Positions 1 through 54,784 of a stretch of DNA of 54,784 nt are shown here, piece by piece; the stretch's first letter is position 1, and every line of letters begins with the position of its first letter. The notes under the pieces were generated by a model, which saw only the letters and a list, made by a program, of their open reading frames with translations, was not told where the DNA came from and did not search any database. Source of the DNA: a virus (taxonomy: Duplodnaviria; Caudoviricetes); the IMG/VR virus record IMGVR_UViG_3300048851_000236, positions 1 to 54,784 of that record; one strand, written 5' to 3'. The position numbers were made by a program, and so were the translations under genes.

Positions 1-1122
1 TCACCCGGCCTGGCTGACCGAAGCTGGCACAGGCCAGAGCCCCCAGACCCTGCGGATGGCGTCTTCGTGCCCGGAGGGCATGATGTGGGCGTAGCGCTCC
101 ACCAGGGCCGTGCTGGACCATCCGCCCTCGACCTTCAGGCGCAGGAGGTCGCGGTGCAGAGCATAGTGCCACGTCGCCCAGGTGTGCCGGAGATGGTGCG
201 GGCTGAAGTCAGGCTCGAAGTCCAGCGCGCGGGATGGCCTGTCGCTGCGCCGGCGCTCCTTCAGCTTGCCGGGCAGTTCTGCTTTCCGGCACGCCGTGGC
301 CCAAGCGCGCTTGGTCTGCCCGCCGCCCTTGCCGTCCTGCGTCAGCCGGTAGCCTTCGCCCTTCTGGGTGAGGAAGACCCGCTCGTGCTCCCGCTTAAGC
401 CCGGCCATCGATGCGACCACGGCCGGCGGAAGGTGCGCCACCCGGCGCGTGCCGCTTTTGGTCTCTCCCTCCCACAGGATGACCCGGGCCGCCTGCAGGT
501 CAGTGTCCGCCCATTGAAGCCGCAGGGCCTCGCCAAGGCGGCATCCGGTCCCGAGTAGGAAGAGGATCAGGGGGCGCAGGTGCGGCGCCGCCGCTTCCAT
601 CAGGGCCTCGGCCTGGTAGGGCAACAGGAAGGTGGTGCGGCCCTTGGGCTCTGCCGGAAGGTCGAAGGAGGGGGCCTGGCACCACTTCCGCTTGGCCGCG
701 TGGATCATGATCGCTCGAAGCGGCACGATGAGGTTACGCCTGACGGTGGCCGGGCTGGCGCCGGGCCGGAGCAGAGCCGCCCGCGCCTTGTCGACCGCTT
801 CCTGCCCGATCTTGTCCAGGTTGGTGTCGCGGAAGTGGAGCAGCAGGCGCCGCACCAGGGCCTTGGACCCGGGGCTGCGCTCCTGGTGCTTCAGGTAGGA
901 GAGCGCGGCGGCGCCGAAGCCCCGCGCGACCGCTTTCTCTCCGTGCCAGACGTTCCGGAGGAGTTGGGCTTCAAGGGCTGCAGCTTCTTCGCGAGCGAGG
1001 GCGGGGTCGTCAGAGCCAGCGCGGCGGCGAACTCTGACACCTTGGGTTTGGCCGGCAGGCTTGACGGTGCCGACGATCCATAGGGTTCCGGTGTCTTTTC
1101 GGCGCTCGACCTTGAGGGGCAT
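1..1122 (-). CDS. int: Tyrosine recombinase (phage integrase)
   Basis: Catalytic residues in order: GCRLGEAL (R), ETKSG (K), HHLRHTWA (HxxR), GGW, RYAH (Y). Confidence 0.95.
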   Translation of the reverse strand: MPLKVERRKDTGTLWIVGTVKPAGQTQGVRVRRRAGSDDPALAREEAAALEAQLLRNVWHGEKAVARGFGAAALSYLKHQERSPGSKALVRRLLLHFRDTNLDKIGQEAVDKARAALLRPGASPATVRRNLIVPLRAIMIHAAKRKWCQAPSFDLPAEPKGRTTFLLPYQAEALMEAAAPHLRPLILFLLGTGCRLGEALRLQWADTDLQAARVILWEGETKSGTRRVAHLPPAVVASMAGLKREHERVFLTQKGEGYRLTQDGKGGGQTKRAWATACRKAELPGKLKERRRSDRPSRALDFEPDFSPHHLRHTWATWHYALHRDLLRLKVEGGWSSTALVERYAHIMPSGHEDAIRRVWGLWPVPASVSQAG

Positions 1123-1286
1123 CGGGCGGCTTCTTTCAGAATAGCGATAGACGCGTCGTCAAAGAGGACCCTACGGCCCAGGCGAAGCACAGGGATCTGA
1201 TGGACCCGTTCCATCTCGATCATGTGACGGATTGAGATGCGGAACTGCTCGGCCACTTCCGCGCGGGTGAAGAGGCGTTCAGCCAT
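891..1286 (-). CDS. xis: Excisionase-like winged-helix DNA-binding protein
   Basis: N-terminal LFTRAEVAEQFRIS...IPVLRLGRRVLF pattern (HTH_17-like), directly upstream of int; Ser/Pro-rich tail overlaps int. Confidence 0.8.
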   Translation of the reverse strand: MAERLFTRAEVAEQFRISIRHMIEMERVHQIPVLRLGRRVLFDDASIAILKEAARCPSRSSAEKTPEPYGSSAPSSLPAKPKVSEFAAALALTTPPSLAKKLQPLKPNSSGTSGTERKRSRGASAPPRSPT

Positions 1287-1512
1287 CCGTGGCCTCCTCC
1301 GGCACCGCCACGGCGAGCCTCGCCACCAGGACCAGCAGGATCTCGTCCAGCGTGTAGACGACGTTCCCGAAGGCGAGGGCGGCCCAAAGGGGCGCGCCCG
1401 CCAGCTCCAGGATGGCGATGAAGATCACAGCCGAGAGGATCATCCGCACTCGCCGCCGCTCCGGGCTCATAGCCAACAGCTTGGAGGTGGCCTGTCCGAA
1501 TGGAGTGACCAT
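1279..1512 (-). CDS. Small membrane protein, hypothetical
   Basis: Hydrophobic segments; overlaps neighbouring starts/stops in the leftward operon. Confidence 0.55.
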   Translation of the reverse strand: MVTPFGQATSKLLAMSPERRRVRMILSAVIFIAILELAGAPLWAALAFGNVVYTLDEILLVLVARLAVAVPEEATDG

Positions 1513-2102
1513 CACGCCATCCTCGCCAGATGCCACAGGCCAAAGCCCAGCGCGCCGGATGCCACCCCAAAAAAACCGAGAGGCGCAAAGCTGGAATAGG
1601 CGATAGCGATCCACACCACAGCGAGGAGCGGGGCGGCTGCGGCCAGAGCCGGGAGAATGACGCGAGGATGGCGCCAGACCTGTTGCTCGGCCGCGGCATA
1701 GAACTTACCATCCAGGCCGCATTTGCCATAGCTCGCCCGCATGCTCTTCGCATAAGTGGCCTCAGGCTCGATCGCCGCCGACACCAGATGGTCGCCGCCG
1801 GTGATCGCCTCTGGGTGCCGGCATTTCCCGTACTCCCAGGCCTTCGGGCTCCGGATCACCTGCTTCCCGTCCATGCCACGGTTGGACCAGGGCGCCCCGG
1901 AAGGGCGAAACCAGACGCACCCGCTGCACAGCTTGTCGCAGCCTCCGCTGTTCTCGTTCGCCGCGCGCGGCAGGCGCTGCACGTCGCGCCGGTGGCGGGC
2001 TACCGACCATTCCAGGCGCATGAACTCGCGCCCGTCGTCGGACTGCCCGGTCACGATCTGGACGAAGCCGAGGGACCGGCGGGTGCTGACGAGATCAGCC
2101 AT
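1512..2102 (-). CDS. Hypothetical protein with Cys-rich motif (CxxCxxF...C...C) and C-terminal TM segments
   Basis: ORF track; coupled to neighbours; CSGCVWF...KCRHP...KCG. Confidence 0.6.
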   Translation of the reverse strand: MADLVSTRRSLGFVQIVTGQSDDGREFMRLEWSVARHRRDVQRLPRAANENSGGCDKLCSGCVWFRPSGAPWSNRGMDGKQVIRSPKAWEYGKCRHPEAITGGDHLVSAAIEPEATYAKSMRASYGKCGLDGKFYAAAEQQVWRHPRVILPALAAAAPLLAVVWIAIAYSSFAPLGFFGVASGALGFGLWHLARMA

Positions 2103-2673
2103 CAACCGCCACTCCTTGGTTCCGGATTTCGGTAAGGGCTTCGATTGCCCTGCTCTGTGCGATGCCAGTGCCCTTGGCGATGACCTCCAGCGCCTCCATG
2201 GCCACGTTGAGCGGGCTTTTCCTCTGCGTCGGGGCGCCGGTCAGCAGCCCCAGCTTCTCCCCACTCCGGAAGAGCTTGATGATCGGATAGTATTCCTGGG
2301 GCCAGGAAAGGCGCTCGTCGCGCGCATCCCAAAGCCACGCATAGGCCATGCGCAGATCCTGAAAGGCCTCTTGCAACTCGGCCAAGTCGACCGGGCACTG
2401 GTCCGAACCTTTGACGCTAAGCTTCGAACCTTCGGAGTTGAGGTCCGAAGGTTTGCCCGGCCATTCCAGCCCGGCGCCGACGTAGATCGCGCGGCAGAGT
2501 TCCGGAGCCTGCGCCGAATTCACGCCGTAGAAGTTGTGGCCTGGAGCCATGTTCAGGCCCAGGATAGCTATCGGCCCCGCGCCGGTGCTGGCTGCGCCGA
2601 CGACCAAGACATCGCCGTCGTGGTCCCTGAACACGAGGGCAAGGGTCGTCGGCGAGTTGGGTTTCTCGCTCAT
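2095..2673 (-). CDS. Hypothetical phage protein
   Basis: ATG 2673 overlaps the stop of the upstream ORF; protein-like composition. Confidence 0.65.
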   Translation of the reverse strand: MSEKPNSPTTLALVFRDHDGDVLVVGAASTGAGPIAILGLNMAPGHNFYGVNSAQAPELCRAIYVGAGLEWPGKPSDLNSEGSKLSVKGSDQCPVDLAELQEAFQDLRMAYAWLWDARDERLSWPQEYYPIIKLFRSGEKLGLLTGAPTQRKSPLNVAMEALEVIAKGTGIAQSRAIEALTEIRNQGVAVDG

Positions 2674-3200
2674 GCCGGCACCTTCTCGCGGCCAGCGGCC
2701 CGCCACTCCGCGATGTCAAGCATCGCTTCCAGAACCGGCACGCAGGGCGTCAAGCCTGCCTCGCGTGTTAGGCGCAGTGCCTCCGCTACCGATGCGGCGG
2801 GCGCATCTCCGAGGATCTCCCCGATTGATCTCAGGTTGAACCCATTGATCCAGAGGGCATTCAGCACCGCTGACGCAACTTCATCCTCTGCCAACTGAGC
2901 CACACCCAGCGACCGCAGCGTGTCTGCTATGGTGTCAAGGAGGGCGCCATTATCGCCCCTGCGCCGTTGCCCCTCGAATGACGCTTCCAGACCATCCTGC
3001 ACGCGCATGGTCTGCGTGACGGAATGAAGTGAAATCTGAGCGCGGCGCATGGCCGCTCCGTACGCCTTGGCCTCTGGATCGCGCGCGCGAAGCAGGGCGT
3101 CGGCCTCGCTTCCTAGCAGCTTCTGAGCCAGCCAGAGATCCAAGGTGGAGACATTGGCGAAGTAGCGTTGGCGAAAGGCGGCGAAGCTCTTCGAGGTCAT
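2670..3200 (-). CDS. Hypothetical phage protein
   Basis: ATG at 3200 with GGAG upstream; ATGA overlap downstream. Confidence 0.65.
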   Translation of the reverse strand: MTSKSFAAFRQRYFANVSTLDLWLAQKLLGSEADALLRARDPEAKAYGAAMRRAQISLHSVTQTMRVQDGLEASFEGQRRRGDNGALLDTIADTLRSLGVAQLAEDEVASAVLNALWINGFNLRSIGEILGDAPAASVAEALRLTREAGLTPCVPVLEAMLDIAEWRAAGREKVPA

Positions 3201-3307
3201 GCGCGGTTCTCCGCAGGCGCCGGTGGAGGCGGGGCCTTCTTCGCCTCCGCCATCTTCTGCATCGCGTTCGCCACGACCCTGGCGATGGGGGCGCTGATGT
3301 GCTCCAT
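3197..3307 (-). CDS. 36-aa hypothetical protein (MEHISAPIARVVANAMQKMAEAKKAPPPPAPAENRA)
   Basis: Not in the ORF track; read directly; start and stop overlap both neighbours. Confidence 0.5.
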   Translation of the reverse strand: MEHISAPIARVVANAMQKMAEAKKAPPPPAPAENRA

Positions 3308-4611
3308 CAGATCGTCCCCTGTCGCGCATCAATGCGCTCCTCGTCAGCCTGGGCGGCTTCCAAGTTCGGCTCCAGCGGGTCGATACGCAGGGGCATGTAC
3401 TTGTCCCGCAGGTCGAGCACGAACTGATCGGTGACAAGCCCTATCAGGACGTGCACGGCAGAGTAGAGGCACCGGCGCTGGCGCTCCTGGCGGATGCTGG
3501 TCTCGATTGGCGTGAAGTCGGAGGCGCGGAAATCCTCAGCGATCCGTCCGGCATTGATCAGCGCAAGCGCCGCCTCATTCAGGCCATCAGCACGATAGTT
3601 GGTGGCCATGTCCATCGCGTCGAACTCGCGGCTGGTCATAAGGTCGTAGAGCCGCGAAGCATGACGCTTCTGGTCGTCGTTGAAGGCGCTCTTGCCCATC
3701 TTGAGGGCCATGGCTTGGCCGGCGAGTGCGCTGCCGATTTCTTGCATCAGAAGCGGGATCGTACTGGACGGTTTTGGGCACTCCTCAGATGTGAGGACCG
3801 GTTCAACTGCGGACATTCCCGCAGTTTCGGTCTGCCTGCGAGCAAACGCGCCTTTGGTGGGCACGCCCAGGATCTCGCTTAGGTCGCGAAGGATCATGCT
3901 TTCCAGGCGCTCGTCAGCATCAGCGCCGGGGCTTCTCGCGCACCCGTCATAGTCGTTTTCCGGCTCCATGGTGATGAGGGAGCGGAGGCGGGCGGCCAAG
4001 CCGGCCGCTGTCGTGGCGCGGCGCTTCGCTAGGCGCTCGAATATCGGCTTCTTGGCGGCCTGGATCGGATCTGATGCCTGGTTGAACTCATCGTTGCTCA
4101 GGCCTTTGTCGAACAGGGCAAACCACTGCCGCTCCAGAGCATCCAGGCGCTCATGGTCCGCGATCAGCTCGGCGTCGGAGCCTTCCAGGTTCAACCCGGT
4201 GCCGAGGCGCAGCAGATCGTTGACGATGTGCCAAGCCCAGTCGGCCGCAGGTGTGTTGTCCGGGGCGTCTTTGCCATCGAGGCCCTCGGCTTCAAACTTC
4301 GCCGCTCTAGCCTTCGCGAGAATGCCGCGGATGCCCACGGGCTTGGCGTCATAGAGGGCGTCGCGGGTCTTCTCGTAGGCAGCCCAGAGGGGGTCGTCCT
4401 CTGGCTCTTTATAGCCGCCATCACGGTTGTAAGCGGCCCGGCTAGCATTATGCTGCGCAGCCAACTGTTCGATCAAAGCGTCAGGATCATCCTGCGCCTC
4501 GGCGTTGGTCTCGCGACGGGTCTGCTTGGGAGCCTTTGCCGCGACCGCGGTCACAGCCTTCGGGGCGGTGAAAGCGGAGGCCTTCTTGGTGGCCGTTTTG
4601 GTGCGGGTCAT
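3307..4611 (-). CDS. Helical-repeat phage protein, hypothetical
   Basis: 434 aa; repeated (P/A)xxxxGxxA(K/R)xR-like motif. Confidence 0.75.
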   Translation of the reverse strand: MTRTKTATKKASAFTAPKAVTAVAAKAPKQTRRETNAEAQDDPDALIEQLAAQHNASRAAYNRDGGYKEPEDDPLWAAYEKTRDALYDAKPVGIRGILAKARAAKFEAEGLDGKDAPDNTPAADWAWHIVNDLLRLGTGLNLEGSDAELIADHERLDALERQWFALFDKGLSNDEFNQASDPIQAAKKPIFERLAKRRATTAAGLAARLRSLITMEPENDYDGCARSPGADADERLESMILRDLSEILGVPTKGAFARRQTETAGMSAVEPVLTSEECPKPSSTIPLLMQEIGSALAGQAMALKMGKSAFNDDQKRHASRLYDLMTSREFDAMDMATNYRADGLNEAALALINAGRIAEDFRASDFTPIETSIRQERQRRCLYSAVHVLIGLVTDQFVLDLRDKYMPLRIDPLEPNLEAAQADEERIDARQGTI

Positions 4612-4880
4612 GCCACGCGCTCCAGACGGCCGGAGAACAGGCCGGCGCCGCCGAACAGGCGCTGGAACAGGGAGGGCGGGGCAGGGCGTGTCGCGGCAGC
4701 CCGGCGGTCAGCCGTAGCCGCGGAGGAAAGCCAATACTGCGCTTCCAGGTGGTCGCCACGGGCCGAAGCCTCGGCGGAACGGGTGCGGCAGCGAGCGGCT
4801 GCGGCGCTGGAGGCGAAGGCCAGACCCTTCTGGGGCTGTGCGGTCCCGCTGCGCGGCGGGGTAGTGAGGCGAGCTTTCAT
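4608..4880 (-). CDS. First gene of leftward early operon, hypothetical
   Basis: GGAGG RBS before ATG 4880; ATGA overlap with the next gene. Confidence 0.6.
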   Translation of the reverse strand: MKARLTTPPRSGTAQPQKGLAFASSAAAARCRTRSAEASARGDHLEAQYWLSSAATADRRAAATRPAPPSLFQRLFGGAGLFSGRLERVA

Positions 4881-4900
4881 GGATGCCTCCGGGGATTGTG

Positions 4901-4949
4901 GGGGAAACATGCCCCGCCTCCGGCCCGGACATCAAGGGGAAAAATACAC
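4901..4949 (-). promoter_or_regulatory. PL-like promoter with two operator copies
   Basis: GGGGAAACATGCCC (4901-4914) and GGGGAAAAATACAC (4936-4949) resemble boxes between cI and cro; TTGATG-N18-CATGTT on the minus strand. Confidence 0.55.
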
Positions 4950-5009
4950 CATCTTCCTCCTTGATGCGACACTATGCCCCATGTTCTCTTTCCGTTCTGT
5001 TAAAGGGAG

Positions 5010-5297
5010 ATGCGCGGAATGCCGATGTTTGAGCTTGAGCCGGTCGAAAAGATGCGCTGGCATGCCGCCTGGGCGGTCTGCGACGACGCGACCGGCTGCG
5101 TGGTGGGCGCGGAGGATGAAGGCCACGCGCGGCGCCTGGCGGCCAAGTTTTTCATCAAGCGGGCGCAGATGGCAGTTGAGGTCGCGGACCCTTGGGCGCG
5201 TCAGGATCTGGTGAAGGTTCGGCAGCTCAACTCCGCCCGTGGGCTGGACCTCCCCTTGGGGCAGGTAATACCGGTCATGCCCTGGGTGGTCGGCTAG
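5010..5297 (+). CDS. Small hypothetical protein convergent with cI (start uncertain)
   Basis: ORF track; GGGAG RBS; fills the gap between PL and cI. Confidence 0.55.
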   Translation: MRGMPMFELEPVEKMRWHAAWAVCDDATGCVVGAEDEGHARRLAAKFFIKRAQMAVEVADPWARQDLVKVRQLNSARGLDLPLGQVIPVMPWVVG

Positions 5298-5324
5298 GCC
5301 AGTTCAGTGGAAAACGGCCGCGCG

Positions 5325-6311
5325 CTACCCGCCGATGCTCCGGCTGATCCAGATCAGGCGGCCGAGCACAATGACGCTGCCTTCCTCCACGCCAGTGGAG
5401 GAGGCATAGGCAGGGTTGTCGCTGCTGATCGTCAGGGTCTTGGTTTTCCAGTCACGGGTGATCCGCTTCACCTGCACTTCGTAGCCGGAGGTAATGACGT
5501 ACAGCCCGTCTCGCCCAATCTGGCGGATGGACCGGTCAATGAGCACCAAGTCGCCGTGCTGCAAGGTCGGGGCCATACTGTCGCCCGACACCTTCACGAT
5601 CGCCAGCTGGTTCGGCTCCGCACGGGTGAGGGTCCGAAGCTGGTCAACGCCGAAGAGCGTCCACGCTTCCGGCTTGGCGCCGTCATTGTCAAGCAAGCCA
5701 GCGTCCGCCAGCACCGTGGCATCATAGATGGGCAGCGAGACATAAGCCTGACCGTGATGCTCGATACTTGGGCCGGCTGCGGGGACAAGCTGGTTTGTCT
5801 GGGTGCCAGTCTCGGCGACGGGCCCGCCTACAACGTCACCATCGGCGATGGAAGTCCCAGGATCGGACCGCCCAAACAGAATTGCGGAGCGGTTAACGTG
5901 GAGAACAGCGGCCAGCTCGTGGATTTCCCGATCGGAGGGTTTGCGCTCTCCTATCTCTATTCGCTGCAGCTCCTCCGGCGGTAGGCCGACGGCCAGAGCC
6001 AGATCAACGATGCTTTTGCCGCGGATTTCTCGGAGCCTGCGGACCCTCTCGCCCATACGCCGAGCGGGGATCCTTGGCGACCTTCCATGACCTTCCTCCT
6101 CCGCAGAGCCAAGCAACTCATTGACCGACTTTCCCATAGCGTCCGCGAGTGCTCGCAGCGTTGCCCCGCGAGGGCTCTGTGATCGGCCGCTCAGGATCTG
6201 AGAAACCCCTTTTTCATTCAGCCCGGCCCTGAGCGAAAGCTCGCGTTCGGACATCCGGTTGGCGTCTAACCACTCGCGGATCTGGGTCTGAAGCAGGTTC
6301 TTGTCACTCAT
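5325..6311 (-). CDS. cI: CI-like repressor: two XRE HTH domains plus S24 autopeptidase
   Basis: HTH1 SERELSLRAGLNEKGVSQIL, HTH2 SIVDLALAVGLPPEELQRIEIGERKP; S24 motifs VSGDSMAP and VQVKRI. Confidence 0.92.
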   Translation of the reverse strand: MSDKNLLQTQIREWLDANRMSERELSLRAGLNEKGVSQILSGRSQSPRGATLRALADAMGKSVNELLGSAEEEGHGRSPRIPARRMGERVRRLREIRGKSIVDLALAVGLPPEELQRIEIGERKPSDREIHELAAVLHVNRSAILFGRSDPGTSIADGDVVGGPVAETGTQTNQLVPAAGPSIEHHGQAYVSLPIYDATVLADAGLLDNDGAKPEAWTLFGVDQLRTLTRAEPNQLAIVKVSGDSMAPTLQHGDLVLIDRSIRQIGRDGLYVITSGYEVQVKRITRDWKTKTLTISSDNPAYASSTGVEEGSVIVLGRLIWISRSIGG

Positions 6312-6312
6312 G

Positions 6313-6390
6313 GGGGAAAGTTATCCGATCAGGCGAAGCGCAGCATGGGAGATGTTTCCCCTTGTCTCCAGGATAGAAATCCCCCAGCAT
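6313..6390. promoter_or_regulatory. OR-like switch: three operator boxes and divergent PR/PRM-like promoters
   Basis: GGGGAAAGTTATCC 6313-6326, GGAGATGTTTCCCC 6348-6361, GGATAGAAATCCCC 6371-6384; TTGTCT-N17-CAGCAT on +. Confidence 0.65.
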
Positions 6391-6397
6391 GGGGGAC

Positions 6398-6619
6398 ATG
6401 AACACCAGAGTTCACCTTCTTGACCGGATATCCGACTATCTGACCCAGACGGGGCAGACCGAGCGGCAGTTCGGCCTCGCGGTGACGGGCGACCACAAGT
6501 GGGTCGCGCGGCTCCGGAGCGGCAAAGTCAGCTTGCGCAGCATCGAGCGGGCGGAGGCGATTATTGCCGAACCCGGCGCCGAGACCGGCCTTTGCGTTCA
6601 CTCTGCCGAGGCTGTGTGA
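6398..6619 (+). CDS. cro: Cro-like HTH protein
   Basis: Divergent from cI; TERQFGLAVTGDHKWVARLRSG helix-turn-helix pattern. Confidence 0.85.
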   Translation: MNTRVHLLDRISDYLTQTGQTERQFGLAVTGDHKWVARLRSGKVSLRSIERAEAIIAEPGAETGLCVHSAEAV

Positions 6620-6887
6620 TGCAAGCCTCTAAGCCATCAGCGTCAGCGGGCGAGATGCTTGCGCCGATCCAGCCCAGCCCGGGATGGTGGATGCAAAGCT
6701 GCGCACCGTCCTCCGCGCGGTTCACCTGCCACCCATCGGCCAGGACGATCCGGGAGGCCGGGAACATCACCGGCATCCTCCGCGGCGTCAGGGCGGCGCG
6801 AGCGGCGACCAGGTTCCAGATCGCTTCCTCCAACTCGACGGCGCTGAGGGTCACGACCTCAGTCCCGCCGGCGGTGATCTGCGCCAT
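6561..6887 (-). CDS. Hypothetical protein inserted antisense in the early right operon
   Basis: GGAG RBS before ATG 6887; protein-like composition. Confidence 0.55.
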   Translation of the reverse strand: MAQITAGGTEVVTLSAVELEEAIWNLVAARAALTPRRMPVMFPASRIVLADGWQVNRAEDGAQLCIHHPGLGWIGASISPADADGLEACITQPRQSERKGRSRRRVRQ

Positions 6888-7063
6888 CTGTCCGTCTCCG
6901 CTCACGCCGCACTTCAGTTCCATCTCGATCTCCTCTGCTCACTCGGTTGCTGCTCTCGACAAGCGGAACCGTAGGAAAAAGGAGGTCGTGAATGTTGGGT
7001 CTTCAAATCATGCGCTTGGGCGGCTCGCCCAAGATCTTGGGCCTGCTTCCAAAGGGTGCGGGG

Positions 7064-7453
7064 ATGTCACGCGCTGACGCAATCCGATCCGAAATGGCCG
7101 AGATCGTCCAGGAGGCGGCGGAGCCGTTTCTGACGCTCGGCGTGAAGGCTGCGCTGACCAACGCAGCGAAATTGCTCGGTCTTACCCCGCGTAGGGCCGA
7201 GGCCTACCGCCACGGCGAAGTCCGCATGGTCCCAGCCTGGGAGATGGAGGAGCTTCGTCTCCGCCGCCAGCAGCTGCGTGAACAGCGGATCGCCCGTCTC
7301 GAACACGAGCTTGCAGTGCTCCAGGCACTGCGAAAGGAACCCGATGAAGGTAATCGCCAGACTGTTCAGGGGTTTGGGCGACTTGGCGACGGGGGCCGGT
7401 CTGGGTGCCGCGAAGTTCGCTCGCATGTGCTATCGGATTGCGCAGTGGGCTGA
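7064..7453 (+). CDS. CII-like HTH regulator
   Basis: Position after cro; VKAALTNAAKLLGLTPRRAEAYRHGEVR HTH followed by a coiled coil. Confidence 0.6.
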   Translation: MSRADAIRSEMAEIVQEAAEPFLTLGVKAALTNAAKLLGLTPRRAEAYRHGEVRMVPAWEMEELRLRRQQLREQRIARLEHELAVLQALRKEPDEGNRQTVQGFGRLGDGGRSGCREVRSHVLSDCAVG

Positions 7454-7463
7454 CCGCACATGA
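7344..7463 (+). CDS. Small hypothetical protein
   Basis: AAGGA RBS; stop overlaps the start of 7460 ORF. Confidence 0.4.
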   Translation: MKVIARLFRGLGDLATGAGLGAAKFARMCYRIAQWADRT

Positions 7464-8725
7464 GCGCCACCCTCCGTACCCGCGACGGGTCGTTCTCCGC
7501 GGTGGCGGCGCACCATGCTGGCGTGGATGCCCGGCTCGGCACTGTGCTGGTCGATCTTGATGACGTGCTGGATTGGGCCGAGGCGCAGAAGCTCCCTCTC
7601 GTTCATGGCGAGGCGCCGGCCAATGCTGTGGCCCGTGTCAATGTCTTGCGCCGAGAGTACGAGCTGCCCCTGTTCCGGTTGAAGCAAAAGGCCGGGGCTG
7701 CTCGGCAGGTGCCGGCAGGAGCCGGCAGGACAACCGTAGCTCGGCAGGCTGCCCCCGTGCTGGCAAGCCCGGCAGCACGGACCGTGACGGCGGCACCTGC
7801 CGAAACTACCGCGATCCCGGTAGTTGATCCGGCTCCCACAGTCGGCGGCAAGTCTCATGGTGAGATAGCGGGAATTCCCGCTATCGCCTCCACCGAAGAC
7901 GAGCTTCTGTCCCTGGTGACCGACTACGACGGCACCAAGACAGGCCTTGTCACACCTGCGGTGGCGCGCTGGCTCCTGGCCCTGAACACTGGCAATCGCC
8001 CCATGCAGAAGGGCGCCGTGGATCGCTTCATTGGCATCCTGCGGGACGGGCAGTGGATCAACACCGGGGAGGCGATTATCGTCTCCAAGGAAGGCGTCCT
8101 GAACGACGGGCAGCATCGGCTGGCGGCGATCCAGGAGAGCGGCATCCCGGCCCCGTGCGATGTCCGCTTCGGCATTGCTCGCGCGGCCTTCATTGCTACC
8201 AACCAGGGGCTGCGGCGCACGACGGGGCAGGCGCTGGCGCTCGCTGGCGGCAAGCATGCCTCGGCTCAGGCAGCGGTGGCGAGGCTCTTATGCCACTACG
8301 ACGCCCGGCAGATGGCCCGCGCCCAGATGCAGGTCGAGCCCGCCCAGGTGATCAAGGTGGTGGCGGACAATCCGCAGGTCCTGCAGGTGGTTGAGGCGCA
8401 GAAGAAAGGCCGCTTCGCTCCGTCGCGAACGGCGCCGGTGGGCATGATCCTCTCTGTGGCGGCCCGCACCGTACCGATGGAGAAGGTGGTCTCCTTCCTC
8501 CATGTCCTCGACACCGGCTTGGCCGATGACGAGACCAACCCCGCCCGCCGGCTCCACGTCCGCCTTCGCGATGCTGCGATAGCTCGCGAGCGTCTGTCCC
8601 AGATCGACATGGCGGCCCTGACGGCCCGGGCTTGGAATGCTTGGCACGCTGGCAGAACCCTCCAGCATCTGCGCATCGACGGCGACGACCGGACGAGCAG
8701 CGGCTTCCCGGAGGTGGCCGCCTGA
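7460..8725 (+). CDS. ParB/Srx-like (DGQHR motif) phage protein
   Basis: NTGNRP...GQW...GEAI...LNDGQHRLAAI motif. Confidence 0.75.
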   Translation: MSATLRTRDGSFSAVAAHHAGVDARLGTVLVDLDDVLDWAEAQKLPLVHGEAPANAVARVNVLRREYELPLFRLKQKAGAARQVPAGAGRTTVARQAAPVLASPAARTVTAAPAETTAIPVVDPAPTVGGKSHGEIAGIPAIASTEDELLSLVTDYDGTKTGLVTPAVARWLLALNTGNRPMQKGAVDRFIGILRDGQWINTGEAIIVSKEGVLNDGQHRLAAIQESGIPAPCDVRFGIARAAFIATNQGLRRTTGQALALAGGKHASAQAAVARLLCHYDARQMARAQMQVEPAQVIKVVADNPQVLQVVEAQKKGRFAPSRTAPVGMILSVAARTVPMEKVVSFLHVLDTGLADDETNPARRLHVRLRDAAIARERLSQIDMAALTARAWNAWHAGRTLQHLRIDGDDRTSSGFPEVAA

Positions 8726-9033
8726 TGTCCGGCTTCCAACTCAAGGATATGACGGGGAACCTGTTCCGCAACGACCGCGCGACCAGCCCGAAGCATCCCA
8801 GTCACCGCGGCACCCTGCTGATCGACGGCAAGACCTACGAGGTTGCGGCGTGGATCAAGGAAGGCGCGCGTGGGCGGTTCTTCTCCCTTCAGGTGACCGC
8901 CCCGAAGGAAGGCGCGGCGCCGGTAGCCGACGGTGCGCCGCGGCGTCGGACGCCCGGAGAGTACCCGGAGCCGCCGAAGAACAAGGGCGGCCCCCGCCGG
9001 CCGCTCAGCAATCGCGAGGACATTCCATTTTGA
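8725..9033 (+). CDS. Small ssDNA-binding-like protein (DUF736-like) with SSB-type acidic tail
   Basis: GNLFRND...HPSHRG...VAAWIKEG...FFSL pattern; C-terminus EDIPF. Confidence 0.65.
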   Translation: MSGFQLKDMTGNLFRNDRATSPKHPSHRGTLLIDGKTYEVAAWIKEGARGRFFSLQVTAPKEGAAPVADGAPRRRTPGEYPEPPKNKGGPRRPLSNREDIPF

Positions 9034-9044
9034 CGGGCGGGCAC

Positions 9045-11702
9045 ATGAGCGCGAGCGATCCCATCAGCGCCATTCGTCTGCGGCTGCTGGCGAATAGCTA
9101 CGAGCCCATCCCAGTGATCGGGCCTGATGCGCCAGGCGCTTCCCCTGGCAAGCGTCCGACCTTGAGTGGCTGGCAGACCGTGCCCGTCACCCCGGATGCG
9201 ATTTCATCCTGGCGCACTGGCTCTCAGCGCGCCTGCGTCAACACCGGCCTGCGGTGCGGTCTGCTGGCTGGCATCGACATCGATGTGACCAATCAGTCCT
9301 TGTCCGTCGACCTAGAAGATCTGGCGGTCACGATCTTCGGTGAGACGCCGCTCAAGCGCGTCGGCAAGGCCCCCAAGGTCTTGCTCTGCTATCGGTTCGC
9401 CTCGACGGGCTCCAAGATGGAGACCAAGGAGTTCTTCCTGCCGGATAGCAGCAAGGCCCAGATCGAGATCCTGGCCCAAGGTCAGCAGTTCGTCGCCTAT
9501 GGCATCCACCCGGAGACCCGGCAGGAATACGACTGGCCAGTGGCCGGCCCGGACGTGGTGCCGGTGCATGACCTGCCGGAGATCAGCTGGGACGCGGTGC
9601 GGGCCTTCCTCGACAACGCCACGGTCCTCATCAAGCAGGCTGGCGGCAAGACGAAGGATGAGACCGAGGGGCGAGCCACTGCGGCGCGGCAGGTGCCCCC
9701 ACTTTCTCGCCCAATAGCCACCCTGCGGCAGGCCGCATCCGGCGATGACTTCTTCCGCCAAGTCAATGCGGCCGCCCTGCAGAACATCGGCCCGTGGATC
9801 ACCGCCCTCTTCGGCGACCGCGCCCGGCAGCAACCCGGCACCGGCGCCTGGCGCGTCCGGTCGGCCGACCTGAACCGCCGCCTCGAAGAGGATCTGTCCA
9901 TCCATCCGGTGGAGGGGGGCAGGGACTTTGGTGAGGAGAAGAGCTGCAGCGCCATTGATGTCGTGATCGAGCATGGCGGCGCCGCGGATCCCCAGCAGGC
10001 TGCCCTTTGGCTGTGCGAGCAGCTGCGCATCGCTCCTGAAAGCCTCGGCTGGCGCCAGAAGCAGATCTTCCGGGAGCCTGAGCGGGTGCAGGCGAAGGCG
10101 GGCGCCATCAATCCGCCGGCTCCGCCGTCCTGGCCGGAGCCGATCGATTTCCTCGCGGATGGGGATCTGACGGGCGCGCCTGAACTGAAGCCCCACCACA
10201 TTCCGGCCGCGCTCTATGACTTCGTGCGCGACACAGCGGAGCGCATGGGCGTCGACCCTGCTGCGGTGGCCCTGGCTGCCATCGTCTCATGCTCTGCGGT
10301 CGCGACTGATGATTGGAGGCTTCAGCCGAAGCGCCTGGACGACACATGGTTCGAAATGCCCCGGCTCTGGGGCGCCATTGTCGGTGATCCGTCGATCCTG
10401 AAGACGCCGGTCATCGCAGCATGCACCAAGCCGATCGACGCGCTGGAGATCGCGGCCAGGGAGCGTCACACCGAGGCGATGCGGACGTTCCGTCAGCAGG
10501 AGGTTGACTACAAGAAGGCGGTCAAGTCGGCCGAGAAGGGGGATGGCCCTCCAGCGGGTGACCCACCGCGCAAGCCTCGGCTGCAGCGATACATGGTCGA
10601 GGGCACCACGGTTGAGGCCCTGTCCGAAGCCCTGCGTGACGACGACGAGGCGAAGATGGAGGCCCCAGCCCGGAAGGTGCTCGTCCGCCAGGACGAGATG
10701 TCGGAGTGGGTCGGCGGCATGGACCGGTACAAGTCCGGGGGTGGCGGAGGATCCGACCGCGGCGCGTACCTCCGCCTGTACAATGGAAGCCGTTACACGG
10801 TGGACCGGGTGATGCGCGGCAGCTTTGCCATCCCGAACTGGTCCGCCTGCTTCCTCGGTGGCATCCAGCCGGGCCCCATCCAGAAGATCGCTTCCAACGC
10901 GGAGGAAGACGGGCTCCTCCAGCGCTTCATGTACTGCGTGCCCGCCGGTCAGGCGCGAGGGCAGGACCGGCGGCCCAACCATGAGGCACGGAAGCGGTAC
11001 GAGGCTGTCATCGCCGCCATGACGCAGCTCCGTCCGACCAAGGAGTTCGAGGATGGCTCCGTGACGCCGGTGACACTGCATGAGGTTGGACACGAGGCGC
11101 GAGAGAGCATCGACAACCTCGCGGAGCTGATGAAGGGGCTGCCCGATACCTCGCCGCGCCTGTTCGCGGCCTACGGCAAGTGGCCTGGCCTCTTCGCCCG
11201 CCTCACGTTGACCTTCCATCTGATCAACGTCGCTGATGCGCGAGCCCGGCAGGCGCCGGCGCCAGTGCTTCACGTTGTGCCGGCCGAGACCGCGCGGATG
11301 GCGGCGGCATACATGGAGCAGATCCTGCTGCCGCACCTGCAACGGGCTGATGCCCTGATGTTCGCCACCAAGCAGACAAGTCACGCGCGGTGGATCGCGG
11401 GCTTCATACTGGCGCGGGGCAAGGAGCGGGTCGCTGCCCGGGACATCATCCAGGCATACCGTGACCTCCGGGCGCCAGAGACGCGTTCGACCCTGCTTCA
11501 GGTGATGCAAACGCTCACGATGATCGGCTGGGTCATGCCGGAGGAGCCGCCCAATCCGACCCGGGAGCCGGCCGCTTGGGCAGTCAATCCGGCGGTGCTG
11601 GAGAACTTCACGGCGCGGGCTGAGAAGGAGCGTCAGCGCCGCAAGGAAGCCCAGGACCGCATGGCAAAGATCATCCGCAGCAAGGCTGAGGTGATCCGCT
11701 GA
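9045..11702 (+). CDS. Replication protein: N-terminal prim-pol domain plus DUF3987/YfjI-like helicase region
   Basis: GKRP...NTGLRCG...GIDID prim-pol motifs; IVGDPSILKTP degenerate Walker A, QDEM Walker B, GGIQP, DGLLQRF. Confidence 0.85.
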   Translation: MSASDPISAIRLRLLANSYEPIPVIGPDAPGASPGKRPTLSGWQTVPVTPDAISSWRTGSQRACVNTGLRCGLLAGIDIDVTNQSLSVDLEDLAVTIFGETPLKRVGKAPKVLLCYRFASTGSKMETKEFFLPDSSKAQIEILAQGQQFVAYGIHPETRQEYDWPVAGPDVVPVHDLPEISWDAVRAFLDNATVLIKQAGGKTKDETEGRATAARQVPPLSRPIATLRQAASGDDFFRQVNAAALQNIGPWITALFGDRARQQPGTGAWRVRSADLNRRLEEDLSIHPVEGGRDFGEEKSCSAIDVVIEHGGAADPQQAALWLCEQLRIAPESLGWRQKQIFREPERVQAKAGAINPPAPPSWPEPIDFLADGDLTGAPELKPHHIPAALYDFVRDTAERMGVDPAAVALAAIVSCSAVATDDWRLQPKRLDDTWFEMPRLWGAIVGDPSILKTPVIAACTKPIDALEIAARERHTEAMRTFRQQEVDYKKAVKSAEKGDGPPAGDPPRKPRLQRYMVEGTTVEALSEALRDDDEAKMEAPARKVLVRQDEMSEWVGGMDRYKSGGGGGSDRGAYLRLYNGSRYTVDRVMRGSFAIPNWSACFLGGIQPGPIQKIASNAEEDGLLQRFMYCVPAGQARGQDRRPNHEARKRYEAVIAAMTQLRPTKEFEDGSVTPVTLHEVGHEARESIDNLAELMKGLPDTSPRLFAAYGKWPGLFARLTLTFHLINVADARARQAPAPVLHVVPAETARMAAAYMEQILLPHLQRADALMFATKQTSHARWIAGFILARGKERVAARDIIQAYRDLRAPETRSTLLQVMQTLTMIGWVMPEEPPNPTREPAAWAVNPAVLENFTARAEKERQRRKEAQDRMAKIIRSKAEVIR

Positions 11703-11878
11703 TGTTGTCATGTTTCCTAGAAACATGCCCCAGGACAGGGAGAGAGATGAGCCCCCGAGTGTCAGAGAATGTTGTCATGTTTCCTCGCGCGTGTGGAACA
11801 CCAAGGCATTTCAGCTCTCCTCCTTCCTTATTCTTTTTCTCTCTGTTCGGAGCGCGTTTCCTAGGAAACATGACAACA
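11702..11878. repeat. Iteron-type replication origin candidate
   Basis: ATGTTGTCATGTTTCCT at 11702 and 11769, inverted copy AGGAAACATGACAACA at 11863-11878, pyrimidine/AT-rich tract between. Confidence 0.7.
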
Positions 11879-11930
11879 AGCGCCACCCCCACCGAAGCCC
11901 ACCTGCAGAGCCAGGACGAAGGATCCAAGA

Positions 11931-12365
11931 ATGTCTGACAAGAACCTCACAACGGGCGGGCTGCATGCCGCAGTCCCTGGGAACGCACGGATGATTGCTG
12001 CTCTTCTCACCCAGTACCGGCAGCACTGCCGCGAATTGGACCAAGTGGCTGCGGAAAAGCGGGCGGCCGGCGAGCCGCGTGAGCCTCTGCGGATCATGAA
12101 CTTCTCAGAGATCACCCGGGAGCGCAGCCCGGAGGAGCGAGTGGAGGACCTGCTGCGTGATCCCATCCGCTCAGCCCTGAAGGGCCGGGTCCGTGAGATA
12201 GGCTGGAAGCTGTGGATCAAGGGAGGCACCGACCTGATGACGACGGTGAGCGACCGGGTACAGGATCTTTGCCCTGAGTTCCCCAGCTTTGCGGGGTCCA
12301 CGCTCGACAAATGGTGGGATGAAATCGGCGTCCATGATGACGCGTGCGGAATGTGGATGGCATGA
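11931..12365 (+). CDS. Hypothetical phage protein
   Basis: ORF track; AAGGA RBS; ATGA coupling. Confidence 0.7.
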   Translation: MSDKNLTTGGLHAAVPGNARMIAALLTQYRQHCRELDQVAAEKRAAGEPREPLRIMNFSEITRERSPEERVEDLLRDPIRSALKGRVREIGWKLWIKGGTDLMTTVSDRVQDLCPEFPSFAGSTLDKWWDEIGVHDDACGMWMA

Positions 12366-12826
12366 GCAAGGCAGTGACCCTCGCCGAGATCGAGGCGAAC
12401 CCGCTCCCCGTGATCGAGCACTACCGAGCCGCATACCCATGGCTGCACTGGGGCGGCTTCTCCAATGCGGCCGACGTGCAGCGGATGGGCCGTGAGGAGT
12501 TCGATGGGCGGCGGCGTGAGATGACCGAGGGGCATGGCGTCGGCCAGGTCCTGCGGGCGGCCCGCTTCATCGACCAGGCGCCCCGCATCAAGGGTCTCAA
12601 CCCCAAGCGCAGCACCTATGGCTGGAAGCACGTGGCGGAGCACCATTTCCAAAACCTGACCCCCGGACAGGATTACTACGTGGGTGAGGGGAGCTTCCTC
12701 ATCGCTGCCTGGGCCATGGGTCTGACGGTCAAGCAGGACCAGCATGGCGCCCACAGGGTGAACCTGTCCGAGACGGCAGCCACCGTCGTCAAGCAACAGA
12801 CCAAGCGTCTGCGGGTTGGCGCATGA
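12362..12826 (+). CDS. Hypothetical phage protein
   Basis: ATGA coupling on both sides; STYGWKHVAE...YVGEGSFLIAA. Confidence 0.7.
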   Translation: MSKAVTLAEIEANPLPVIEHYRAAYPWLHWGGFSNAADVQRMGREEFDGRRREMTEGHGVGQVLRAARFIDQAPRIKGLNPKRSTYGWKHVAEHHFQNLTPGQDYYVGEGSFLIAAWAMGLTVKQDQHGAHRVNLSETAATVVKQQTKRLRVGA

Positions 12827-13365
12827 AGGTCGATCGCAGGATTGCTCCGGTTACCGTCATCAGGGGTAGCCTCAACCCCAAGGTCGGGCCCCAGCCGTGG
12901 TGCATGACGGATGCAGACAGGGACCACATGATGGAAGGCGCGGTGGGCGGCTACATGGCCGGCCGCTACACCAAGCCCAGCGGAGAGCCCGTTCCGCTCG
13001 AACGTGCCAGCGGAGCCGGAACCCTGCCGCCGTGGTCGGCACGGGAGCAGGCTGCCGCGCGCCGGCTGCGCAAGCTCTGGTTCGATGCCAAGATCGAGCG
13101 GGTGGCTCCTGCAGGATATCCGAGCGAGGTGTGCCAGCCCTACACCCCGAAGGGGGAGGACGCCCATCCGAAGGAGATGGTGGAGGCCGCCATCGAGGCG
13201 TACCGCCAGTTCCGCGATGCCATCAACCTGGCTGAGCGCAGCCTCAGTGCCCGTCACGTCCATTGGCTTCGCGAGGTTGGCTACGGGGAAGCCATCCCCG
13301 TCTCAGCGTCGCACTATGCGCAGGAGGCCCTGCACTGGCTGGCCGATCAGTGGAACGTCAAATAG
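12823..13365 (+). CDS. Putative late-gene regulator/antiterminator (Q-position protein)
   Basis: Last early gene, directly before a promoter-terminator pair; function inferred from position only. Confidence 0.55.
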   Translation: MKVDRRIAPVTVIRGSLNPKVGPQPWCMTDADRDHMMEGAVGGYMAGRYTKPSGEPVPLERASGAGTLPPWSAREQAAARRLRKLWFDAKIERVAPAGYPSEVCQPYTPKGEDAHPKEMVEAAIEAYRQFRDAINLAERSLSARHVHWLREVGYGEAIPVSASHYAQEALHWLADQWNVK

Positions 13366-13368
13366 TCC

Positions 13369-13397
13369 TTGACCCACCCGCACTGAGGCCACATATT
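13369..13397 (+). promoter_or_regulatory. Late promoter (pR'-like)
   Basis: TTGACC-N17-CATATT. Confidence 0.65.
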
Positions 13398-13418
13398 CGC
13401 GGAGGTGCATTGCGCCTA

Positions 13419-13452
13419 GAGCCCCGGAAGCCTCCGCTTCTGGGGTTTCTTC
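13419..13452 (+). terminator. Intrinsic terminator (tR'-like)
   Basis: GAGCCCCGGAAGC-CTCC-GCTTCTGGGGTTTC followed by a T-rich tract. Confidence 0.7.
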
Positions 13453-13473
13453 GTTTCTGGAAGCCGGCTGTCT

Positions 13474-13725
13474 CTAGGACGGGCTTGGGCCTTTCCGCAG
13501 CTCGGCAGCGCCGGCAGCAGTAAGGATCAGGGTTTCGTTGGTGGCCCCCTGCTTGAACCAGCCCAGGGTGGTTCCTGCTATGGCGCCATCGATGAGCGTG
13601 CTTTGTGCCACTCCCATGCGGGGAGCAATGCGTCGGGCTTCGTGGATTGTGAGCGCGGTCCCTGGTTCCGTCCCAGTCGAGCCGATGAGTGCGAGAACGA
13701 CCCTAGCACTGCTGTTGTGAGGCAT
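13474..13725 (-). CDS. Small winged-helix-like hypothetical protein
   Basis: ORF track; ends with a LILTAAG pattern typical of wing motifs. Confidence 0.45.
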   Translation of the reverse strand: MPHNSSARVVLALIGSTGTEPGTALTIHEARRIAPRMGVAQSTLIDGAIAGTTLGWFKQGATNETLILTAAGAAELRKGPSPS

Positions 13726-13780
13726 TCTTCACCCGTCATTCCTGCCCCGTTGTGAGTGGCAGAGCGGAAGGATCGTGGCA

Positions 13781-14134
13781 ATGCCGAAGCAGCGCGATCC
13801 CTTCTATGGCTCCCCCGAGTGGTTGGCCCTGCGAGAACAGTGCTTCCGGCGTGATGGCTTCCGCTGCGTGGTGCTGGGCTGCCGGACGCCGACGCAGGAA
13901 CTGACCTGCGACCACGTGACGGCTCGGCCCCGTGGTGAGGTTGGCCTGACGCAGCATGATGCCCTGACCAACCTCCGCACCCTCTGCGGCCCCCATGACC
14001 GGAGCGTGAAGGAGCTGGCGAGCGGTCAGCGGCGCAACGGCGGCAGGCTCGCTGTGCGGGGCTGTGACGCCGCTGGACGACCGCTTGACCCTGCCCACCC
14101 CTGGAACCGGAAGCAGCCCTCAGCGCCTCGCTGA
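13781..14134 (+). CDS. HNH endonuclease (terminase cofactor, HK97 gp74-like)
   Basis: FYGSPEW...RDGFRCVVLGC...CDHV...NLRTLCGPH; directly upstream of terS. Confidence 0.88.
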   Translation: MPKQRDPFYGSPEWLALREQCFRRDGFRCVVLGCRTPTQELTCDHVTARPRGEVGLTQHDALTNLRTLCGPHDRSVKELASGQRRNGGRLAVRGCDAAGRPLDPAHPWNRKQPSAPR

Positions 14135-14284
14135 CGCGGTCCTATGCCCCGTCCTGACGGGAGGGGGGGGGTTCAATCTTTGGCCGGGATGGGGATCTGG
14201 ACCGTCTGGGGCCTGCCATTGCGCTGGGAATAAAAAACGGAGGGGGGGTTTCCGGCCTCACGCCCCCTGTTTTGGAACGAAAAA
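14135..14284. other. Probable cos/packaging site region
   Basis: Non-coding gap between HNH and terS with G-runs, the usual cos position in HK97-like phages; exact cut site not determinable. Confidence 0.5.
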
Positions 14285-14737
14285 ATGGCACTCGATGTGA
14301 TCGCGGGGCCTGGGATGGATGTCGAGGAGCCCGATTGGGAGCTTCTGATCGCTGACCGGGCCGATGGGCTGCACGAAAAGCTGCGCGGGATGGCGCGTCG
14401 GGAGTGGTCGCGGGTCTGCGGCGAGCTTCGCGACATGCAGACCCTGGCGGCGGTGAACCGTCATGCCGTCCAGAGGCTGGTGATCGCCTACATCCGGTAC
14501 GACCTGGCCGTCGCCAAGGTGATGCAGGAGGGCGCGGTGGTTGGATCGGCCACTACCAACGTCCCCCAGCTCAGCATGTGGCAGGTGGAGATGCGGGCGG
14601 CCGACAGCGACGCGACCGGCGCGGAGATGGAACTGTGTTTGAGCCCGCGCCGCCGCGGCGCTGCCACCAAGGTGCAGAGGAAGGCCAAGCGTGTCACGGC
14701 GGCGGACGGCTATCTGAAGAGGGCGGGAAATGGCTAG
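14285..14737 (+). CDS. terS: Terminase small subunit (P27 family-like)
   Basis: REWSRV...ELCLSPRRR C-terminal motif; position. Confidence 0.85.
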   Translation: MALDVIAGPGMDVEEPDWELLIADRADGLHEKLRGMARREWSRVCGELRDMQTLAAVNRHAVQRLVIAYIRYDLAVAKVMQEGAVVGSATTNVPQLSMWQVEMRAADSDATGAEMELCLSPRRRGAATKVQRKAKRVTAADGYLKRAGNG

Positions 14738-14936
14738 CAAGCCATGCGCGCCGCCGAGTGGGACTGAGGCTCCTTCGTTCCACTGGCTGCGCTACGTCGG
14801 AGGCGCCCTCTGGCCGTGCCGCTGGACCGGCTCGTCATGGCAATTCATTGGCCGTGAGGTGGACTTGGCTGAGGGTGATCCGCGGCTCTTGAGCAAGATG
14901 GGGGTCGAATACGTTGGGCCGCTCCCGCCAACCTGA
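14730..14936 (+). CDS. Small hypothetical protein between terS and terL
   Basis: Overlaps both terminase genes; aromatic-rich 68 aa. Confidence 0.5.
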   Translation: MASKPCAPPSGTEAPSFHWLRYVGGALWPCRWTGSSWQFIGREVDLAEGDPRLLSKMGVEYVGPLPPT

Positions 14937-16695
14937 TCCGACCACCGCCTGGGCGCAGGATGTCGTCTCGGGCAAGATCATAGCGGGTGAACTGGTCCGC
15001 CATGCTGCGGAACGGCACCTGCGGGATCTGAAGGACGGGCCGGCGAGGGGTCTGCACTGGAGCCCTGAGCAGGCGGCGCATGCCATCGGGTTCTTCCCGG
15101 CGGTCCTGAGCGTCACGGCCGGCGCCAAGGCCGGTCAGCCCTTCACTCTGCTGCCCTGGCACCTGTTCTCTGTCGGCAACATCTTCGGCTGGCGCCGGGC
15201 GGACGGGCTGCGGCGGTATCGGACGGCCTGGCTGGAGACCGGCAAGGGGCAGGCCAAGAGCCCGCTGATGGCCGGCGTGGGCATCCTGCTCATGGGCTAC
15301 AGCAACATCGAGCGCGCCGAGGTCTATGCCATCGCCGGCAGCAAGGATCAGGCGAACGTCCTGTTCAAGGACGCGGTGGCGATGTGCCGGGCCCAGATCC
15401 CGGGCGAGGAGCCGGGCGACACGCTGGAAGCGCGCGGCGAGGTGGTGATCCGCGGCACCGGCGACATGGCCTGGAAGATCGAGCATCCGGAGAGCCAGTC
15501 GAAGTTCCAGGCGCTGGCGGATGGCGACAGCATCTCGGGCCCGCGTCCCGCCGGGGTGCTGGCGGACGAGATCCACGAATTCAAGTCGGCCGCGCCCATC
15601 GAGCTCTGGTCGGCGGCGCTGACGAAGATGCCGGGTGACCCGCTGATGATGCTGGGCACCAACACGCCGGCGGCGGACCAGATGGTGGGCACGGAGTATT
15701 CCGAGCTCTACCAGAACGTGGTGAAGGGCACCTTCAAGGACGACACGTCCTTCGTCTTCATTGCCCGGACTGACCCGGGCGACGACCCTTTCGAGGATGA
15801 GACCTGCTGGCCGAAGGCGCTGCCGGCGCTGGGGATCACCTATCCGGCCGACAATGTGCGGAACGAGGTGGCGAAGGCCCGCGGGCTGGCCAGCAAGGCG
15901 CTGTCGGTCAAGCGGCTGTTCTTCGGCATCCCGGTTGGATCGTCGGAATACTGGATCGACGAGGATTTGTGGGACAGTGCGCTGGGTAAGGTCGATGACG
16001 CCGACATGGTGGGGAATTCCTGCTGGCTCGGCCTCGATCCATCGCAGCGGAACGACCTGACGGCGCTCGGCAAGGTGTGGCGGGACCGCACAGGTCATCT
16101 CTACGCCCGCATCGACTACTGGAAGCCCAAGGACGGGCTGGCCGACGCCGAGGCGAAGGACAAGGCGCCCTACCCGCAATGGGTGGAGGAGAAGCTGCTG
16201 AACGCGGTCCCAGGGCGGACCATCAGCATGAGCTTCGTGGCAGCCGAGGTTGAGCGCATGACGGTGCAGCACCGGGTCGAGGCGATGGCCTTCGACCTGG
16301 CGCACTTCAACGGCTTTCGGGATGCCGCCTCAGAAGCGGGGTTCGCGACCTGGGAATACCAGGGGCCGAAGGAGCCGGAAGGCTCGGGGCTCAAGATGAT
16401 CCGCCATGCGCAGGGGCAGCGGGGGCTGCATTCAGAGAAGCAACTCTGGATGCCTCGCTCGGTGCAGGCGCTGGAGGATCTGATCCTCTCTGGCGGCATC
16501 ACGATCCATGACAGTGCGGTGACGCGCTGGTGCTCGGGCAACGCCACGCTGATCAGCGACGGGCAGGGTAACAGGTTCTTCGACAAGAAGCGGTCACGGG
16601 GCCGCATCGACGGGATGACCGCCCTGGCGATGGCAATCGGGGCGGCAACGTCCACCGCACCGGCCCCGGCGCGCTCATTCTGGCAAGACGCTTAA
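14914..16695 (+). CDS. terL: Terminase large subunit
   Basis: LLPWH, ETGKGQAKS Walker A, LADEIH Walker B, GLDPS and RIDG nuclease motifs. Confidence 0.95.
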   Translation: MGRSRQPDPTTAWAQDVVSGKIIAGELVRHAAERHLRDLKDGPARGLHWSPEQAAHAIGFFPAVLSVTAGAKAGQPFTLLPWHLFSVGNIFGWRRADGLRRYRTAWLETGKGQAKSPLMAGVGILLMGYSNIERAEVYAIAGSKDQANVLFKDAVAMCRAQIPGEEPGDTLEARGEVVIRGTGDMAWKIEHPESQSKFQALADGDSISGPRPAGVLADEIHEFKSAAPIELWSAALTKMPGDPLMMLGTNTPAADQMVGTEYSELYQNVVKGTFKDDTSFVFIARTDPGDDPFEDETCWPKALPALGITYPADNVRNEVAKARGLASKALSVKRLFFGIPVGSSEYWIDEDLWDSALGKVDDADMVGNSCWLGLDPSQRNDLTALGKVWRDRTGHLYARIDYWKPKDGLADAEAKDKAPYPQWVEEKLLNAVPGRTISMSFVAAEVERMTVQHRVEAMAFDLAHFNGFRDAASEAGFATWEYQGPKEPEGSGLKMIRHAQGQRGLHSEKQLWMPRSVQALEDLILSGGITIHDSAVTRWCSGNATLISDGQGNRFFDKKRSRGRIDGMTALAMAIGAATSTAPAPARSFWQDA

Positions 16696-16713
16696 CGGCA
16701 GGAGGCCGATCGT

Positions 16714-18435
16714 ATGGGTTTCCTGTCACGCCTGCTGGGGCGGGAGGAGAAGTCTGCGCCGCGCTACGGCTCGCTGGAGCTGTTCCGCGACCTGCTGACC
16801 TGGGGGCGCTCCTCCAAGGCTGGCGTGACCGTCAACACTGAGACGGCCATGCAGGTAACGGGCGTCCTTGCCGGTGCCCGCGTGCTGGCCGAGGACGTGT
16901 CCGGCCTGCCACTGCGGATCTACGAGCGCCGCGGAACGTCGCGCGTGGCGCTGGATGATGAACTTCAGGCGCTCCTGGACATGCCGAACGAGTGGCAGAC
17001 CGGGCAGGAGCTGCGCGAGCAGCTGATGCTGCATGCGGTGCTCGCTGGCAACGGCATCGCCTGGAAGAACGTCGTCCGCAACCAGGTGGTGGAACTGCTG
17101 CCGCTCCAGCCGGGGTGGGTGACGACGGAGCAGCGCAAGGATTGGGGTATCGTCCATCGCGTGCGCTTGCCGGATGGCACGACATTCGACCTCAAGTCAT
17201 CCGAGGTGGTGCATCTTCGTGGGCCGAGTTGGGCAGGGTTCAGCGGCCTGGAGGTGATCCGGCTGGCTCGGGAAGCCATTGGCCTGTCGATCGCAACCGA
17301 GGCGGCGCATTCCACGCTGCACTCGAATGGGCTCCATACCTCGGGGCTGTATTCGGTCGAGGGCTCCCTACAGAAGCCGGACTATGACCTGCTGCGGGCT
17401 CACATCGAGGCCAACTTCATCGGTGAAGAGAACCGCGGCAAGCCGCTGATCCTGGACCGCAATGCCAAGTTCACCCCGATCAGCATGACCGGCGTGGACG
17501 CGCAGCACCTGGAGACGCGGCGTTACCAGATCGAGGAGATCGCGCGGGCGCTGCGGGTGTTCCCGCAGATGATCGGCCACACCGACAAGGCCAGCACCTT
17601 CGCGTCCGCCGAGGCCTTCTTCCTGGCACATGTGAAATACAGCGTCCTGCCCTGGGTCAACCGCTGGGAAGGGGTCATCAAGCGCGACCTGATCGGCCGT
17701 GACCGCCCACGGGTCTTCGCCAAGCACAACGTCGCGGCCCTGGAGCGGGCGGACATCAAGACCCGCTACACGGCCTATGGCCAGGGCATCAAGGACGGCT
17801 GGCTGCTGCGCAACGAGGCGCGCGGCTGGGAAGAACTGGATGAGATCGACGGCCTCAGCGAGCCCTTGCAGCCGCTGAACATGGCGACGCCGGATCAAGC
17901 CGCGCAGGAACAGGACACGGGAGGCGAGCCGAGCAAGGGCCGCCGCCCTTTCGCCGCTGAGGAGCGCGCGAGGACCTTCCTCCGGGACGCGCTGGGGCGC
18001 TTCGCCAGCTTCGACAGCATGCTGGCGGCCGTCCTCGCGGCGGTGCATCCCACAGGCGCCCTGGCCCGTATCGGCAAGCTGTCGAAGAAGGACCGGGCAG
18101 GGCTCAAGGCGGCTGGCCTCCGCTGGTCTGGCGGCACCATTCACGCTGAGGATCGGGTCCTGAAGAAGGCCATGCGTCAGGTCGGCACCCGGAAGCCAGC
18201 TACCGCGGCTGATCTGCGGGCCATCCCCTCGGTCATGCGGCCATCTGGGGGCAAGAGCTATATCGACCGGGCGAACGGCACACTGGTGCGGGTCCGGCCT
18301 GCCGGAGACGCGGAGGGGATGGTCGTGAAATACGTGATCCGCCCCTCGGCGCCGCAGGGCGGCAACCGTCTGGTAACGGTGCAGCGGATGCCGGCGGCGG
18401 CCATCGGCAACACGACGCAATACGAACCAATCTGA
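16714..18435 (+). CDS. HK97-family portal protein with C-terminal ~180-aa extension (putative RNase-fold domain)
   Basis: GNG, EVVHLR, EIARALRVFP, NEARGWEEL, QPLNM portal motifs; extension begins with RDALGRF. Confidence 0.93.
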   Translation: MGFLSRLLGREEKSAPRYGSLELFRDLLTWGRSSKAGVTVNTETAMQVTGVLAGARVLAEDVSGLPLRIYERRGTSRVALDDELQALLDMPNEWQTGQELREQLMLHAVLAGNGIAWKNVVRNQVVELLPLQPGWVTTEQRKDWGIVHRVRLPDGTTFDLKSSEVVHLRGPSWAGFSGLEVIRLAREAIGLSIATEAAHSTLHSNGLHTSGLYSVEGSLQKPDYDLLRAHIEANFIGEENRGKPLILDRNAKFTPISMTGVDAQHLETRRYQIEEIARALRVFPQMIGHTDKASTFASAEAFFLAHVKYSVLPWVNRWEGVIKRDLIGRDRPRVFAKHNVAALERADIKTRYTAYGQGIKDGWLLRNEARGWEELDEIDGLSEPLQPLNMATPDQAAQEQDTGGEPSKGRRPFAAEERARTFLRDALGRFASFDSMLAAVLAAVHPTGALARIGKLSKKDRAGLKAAGLRWSGGTIHAEDRVLKKAMRQVGTRKPATAADLRAIPSVMRPSGGKSYIDRANGTLVRVRPAGDAEGMVVKYVIRPSAPQGGNRLVTVQRMPAAAIGNTTQYEPI

Positions 18436-18440
18436 AGGAA

Positions 18441-18539
18441 TTCCACCGGGTGAGGGGGCGCCACATCCCCATCCGTCCAACGGCCCGAGGGCCAAGCGAC
18501 GCGTCGGTATAGCGACTTTCCGGGCGTCACCCGGTGGAA
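18441..18539 (-). ncRNA. Cloverleaf (tRNA-like) structured RNA candidate
   Basis: Perfect 13-bp closing stem TTCCACCGGGTGA/TCACCCGGTGGAA enclosing three hairpins; promoter ends just before the 5' arm. Confidence 0.65.
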
Positions 18540-18544
18540 ACCGA

Positions 18545-27707: not shown

Positions 27708-28084
27708 TGACCTCCACCGAACCGTCCCGCCGGTCCTTCTTCGGCCATCTGGCGGGCGCCGTTGCAGCGACCGGTGTAGTCTATGGCTGCGTGGATACGA
27801 CGGCCCAAGCCGGCGAGGCGGTGAGCAGCTACCGCCTCGTCATGGGTCGCTATGCGGAAGTGGAGGCATCGCCTATCTGGAGCGATGTCGAGCGGTGGAA
27901 TGATGATGAGGCGGCTGCTCTCTCGCGGATGGCTGCGGCACCCGGTGACCTCCGTGACCTGCTGGCCAAGGTGGTGATCCTCGCTGAGCGTGCCGATGCG
28001 GGTCAGTGGAACCTTATGGATCCAGAGTACGACCTGTTCGCCTCAGTGCGGGAACAGGCGCTGGATCTGCTTCGATCGGCCTGA
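27707..28084 (+). CDS. Hypothetical protein with twin-arginine-like N-terminus
   Basis: SRRSFFGHLAGAVAA; GGAGG RBS; APGDLRDLLAKV motif. Confidence 0.65.
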   Translation: MTSTEPSRRSFFGHLAGAVAATGVVYGCVDTTAQAGEAVSSYRLVMGRYAEVEASPIWSDVERWNDDEAAALSRMAAAPGDLRDLLAKVVILAERADAGQWNLMDPEYDLFASVREQALDLLRSA

Positions 28085-28108
28085 ACGGCCAAACCTAAAC
28101 TGAGACAG

Positions 28109-28136
28109 AGGGCGTCCTTCGCGGGGCGCCCTTTTC
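28109..28136 (+). terminator. Intrinsic terminator closing the antirepressor operon
   Basis: AGGGCGTCC-TTCGC-GGGGCGCCCT plus TTTT. Confidence 0.7.
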
Positions 28137-28150
28137 ATTTGGAGGGCGCC

Positions 28151-31100
28151 ATGGCCAATCTGAGCCAAGTTACTGAGGCGGTATTCACCAGCCGCTTTGA
28201 GGATCAGACCACGGCTGGCGCTAATGCCGCAGCTCGGTCTCTCGATAGCTTAGGCAATGCCTTCGATGCGGTGGATGAGCGCCTGACGCGCAACACCCGC
28301 ACTGCGAAGACCTGGGTAAATCAGGCGGACGTGGTGACGCAGGCCGAGAACAGGCTGACCAGGGCGACCCGCGACCTTGAGGCCGCACGCCGTTCTCTGG
28401 CCACCAGCCCAGATGTGTCGGATGAGCAGAGAACCCGCACCATCCAGACGTTGGCGGAGCGCGTGCGTCAGGCGGAGGTCCGCTATAACGCGCTGAAGGG
28501 CTCCCAGTCCGACGCTGCCCAGGCTGCCAATGCCACCAGCTCTGCGCTGAAGCTCCAGGCCCACGAGTGGACCAACCTGATTGCGCAGGCGCAGGACTTT
28601 GTAGTCCAGGTCGGTTCGGGGCAGGGTATCTTCACGCCGCTGCTTCAGCAGGCGCCGCAGGCCACCGGCGCTGTGGGCGGTGTGGGCAGGGCAGTCCAAC
28701 TGGTAACGGGGCTATTTACCCCCTTCCGCGTCGCCATGGTCGCCGCCACGGCTGCCAGCGCGGCGGTCGCCCTGTCCTACAACAGTCAAGAGGGCGCGCT
28801 GGCGGCGATGCAAACGCGCCTGCGTGGCGTGACATCCGATTATGCCGCGATGGGCCGCCAGGCGGAGGCAGCGGCGAAGGCAGCCGTGCTGGCCACCCCC
28901 GGCCTCTCCATCGACACGGCCCGATCGGCGCAGATTGCCTTCGCTGGCGCCGCGCCGCGCAACAGTGGCCTCGACTTTGGCGCCCTGACGCGCCAAGCGG
29001 CTGACTTCGCAGCCACCATGGGCATCGATGTCGCCGCCGGCGTGGACCGCTTTGCCCAGGGCATGCGCGATCCGGTGGCGCTGGTGGACGAACTGGCGAG
29101 GCAACACTTCCCTGGCATGAATGAGCAGCTGCGCCTGACTGCGCAGCGCCTCGTCGAGGGTGGGCAGCGCGGCGATGCCTTCGCGCTGGTGATCGGCCGG
29201 GTAAATGAGCAGACGGCCGGTGCCGCCAAGGACGGCCTGTCGCCCTTCGCCAGTGCAATGGACACGCTGGGGCGCCGCCTAAAGGAGCTAGGACAGGAGA
29301 TCGGCGACTTCCTGGCCACACCAGGGCGCCAACTCGCCGAATGGATGACCCGCCGCCTCGGCAATGTGAGCGAGGGCGGCATGTTCGATCCCTCGCTGGG
29401 TTCCTCCACCGGCATCGGTCGCTGGCTGGGGTGGGAGCCATGGGGCGGGAGCCGCGCGCCGGATCCGGCTGCACAGGCCGCGCAGAGCGCGTCTCAGGTC
29501 GAGATCCAGGAGATGATCCGGCAGGAGGCCCTCCGTCAGGGGCGCTCGCCGGAGTTCATGCTGCGCATCGCGCGGAACGAAAGCGGCTTTCGCCAGTTTG
29601 GCTCCGACGGTCAGGTGCTGAACAACGAGGGTGCGCTGGGCGCCTTCCAGATCCGCACGCCGGCTGCGCAGGATGCAGCCAGGGCGCTGGGCATGTCGGG
29701 CTTTGACCGGCTGACCCCAGCCGGCAACATCCGCATGGGCGTCTGGTATGCTGGGCAGCGCCTGGATGCTGCCGGCGGCGACGAGCGGCAGGCGGCCTTC
29801 CGCTACAACCAGGGCGACACGGGCTACGAGCGGGCAGTGGCAGGCCAGAACCCGCGCGCTCTGGCTGGCGGCCAGGACTACCTGCGGAAGTTCGATCAGC
29901 CGCTGACCATTGAGGCACGCGCTGTCACCCTGGACACCTCTGGCGCCACTGCGGCTGGCCGCGTGGGCGCGCGAGAGGGCGATAAGCAGTTTGGGCCGCC
30001 ATCGCCGAGCGATGACGTAAATAGCGCGCTCAGAATGGCTCGCGGCGAGGCGGCCGTCCCTGGTCAGGTGGGCACCTCCCTGGCGACGCAGCGAGCGGGC
30101 TTGGAAGAGGCCATCGCGCTTGCGGAAAGGGCCAAGGAAGCGGCTGTCGGCAATACTCAGGTGCAGGAGAGCCTGACGGTTGCGCAGGAGAAATGGCGCG
30201 CGACGCTTGAGGGGCTGAGGGGGCCCCAGGAAGAAGTTCTGCGCGGCCTCCAGCGCGCCTCCGAGAGCGCTCACACCTACGATCCGGCTCAGCGGGCGGT
30301 AAACGAAGCCATCCGCGACTATGAGGATCGTATGCGTGCGGTGGGCCAGTTGCCCACGGATGCCGGTCGGGAGGCTGTGCGAACCGCAAAGCTGAATGAG
30401 CTGAGCGCGGCCTACTTCGCGGCGGGACGCGAGGTGGACCGCTCCATCCAGAGCCAGGACCGCCTTGCGGTGGCATGGGGCGAGGGCCGCGAGGCCGTGC
30501 AGCGCCTGACGGCTGAAGAGAAGGCGCGCGAGGCGGTTCGCGTGTCCGGTATCGAAGGCGACGAGGCTCAGAAGGCGGCCGTCAAGGGCCTCGCCGACGA
30601 GTATGAGCGGCTAACCCAGAAGCAGGCCGACAACGCTCTGCGAGCCTCCAACGACGCGGCTCAGCGCAACCTCGACTACCTGGACAAGGAACGGCAGTTG
30701 GTCGGCGCCACGGCCGACGAGCGCGAGCGCGAGCTCGCGGCATACCGGGCGCGGCAGAATGCTGTGGCGTCTGGCGCCAAGGATGAGGACGCCATCACCA
30801 AGGCGCAGCAGCTTGCGCGCCAGACGGTGGATGCGAACAACAAGACGCAGCAGCTGCGCAATAGCTGGCAGGCCATTCCCGGCTTCGTGGAAGAAACCGC
30901 CAGCACCATCAAGGGTGCGTTGGTCTCGGCTATTGCGGCCGGCGAGGCGGGCTCTATCCGCCTCGGCAACATCTGGCGTGCCATTAAGGCCAGCCTGATC
31001 GGCACCATTGCCGAGTTGGCCAGCAACCAGTTCCTGAACGGCGCCTTCGGCGGCACCCGGCCGACCCTCGGCGGCATCATGACGGTGCTAGGCGGCACTG

Positions 31101-33256
31101 GCGCGGCGGGCGGCACTGCGACCAGCGCCTCCGGTGGCGTGTCCACTTTCGACGCGGCCAGCGGCATCTTCAAGCTAAGTGGCGGCGCCGGCGGCAGCAC
31201 GGTCGGCGGCATGGTCAACAGCTTCGACAACTGGGCGGCTGGTAGCGGCCTGTTCGCGTCGACTTCCGCGCCTACATCCGCCTCGGCAGCGGCTGGCCTG
31301 GCAGGCGCGGATCCCAATGCGGTCGCCGGCCTCGCCAGCAACAATGGCACGCTCTTTGGCACCGCCTCCGGCACCATCGGCGGCGTCGCTGGCGTGGCGG
31401 GAGGTGGCTACGCCCTCTACTCCGGCCTGAAGCGCGGTGGCGTTGGCGGCTATACACAGGCCGCCGGCGGCATCGCTGGTGTCGTAGGCGGCCTGGGCAC
31501 CCTGGCTGCTGCCGGCGGCGCGGTGGGCGGTGGCATTGCCGCTGCGGCACCCTGGCTGGCTGCTGCTGGCCCTTATGGCCTGGCCGCCGCGGCGGTGCTG
31601 GCCATCGTCGGCTCGCTGCTGCCGGGCCAGAAGCCCAGCGACATGACGGGCGTGTACCGCGGCAATCTGCACTCGGACACGTCAGAGGTCGGCGGCCTGA
31701 CTGGTGATCGCTTCAGCCAAGCGAACAGGGATCTCGCCACGCAGGTGGGCGAGCAGGTCAAGACCCTGGCGCAGGGGCTGCAAACCGTCACTGGCGCCTC
31801 CGCCATCCCGTTCAACTACGAGATCAAGGCGGGCAACAGGGACGGCATCGCGGCGCTGTATGGCGCGGATGGTGGCAAGTGGCACGAGTACGAGCGGAAC
31901 GAAGAAAGCGTCCAGCAACTCGTCCAGGATATGACGCAGGCCCTGATCGACAGCATGAAGGGGCTGGCCTCGGCGGAAGTGCAGTCGGTCATCACGCATA
32001 GCAATGGCACCGAAGACGTTCTGCAAAATTTGGATTGGTACAACGGCACCTACCGTCCGATGACCGCCGGCGCCAAGGGCGACCCGATCACGCAGTGGCA
32101 GCAGCAACTCGAAACCCTGGTGAAGCCGATCGATGAGGCGATCGCCAAGGCCAAGAGCCTGGGCATTGCCGAGGACGATCTGAACTTGGTGCGCCAGAAG
32201 AGCGTCGACGGGTTGATCAAGCAGCGCGAGGCGACGCTCCAGGGGCTGCAAGAGGGCGACGAGCAGCGGCGCGCTGTGGCCAACGGCGTCGACGAGGTGA
32301 CGCTGCGCATCCAGAACTGGGCGAAGACCTCACAGGCCGAGGTGACCGCCCTGAACGACAGCCTGATCCAGATGGGGCTGAGCCAGGAGGAGCGCACGCC
32401 CTTCATCAACAGCAGGTGGCAGACCCTGGACGCCGAGTACCAGGGGCTGCTGCGTCAGCAGGGGCAAACGGGGGTGTCCGAAGCGGCGGCGAAGGGGGCG
32501 CAGGACCAGCAGACGCGCGCGGGATACTGGCAGGCGTCGCGCTCGGCCGAGGGGCGCGATTACATCAGCTCCGTCGAGGGCGTGCGGACCAACTGGGCGG
32601 AGAATGGCGCTTCCTATGCCGCGCTCGGCCTCGATCCGGATCGGCTCTACTGGCAGCAGCTTCAGTCCGAACTGAACGGGCTGAGCAATGATCAGCTGCG
32701 GGACGTGGCCACATCCTTCCGGGGCGTGGATGACGCGGCGGCCGATCTCGCCGAACAGATGCTGGCCCTGGGCGGCAGCGCCGCGCAGGTGGCGGAGGAT
32801 TTGGCCAAGCGCCAGCAGGCTGAGCAGGGCGTGGTAGGCGTCCTCGGCAGCATCACCGACTTCATCCAGTCGATGCAGACGGATGACAGTTCCTTGTTGT
32901 CTCCGCAGGCGAAGCTGGGCCTGCTGGAACGTGACTTCAGTGACCTGGGCAGCCGGGCTGTGGCAGGCGATTTCGACGCGATCAGCGCGTTGCCCTCGGC
33001 TGCCGGCGACTACCGGAATGCGGCGCGGGAATACTACGGGTCGAGTGCAGGGTTCGGCGCAGCACAGGACCGTATCCTGTCGGTGTTTGAGAGTGTCGGA
33101 AGTATCCCGGTCGAGACACTCACCAATTCCGCCATGGCGAGCATCATGAAGGACACCACAGAAAAGCTGGGCGACCGCGTGGTGGCTTCGCAGAACGACC
33201 TTCGGACAGAGATCCGGCTGCTCAGGCTGGAGATCAGCGCATTGGTGGCCGACTGA
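28151..33256 (+). CDS. Tape measure protein with internal lytic transglycosylase (SLT-like) domain
   Basis: ~1700 aa helical; QDFVVQVGSGQ...LLQQ lambda-type TMP motif; IARNESG...GALGAFQI...NIRMG...YNQG SLT motifs. Confidence 0.92.
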   Translation: MANLSQVTEAVFTSRFEDQTTAGANAAARSLDSLGNAFDAVDERLTRNTRTAKTWVNQADVVTQAENRLTRATRDLEAARRSLATSPDVSDEQRTRTIQTLAERVRQAEVRYNALKGSQSDAAQAANATSSALKLQAHEWTNLIAQAQDFVVQVGSGQGIFTPLLQQAPQATGAVGGVGRAVQLVTGLFTPFRVAMVAATAASAAVALSYNSQEGALAAMQTRLRGVTSDYAAMGRQAEAAAKAAVLATPGLSIDTARSAQIAFAGAAPRNSGLDFGALTRQAADFAATMGIDVAAGVDRFAQGMRDPVALVDELARQHFPGMNEQLRLTAQRLVEGGQRGDAFALVIGRVNEQTAGAAKDGLSPFASAMDTLGRRLKELGQEIGDFLATPGRQLAEWMTRRLGNVSEGGMFDPSLGSSTGIGRWLGWEPWGGSRAPDPAAQAAQSASQVEIQEMIRQEALRQGRSPEFMLRIARNESGFRQFGSDGQVLNNEGALGAFQIRTPAAQDAARALGMSGFDRLTPAGNIRMGVWYAGQRLDAAGGDERQAAFRYNQGDTGYERAVAGQNPRALAGGQDYLRKFDQPLTIEARAVTLDTSGATAAGRVGAREGDKQFGPPSPSDDVNSALRMARGEAAVPGQVGTSLATQRAGLEEAIALAERAKEAAVGNTQVQESLTVAQEKWRATLEGLRGPQEEVLRGLQRASESAHTYDPAQRAVNEAIRDYEDRMRAVGQLPTDAGREAVRTAKLNELSAAYFAAGREVDRSIQSQDRLAVAWGEGREAVQRLTAEEKAREAVRVSGIEGDEAQKAAVKGLADEYERLTQKQADNALRASNDAAQRNLDYLDKERQLVGATADERERELAAYRARQNAVASGAKDEDAITKAQQLARQTVDANNKTQQLRNSWQAIPGFVEETASTIKGALVSAIAAGEAGSIRLGNIWRAIKASLIGTIAELASNQFLNGAFGGTRPTLGGIMTVLGGTGAAGGTATSASGGVSTFDAASGIFKLSGGAGGSTVGGMVNSFDNWAAGSGLFASTSAPTSASAAAGLAGADPNAVAGLASNNGTLFGTASGTIGGVAGVAGGGYALYSGLKRGGVGGYTQAAGGIAGVVGGLGTLAAAGGAVGGGIAAAAPWLAAAGPYGLAAAAVLAIVGSLLPGQKPSDMTGVYRGNLHSDTSEVGGLTGDRFSQANRDLATQVGEQVKTLAQGLQTVTGASAIPFNYEIKAGNRDGIAALYGADGGKWHEYERNEESVQQLVQDMTQALIDSMKGLASAEVQSVITHSNGTEDVLQNLDWYNGTYRPMTAGAKGDPITQWQQQLETLVKPIDEAIAKAKSLGIAEDDLNLVRQKSVDGLIKQREATLQGLQEGDEQRRAVANGVDEVTLRIQNWAKTSQAEVTALNDSLIQMGLSQEERTPFINSRWQTLDAEYQGLLRQQGQTGVSEAAAKGAQDQQTRAGYWQASRSAEGRDYISSVEGVRTNWAENGASYAALGLDPDRLYWQQLQSELNGLSNDQLRDVATSFRGVDDAAADLAEQMLALGGSAAQVAEDLAKRQQAEQGVVGVLGSITDFIQSMQTDDSSLLSPQAKLGLLERDFSDLGSRAVAGDFDAISALPSAAGDYRNAAREYYGSSAGFGAAQDRILSVFESVGSIPVETLTNSAMASIMKDTTEKLGDRVVASQNDLRTEIRLLRLEISALVAD

Positions 33257-34836
33257 TGGCCGAGACAGAATGGCTGCTGGAACTGGGCTCAGCGCCCATG
33301 CCGGTCATCGTGCGTCGGGCTGTCCAGAACCAGCCCGGCATGCATGCGGTCGGGGCCCGGCCGCGCCAGCCAGTGGCCGGCGGGACCGGCGCCACCCTGC
33401 GCTACAGCCAGCGTGACTGGATTGGGGAGCCGGGTGACGCGGCCATGCCGAATGTGGCGTACCCTGGCCGCCTCCAGGAGCCGCCGACTTTGGCGCGGTC
33501 CATCCGACTGCTGCCGGAGGAGAGCGCCAGGCGGACCTTTCAGGCCGGCGAGGTGCGGCTCGATAACGCGGACGGGCGGCTGGATGAGGTGACCGGCGAC
33601 TGGACTATGGCGGGCCGTCCTGCGGTCCTGCTGCGCGGTCCACATCGCGCCCCACTGCGCGCCGCTTACAGCGCATTCGAGCGGGTTGCCGAACTGCGCA
33701 TCACTGGCGCGGCGATTGGTGCCACGGGGCGGGTGACGATCGGGCTGCGGGAGGCGGCGCGGGATCTCGCCGTGCCGGTCAGCAGCCCCTACGCAGGAAC
33801 CGGCGGGTTGGAGGGCGATGCGGCGCTCAAGGGCCAGATGCGGCCGATGCTGTACGGCGCCAAGCGCAACGTGCCGGTGGTGCCGTTGATGGCGCCGCAA
33901 CTTGTCTACCAGATCTCAGGCCGGGAGTTGGCCATCGTCTCCGGCGTGCGCGACGGCGGGGCTATTCTGGACCCCGCTGGAAACTACCCAACGGCCGCGG
34001 CGCTGCTCACCGCGATCCTGCCCATCAGCACCTACGCTACTTGCCTGCCCTTGGGACTGATCCGCCTGGGCAGCCCACCGGAACGGCAGGTCACGGTAGA
34101 CGCGATCGGGGCCGGAACTCAGACCCATGCCGGCATCGCCCTGGCATTGCTTTCGGGGCCGGGCGGGCTGCCTGGCGACCGGATCGACGACGCCAGTTTC
34201 ACCGGCTCGCTGCCGGGCGGGCTTGCGGGCTTTCTCTTTAAGGCCGGGACCGTCGAGGCGGCGCTCAACGAGGTCACGGGAAGCTGCGCGGCATGGTGGG
34301 GCTCTGACCGGATGGGGCGGATTGTCGCCGGCCGGTTGTTTCGCCCGGAGGCATCTCCGCCGGCACACGCTATCGCGCGCTGGATGCTGGATGGCGAGCC
34401 ATCAGAGGTGGAGGGCGCGCCACCCCGCTGGCGGCAACGGGTAGCCTATCAGGTCCTGGGTCTCGTGCAGAGCGCCACCGACCTCAACGGCATTGCTGCG
34501 GCCGACCAAGCGGCGGTCGCCGTCTATGGCACCGCGCAGCAAGTCGAGACCGCCTTGGACCCTTCGGTCCTGACAGCCTACCCCTCTGCGACTGATCCGG
34601 AGCCGCTGGTCAGCGGGTTCGATCTCGCGGCCGATGCTCAGGCACAGGCCGCCTACCTGATGTCGCTCCATGGTGTCCGACGCCGCCGTTGGCGTGTGCC
34701 GCTGGGCCAGTGGGGCGCGGCTATCGATGTGGGCCAGTCTGTCAGCGTGGACCACCCGCGCCTCGCCGGCCGCAACTGGATTGTCACCGCCATGGATGAG
34801 GCGGGCGACACCAAAACCCTGACCCTGTGGGGATGA
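33256..34836 (+). CDS. Tail tip/hub protein
   Basis: Follows TMP; LDNADG, YAGTGGLEG...KGQMRPMLYG. Confidence 0.75.
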   Translation: MAETEWLLELGSAPMPVIVRRAVQNQPGMHAVGARPRQPVAGGTGATLRYSQRDWIGEPGDAAMPNVAYPGRLQEPPTLARSIRLLPEESARRTFQAGEVRLDNADGRLDEVTGDWTMAGRPAVLLRGPHRAPLRAAYSAFERVAELRITGAAIGATGRVTIGLREAARDLAVPVSSPYAGTGGLEGDAALKGQMRPMLYGAKRNVPVVPLMAPQLVYQISGRELAIVSGVRDGGAILDPAGNYPTAAALLTAILPISTYATCLPLGLIRLGSPPERQVTVDAIGAGTQTHAGIALALLSGPGGLPGDRIDDASFTGSLPGGLAGFLFKAGTVEAALNEVTGSCAAWWGSDRMGRIVAGRLFRPEASPPAHAIARWMLDGEPSEVEGAPPRWRQRVAYQVLGLVQSATDLNGIAAADQAAVAVYGTAQQVETALDPSVLTAYPSATDPEPLVSGFDLAADAQAQAAYLMSLHGVRRRRWRVPLGQWGAAIDVGQSVSVDHPRLAGRNWIVTAMDEAGDTKTLTLWG

Positions 34837-34840
34837 CCTG

Positions 34841-35665
34841 ATGACTGTTGCTCTGCTGGACGGTGTGACCGTCATGAGTACGACCGGTGGCACCGGGGCG
34901 GCGCAGATCGCCGGTCCCGCGCCCGGATACCTCGCTCCGTTCGCGGCGGGTGGCGTCGCAGGACAGCAGTACGGCTGGAAGCGAGAAAGCCAGGACGGAC
35001 AGCGGTGGGAGATGTTCATTGGCGCCCTGACCGCCGGCACCCCCACGACGATCTCGCATGACGAGGTGGTGCTGAACCACGCAGGCGGCCAGACGGCGGT
35101 GAACTGGGAGGCCGGCGAGGTCACGTACATTACCTGCGTGGCCCTCTCCAGGTACTTCCAGTACGGCGGCAATCCGTCAGCCTGGGATCGGCTGTCGGTT
35201 GATGTGATCGCCTCGCCGGTGAGCGGCCTGATCAAGACGCTGCCTCCTGGCTACAGCCGCTTCCGGATCGCCTACCAGGATGTCACTCCGGCGGCCGGTG
35301 CGGTGGACCTGTACTTCCGCTTGATCGTGGGTGGCCTCGTCCTGCAAGGCGCGAACGACTACCCGTATCGCCAAACAATCTCCGGCGGCGCCACCATCAC
35401 GCCGTCCGGTGGCGCGATCAACTATGGCAGGGTCGCGCCAGGATCGCCCGGCTCGGCAGCCGGCGATTTGGAGTTCTGTCCCAGCGGGGTACGGGCGTGG
35501 TGGGCCAGGGCGCATGTCCGTGACGGCAATGCGGTGCATGCCGGCTTCGAAGCGTCGGGCTGGGTGCCCGGCACTTCGTCTGGCTATGCGGACCAGATCG
35601 CTCTGGCCTTCGTGAACACCAACATCGCCGCCGGGCGGTTCTCGCTGTGGGGAGCGCTGGGATGA
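34841..35665 (+). CDS. Tail-associated protein
   Basis: Position; beta-rich composition. Confidence 0.65.
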   Translation: MTVALLDGVTVMSTTGGTGAAQIAGPAPGYLAPFAAGGVAGQQYGWKRESQDGQRWEMFIGALTAGTPTTISHDEVVLNHAGGQTAVNWEAGEVTYITCVALSRYFQYGGNPSAWDRLSVDVIASPVSGLIKTLPPGYSRFRIAYQDVTPAAGAVDLYFRLIVGGLVLQGANDYPYRQTISGGATITPSGGAINYGRVAPGSPGSAAGDLEFCPSGVRAWWARAHVRDGNAVHAGFEASGWVPGTSSGYADQIALAFVNTNIAAGRFSLWGALG

Positions 35666-35991
35666 TCTCCACGAGCCCAGACTTCGTTTACATCAATGGC
35701 GAAATCGTCCAGTTGGACGACGATACGCGTGCGGCGTTGCGCGTGGATGACCTGCCGCCGCCCGTTCCGATGTCGATCACGCCGCTTCAGGCCCGGCGCG
35801 CCCTGCGCCAGGCGGGGCTGCTGACCAAGATCCAAGAAGCCATCGTTGCCGCGGGCGAGGAAGCCCAGGAGGCCTGGGACTATGCGCTGGAGGTCCGGCG
35901 TGATGATCCCACGCTCATTGCCGTCGCGGCACAGATCGGCATGACCCCCGCCGAGATCGACGCGCTGTTCCGCGCGGCTGCGCAGGCCTGA
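35662..35991 (+). CDS. Tail fibre assembly-like small protein
   Basis: SITPLQARRAL...WDYALEVRRDDP...IDALF motif. Confidence 0.75.
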   Translation: MISTSPDFVYINGEIVQLDDDTRAALRVDDLPPPVPMSITPLQARRALRQAGLLTKIQEAIVAAGEEAQEAWDYALEVRRDDPTLIAVAAQIGMTPAEIDALFRAAAQA

Positions 35992-35995
35992 AGCG

Positions 35996-36811
35996 ATGCC
36001 CTCACTCATCTCCGGCCTGAACCTGGCAGAACTGCCGACCGTGTCGATCACGACCAACAGTGAGGTCGCGGGCCTGGGCGTGCGATCCCTGCTGACGGAG
36101 CGTCTCGGTGAAGTCTGGCGCACTGGGCCCGGCACCACGCGCACGCTTTGGCTCGATCTGGGCGCCGTGGTGTGGGTGCGGACTGTCGCGCTCTTTGCCC
36201 CGCGCGATGGCGTGCTGCCGGAGGCGACCGCCACCGTGGACCTGTCCCTCTCGGCCATCGCCAAAGGTGGAGACGAGCTTGGCAAGGCCGGCGACCTTCT
36301 TGTGGTGGACGCGGCTGGACGGATCATGACCGACATGGCGGGCGCCGATTTCGTCGTGCGTGCCGGCAAGGCTTTCTCCCTGCCGCGCGGCCTGTGGTGT
36401 TGGGTGCTGCCCGAGCCCGCCAGACTTCGCTTCGTCCAGATCGTCATCACGAGCGCGCAGCCTTACTTGCAGTTCAGCAGACTGTGGGTAGGGCCTGCGC
36501 TGCTGCCACTACGTAACCCCGCTGCTAGTGGCTACTCGCCCGGCGGCATTGACGACAGCGCCAGCCTGCCACGGCGGACCGCCAGGTTCACGTTGCCCGC
36601 GCTGAGCGAGAGTGAGGCGGACGCGCTGGAGACCATCGCGCTGGAAGCCGGCACACAGCGGCAGGTCTTCGTGGTGCCGCGCACCGAGCGCGCTGACCGC
36701 ACCGGCCTGTTCGGCAAGTTCACCACGATCCCGATGCCGGCACCGCAGCAGGCATGGAATGACCGCGGCCTGATCTACGCCGTCGATATCGCTGCCGAGG
36801 AGGATCGCTGA
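35996..36811 (+). CDS. Distal-tail-like protein
   Basis: VWRT...LWLDLG...RLWVGP pattern; position. Confidence 0.6.
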   Translation: MPSLISGLNLAELPTVSITTNSEVAGLGVRSLLTERLGEVWRTGPGTTRTLWLDLGAVVWVRTVALFAPRDGVLPEATATVDLSLSAIAKGGDELGKAGDLLVVDAAGRIMTDMAGADFVVRAGKAFSLPRGLWCWVLPEPARLRFVQIVITSAQPYLQFSRLWVGPALLPLRNPAASGYSPGGIDDSASLPRRTARFTLPALSESEADALETIALEAGTQRQVFVVPRTERADRTGLFGKFTTIPMPAPQQAWNDRGLIYAVDIAAEEDR

Positions 36812-38758
36812 ATGAGCGGAACCCGTGCTGTCCTGAACGATGCCGTCTTCCGCGCGGCGATCCCCCAGACGGCCGCCCAGCTCGACAAGGTGCCTCTTGA
36901 TGCGGATCGGGCAGAGCAAGCCCGCATCAAGGCTGAGGCTGCTGCCGCCAGCGCACCGAATATCGAAGCGGCGCTGAGCGACGTGCCGGCGCGTGTGGTC
37001 ACGGACATTCCGGACTATGGGCTCGCCATTGTTGACCGCGAAGGCAACATCGGTGGCGGTTTGTCTCCTGACGGCCTCACGTTTCGCATTGCCTTGGCGA
37101 TCGTCCAGGGGCTGAGCGACGGAACTCTTAGCATCGGGCGGCGCGATGGTGCCCAGGCGATCAAGTTCCTCAAGGATCGGGTCACCATGCCGTCCGTTGA
37201 GGCGACGATAGCTCGCCTGGGCGGCATGACCATTTCGCACGAGCCCTCCATCACGGACTTCGACTTGGTCTATCGAGACCCGGATGGCTTCTACGTCAAC
37301 GCTCTGAAACTGCCGAGTGCCGGCGGGGGCGGGGCTGACACCGATAGCTACACCGCCGATGTGATCGAGCGCCGCGATGCTGAGGCCTATGCGGCCTCCA
37401 TGCGCGTGGCGCAGCGGTTCGGCTATGCCGATCTCGCCGGCCTGGTCTACCAGGTCAGCCACATCATCGTTTACGGCCAGTCGTGGTCTGTGGGGTACGA
37501 GAGCTATCCGGCGCTGTCGCGGACACCGATGCCGGACGTGCTGATGATTGGCGGCAGCGTCAATGCGGCCTCCAACACGGCAACGACCTGGGCGCCGGTC
37601 GGGGGCAGCGCTGCCCTGACACCCATGGTTGGAGTGGTGCTGAACGGCTCCGGCGGCGTGATGACTGATGCCGAGGTGGCCGCTCTGGCTCCTGGTTCGA
37701 CCAACAGAGGCGAAACGCCGGGCGAGGGTGCCGCGCATATCCTGCGGCGCCGCTATCTCGATTGGATAAGGCAGGCAGCCGATCCTGGGCACCAGTTCCT
37801 CGTCTCGTCCACGGGTGTTGGTGGTCGCACCATCGAGCAGTTGAGCCGCGGAGCAGATCCCGACCTGTTCAACCGCGTCGTGACAGCGGCGCAGGCCGGA
37901 AAGGCGCAGGCCGATGCCGCCGGGAAGTCGTATGGGGTGCCCCTGATCCTATGGATGCAGGGCGAATACAACTACGTCACCACCTACGGCGGCACCACGG
38001 ACAAGGACGCCTACAAGGCACTCCAGAAGCAGCTCTATGCCGACCTTCAGACCTATGTGGTGCAGGGCGTGGCGGGGCAGACGCGCCTACCCGCGATCAT
38101 CACCTATCAGACCTCAGGCTGGTGGGTGAATGACGCGGCCAACATGTCGGTCGCCATGGCGCAACTGGAGAGCGCGGCGGAAACACCGCACGCTTTCCTG
38201 GCCGCCTCGGCTTATCCAGTGACAGACAAAGACGATCACCTGGACGCCAATGGCAGCAGGTGGCTCGGCGCGCAACTCGGCAAGGTGGCGGCCCGCATCC
38301 TGTTGCGCGGCGAGGACTGGGAGCCGATGCAGCCGACCAAATTGACCCGGCGGGGCAGGGAGGTGCTGATCACCTTCCATGTCCCGTGTCCGCCGATGCA
38401 GTTTGCTCTGCCTTACAAGCTGAGCGCCGCCACGGACTACCCGCAGAAGGGCTTCATCGCGAAGGACGACGGCGGCGAGATCACGCTAACCGCCGTCGAG
38501 ATCGTCGGTGCCTGCACACTGCGGCTGAGGCTGGCGCGCGATCCGGTGGGTGCCCTCCACGTCTGGGCCGGCGACAAGACCCGGCACGGCGGCAACGTCT
38601 GCCTGCGCGACAGCGACCCGACGCTCTCCGTCGATACCTATGACTTCCTGAGCGGCATGTATCCCGAGGCGAACATCCCCGCGCTCGTGGGCCAGCCATA
38701 CCCCCTGCACAACTGGTGCGTTGCCGGCCGCTGGCTGGTCGAGAACGAAGGAGCCTGA
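36812..38758 (+). CDS. Tail fibre/spike with SGNH (sialate O-acetylesterase-like) domain
   Basis: YGQSW block I, GVGG block II, WMQGE block III, DKDDH catalytic His. Confidence 0.8.
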   Translation: MSGTRAVLNDAVFRAAIPQTAAQLDKVPLDADRAEQARIKAEAAAASAPNIEAALSDVPARVVTDIPDYGLAIVDREGNIGGGLSPDGLTFRIALAIVQGLSDGTLSIGRRDGAQAIKFLKDRVTMPSVEATIARLGGMTISHEPSITDFDLVYRDPDGFYVNALKLPSAGGGGADTDSYTADVIERRDAEAYAASMRVAQRFGYADLAGLVYQVSHIIVYGQSWSVGYESYPALSRTPMPDVLMIGGSVNAASNTATTWAPVGGSAALTPMVGVVLNGSGGVMTDAEVAALAPGSTNRGETPGEGAAHILRRRYLDWIRQAADPGHQFLVSSTGVGGRTIEQLSRGADPDLFNRVVTAAQAGKAQADAAGKSYGVPLILWMQGEYNYVTTYGGTTDKDAYKALQKQLYADLQTYVVQGVAGQTRLPAIITYQTSGWWVNDAANMSVAMAQLESAAETPHAFLAASAYPVTDKDDHLDANGSRWLGAQLGKVAARILLRGEDWEPMQPTKLTRRGREVLITFHVPCPPMQFALPYKLSAATDYPQKGFIAKDDGGEITLTAVEIVGACTLRLRLARDPVGALHVWAGDKTRHGGNVCLRDSDPTLSVDTYDFLSGMYPEANIPALVGQPYPLHNWCVAGRWLVENEGA

Positions 38759-38759
38759 C

Positions 38760-39512
38760 ATGGCTGCTATTGGTTCAACCGTCATTGACCTTCCTGCCGC
38801 GTCCTTCGCGGCCATCGCAGATGGGTTTATGGCGCCAGTGAGTGGCGGCCTGATCGGGTGGTATTTCCACGGCGGCACGCTGGAGAAGTCTCTGCGCAAT
38901 CTGGCCGGTGGCTTGGCGGCGACGCAGCAGGGCGCCGTGAGCATCGGCGAAAACTGGATCCGCGCCACGCCGTTGATCAACTACATCCAGACGAACCATG
39001 CCGAGACGGCGGATATGACGCTGCTGTCGGTGTTTCGAACGGACCAGAACTTCGCATCGGCAGCAGCGCGGCCGATCATGGTGTCGAACTATACCGGTTC
39101 GCCGTCACGTGGTTTCAGCCTTTACGTGCCCGGAGCTTCCGGCTCGACTACTCCGGCGACTGGCCTGCTGCGTAACACAGTAGGATATGCGGCGGGCGTC
39201 GTGAATGCCAGCCTGACAGTGCCGGACATGACGAGATGGACCTTCGCCGCCGGCACGGTGCAGGCTGGAGTGGGACAGTCCATCTACAACATGACCACCG
39301 GCCAGAAGGCATCTGTTGCTGAGGCGGCCGGCGCCACTCGCAACATCGGCGATCAGATGTTCCGGATCGGCAGCAGCTATAGCACCAACTTCGTCGGCCC
39401 ATCCGACATCGCGTTCACGGCGCTCTACAGCCGAGCGCTCTCAGCGGCAGAGATCGATAAGATCTACCAGTTCATGAAGGGATACTTCGCCCGCCGCTCG
39501 ATGGCGATCTGA
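38760..39512 (+). CDS. LamG/concanavalin-like beta-sandwich tail protein
   Basis: WTFAAGT...FRIGS...DIAFTALYSRALSAAEI. Confidence 0.75.
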   Translation: MAAIGSTVIDLPAASFAAIADGFMAPVSGGLIGWYFHGGTLEKSLRNLAGGLAATQQGAVSIGENWIRATPLINYIQTNHAETADMTLLSVFRTDQNFASAAARPIMVSNYTGSPSRGFSLYVPGASGSTTPATGLLRNTVGYAAGVVNASLTVPDMTRWTFAAGTVQAGVGQSIYNMTTGQKASVAEAAGATRNIGDQMFRIGSSYSTNFVGPSDIAFTALYSRALSAAEIDKIYQFMKGYFARRSMAI

Positions 39513-39557
39513 TCGATGAGCACCATCCGCCGCATCCGGCAGAGGAGGGCCTGAACC

Positions 39558-40223
39558 ATGCCGCTGCGATCCATCCCCGACGCCCAGGACAGTTTTAGCC
39601 GGGCCGAAGTCGAGGCTATGCTCACGGCCGAAAGCGCGAGACAGCAGGCGCACGACGTCAAGGGGCAGCAGCAGACCCATTCGTCTGCGGATATCCTGGC
39701 AGCAAAGTTGACGGCCGCGCTTGCTCCGCACATGCCGAAGCCGGAGAGCAAATCGGATGTTCCGGTGGGGCTGAAGATCATCGGGGCTCTGGGCGCAGCG
39801 GTCCTCACCGGCCTCGGCATTCTAGGCATCGTCTGGCAGGTCGCCATTGGGCCGGTGAATACCCGCCTCGATCTCCTGGAGCGGCAACGGACGGAGACAG
39901 CGGCGGCGCTGACTTTGGCCACCACCCGCTTCCAGGCTCTCGAAACCAAAGCCGCTCAGTTCGAGACGGTGATGGCCAACGCGACCCGCGTCCGCGACCA
40001 GCAGTTGCAGGGCCTGCAGGATCAGGTTCGCGGCCTGTCCAATGCGGACCAAGCCGGGGCCGAGCGGATTTCTGCCCTGGCCAATACGATTGCGGGCATC
40101 CTGCCGCGCCTGGAAGAAATCCTCCGCCGGCAGGAGCGTCTTGAGACCCGGTTGAGCTCTCCAGGGTCGCGCTCGCAAAGTGACGAGCCATCCGTTGCCT
40201 GGGTGCCAGACCGCGACGTCTAA
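39558..40223 (+). CDS. Single-TM coiled-coil protein (lysis-accessory-like)
   Basis: One hydrophobic helix followed by a long coiled coil; GGAGG RBS. Confidence 0.65.
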   Translation: MPLRSIPDAQDSFSRAEVEAMLTAESARQQAHDVKGQQQTHSSADILAAKLTAALAPHMPKPESKSDVPVGLKIIGALGAAVLTGLGILGIVWQVAIGPVNTRLDLLERQRTETAAALTLATTRFQALETKAAQFETVMANATRVRDQQLQGLQDQVRGLSNADQAGAERISALANTIAGILPRLEEILRRQERLETRLSSPGSRSQSDEPSVAWVPDRDV

Positions 40224-40270
40224 CCCGCCGCCGGCCGGCTGCCGGTATCTCTCACATCCCGAGGTAACCC

Positions 40271-42100
40271 ATGCCCGACACCCCTGGTGACGCGGTATCC
40301 GCGTGGCTGCGCGCCATGCTGGATGCTGCGCTGGAGCCGACGCAGACGCGCATTGCTGCGCTGGAACGCCTGATTGCGGAGCGGCTGCCGGTCGCTCTCC
40401 CCCTGCCGGAGCCCTCAGCCCCTCCGCCCGGGCCCGCGCCGCAGCCCGAGCCGGAACCCGCGCCACCCGTCGCGCAGGACCCCAGCCCCGAGCCCGCGCC
40501 CATCGTCGTCACGCCGACGCCCGAGCCACAGCCCGCACCGGCTGGCGCCAACATGGTGGAGATCATCTCTGCATCTGGCGCCGTCTGGCCCCTGGACCTG
40601 GGCGACATCCAGCCCGGCAAGCCGCGCCGCGTCGAGGCAGAGGTGCCCGCCTCGGTGGTGGGCTGCACCTCCATGCGGCTGGCGGTGGATGTTGGCGTTG
40701 CGTCGAATGGCACGGTGTGGGCCGACGTGGCGCCCCGCAACGACATCAGCATGCGCGAGGGCGGGGGCAATGCGGCGCCCTATACCCTCCGCGTCGTGCT
40801 CAACGGCCAGGAGCAGCGTCGGTGGGATGTGCCGCGGCATCCGCAATATATCGGCTGGCTGCGGCAGGTGGCGACCGGGCCGATGCCGGATCTGGTCTGG
40901 CCGAGCCAGGAGACGCTGGATGCGGCAGGCGTGGCCAACTACGTGGGCTCGGTCACGGAAGAGCGGCTGGCGTCCTATGCGGCGGCTATGGCGGACCCAA
41001 GTTGGGACGACCTCTTCAGTCCGCGCTGCATCGCCCAATACATGCCGGGCGTGGGCGGCCGAGATGATATCGGGCCTGCGACGATGGCCCAGGCCGTGGC
41101 GCTGATATCGCGCGATCCCCGCGCGGTCGCTTACCTCATCGGCCAGGCCGAGGCTGCCGCCGGCATCCCCTGGCATCACTGGGATGCTGCGCGTGGCTCC
41201 TGGCTGTCGGTCAAAGACTATCCCCGCATCTGGACGGATAGCCGTGGTGCCGGGCAGGCGGGCGGCACGCTCCTTCAGCCTGTGCCGGGCGATACCGGCT
41301 GGGGACCGGAGAGCGCCCATCAGCCAGACCTCAACTTCGTCGCCTACCTGCTGACCGGCCGGCGCGCCTTCCTCGACGAGCTTCAGGCGCAGGCCGCCTG
41401 GAACATCATCAGCCAGTGGTCCGACCAGCGCGGCGAGAGTGATATGCTGGTGGTCAATGGCAATCAGGTGCGTGGGTCTGCCTGGGCTCTGCGCCAGATC
41501 GACGAAGCCGCCTGGGCCAGCCCAGACGGCAGCGTGGAGAAGGCCTACTTCACCGCCGCTGCGGAGGCGAATTGGCAATGGATTGTGGACAATATCCCGA
41601 TCTGGACGCAGCAGCAGGGCGAGGCGCATGGCTGGCTGCCGGGTGAGTACGGCACCAAGGGCGCGATGCCTCCCTGGCAACAGGACTACTTTGCCTCCTT
41701 CGCCATCGCTTCGGCGCGTCGCGGCAATCCGCACGCCCTGACCTTTCTGCGCTGGGCCTCGAATTTCCTGGTCGGGCGCTTCAAGGCGCTCGGCCACGAC
41801 GGCGCGGCTTATCTGCTGGCGATCAGCGATGCCAAGAGCGGCAAGATCTACAGCACCTGGGCTGAGATCCAGCAGCAGACCAAGGCGCGTGGGCAGTCCA
41901 ACGGCGCGGGTTGGGATCGCGTCGACGGCAACTACGCGCAGTGGGCGAGGGCGACGATGGCTGGTCTTGCCGACCTGCTGGACGACCCCGAAGCCCGCCG
42001 GCTTGTCGACTGGCTGCCGGCGGAGGGTGCGCCCTGGACGCAGCCGGAGGATTTCGTGCGCGATCCGCTGCTGAGCGTCGCGCCCGCCGCCACGCAGTGA
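40271..42100 (+). CDS. Pro-rich-linker protein with putative glycan lyase/hydrolase-like helical-barrel domain
   Basis: PEP/PAP linker; MPGVGGRDDIGP, AHQP...YLLTG...DEL, QVRGSAWALR, PWQQDY motifs. Confidence 0.75.
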   Translation: MPDTPGDAVSAWLRAMLDAALEPTQTRIAALERLIAERLPVALPLPEPSAPPPGPAPQPEPEPAPPVAQDPSPEPAPIVVTPTPEPQPAPAGANMVEIISASGAVWPLDLGDIQPGKPRRVEAEVPASVVGCTSMRLAVDVGVASNGTVWADVAPRNDISMREGGGNAAPYTLRVVLNGQEQRRWDVPRHPQYIGWLRQVATGPMPDLVWPSQETLDAAGVANYVGSVTEERLASYAAAMADPSWDDLFSPRCIAQYMPGVGGRDDIGPATMAQAVALISRDPRAVAYLIGQAEAAAGIPWHHWDAARGSWLSVKDYPRIWTDSRGAGQAGGTLLQPVPGDTGWGPESAHQPDLNFVAYLLTGRRAFLDELQAQAAWNIISQWSDQRGESDMLVVNGNQVRGSAWALRQIDEAAWASPDGSVEKAYFTAAAEANWQWIVDNIPIWTQQQGEAHGWLPGEYGTKGAMPPWQQDYFASFAIASARRGNPHALTFLRWASNFLVGRFKALGHDGAAYLLAISDAKSGKIYSTWAEIQQQTKARGQSNGAGWDRVDGNYAQWARATMAGLADLLDDPEARRLVDWLPAEGAPWTQPEDFVRDPLLSVAPAATQ

Positions 42101-42251
42101 GACCACCCGGCATTCCCCCCTGCCGGATGGTCTCTGCGCAAGAGGTAGTGCCTGGGAGGAACACCACCTCCGCGAGCATCGACGACAATTAACTCGCGCC
42201 GCAAGAGAAAATGGCGTGAGCGCGTCCGTAGCCGGGGCGGCTACCTAGAGT

Positions 42252-42419
42252 TCATTCTTGGCTGTACGGCTCCGCGCCCATGAGGTCGCGATAGCAGTCG
42301 TCGCAAACAATCATGGTGTCGCCCTCGTCTAGGTGGGCACCAATGTCCCTGCCTTGGTCCGGCACAAGAGGGAGGGTGCAATGCTCGCACCCGCAGCCGG
42401 CCGTGATCTGCTTGCCCAT
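42252..42419 (-). CDS. Small zinc-finger-like protein
   Basis: GGAG RBS; CGCEHC...CDDC. Confidence 0.55.
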   Translation of the reverse strand: MGKQITAGCGCEHCTLPLVPDQGRDIGAHLDEGDTMIVCDDCYRDLMGAEPYSQE

Positions 42420-42518
42420 TTTGATCTCCCTAACCCGAGCCCTCCTTACGCGGAGCTCGTGGCTTGAGTGACCGTAGCTGGGCGGCATCCCAGCGCAACC
42501 CACAATTCGGAGTAGCCC

Positions 42519-43118
42519 ATGGGACCGTTAATCCCCGTGGCTGTCTCGTTGCTGCCATCGCTCGCCAAGTGGTTGGCGGGCGACAAAGCAGGCGAGGTAG
42601 CTGCGCGCGCGGCTGGTGTCGTGCAGGCAGTGACCGGCTCGGCTGATCCAAATGAGGTGGCCATGGCCATCTCGGACCCGGTCAAGGCGACCGAGCTGCG
42701 CATCCGACTGGCCGAGATCGAGCACAACGCCGAGGCGGCGGAATACGCCGACCGGGCCAATGCTCGCGAGATGGCAGGCAAGTCCAGCCTCATCGCTTGG
42801 GCGCAGGTGTCCGGTGCCGGCATCGTCCTCGTGCTGTTCGGCTCGATGCTGATGATCCTGGCGTTCCGCGGCGCGCCGACCGATCAGGCCGGGCTGTTCT
42901 ACTACGCCCTTGGCATCCTCTCGGCGCTCGTGACCCAGATCGGCCAGTTCTTCTATGGCAACAGCACGGCAGCCAACAGCGCCAATGCCCGCATGGATCA
43001 GTTGGCTTCCAAGGCGCCGCTCTTGGCTCTTCCGGCACCTCCCGCCGCCATCGCCGGGCCCGTCACCACCGACAGCCTCAACGACGCGGCCCTGGCACAG
43101 GCGAGGGCTGGACGATGA
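42519..43118 (+). CDS. Holin-like membrane protein
   Basis: ADRANARE motif, then two TM helices and FFYGNS; upstream of endolysin. Confidence 0.75.
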   Translation: MGPLIPVAVSLLPSLAKWLAGDKAGEVAARAAGVVQAVTGSADPNEVAMAISDPVKATELRIRLAEIEHNAEAAEYADRANAREMAGKSSLIAWAQVSGAGIVLVLFGSMLMILAFRGAPTDQAGLFYYALGILSALVTQIGQFFYGNSTAANSANARMDQLASKAPLLALPAPPAAIAGPVTTDSLNDAALAQARAGR

Positions 43119-43315
43119 CGCTGCTGTCCTTCCTTCACGCCTTCCTCGGCTTGGGGCGGGAGGCTCCGGCCGCCAGCACCGCCCGTGCGCCGTCTGTTCC
43201 GGTGCCTGTCCCCGGCGTCTACGGACCCGGACAGGTGCCCGTCTACGGGGTGGGTGAGACAATCCCCACTCCGGCCAATTCCTCCCAACCCACTCCTGTG
43301 GAAGAGAAGCCGTGA
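43115..43315 (+). CDS. Small Pro-rich protein in lysis cassette
   Basis: Overlaps holin stop and endolysin start. Confidence 0.5.
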   Translation: MTLLSFLHAFLGLGREAPAASTARAPSVPVPVPGVYGPGQVPVYGVGETIPTPANSSQPTPVEEKP

Positions 43316-43821
43316 AACCGGAAGAATTCCGCCGCGCGGTCATTGAACCTGGCGCGGCTTGGCTGGAGGCCGTGACTGGCCACCGGTCCTCCATCGCAGC
43401 GAAGCGATTGCTGACGGCCATCGCCTACCAAGAGAGCGCCATCCAGCACCGCGCGCAGATCGTGGCAGGCGGCGCGGCCGGTCCAGCTCGTGGGTTCTGG
43501 CAGTTCGAACAGGGAGGGGGCGTGAAGGGGGTGCTGATGCATGGCACCAGCCGCAAGCACGCCTTGGCCTGTTGCGAGGCCGCCTCGGTGGTGCCGGAAC
43601 CTGCACCAGTGTGGCGGGCACTGGAGGGGCATGACCTGCTGGCCTATGCGTTCGCCCGGCTGCTGCTGCTAACCGACCCGTATGCCGTTCCGGAGACAGC
43701 GAGCGCCGGGTGGGACTGCTACGCGAAGCGACTGTGGCGCCCGGGCAAGCCGCATCGCGACAAGTGGGACGCGGCCTGGGCATATGCCGTGGGCCAATAT
43801 CCGCAAGTGGCACTCAGCTAG
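43312..43821 (+). CDS. Endolysin (lysozyme-like fold)
   Basis: LLTAIAYQES catalytic Glu, ARGFWQFE, WRPGKP. Confidence 0.8.
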   Translation: MKPEEFRRAVIEPGAAWLEAVTGHRSSIAAKRLLTAIAYQESAIQHRAQIVAGGAAGPARGFWQFEQGGGVKGVLMHGTSRKHALACCEAASVVPEPAPVWRALEGHDLLAYAFARLLLLTDPYAVPETASAGWDCYAKRLWRPGKPHRDKWDAAWAYAVGQYPQVALS

Positions 43822-43826
43822 TCTAC

Positions 43827-44093
43827 TCAGGAACCCGATCCATCCTCCGGGTGCATCTTGACGGTCGCAGTCGGCCACCCCGTGATTATGTTTTCTTCGA
43901 GAGGAATGAGCTCATCGGGGCGCAGCTTGAGGTTGCATAAGAATGTCTCGGCACCTTCAATCTCGTCGGTCCGCGCGTTGATTGATCCGATATTGAAAAG
44001 GTAATCGCGGACCTCGTGCTTTTCGCTCGGATCCAAGCGGGTCATGGTGACCGCAATTCTAAACATGGTCCGGACTTCATTCTCGTCGTTCAT
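43827..44093 (-). CDS. Small hypothetical moron protein
   Basis: GGAGG RBS before ATG 44093. Confidence 0.6.
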   Translation of the reverse strand: MNDENEVRTMFRIAVTMTRLDPSEKHEVRDYLFNIGSINARTDEIEGAETFLCNLKLRPDELIPLEENIITGWPTATVKMHPEDGSGS

Positions 44094-44274
44094 TCGGTCC
44101 TCCAGACCCATGATGAAAGCAGAGCTTGGGCCCCTGCGCCAGGACGACCTCCTGAGCTGGATCAGGAGCCGGATTTTGGGGATGGCGTGATTGCGTCCGC
44201 CCCATCCATGAAGCCTGGGCACGAATTATCGGGGTACTGACCGCTCAACCCCCTCATCACCCCATTTCGAGAAT

Positions 44275-44880
44275 TCAGTGTCTTAACTGAACCTCAGCGC
44301 CAAACCCGGGCCGCGGAGGCAACTGCTTGAAGGCTTGCTGAGCCTTCTCTATTGTACTCGTCTCGCGATCCTGGGCTTCGCTGATTGCAATATCTGCGGA
44401 CAGCGAAATTAGAGAACGAAGCCCGTCAAAGACGGTAACCACCCGGCACGCAAGCAGCACAAGAGAAAAGGAGAGCAGACCAGAGAAGGCTTTGCCGGCA
44501 TCCCATTGCTGTCCACCTAAAGAAGCCGGCAGCGCTAGAGGAAAGTGCCATCCCGACATCTTCCCGCCGACGACGATAGCGCACGTGGCGAATGCAATAA
44601 TGAACAAACCCGCCCAGATGCGAAGCTGTTGCAGAAGGGCATTCCGGTACTGCTCGATGCGCTTAACCGGCATGCCTCCAGACCTGAGCACGGTTGCCCC
44701 CAGAGCTGCGGTTGGCAGAACCCCGGCCATCAACAGACTGACCAGCGCGACGATCTCTGCAGACGCTTTATCGAACACATCCGCTGGCAAAAAGAACAAA
44801 GAGGCGATCCCAGCCGCACCCGCCACCCAGAAGGGCGTCGCTGGTTGAAGCCTTGCAATGCTGGTCCAACGGCTTGTCAT
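44275..44880 (-). CDS. Four-TM membrane protein (second gene of candidate defence operon)
   Basis: Four hydrophobic segments; ATGA-coupled to upstream gene; lower GC. Confidence 0.85.
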   Translation of the reverse strand: MTSRWTSIARLQPATPFWVAGAAGIASLFFLPADVFDKASAEIVALVSLLMAGVLPTAALGATVLRSGGMPVKRIEQYRNALLQQLRIWAGLFIIAFATCAIVVGGKMSGWHFPLALPASLGGQQWDAGKAFSGLLSFSLVLLACRVVTVFDGLRSLISLSADIAISEAQDRETSTIEKAQQAFKQLPPRPGFGAEVQLRH

Positions 44881-45851
44881 GAGCCAATATAACCATTTTT
44901 GCGGAAATAGGAGTATGCTTCTAATAGGGCCCGTCCAACATCGTCAGTATCCAAGTGAGGGCCTGACTTTAATATATTGGCCGGGTAAGCTAGACGAACC
45001 AGCTTTCGGTGGGAGAAATCACCGCCCTTTCCATGGAATACAACATCGTCCAGATCGGCATTTCTAAAAAGACGTCCAATTTTGTCGCCGTTCACTGACT
45101 TCTTGAACCGGCCTTCTTTGAATTTGATCTGGATTGTTACATCAAGTTCTGTCTCGCCCTGCACGAGCTTTTGCACATCAGCCTCATCCATTCCAGCTGC
45201 GCATAGAACGTCTAGAACCCTCATTCGGCCGACACCATGCTGAGTGCCACCGCCGCCCGTAAGTTCACCCTGGTCGAAAGTGGACCGGCGTAGAGCGTCA
45301 GGATGTACGGTGACGCTACTCACAGGCGGCAGTTCTCGATCAACGCTTTCCAGCTTGATCTGCGATGCCAGGACCACTCCTGCGGACTTGCTCAAGAGAT
45401 TGGTCTTCCTCGTGAGTAGCCAGCGGATATAACGCTCCAGCCGAGCTGGTGAGATGTCACCTGGTATTAGTGTCATGTCGTTGCCAACGACCAGGAAGTA
45501 CAAAATACCCTTTAACGCCTCATGCCCGCTTGGAGCAGTCGCGCTGCTCAAGTTATAAAATCCGCCTTCGCTTTCCTTGAAAAGTAGTGGGAGCTTGGCT
45601 CCTTCTTCGAACCGAACCAATTCACCGAAGAAGAACTCATCGGGATTATGGAAAAGATTTAGAGCGACGGCTCCATACTCATCATCTTCGTGATTGGTTC
45701 GATTTTCGGTGTGGCCTCCTACCTTTCGTCCTTCGACATCGGTCCTCATAGCCTCGTTGAGGGCGCCTTGAAGGCTGTAGTTGCCAAAGAACCGCTGTTC
45801 GTCATCCAAACGCCGGTACTGGATCGTCACGCTCTTGCGGTCGCTCGGCAC
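44877..45851 (-). CDS. Soluble ~324-aa hypothetical protein (first gene of candidate defence operon)
   Basis: GTG start 45851 after GGAG; visibly lower GC than flanks. Confidence 0.85.
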   Translation of the reverse strand: MPSDRKSVTIQYRRLDDEQRFFGNYSLQGALNEAMRTDVEGRKVGGHTENRTNHEDDEYGAVALNLFHNPDEFFFGELVRFEEGAKLPLLFKESEGGFYNLSSATAPSGHEALKGILYFLVVGNDMTLIPGDISPARLERYIRWLLTRKTNLLSKSAGVVLASQIKLESVDRELPPVSSVTVHPDALRRSTFDQGELTGGGGTQHGVGRMRVLDVLCAAGMDEADVQKLVQGETELDVTIQIKFKEGRFKKSVNGDKIGRLFRNADLDDVVFHGKGGDFSHRKLVRLAYPANILKSGPHLDTDDVGRALLEAYSYFRKNGYIGS

Positions 45852-46177
45852 TCCAGTTCTCCGTATATTTCTCTGCAAAGATGGTCGAGGAAATCGCATT
45901 CGGGCAAGCCAGCAATATCCGCCATGCCTTAGCTCGCCCGGAGGCTGGTTCAGCAGATGTTGAGAGGCTGGACCCGAGTGCATCCGCCGCCTGCTTGGTG
46001 CAGCAAGCACCATCAAATCAAAGCCGCCCGGTGGGAAACTGCCGAGCGGTTTTTCGTGTGTTCTCAAGCTGAGGGACTGCATAGGTCTATGAGCCGCTAG
46101 GCGCCCAGCCGGTGAGAGGCTATGCCGAGCGCCCGGCGGATTGGCCGTCTCAGGTTAGCGGACCGTAGGTTCTCTCG

Positions 46178-46507
46178 ATGTCTCCTTTGCGATCAGCTCT
46201 CGTGGCTCTCTGCATTCTGGTGCCCGCAGCAGCTCCGGCGATTGCCGCCGATCATGTGTCTATGGTCCTGGATGATCGGGGGTGTGAGCAGATCGATACT
46301 TTTGCGCAGTACCACGCTTTGCTGAGCCGCGAGCAGTATCACGAAGCTAACAGCCTGCTTTCAACCTGCCTCCGTGTCTCCGCTGGCACGCGTCTCTCCA
46401 GGCCCATAGAGACGAGGAAGGTGCCTTTTGGCCGTTTCATCCGCGTCTCCACGCCATCAGGCGAGCGGGTATGGATAGCGGCTGGCAGCACGGACTGGCG
46501 GGGCTAG
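46178..46507 (+). CDS. Putative exported protein (signal peptide, two mature-region Cys)
   Basis: MSPLRSALVALCILVPAAAPAIA signal-like N-terminus. Confidence 0.65.
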   Translation: MSPLRSALVALCILVPAAAPAIAADHVSMVLDDRGCEQIDTFAQYHALLSREQYHEANSLLSTCLRVSAGTRLSRPIETRKVPFGRFIRVSTPSGERVWIAAGSTDWRG

Positions 46508-46859
46508 ACAGCGTTAGACCTGGAGAGGGCTCCTGCAGTCGCTTGCCTCTCCCATGCTGAAGCGGCGCCATGTCCTTCCTCCGCCATGCGGTCTTCTGCT
46601 CTCTGTCTGTGGTCGAAACAAACTCTCGCGAGGGCCAAGCGAATGGACGATCTCATGCGGGAAGGTTGAGCGCACCAGTGCTATGATCCTCCGGCTGCGG
46701 CGGCGTGGAAGGACACGCAGGGGCACCATCTGACGGTACAGGGCGCTCCTTTGGGGCGCTTCCTTCAGGCAGCCGGTTTCGAGTTCGGCCCGCAGCAACA
46801 AGGTCACCCGCTCTCTGAGATGACATCCTAGGCCCTGGCCTCAGTGATCGGGGTTGAAG

Positions 46860-46891
46860 CCGCCTGGTGGGGAGACCTGCCGGGCGGTTTT
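46860..46891 (+). terminator. Intrinsic terminator-like hairpin
   Basis: CCGCCTGGTGG...CCTGCCGGGCGG followed by TTTT. Confidence 0.6.
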
Positions 46892-47010
46892 CCCTATGCG
46901 GCCACACAACTTTTTCGTGTGCGTGGTTTTCGTCCCGTGCAAACGCGTATCCAGAAGCCTAGGCTGAGGAATACCGTTTTGCTGTCACGCCCTCGGTGGG
47001 GCTTCGATTA

Positions 47011-47049
47011 AACCGCCTGCTGGAGCCCCCGCTCTGGTGGGCGGTTTTT
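47011..47049 (+). terminator. Intrinsic terminator-like hairpin
   Basis: AACCGCCTGCTGGAGC-CCCC-GCTCTGGTGGGCGGTT plus T run. Confidence 0.65.
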
Positions 47050-47143
47050 CGTATGGGGGGGCGTGTCACGGAACTGGCACGCGCATACTGGCGCGGGTAC
47101 ATTTAATGCTGCCAGTTCAATGGGGTAGACCGATATCGCACTG

Positions 47144-47183
47144 CCCTTACCAAGGGAGTGCTCTACCGCTGAGCTACAGCAGC
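47144..47183 (-). pseudogene. 5' half of tRNA-Thr(GGT); probable prophage attachment site
   Basis: GCTGCTGTAGCTCAGCGGTAGAGCACTCCCTTGGTAAGGG, then loss of similarity; no T-arm or CCA. Confidence 0.85.
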
Positions 47184-47204
47184 AGGACCGTCGGTATGGG
47201 GCGC

Positions 47205-47233
47205 TTCCTAAGGTCTGGCTCGGTGGCGCGCAA
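47205..47233 (-). promoter_or_regulatory. Host tRNA promoter
   Basis: TTGCGC-N17-TAGGAA followed by a GC-rich discriminator. Confidence 0.55.
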
Positions 47234-47442
47234 CCCCCATTGTGAGCCAAGGGGCCGCAAATGAGGTGGCGGCCTGCGGATTTCTGCCATCTGGCGGATA
47301 CCGCTGGTCCCGCACCGGGCGCCGGGGACCTTCATGTCGCATTCCGCGCGGTACAACTCAGAAGTGTCTGGCGTTTTCATTCCGCGCAAGTTAGCGTCTG
47401 AACCGGATACTTCGCGACGCTCTCCGGTGGGCGCAGCTTAGA

Positions 47443-47486
47443 GACAGCCCGGCAGGACCCCCGTCCTGCCGGGCTGTCGCCTTTTC
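47443..47486 (+). terminator. Strong hairpin/intrinsic terminator
   Basis: GACAGCCCGGCAGGAC-CCCC-GTCCTGCCGGGCTGTC followed by GCCTTTT. Confidence 0.75.
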
Positions 47487-47690
47487 GGGAAGGGGCTGGT
47501 GGGCTAAGGCCGCGCCGCCATCGTCCACACCCCTTCAAGGCCCGGCCCGGACCGATCCAGCGGATGCTGGCGCCGGGTGCTCAAGCCTGTGCTGCGGCGG
47601 CGGGTTTCCGGCATTCAGCCGAGGCACCCATGCCAGCGCCGCCACGGCGGCCGCGCTGCCGGCCTCGATCCCAGGAACGGCGCCGCGCCA

Positions 47691-49286
47691 TCACGCCAGG
47701 CTTCTGGCGCCATCCCCGTCATTCAGCGCCGCGACAGGGGCCTCCAGCCGATAGAGCAGGCCCTCGGGCAGGTATTCGATGCTGGCTTCGCCCTCGAAGT
47801 AGCCGGGCAGGGTGCGGCGGATCATGAAGCTGCCGAAGCCGTTGCGCGCCGGCGGCGACACAACGGGGCCGCCGCTTTCCTGCCAGCGCAGTTGGAGCAT
47901 GGCCTCCGCGCCATCGAAGGGCGGCAGGATGCGCCAGGAGAGCGCCACCTGCCCCCCCTCGACGGAAAGGGCGCCGTATTTGGCGGCATTGGTGGCCAGT
48001 TCATGCAGCGCCAGGGTCAGCGCCAGGGAACAGCGGGAGGAGAGCCGCAGGGAAGGACCCTCGATCCGGAAGGCGCCGGTCTGGCCGTCATGCGGCAGCA
48101 GGGCGGCGCGCACCACATCATGAATGGCGGCGCCCTGCTCATGACTGTCCAGCAGGTCGGAATGGGCGCGGCCGAGCGCGATCATCCGCGCCTCCAGCGC
48201 CTCCCGCGCCGCGGGGAGGGAGGCGGACTGGCGCAGCGTCTGGTTCATCACCGCCTGGACCATGGCCAGGGTATTCTTCAGGCGGTGCTTCAGCTCCTGG
48301 TTCAGCAATTGCTGCTGCTCGTCCAGCCGCCGCTGGGCCGTGATGTCGCGCGCGACGCAGAGCAGCCGTTCCGGCCGGCTGCCGCCGTCCAGGATCGGCG
48401 TCACCACCACATCCCACCACATCGGCTGGCCGCGCATGGTGCGCGCCATCCCCTGGAAGCGGCCGGTGCGGCTGGCGCGGGCCTCGGCCACGGCGGCCTG
48501 TGCCGCCGCCCGGGCCTCGCCCTGCCACAGTTCGGGCCAGGCCGTGCCGCCGATCGCCGCGAAATCGGCGACCTCCATGGCCCGGCGGCCGCCCTCGCTC
48601 ATGAAGGTCAGGCTGGCATCGAGGTCCAGCACCGTGATGCAGTCGGAGGAACTGGCCAGCACGCCGCCGAGGAAGGCGGCGGTGGCATCGGCCTCGGCCC
48701 GGCTTTCCGCCCCATTGGCCAGGGCCTGCCGCAGGCTGGCGAGATCGGCGTCGCGGACGGCCAGACTGCCCCGCAGCGCGGAGCAGACCAGTGAGATGCC
48801 GGTCATGACAAGGGTGAAGAGGGCCGTGGCCAGCCATTGCTCGGACGCGATGGCGAAAGTGTAGAAGGGGGGGATGAAGAGGCCCGCGGCCAGCAGCGTG
48901 GCCAGCGCGGTGGCGAAAAGGCCTGGGCCGGTGCCCAGCAGGAAGGCCACCGCCATGACGATCGGGATGAAGAAGAGATAGGGCAGGTTGATCACCGGCA
49001 CCGCCAGCCGGATGGCTGCCGCCGCCAGCACCATCAGGGCCGCGAGCCCGTAGCGGCGCGGCGCGGAAAGGTGTCGGTGCGGCAGGCGCCGGATGATCCT
49101 GTCCCAGAAGGGCGTCTCGTCACGCAAAAAGGCTGGTCCTGGCAAGCGGGGGCGACAGCCACCGGCCGCCCGCGCCGCGAGCCCTGGCAGGGCAGCGGCG
49201 TTGCGGCCGGATAACGGCGCTGCGGGCAGATATAGGGCAAGACCGCGCAAAGCCCATCCCTTCGCGCCGCGGCGGCGCGGCTTCAA
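47691..49286 (-). CDS. HWE-family sensor histidine kinase (DUF4118-like membrane domain, PAS); true start probably near 49130
   Basis: ELKHRLKN H-box, HELATNAAKYGALS, WQESGGP, GFG; four TMs; PAS ending CVARDIT. Confidence 0.92.
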   Translation of the reverse strand: MKPRRRGAKGWALRGLALYLPAAPLSGRNAAALPGLAARAAGGCRPRLPGPAFLRDETPFWDRIIRRLPHRHLSAPRRYGLAALMVLAAAAIRLAVPVINLPYLFFIPIVMAVAFLLGTGPGLFATALATLLAAGLFIPPFYTFAIASEQWLATALFTLVMTGISLVCSALRGSLAVRDADLASLRQALANGAESRAEADATAAFLGGVLASSSDCITVLDLDASLTFMSEGGRRAMEVADFAAIGGTAWPELWQGEARAAAQAAVAEARASRTGRFQGMARTMRGQPMWWDVVVTPILDGGSRPERLLCVARDITAQRRLDEQQQLLNQELKHRLKNTLAMVQAVMNQTLRQSASLPAAREALEARMIALGRAHSDLLDSHEQGAAIHDVVRAALLPHDGQTGAFRIEGPSLRLSSRCSLALTLALHELATNAAKYGALSVEGGQVALSWRILPPFDGAEAMLQLRWQESGGPVVSPPARNGFGSFMIRRTLPGYFEGEASIEYLPEGLLYRLEAPVAALNDGDGARSLA

Positions 49287-49732
49287 CCCACGCGCATCAT
49301 CTCCGCCATGCGCCGCGCCCGGGCGGGGGTCTGCCCGGCCCAGAGGGAGGCCAGCATTTCCGCCGCCGCCGCCGCGTGGTCGCCGCGCCGCAGGGCGGCC
49401 AGCATGCCCTTGAAGGCCAGCAGCCCGGCGATGCCGAGCTGGAAGGCCATGGCCTGCAGCACGACGCGGCGGTTCTCGCTGATCGCCACGGTCCAGGGCA
49501 GCGCCTGCGCCACCTGGACGCGGATCTCGGCCAGGTCATTCTCCAGCAGCGCCAGGGCCTCGGCCGTGGTGATGCCGCGGCGGTCCAGGCAGCGGCCGAT
49601 GCCGATGGTGGGGTGGCCCACCAGCGCCATGCCGGGCCGCAGCGGCCTGCCGGTGGCGTCGTCATAGACCGTCAGCCGCAGGCCTTCCTCCCGCGCCAGC
49701 AACTCGGCCAGAGGACTGGGGGAGGCGCTCAC
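49283..49732 (-). CDS. Lysozyme (GH24/T4-like)
   Basis: REEGLRLTVYDDATG...PTIGIG...MAFQLG...MLASLWAGQTPARA; GTG overlaps holin stop. Confidence 0.9.
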   Translation of the reverse strand: MSASPSPLAELLAREEGLRLTVYDDATGRPLRPGMALVGHPTIGIGRCLDRRGITTAEALALLENDLAEIRVQVAQALPWTVAISENRRVVLQAMAFQLGIAGLLAFKGMLAALRRGDHAAAAAEMLASLWAGQTPARARRMAEMMRVG

Positions 49733-49911
49733 GGCCGGGCCGCCTTGCCCTCGGGCATCAGGGCGGAGACGGCGCCGAGCAGCAGGATCGAGACATCGAC
49801 GAAGCCCTGGATGGCGCCCGCGTCCGGCACGATGCCCTTCATCGCGAAGATCATGACGGCGAGCGAGCGCAGCGTGCCCGGCTCGGCCAGGCGGTCGAGG
49901 AAGTAACGCAT
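49729..49911 (-). CDS. Small holin-like protein
   Basis: RLAEPGTLRSL plus two TMs; coupled to lysozyme. Confidence 0.7.
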   Translation of the reverse strand: MRYFLDRLAEPGTLRSLAVMIFAMKGIVPDAGAIQGFVDVSILLLGAVSALMPEGKAARP

Positions 49912-49976
49912 CCGGCGGATCCTTGGATGAGAGGGGGAGCCGGCCGCGCGGCATGGCGCGGCCGGTGGCGGCGGCG

Positions 49977-50351
49977 TTACTCGGCGTTGATGGTCAGTGC
50001 CTCGGCGGCGATGGTCACGGTGCCGGCGCCGGAGACCGGCGCCGTCTGCGCCAGCGGCCCGAAGGCCAGGGCATTGCCGCCGGCGGCCGCGTCATAGAGC
50101 CCGACATGGGTCAGGGTGCCGGCGGCGGCGGTGAAGACGAAGCGCAGAGCCTCGGCGTTGCGCTGCTCGCCGGTGCCGGTGAAGACGACCTTCTGGCGGG
50201 CATAGCCATTGCCGGCGGGTTCGCCGGACAGGCCATTGGCCACGGTGCCGCCGGTGCCCAGCGCGGCATAGATGACGGCGGGCAGGGAAGGGCCGCGGGC
50301 GCAGATGGCGCGGGCCAGCAGGTTGCGGGCGTGATCGGTCAGGACGGGCAT
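49977..50351 (-). CDS. Phage tail-fibre-related small protein
   Basis: EPAGNGYARQ...THVGLYDAAAGGN motif. Confidence 0.8.
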   Translation of the reverse strand: MPVLTDHARNLLARAICARGPSLPAVIYAALGTGGTVANGLSGEPAGNGYARQKVVFTGTGEQRNAEALRFVFTAAAGTLTHVGLYDAAAGGNALAFGPLAQTAPVSGAGTVTIAAEALTINAE

Positions 50352-50383
50352 GGGTCTCGTTCCTTTGGGAAGGGGTGGGGCGC

Positions 50384-51628
50384 TCAGGCAGCCCTGGTCA
50401 GGGCCTGCAGCAGGGCATTGGGCAGGCGGGCGGGGCGGTAGTCCACCAGCTCCACCTCGCCATGGGCGGCGCGGCTGAGCTGGACGGAGGCATGGCCGAC
50501 CAGCATGCGGGTCAGGCCGGCGGGCAGGGTGGCGGCGGCGGTCTGCGCCTCGCCGCCATTGAGGCAGAGCGCCTGGTCCCCCGGGGCCCAGGCGAAGGCG
50601 GCCTGGAAGGGCGTACCGGGCACCATGTTGCCGGCGGACAGGGTCGCCAGGTTGGCGCCGGCCAGATCCACCACGCCGGTGATGGCGGAGCCCGCCGAGC
50701 TGTTGCGGAGCTGGATGCGGTTCTGGTCCGTGCCATCGTCGATCTGCCACAGCCCCTGGGAGGCCCCGAAAGGCGCCAGTTGCGGCAGCATGGCCCGCAC
50801 CACCACCGTGCCCTGCGGGCCGAAGCCGCCGGGGGGCAGCCAGAGCGGCACATCCGCCTCCCGCGCCGCTGTCGTCGTGGTACCGGGGGCCGGCATGACC
50901 GGTGAGGACGCGAAGGCCGCTTCCTCGATCTGCGCGCCCCAGACCAGCACGGTCCGGCCGCTGCCGGCATAGGTGGGCAGGCGGGTGGCCGATGCGGAAG
51001 GCGTCATGGCGACGTAGAGGCGGGCGGCGGCCGTCGCCGTCGCCGTCAGCACCATGACGCAGCGGAACCAGCCGTCGCGCAATGCCTCGATCCTGGCGCT
51101 GGAAACGGTCGTCCCCAGCGTGCCCACCTGTCCGGCTGCCAAGTCGAAATTGGCGTATTGCTGTCCCCCGAAGGCAGCGGCCAGGAAGGACAGCTGGATC
51201 GTCGGGCAGGTGCCGGCCTTGGCGAAGATGCTGGCCGCATAGGTGACGCCGGCGGTGAAATTGACGTAGGCGCTGCCATAGTTGTTGGCCGAACTGCCCG
51301 TCGTCTCCGTCAGCAGCGCGGCCTCGGCGGCACCGTTCGGGGAAGCGGCGGGGGCCCGCGCCGCCATGCCGGTGGCCACCCATGGTTCCAGCCCGATGGA
51401 GGCCGCGCCCTGGCACAGGTTGACCCTGGCGCCTTCCACCAGCAGCCGCCGCGCCGCGCCGTTGAAGCGCGGCGTATCGGCGGGTGCCGCGGCAAGCCCG
51501 AGGGCGGCGGTCAGCACGGCCGCGCCACCCGCGCGGCCGACCGCGAGCCGCCCCGGATTATCCGGCCCCAGCACGCGGAGGGCGGTGCCGCCCCCCAGCG
51601 CGCCGGCCGGAAAATAGCAGAGGTTCAT
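50384..51628 (-). CDS. Phage head-spike/fibre-like protein with C-terminal LamG-like domain
   Basis: LLVEGARVNL...GWFRC...WGAQIE...SSP...READ pattern. Confidence 0.8.
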   Translation of the reverse strand: MNLCYFPAGALGGGTALRVLGPDNPGRLAVGRAGGAAVLTAALGLAAAPADTPRFNGAARRLLVEGARVNLCQGAASIGLEPWVATGMAARAPAASPNGAAEAALLTETTGSSANNYGSAYVNFTAGVTYAASIFAKAGTCPTIQLSFLAAAFGGQQYANFDLAAGQVGTLGTTVSSARIEALRDGWFRCVMVLTATATAAARLYVAMTPSASATRLPTYAGSGRTVLVWGAQIEEAAFASSPVMPAPGTTTTAAREADVPLWLPPGGFGPQGTVVVRAMLPQLAPFGASQGLWQIDDGTDQNRIQLRNSSAGSAITGVVDLAGANLATLSAGNMVPGTPFQAAFAWAPGDQALCLNGGEAQTAAATLPAGLTRMLVGHASVQLSRAAHGEVELVDYRPARLPNALLQALTRAA

Positions 51629-51629
51629 G

Positions 51630-54077
51630 TCAGGGGGCTCCCGCACCCGTCAGGTGGCAGATCTTCGTGGTGCCGCCATCGGGCGAATAGATGAGCAGCG
51701 AGGCGACGCCGCCGGCGCGGATCCGGGTGAAGCCATCGGCATTGGTGGGCGCCGTGTTGACGGTGAAGCCGGAGAGCGACAGCGCCAGATCACTCGCCAT
51801 CCGGTTGACGATGGTGCAGGAGAAGCCATCCCCCGCATTGGACCAGCTCAGCGACAGCGTGGTGCCGTTATTGGCGATCAGCATGCGGCCGTTATGCGCG
51901 GCATAGGTCAGCGTGGTGGCGGCGGAGAGCAGCAGGGTCGCCAGGCGGCGCTCGGTGAACTGTCCGTCGACATAGCGCTTGGTGGCGGCGTGCTGGCTGG
52001 CGCTCGGATCCCCCGGCAGCACCAGTGGGCCGGTCAGCGTCGCCGTGCCGGTGGAGGAGATGCGGAAGCGCTCCGCCACCGTGCCCGCCGCGCGGGTCTC
52101 GAAGACCAGCGCGCCGGCCTCGCTGCCATTCGTCACCGCCTCCGCCACAGCGGCGAGGCGGGCGAAGGTCTGCTCGGCGGCGGCGCTGTTGTTGCCATTG
52201 GCTTCCAGCACCGCGATGCGGTCATTGGCCACGGGGTTGGCCGAGAGGCGACGCAGCCGCAGCATCTGCGGCTGCGTCATTCCGGCGCCGCCCAGGCTCA
52301 GCGCCGCATTCGGGTTGTTGGCGCTGTCGCCAGCGAAGTTCACATCGGCGCCGGAGAGGGTGAAGTTCGCCGCCGGCAGGTCCGCCGCGTTCAGCAGCCG
52401 CAGTTGCGCCCCATTGCCGCCGCGCTTGTGGATATTCACCGCGCCATCGGCATCGGCGGAAAGCCGCGTCTCGATGGCGGCGGTGTCGGAGACGGAGGCG
52501 ATCTCCACCCGCCCGGCCGCGATGCGGTTGGTGGTCTCGCTGGTGGCACGGTTGGCGGCGAGGCTCAGGCGCCGCATGGCCGCCGGGCTGTCGGCGGTGA
52601 AGGTCACGGGGCGGGTGTCGCAGCCGGTGACGATGACATTGCCGGCCGCTTCCGCCAGATGGATGGCCGCGATGGTCTGGTTGCCGGTGCCGGGCCCGCC
52701 GGTGAAGTCGCAGCCGACAAAGGAGACCTGCCCGTCCAGCACTTCCGCGATGCGGCGGGCGCCGCCGGTCACGTCGACGCCGATGATCTCGTGCTGCTCC
52801 GTGCCCGTGGTCGAGACCTGCACGGAGACGCCCTTGGAGGACAGGAAGCCGCCGATGACCTTGTTGCGCTGCGCGGTGCCGCTGAGGCGGATGCCGATGG
52901 TGGTGGGGTCCGCCGCATCCACCCAGCCGTCGACGCCGATATTGACGAAGGAACAGGCATGCACGTCGCCACGGATATCGAAGCCGATGTCATGGCCGTA
53001 TTCGAAGCAGTTCTGGAAGGAGGCCATATCGGCGCTGGTGACGGTGAAGGCAGTGCCGAGACGGCGGTTCGGCTGGATATAGGCGGCGCCGCCGGAGCTC
53101 CAGCCGGCGACATAGGCCGAATTGTCGAGGTCCACGCGGGTGGAATCCACCACCGTCACGGTCCAGCGGCCGTAAAGGCCGGGGCAGCCGCTGTCGCGCA
53201 CCTCGGAAATGTTCATCAGCTCGCCGGTCTTCAGGCTGTGCTCGCCCGTCAGCGTGACGCGGAAGCGGCCGGCACCGTTGTTGGTGACATTGCCGATGGC
53301 GATGCGGGTATTGGACCAGACGCGCCCGGTGGTGACCAGCGGGTGCCAGTTCACCTCGCTGATGCGGCAGACATCGAAGGCATTGCCGAGGAAGAAGCCG
53401 TTGCGCGCATCGCCCAGCACGTCCTTCACGCGCAGCCGCGCATTGCCGTGGCTGTAGATGCCCCAGTCGAAGCCCAGCACGAGCAGGCCCGAGAGCGTCG
53501 TATCCGCGCCATTGCCGGCGCCGCCGCCGCCGCTGCCATCGCCCACCGTGATGGCGGTGCCGGCGAAGGCGGCCATGGCATCCAGCCCCTCGCGCAGCGT
53601 ATTGGGCACGGTCATGCCCCGCCGCAGCACCGCCAGCCCTTCCAGCCCGCCGTTGCGCTGCACGCGAATGGTGCGCGCGGGGTCCAGCAGGATGGCGTGG
53701 TTGACGGTGGTGAAGTCGCCGTTCTGGCGCCAGCCGCCGCCGCTGGTCCGCCCGCGCAGGAAGACGCCGTTCTTCACCGTGATATCGCCCGAGGCCACGA
53801 GGTAGCGGCGCGGCCCCAGCAGCACCACGCCGCCACCCTGCGCCGCCGCCGCGTTGATCGCGGCCTGGAAGGCGGCCGTGTCATCGGTCACGCCATCCCC
53901 CACGGCGCCGTAGTCGCGCACATGCAGCGAGCGGTCGGTCAGCATGGCACGGCGCATGGCGGCGATGGTGGTGCGGCGCGTCACCGCCATTGCCGAACTT
54001 CCCTGCACCAGCGGCGCGAAATCGGCATCGGCGAGCGTCGCGGCGGCGGGAAGTTCGGAGATCTTCGAATTGGCCAT
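51630..54077 (-). CDS. Tailspike-like beta-helix protein (pectate-lyase-3-like)
   Basis: SKISELPAA N-terminus; VRDYGAVGDGVTDDTAAFQAAI; HAATKRYVD fibre motif. Confidence 0.88.
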   Translation of the reverse strand: MANSKISELPAAATLADADFAPLVQGSSAMAVTRRTTIAAMRRAMLTDRSLHVRDYGAVGDGVTDDTAAFQAAINAAAAQGGGVVLLGPRRYLVASGDITVKNGVFLRGRTSGGGWRQNGDFTTVNHAILLDPARTIRVQRNGGLEGLAVLRRGMTVPNTLREGLDAMAAFAGTAITVGDGSGGGGAGNGADTTLSGLLVLGFDWGIYSHGNARLRVKDVLGDARNGFFLGNAFDVCRISEVNWHPLVTTGRVWSNTRIAIGNVTNNGAGRFRVTLTGEHSLKTGELMNISEVRDSGCPGLYGRWTVTVVDSTRVDLDNSAYVAGWSSGGAAYIQPNRRLGTAFTVTSADMASFQNCFEYGHDIGFDIRGDVHACSFVNIGVDGWVDAADPTTIGIRLSGTAQRNKVIGGFLSSKGVSVQVSTTGTEQHEIIGVDVTGGARRIAEVLDGQVSFVGCDFTGGPGTGNQTIAAIHLAEAAGNVIVTGCDTRPVTFTADSPAAMRRLSLAANRATSETTNRIAAGRVEIASVSDTAAIETRLSADADGAVNIHKRGGNGAQLRLLNAADLPAANFTLSGADVNFAGDSANNPNAALSLGGAGMTQPQMLRLRRLSANPVANDRIAVLEANGNNSAAAEQTFARLAAVAEAVTNGSEAGALVFETRAAGTVAERFRISSTGTATLTGPLVLPGDPSASQHAATKRYVDGQFTERRLATLLLSAATTLTYAAHNGRMLIANNGTTLSLSWSNAGDGFSCTIVNRMASDLALSLSGFTVNTAPTNADGFTRIRAGGVASLLIYSPDGGTTKICHLTGAGAP

Positions 54078-54130
54078 CGGGGCAGGGGTCCTTCAGGGAT
54101 TGAGGCGCGCGGGAGGGGAAAGAAGGCTGC

Positions 54131-54784
54131 TCAGAGCAGCAATTCGCCGCCGTCCTGCATCAGCATCGTGGCGCCGGCCTCGGTCAGCAGGACGTAGGGC
54201 TCGGTGACGACGAAGGAGGTGGAGGTCTGCGTCACCAGCGGTTCCGCCGCGTCCCGCACCGTCACGCGATAGCCGGAGCCGGGGGCGGGGGCCGTGAAGG
54301 TGACGGAGGCGGAGCCGGAGAGGGCGCTGGCCGAAACCGGCCCCGAGACCACCGCGCCCGCGCTGTTGACGAGGGAGAAGACCAGTGTCGCGACCGGTCC
54401 GGTGACGCGCGCCGAGACGGTGAAGGATCGGCCGATGTAGAGACCCGCCGGTACCGGATCGAGCGCCACGGTGCGGGTCTGCGCGGTGGTGGCGCCGAGG
54501 CTGAACAGAATCCTTAGGGCGGCGCTGGCGGTGATGCGCACCGGCGGCGCGGTCGCATCCAGCACCAGCCCGTTGCCCACCGCGCCATTGCTACGGACCG
54601 GGATCAGGCTCAGCGCGTCCGAGGTCTGCAGCAGGATCAGGTGGCCCGGCAGCAGCTTGCTGGCGACGGAGGCGAAATAGCCCGGCGCCAGCACGGCCGC
54701 GCGGGTGTCGGTGGTGGTGTAGAGCCACATCGTGAAGCCGCCGGCGGAATCCAGCGGCGTGAGGTTGCGGGCGTCGAAGGGCAT
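54131..54784 (-). CDS. Phage-like structural protein
   Basis: GGFTMWLYTTTD...GYF N-terminus; C-terminal LLTEAG...LMQDGGELLL motif; start at the window edge. Confidence 0.75.
   Translation of the reverse strand: MPFDARNLTPLDSAGGFTMWLYTTTDTRAAVLAPGYFASVASKLLPGHLILLQTSDALSLIPVRSNGAVGNGLVLDATAPPVRITASAALRILFSLGATTAQTRTVALDPVPAGLYIGRSFTVSARVTGPVATLVFSLVNSAGAVVSGPVSASALSGSASVTFTAPAPGSGYRVTVRDAAEPLVTQTSTSFVVTEPYVLLTEAGATMLMQDGGELLL

Follow-up and report, generated by a model that had tools for sequence, protein, structure and literature searches.

The spacer between the portal and prohead protease genes of an HK97-like temperate prophage raises the question of what kind of element its long inverted repeat encloses and on which strand that element acts. 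The DNA analyzed, referred to here as the window, is the whole 54,784-nt stretch of IMG/VR record IMGVR_UViG_3300048851_000236. The original prediction read the element on the minus strand as a cloverleaf RNA other than a tRNA that could be an RNase P substrate, like the P1 c4 and P4 CI RNAs of phages. The element is a discrete structured nucleic-acid element of 86–99 nt in which a closing helix surrounds three hairpins, and it seems to belong to a small, undescribed structured-RNA family, termed here the portal-3′ element. Our data document it at four levels, namely existence, conservation, covariation, and genomic linkage.

Architecture and Genomic Setting

The element occupies 18441–18539 (99 bases) of the 148-nt spacer between the two genes. 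A perfect 13-bp inverted repeat, with arms at 18441–18453 and 18527–18539 that lie 73 nt apart, forms the closing helix. Read on the plus strand, the 5′ arm is followed by hairpin A (18454–18470), in which GGGG and CCCC close a 9-nt loop containing the conserved motif GCGCCAC, and by a conserved 3-nt junction linker, ATC (18471–18473). The middle arm (18474–18501) consists of a 4-bp base, a 4 × 4 internal loop, and a 4-bp tip with a tetraloop. Hairpin C (18503–18516, GTCG/GTATAG/CGAC) and a conserved 10-nt linker, TTTCCGGGCG (18517–18526), lead into the 3′ arm. Hairpin A also contains the palindrome GGCGCC, and its loop is able to pair with the 3′ linker at 18522–18526 (GCGCC/GGCGU, 5 pairs), a pairing that is invariant in 3 of 3 sequences. 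The minus strand of this interval matches the sequence written out in the original prediction exactly, the closing stem is perfect over 13 bp as claimed, and all 29 cloverleaf pairs are canonical. The description of a discrete element built from a closing helix and three inner hairpins was therefore correct.

Upstream of the element lies the portal gene (16714–18435, plus strand, 573 aa; PHROG portal, 3.1e-88; Pfam Phage_portal, 4.1e-78). The Pfam domain covers aa 52–373, and approximately aa 405–573 (17926–18432, plus strand) make up a rare C-terminal extension domain. Downstream, the plus-strand prohead protease gene (240 aa) spans 18572–19306 together with its Shine-Dalgarno sequence AAGGAGA (18572–18578), its ATG being at 18584; both signals were read from the sequence. 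The product matched the PHROG head maturation protease (2.4e-60) and Pfam Peptidase_S78 (1.3e-34). Since the flanking genes are all on the plus strand, this gene order implies that the plus strand should be transcribed during lytic growth. Ordinary hairpin-plus-U terminators of the phage are located 3′ of the capsid gene (20677–20698, canonical) and before the tail-tube gene. Upstream of terS, a late promoter-like site is followed by a terminator, and the putative late promoter (13369–13397) has the −10 hexamer CATATT.

The minus strand folded at −53.4 kcal/mol (z −3.4; 0 of 200 shuffles as good) and the plus strand at −49.3 kcal/mol (z −2.5; 3 of 200). After GC correction, these strands ranked 75th and 158th, respectively, among 5469 sliding 100-nt windows, within the top 1.4–2.9%. 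Perfect inverted repeats of at least 13 bp with a loop of 3–200 nt numbered 7 in the window and turned up in 37 of 100 dinucleotide shuffles (mean 0.5). Others in the window, at 7702–7803 and 25337–25419, fall within open frames and are unrelated to the element. By its sequence alone, the element thus stands only moderately beyond chance, and both the shuffled repeats and the modest stability ranks are what a functionless inverted repeat in leftover spacer might display. Such an origin is nevertheless hardly credible, as neutral DNA would not be expected to contrast with its flanks in conservation or to carry compensatory changes in the homologue L080.

Conservation, Covariation, and Further Copies

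Compared with the Pseudoroseomonas prophage L025, the element differed at 2 of 99 bases, against 364 of 3001 (12%) across 17000–20000, a region in which only 2.3% of 99-nt windows carried two or fewer differences. A named strain, Pseudoroseomonas ludipueritiae DSM 14915, holds a near-identical copy (2 of 99 bases differ). Two metagenomic relatives, X5 and X6, are roughly 85% identical to the window. X5 contig 19, spanning 18331–18747, contained 50 differences, none of which, among the 40 listed, fell in 18441–18539; flank differences at 18434, 18440, 18540, 18543, and 18544 came right up to the element ends. X6 contig 27, spanning 18442–18585, contained 9 differences, and all 8 listed ones were outside the element. 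The soil contig X3 contig 3 carried only the inner core (18454–18522) in a different context, with 11 differences and 1 gap.

Model R2 matched a distant homologue at L080:3025–3118 (61.4 bits, E 1.5e-10), which likewise lies behind a portal gene encoding the rare C-terminal domain (28% amino acid identity). In this comparison, 97.6% of 82 pair cells were paired and 7 of 29 pairs had changed on both sides, a count that represents one independent lineage in an alignment fitted to the model. Both-side changes averaged 2.3 in shuffles, with 1 of 500 reaching 7, and amounted to 0–2 in slid controls. The closing helix, 13 bp in the window and 9–10 bp in L080, had 5 of 13 pairs double-changed with pairing retained. 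At the base of the middle arm, 2 of 4 pairs were double-changed, and the tip was swapped for a different, shorter hairpin top. Closing-stem columns were identical in 12 of 25 cases, compared with 31 of 36 for the unpaired columns. Identity reached 8 of 9 columns in the hairpin A loop, 3 of 3 in the ATC linker (18471–18473), 8 of 8 in the stem and 5 of 6 in the loop of hairpin C, and 10 of 10 in the TTTCCGGGCG linker. This combination of constant loops and linkers with co-varying stems suggests that a specific partner, whether a protein, an RNase, or a tertiary RNA contact, is probably involved, in place of a plain hairpin.

Because the element is better conserved than its flanks and its helices are kept by compensatory changes in a distant homologue, its reality is settled; on this comparative evidence, it is real and under selection. 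The original prediction had named a lack of compensatory changes among homologues as grounds for giving it up, and it survived here because such changes exist in L080. The closing helix, hairpin A loop, ATC linker, hairpin C, TTTCCGGGCG linker, and portal domain were all present in the window, L025, and L080. In HK97-like temperate phages of Alphaproteobacteria, family members start 3–5 nt past the stop of portal genes encoding the rare C-terminal domain. The sister spacer of L026 and L027 contains a different structured element that did not match model R2, and the window element was absent among the 12 matches of model R1 at E ≤ 10.

Searching 401 family genomes with the 148-nt spacer gave 9 genomes at E ≤ 0.01, of which only G001 was real and provided the sole full-length match. 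The 8 short matches (L049–L056) were judged to be chance; they are GC-rich, lie mostly in open reading frames, and have no closing stems. Among 401 class genomes, 2 had matches and only one of these was full-length; the match in G446 (64 nt, 78%) was also judged to be chance and sits inside a reading frame with what is, by eye, presumably a Nudix/MutT-type motif. In IMG/VR, the arms-with-gap pattern and the two patterns for the middle arm, which is the variable part of the element, returned 0 matches. The conserved-block patterns retrieved 1 contig and then 7 loci, each on a contig of its own. L081, on the L080 contig, was the only real one among the 7; the other six had neither hairpin A nor a closing stem. 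Loci L082, L084, L085, and L087 share identical flanking sequence. Phage and plasmid collections contained no match to the element. A metagenome protein scan yielded 15 loci, all at most 61% identical and none with the element, and a viral scan with the portal C-terminal domain of the window gave no match. Protease relatives occurred in 4 of 401 family genomes, and portal C-terminal-domain relatives occurred in 1 of 23 genus genomes. Most other protease relatives appear to lack such a spacer because a long upstream open reading frame ends near the expected protease start. In literature titles and abstracts, no RNA element between portal and protease genes was found.

These searches bear on whether the element acts as DNA or is a mobile relic, that is, a cruciform, a protein-binding site, or a landed miniature inverted-repeat element. 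Perfect 13-bp terminal inverted repeats, conservation edges that coincide exactly with the repeat ends among the differences listed, the GGCGCC palindrome of hairpin A, and an isolated inner core in X3 contig 3 would all fit such an origin. However, a transposon family would be expected to preserve its terminal repeats while the interior drifts; this element has co-varying arms around a preserved interior. The element is single-copy in G001, with no other full copy in the 401 family or 401 class genomes, none besides L080 in five IMG/VR pattern scans, and none in the plasmid and phage collections, and no target-site duplication was seen by eye. We therefore regard a DNA-level or mobile identity as distinctly improbable. 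A dispersed REP/MITE-type repeat was rejected as well: matches other than the one full copy in G001 measured 14–19 nt, the arms differ between homologues, and the record holds no repeat copy of the element elsewhere.

Relation to Known RNAs and the Working Strand

As originally predicted, the element is not a tRNA, ARAGORN having found 0 tRNA or tmRNA genes in the window and in four related loci (L025, L080, L026, and L027). The proposed tRNA-like proportions were not upheld. Its dimensions depart from those of a tRNA, which has a 7-bp acceptor stem and a 7-nt anticodon loop (here, closing stem 13 bp, "T" loop 9 nt, middle loop 4 nt), the stem length is not conserved (13 versus 9–10 bp), and the minus strand has no RCCA and no T- or D-loop motifs. 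With Rfam 15, whose families include the C4 antisense RNA, pRNA, Y RNA-like RNAs, and self-cleaving ribozymes, nothing in the whole window reached the gathering score, none of the 4 matches at E ≤ 10 within 18000–19000 overlapped the element, and L080, L025, and L026 gave 0 matches at E ≤ 1. With no overlap at E ≤ 10, no phage antisense-RNA family of that library was therefore matched. The suggested likeness to c4 and CI was not borne out by complementary target sites elsewhere in the phage, which remained at chance level (17 found versus 15.9 expected, 3 versus 1.4, and 4 versus 1.9). According to PMC11143913, a coaxial acceptor/T stack of about 12 bp serves as the measuring device in bacterial RNase P substrates; the closing stem with its stacked 4-bp hairpin departs from this length, amounting to 17 in the window versus 13 in L080. 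In such substrates, a 3′ R-C-C-A behind the stem pairs with the P15 loop. Here, the bases after the stem are TTCC on the minus strand; on the plus strand, they are A/G-C-C in the window, L025, and X5/X6, but CGCC in L080.

Several other identities were considered for the locus. An intrinsic terminator scan flagged only a small minus-strand hairpin (18566–18549), not the element, and no U-run directly follows the closing stem on either strand. The terminator or REP-type match that the original prediction had offered as its own disproof did not appear, since the element is single-copy in its host genome and has no U-tract. A diversity-generating retroelement was rejected, with no second copy of 17900–18445 and no RVT_1 match in a record that CheckV rates as 67% complete. 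Integron attC sites were not indicated, as no R″/R′ core sites were seen by eye. Coding across the element was also rejected; the protease frame is open there and has no start codon, and coding constraint is argued against because third-position change is totally absent from the element. Frameshifting or readthrough at the portal stop was dismissed, with no slippery site seen by eye and in-frame readthrough ending after 6 codons.

The exact cloverleaf drawn on the minus strand reached −48.4 against a minimum of −53.4 kcal/mol, with a probability of 9e-6. Its "D" and "T" hairpins had an ensemble probability of about zero on that strand, and their mirror hairpins were favored on the plus strand, where hairpin A reached 0.86, the middle-arm tip 0.98, and hairpin C 0.72. 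Wobble pairs likewise favored mostly the plus strand. Hairpin A gains G·U pairs on the plus strand only, in both the window and L080; the two one-sided changes in the closing helix are U·G and G·U on the plus strand; and 5 of 5 one-sided changes in the L026/L027 sister spacer stay paired through plus-strand G·U. In a small plus-strand hairpin shortly 5′ of the protease ribosome-binding site (18549–18566), a U·G pair of the window becomes G-C in L025, and the corresponding hairpin of L026/L027 has G·U pairs valid on the plus strand only. An exception is X3 contig 3, where an apparent closing-stem mismatch on the plus strand would be a G·U pair on the minus strand, as read from 30-nt loose ends. 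The two strands are on a par in consensus energy (−43.1 versus −43.5). With the wobble pairs mostly favoring the plus strand and a promoter-like site on the minus strand, the latter is not established as the working strand that the original prediction took it to be.

Our tentative preference is for a sense-strand element that marks a boundary, of processing or of stability, within the late mRNA. It would act as RNA in the sense (+) late transcript, folding directly behind the portal stop codon, and would separate the low-copy terS-terL-portal part of the message from the high-copy protease-capsid part. Cleavage might take place in or beside the element, for example, in the AU-rich linker at 18544–18549. 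The fragment upstream of the cut would then have a very stable structure at its end that resists exonucleases, and the one downstream would reach as far as the canonical terminator at 20677–20698, which follows the capsid gene. In this scheme, we infer which strand acts, that it is cleaved, and that expression is affected. As a bolder reading, which we think unlikely, the conserved junction together with the loop-linker pairing GCGCC/GGCGU would be a new type of self-cleaving ribozyme core acting on the late mRNA. The missing spacer in most other protease relatives, the ordinary terminators behind the capsid gene and before the tail-tube gene, and the promoter-like site with its terminator upstream of terS fit a boundary, as do the plus-strand gene order, folds, and wobble pairs. 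Several points weigh against it. Conserved loops and linkers would be superfluous in a plain processing or stability hairpin. Three spacers that otherwise differ each contain a promoter-like site aimed at the element from the opposite strand. In the window, the minus strand has a slightly better fold than the plus strand, the consensus energies favor neither, and X3 contig 3 seems to have a closing stem that would pair better as minus-strand RNA. The small hairpin that would open the downstream fragment is not clearly conserved in X5/X6 or L080.

The promoter-like site makes an antisense small RNA gene a close rival, a possibility that we hold in only slightly lower regard. A sigma-70-like consensus match, TTGAGA-17-CATATT (18545–18573, minus strand), points into the element. 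Its −10 hexamer at 18550–18545 lies 5 nt ahead of the closing stem, on the same bases that form the AU-rich linker on the plus strand. From such a spacer promoter, a minus-strand RNA would start at the first bases of the closing stem, and its 5′ and 3′ ends would pair in that stem, the 3′ end arising by trimming as far as the paired region. Its single-stranded loops and linker would act in trans as a seed, as a protein-binding site, or against the late mRNA, and a prophage with silent late genes could still express this RNA. The site is the only promoter-like one in 17500–19500 (1 found, 0.1 expected), and it shares the −10 hexamer CATATT with the putative late promoter at 13369–13397. Counterparts are TTGAGA-17-CATAAT in L025 (10/12), TTGCAG-17-TATATT in L080, and TTGCTT-17-TAAATT in L026/L027, so that 5 of 5 loci (window, L025, L080, L026, and L027) have the same layout of a 17-nt spacer and a −10 placed 5–7 nt before the stem. 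Among the differences listed for X5/X6, 18545–18552 is unchanged and 18540, 18543, 18544, and 18553–18555 vary. The better fold z-score of the minus strand, the suitability of conserved loops for a trans-acting RNA, and a minus-strand helix GUCGC/GUGGC that is possible in 3 of 3 sequences also agree with an antisense RNA.

Other features of the site are less favorable to an antisense RNA. Across the whole window, promoter-like sites are not enriched (5 found versus 5.7 expected), the −35 hexamers of types other than that of the window are weak (3/6), and the TTG that the window, L025, and L026/L027 share is complementary to the ribosome-binding region of the protease gene. In addition, none of the lineages has a minus-strand U-tract terminator behind the stem, and both the mostly plus-strand wobble pairs and the minimal probability of the proposed cloverleaf count against this strand. 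The version of the antisense RNA put forward originally, a tRNA mimic matured by RNase P in the manner of P1 c4 and P4 CI, seems very doubtful to us in view of the varying stem length, the missing minus-strand RCCA, the lack of Rfam overlap, and the absence of excess target sites.

The Portal Domain and Comparison with Known Systems

Among 1.84 billion representative proteins, only 3 are related to the C-terminal extension of the portal protein, a domain of the kind found fused to phage virion proteins as an injected or counter-defense effector. In one relative, the rare domain adjoins the anti-CBASS domain Acb1. Its co-occurrence with the element raises a further explanation, in which the element is the RNA partner of this domain and the domain is a divergent relative of PBECR (phage BECR-fold) RNase/RNA-binding domains. 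The domain would bind or cut the RNA for autoregulation, for its own neutralization, or for RNA loading onto the portal. A sense RNA located 3–5 nt behind the stop codon would therefore be met in cis by the newly made domain. Such an RNA would be either an RNA "immunity" or regulator at the position of an immunity gene, or a portal-bound structural RNA that echoes pRNA; we think either role unlikely.

Genomic linkage speaks for a portal partner. Domain and element occur together in the window, L025, and L080, even though the domain is only 28–30% identical in L080, and L005/L006, with a protease 82–83% identical, are without both. L026/L027 combine an extension of 20–22% identity with a different structured element at the same place. 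Their extensions matched Pfam PBECR3 weakly (E 0.046 in L026 and 0.0085 in L027), and P0004 has an Acb1 domain (6e-39) between its portal and C-terminal domains. PMC5512222 describes portal and MuF proteins to which PBECR and 2H domains are fused. However, the PBECR matches are below the Pfam cutoff, and the window's own domain has none. The AlphaFold model of the domain is poor (pLDDT 58.6), Foldseek gave nothing against the PDB at E ≤ 0.001, and a profile search of PDB sequences with the domain gave nothing meaningful. The linkage amounts to three lineages, and the RNA loops remained constant while the protein fell to 28% identity, all of which keeps an RNA partner of the portal domain unlikely.

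Structured RNAs in phage morphogenesis operons are poorly charted, and this element carries the signature of a functional RNA without a match to any described family. An element that sets how much portal is made relative to capsid would be a new solution to a general assembly problem. As an antisense RNA made by the prophage, it would be a regulatory RNA hidden in the "silent" late region, and as a partner of the portal domain, it would form a new RNA-protein pair in virion biology. With the near-identical copy in DSM 14915, all three readings are therefore testable at the bench.

The P1 c4 and P4 CI RNAs are phage RNAs of approximately 80–100 nt with a closing helix formed from their ends and functional hairpin loops, and they are matured by RNase P. 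The element resembles them in its size, its inner hairpins, and its closing helix made from both ends. Unlike them, it resides in a late morphogenesis operon, outside any immunity region, and it has neither an excess of complementary target sites nor an overlap with Rfam, in which the C4 antisense RNA family is, we take it, RF01695. The P1/P7 case is among the references of PMC11143913.

With operon processing elements, the element shares a stable structure between co-directional genes of a polycistronic message. In phage T7, RNase III sites are intercistronic structures that separate message parts needed in different amounts. The element differs from these in having a four-helix junction with sequence-conserved loops, where they have a simple irregular hairpin, and in the R-C-C after the plus-strand stem, which occurs in the window type only and is absent from L080. 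RNase P and RNase E cuts in operon mRNAs likewise appear among the references of PMC11143913.

A closing helix and a multihelix junction also recall the pRNA of phi29, and the element is tied genetically to an unusual portal domain. The pRNA, transcribed from an early promoter of its own at another genomic site, attaches to the outer end of the connector and works physically with the portal; the element, by contrast, has no Rfam match. Effector cassettes, in which a polymorphic toxin is paired with an immunity gene or, in type III toxin-antitoxin systems, with an RNA, offer another parallel. The downstream partner here is neither an open reading frame nor a tandem repeat, in contrast to such cassettes. 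As in them, lineages that differ in the variable C-terminal domain also differ in the sequence immediately following it.

Position and fold of the spacer element

The element at 18441-18539 lies in the 148-nt spacer that separates two plus-strand genes, portal and prohead protease, of an IMG/VR provirus of 54,784 bases and ~66% G+C. The portal gene (16714-18435, 573 aa; Pfam Phage_portal, 4.1e-78) lies directly upstream, with 5 nt between its stop codon and the start of the closing stem. Downstream, the protease gene (Peptidase_S78, 1.3e-34) begins at ATG 18584 behind AAGGAGA at 18572-18578, and its frame is open backwards over the entire spacer and into the last portal codons (18401-18583), with no start codon before 18548. 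The major capsid gene comes next, small and large terminase lie upstream of the portal gene, and adaptor, tail terminator and tail tube lie downstream of the element, all on the plus strand. A minus-strand CI-like repressor (5325-6311) and a primase/helicase (8637-11702) indicate that the phage is temperate. In the gap between primase/helicase and a minus-strand open reading frame, the 16-nt TGTTGTCATGTTTCCT occurs three times at 11703-11878 (two direct copies and one inverted), and these copies look like operator sites. Upstream of the small terminase (13369-13450), a strong terminator hairpin (13 pairs plus a U-run) comes no more than ~20 nt behind a plus-strand promoter-like TTGACC-17-CATATT, an arrangement that we take to resemble the lambda late promoter/terminator with antiterminator read-through.

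The minus-strand sequence given in the original prediction matches the window exactly, and all 29 pairs drawn in it are canonical. Across 73 intervening nt, 18441-18453 and 18527-18539 pair without a mismatch as the 13-bp arms of an inverted repeat. Perfect inverted repeats of at least 13 bp with a 3-200 nt loop arose in 37 of 100 dinucleotide-shuffled windows (mean 0.5), and the real window holds seven. The fold energy was -53.4 kcal/mol on the minus strand (z -3.4; equaled by 0 of 200 shuffles) and -49.3 kcal/mol on the plus strand (z -2.5; 3 of 200), ranking 75th and 158th, respectively, for G+C-corrected stability among 5469 sliding 100-nt windows. By sequence alone, support for excluding chance is only moderate; comparison with relatives decides that the element is more than chance. 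The most stable fold of the window on both strands is at 47381-47540, in a gene-poor stretch past a low-GC block at 44-46 kb, and includes a perfect 16-bp hairpin (47443-47478). Perfect inverted repeats at 7702-7803 and 25337-25419, with 13-14 bp arms and 55-76 nt between them, lie within open reading frames and are unrelated to the element in sequence.

The view that the element is not a tRNA held, as neither a tRNA nor a tmRNA was found in the window or related loci, which rules out both. Rfam 15 gave no match at E ≤ 10 overlapping the element, none in the window at the gathering score, and none at E ≤ 1 in three related loci. Nor is the element a terminator or REP-type repeat, the identities named beforehand as refuting. 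It has no U-tract, unlike the phage's textbook intrinsic terminators, canonical hairpin-plus-U structures within the late operon just after the major capsid gene (20677-20698) and just before the tail-tube gene (22569-22590). A dispersed repeat was rejected, with a single full copy in the Pseudoroseomonas ludipueritiae genome; scans of 401 family genomes and 401 class genomes gave no second one, and the short matches there were judged to be chance. The element was absent from the plasmid and phage collections searched, and IMG/VR pattern searches yielded only one further element, at the distant locus L080. A DGR target hairpin was also ruled out. Over 64 nt, positions 18466-18529 share 78% identity with a reading frame of another alphaproteobacterium (L079, G446:C31:71406-71468), which, read by eye, we take to encode a Nudix/MutT-like motif; the element in the portal's frame would read ...VQRPEGQATRRYSDFPGV..., and this match was judged to be chance. 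None of the papers turned up by literature searches dealt with such an element in title or abstract, and it fits no described family. The family is small, comprising three sequence types plus three known only as metagenome contigs.

Conservation and covariation among relatives

The prophage of P. ludipueritiae DSM 14915, whose protease is 97% identical, differs from the window at 2 of 99 element bases. The portal gene's last 100 nt differ at 14 positions and the surrounding 3 kb at 364 of 3001, and only 2.3% of 99-nt windows in these 3 kb carry two or fewer differences. Two further relatives came from contigs of public metagenome runs (soil, straw and plant). One contig (X5 contig 19) spans 18331-18747 with 50 differences and 2 gaps; none of the 40 differences listed falls inside the element, while 18434, 18440, 18540, 18543 and 18544, immediately at its two ends, are among them, and the other 10 lie most simply beyond 18703. 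A second (X6 contig 27) spans 18442-18585 with nine differences, and the eight listed are all outside the element. The edges of conservation are thus those of the inverted repeat, and the unit it bounds stays near-constant while its flanks drift. An ancestral shared insertion would drift like the flanks, so a near-constant unit means selection on the unit itself. An element without function fits these data poorly and is very improbable.

The L080 element is 86 nt long and begins 3 bases after the stop codon of its upstream gene. A covariance model of the window and P. ludipueritiae elements detected it in a 188-kb search, with 61.4 bits and E 1.5e-10. Its closing stem is 9 bp and differs from the window's; the hairpin A loop motif, ATC linker, hairpin C and 10-nt 3' linker are the same, and the middle arm differs in sequence with its pairing kept. 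In the three-sequence alignment, 97.6% of 82 pair cells hold standard pairs. The compensatory changes on which the original prediction had staked itself are present: both members of 7 of the 29 pairs were exchanged with pairing kept (five in the closing helix, two at the middle-arm base), a count from a single independent lineage, with an alignment fitted to the model and helices first derived from the window itself. Column shuffles gave a mean of 2.3 two-sided changes and reached 7 in 1 of 500, and sliding partners by 1-3 columns gave 0-2. Identity between the window and L080 was 31 of 36 in unpaired columns (hairpin A loop 8/9, ATC linker 3/3, hairpin C loop 5/6, 3' linker 10/10) versus 12 of 25 in closing-stem columns. 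Co-varying stems combined with fixed loops are characteristic of a functional single strand that folds. A DNA-level element or mobile relic is a poor fit to the data and quite improbable.

Association with the portal C-terminal extension

The portal's C-terminal extension (~aa 405-573; 17926-18432) is very rare, with three relatives found by HMMER among 1.84 billion representative proteins. One of these is the L080 protein (P0004, 755 aa), annotated as hypothetical in Allostella (Stella) sp. ATCC 35155, whose gene is present in IMG/VR. In it, a portal domain is followed by an Acb1 anti-CBASS phosphodiesterase domain (6e-39) and then by the extension (about 2500-3022 of the locus) at 28-30% identity. 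Two prophages of a single Roseomonas elaeocarpi genome (L026 and L027; protease 78-79% identical) have extensions 20-22% identical to the window's, with weak, sub-threshold matches to Pfam PBECR3 (E 0.046 and 0.0085). An R-[DG]-x-x-G-[RK]-F motif ahead of the extension domain is common to all versions.

The portal-protease spacer of these two prophages holds a different structured element (L026:2873-2957; L027:2874-2957), with identical 12-bp closing stems, a long hypervariable arm and a short hairpin. Of 33 predicted pairs, 4 differ between them at both positions, and these compensatory changes keep the hypervariable arm's hairpin; all five one-sided changes stay paired as plus-strand G.U. 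The covariance model of either type did not find the other type, leaving homology between the types without support. Among relatives whose portal has no extension, the closest (L005 and L006, with 82-83% protease identity) have no spacer either, and in most other protease relatives a long upstream ORF stops near the expected protease start. Extension and structured spacer are replaced together, and the element is not a normal feature of this gene pair. The RNA could be a partner of the portal's own C-terminal domain, which fits this linkage and the known fusions of PBECR and 2H domains to portals (PMC5512222). Attempts to confirm the domain's fold failed, and this reading is unlikely.

Working strand and candidate roles

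Judging from gene order, the plus strand should be transcribed within the late operon. The three hairpins are favored there (probabilities 0.86, 0.98 and 0.72); on the minus strand, where the original prediction had drawn them, they are not, with ~0 for two of the three. Hairpin A has extra G.U pairs on the plus strand only in both the window and L080. As plus-strand pairs, the two one-sided changes in the closing helix read U.G and G.U, and the wobble pairs of the Roseomonas elements are valid only on that strand. Tentatively, we read the element as marking a boundary of processing or stability within the late sense mRNA, where it would fold right behind the portal stop codon and split low-copy genes (terminase, portal) from high-copy genes (protease, capsid), with the capsid terminator closing the segment downstream. 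That its loops are conserved implies a specific partner, not a plain hairpin.

A close rival is an antisense small RNA, possible yet doubtful, that starts at a promoter-like site and is closed by its own end-helix. The site (TTGAGA-17-CATATT, 18573..18545, minus strand) is the only sigma-70-like one in 2 kb (0.1 expected) and points at the element, with 5 nt between the end of its -10 and the stem. This layout recurs, always with 17 nt between the hexamers and 5-7 nt to the stem, in P. ludipueritiae (CATAAT), in L080 (TTGCAG-17-TATATT, in an otherwise unrelated spacer) and in the R. elaeocarpi prophages (TTGCTT-17-TAAATT). In the X5 and X6 contigs, the -10 bases are unchanged and adjoining bases vary. 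The minus strand of the window element also folds slightly better, and the closing stem of a third contig (X3 contig 3), read from 30-nt loose ends, seems to have a wobble valid on the minus strand only. Across the whole window, promoter-like sites are not enriched (5 found versus 5.7 expected), and TTG in three of four -35 hexamers derives from the protease ribosome-binding region on the opposite strand. On the plus strand, the AU-rich -10 bases could serve as a single-stranded site of the RNase E type. Consensus folding gave -43.1 (plus) versus -43.5 (minus), with one invariant extra helix particular to each strand.

The RNase P substrate proposed in the original prediction is a sub-case of the antisense RNA. 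The tRNA-like proportions on which it drew are not conserved, the closing stem being 13 bp in the window versus 9-10 bp in L080. Precedent for it exists in PMC11143913, which covers RNase P model hairpins, a 12-bp measuring rule and an RCCA contact.
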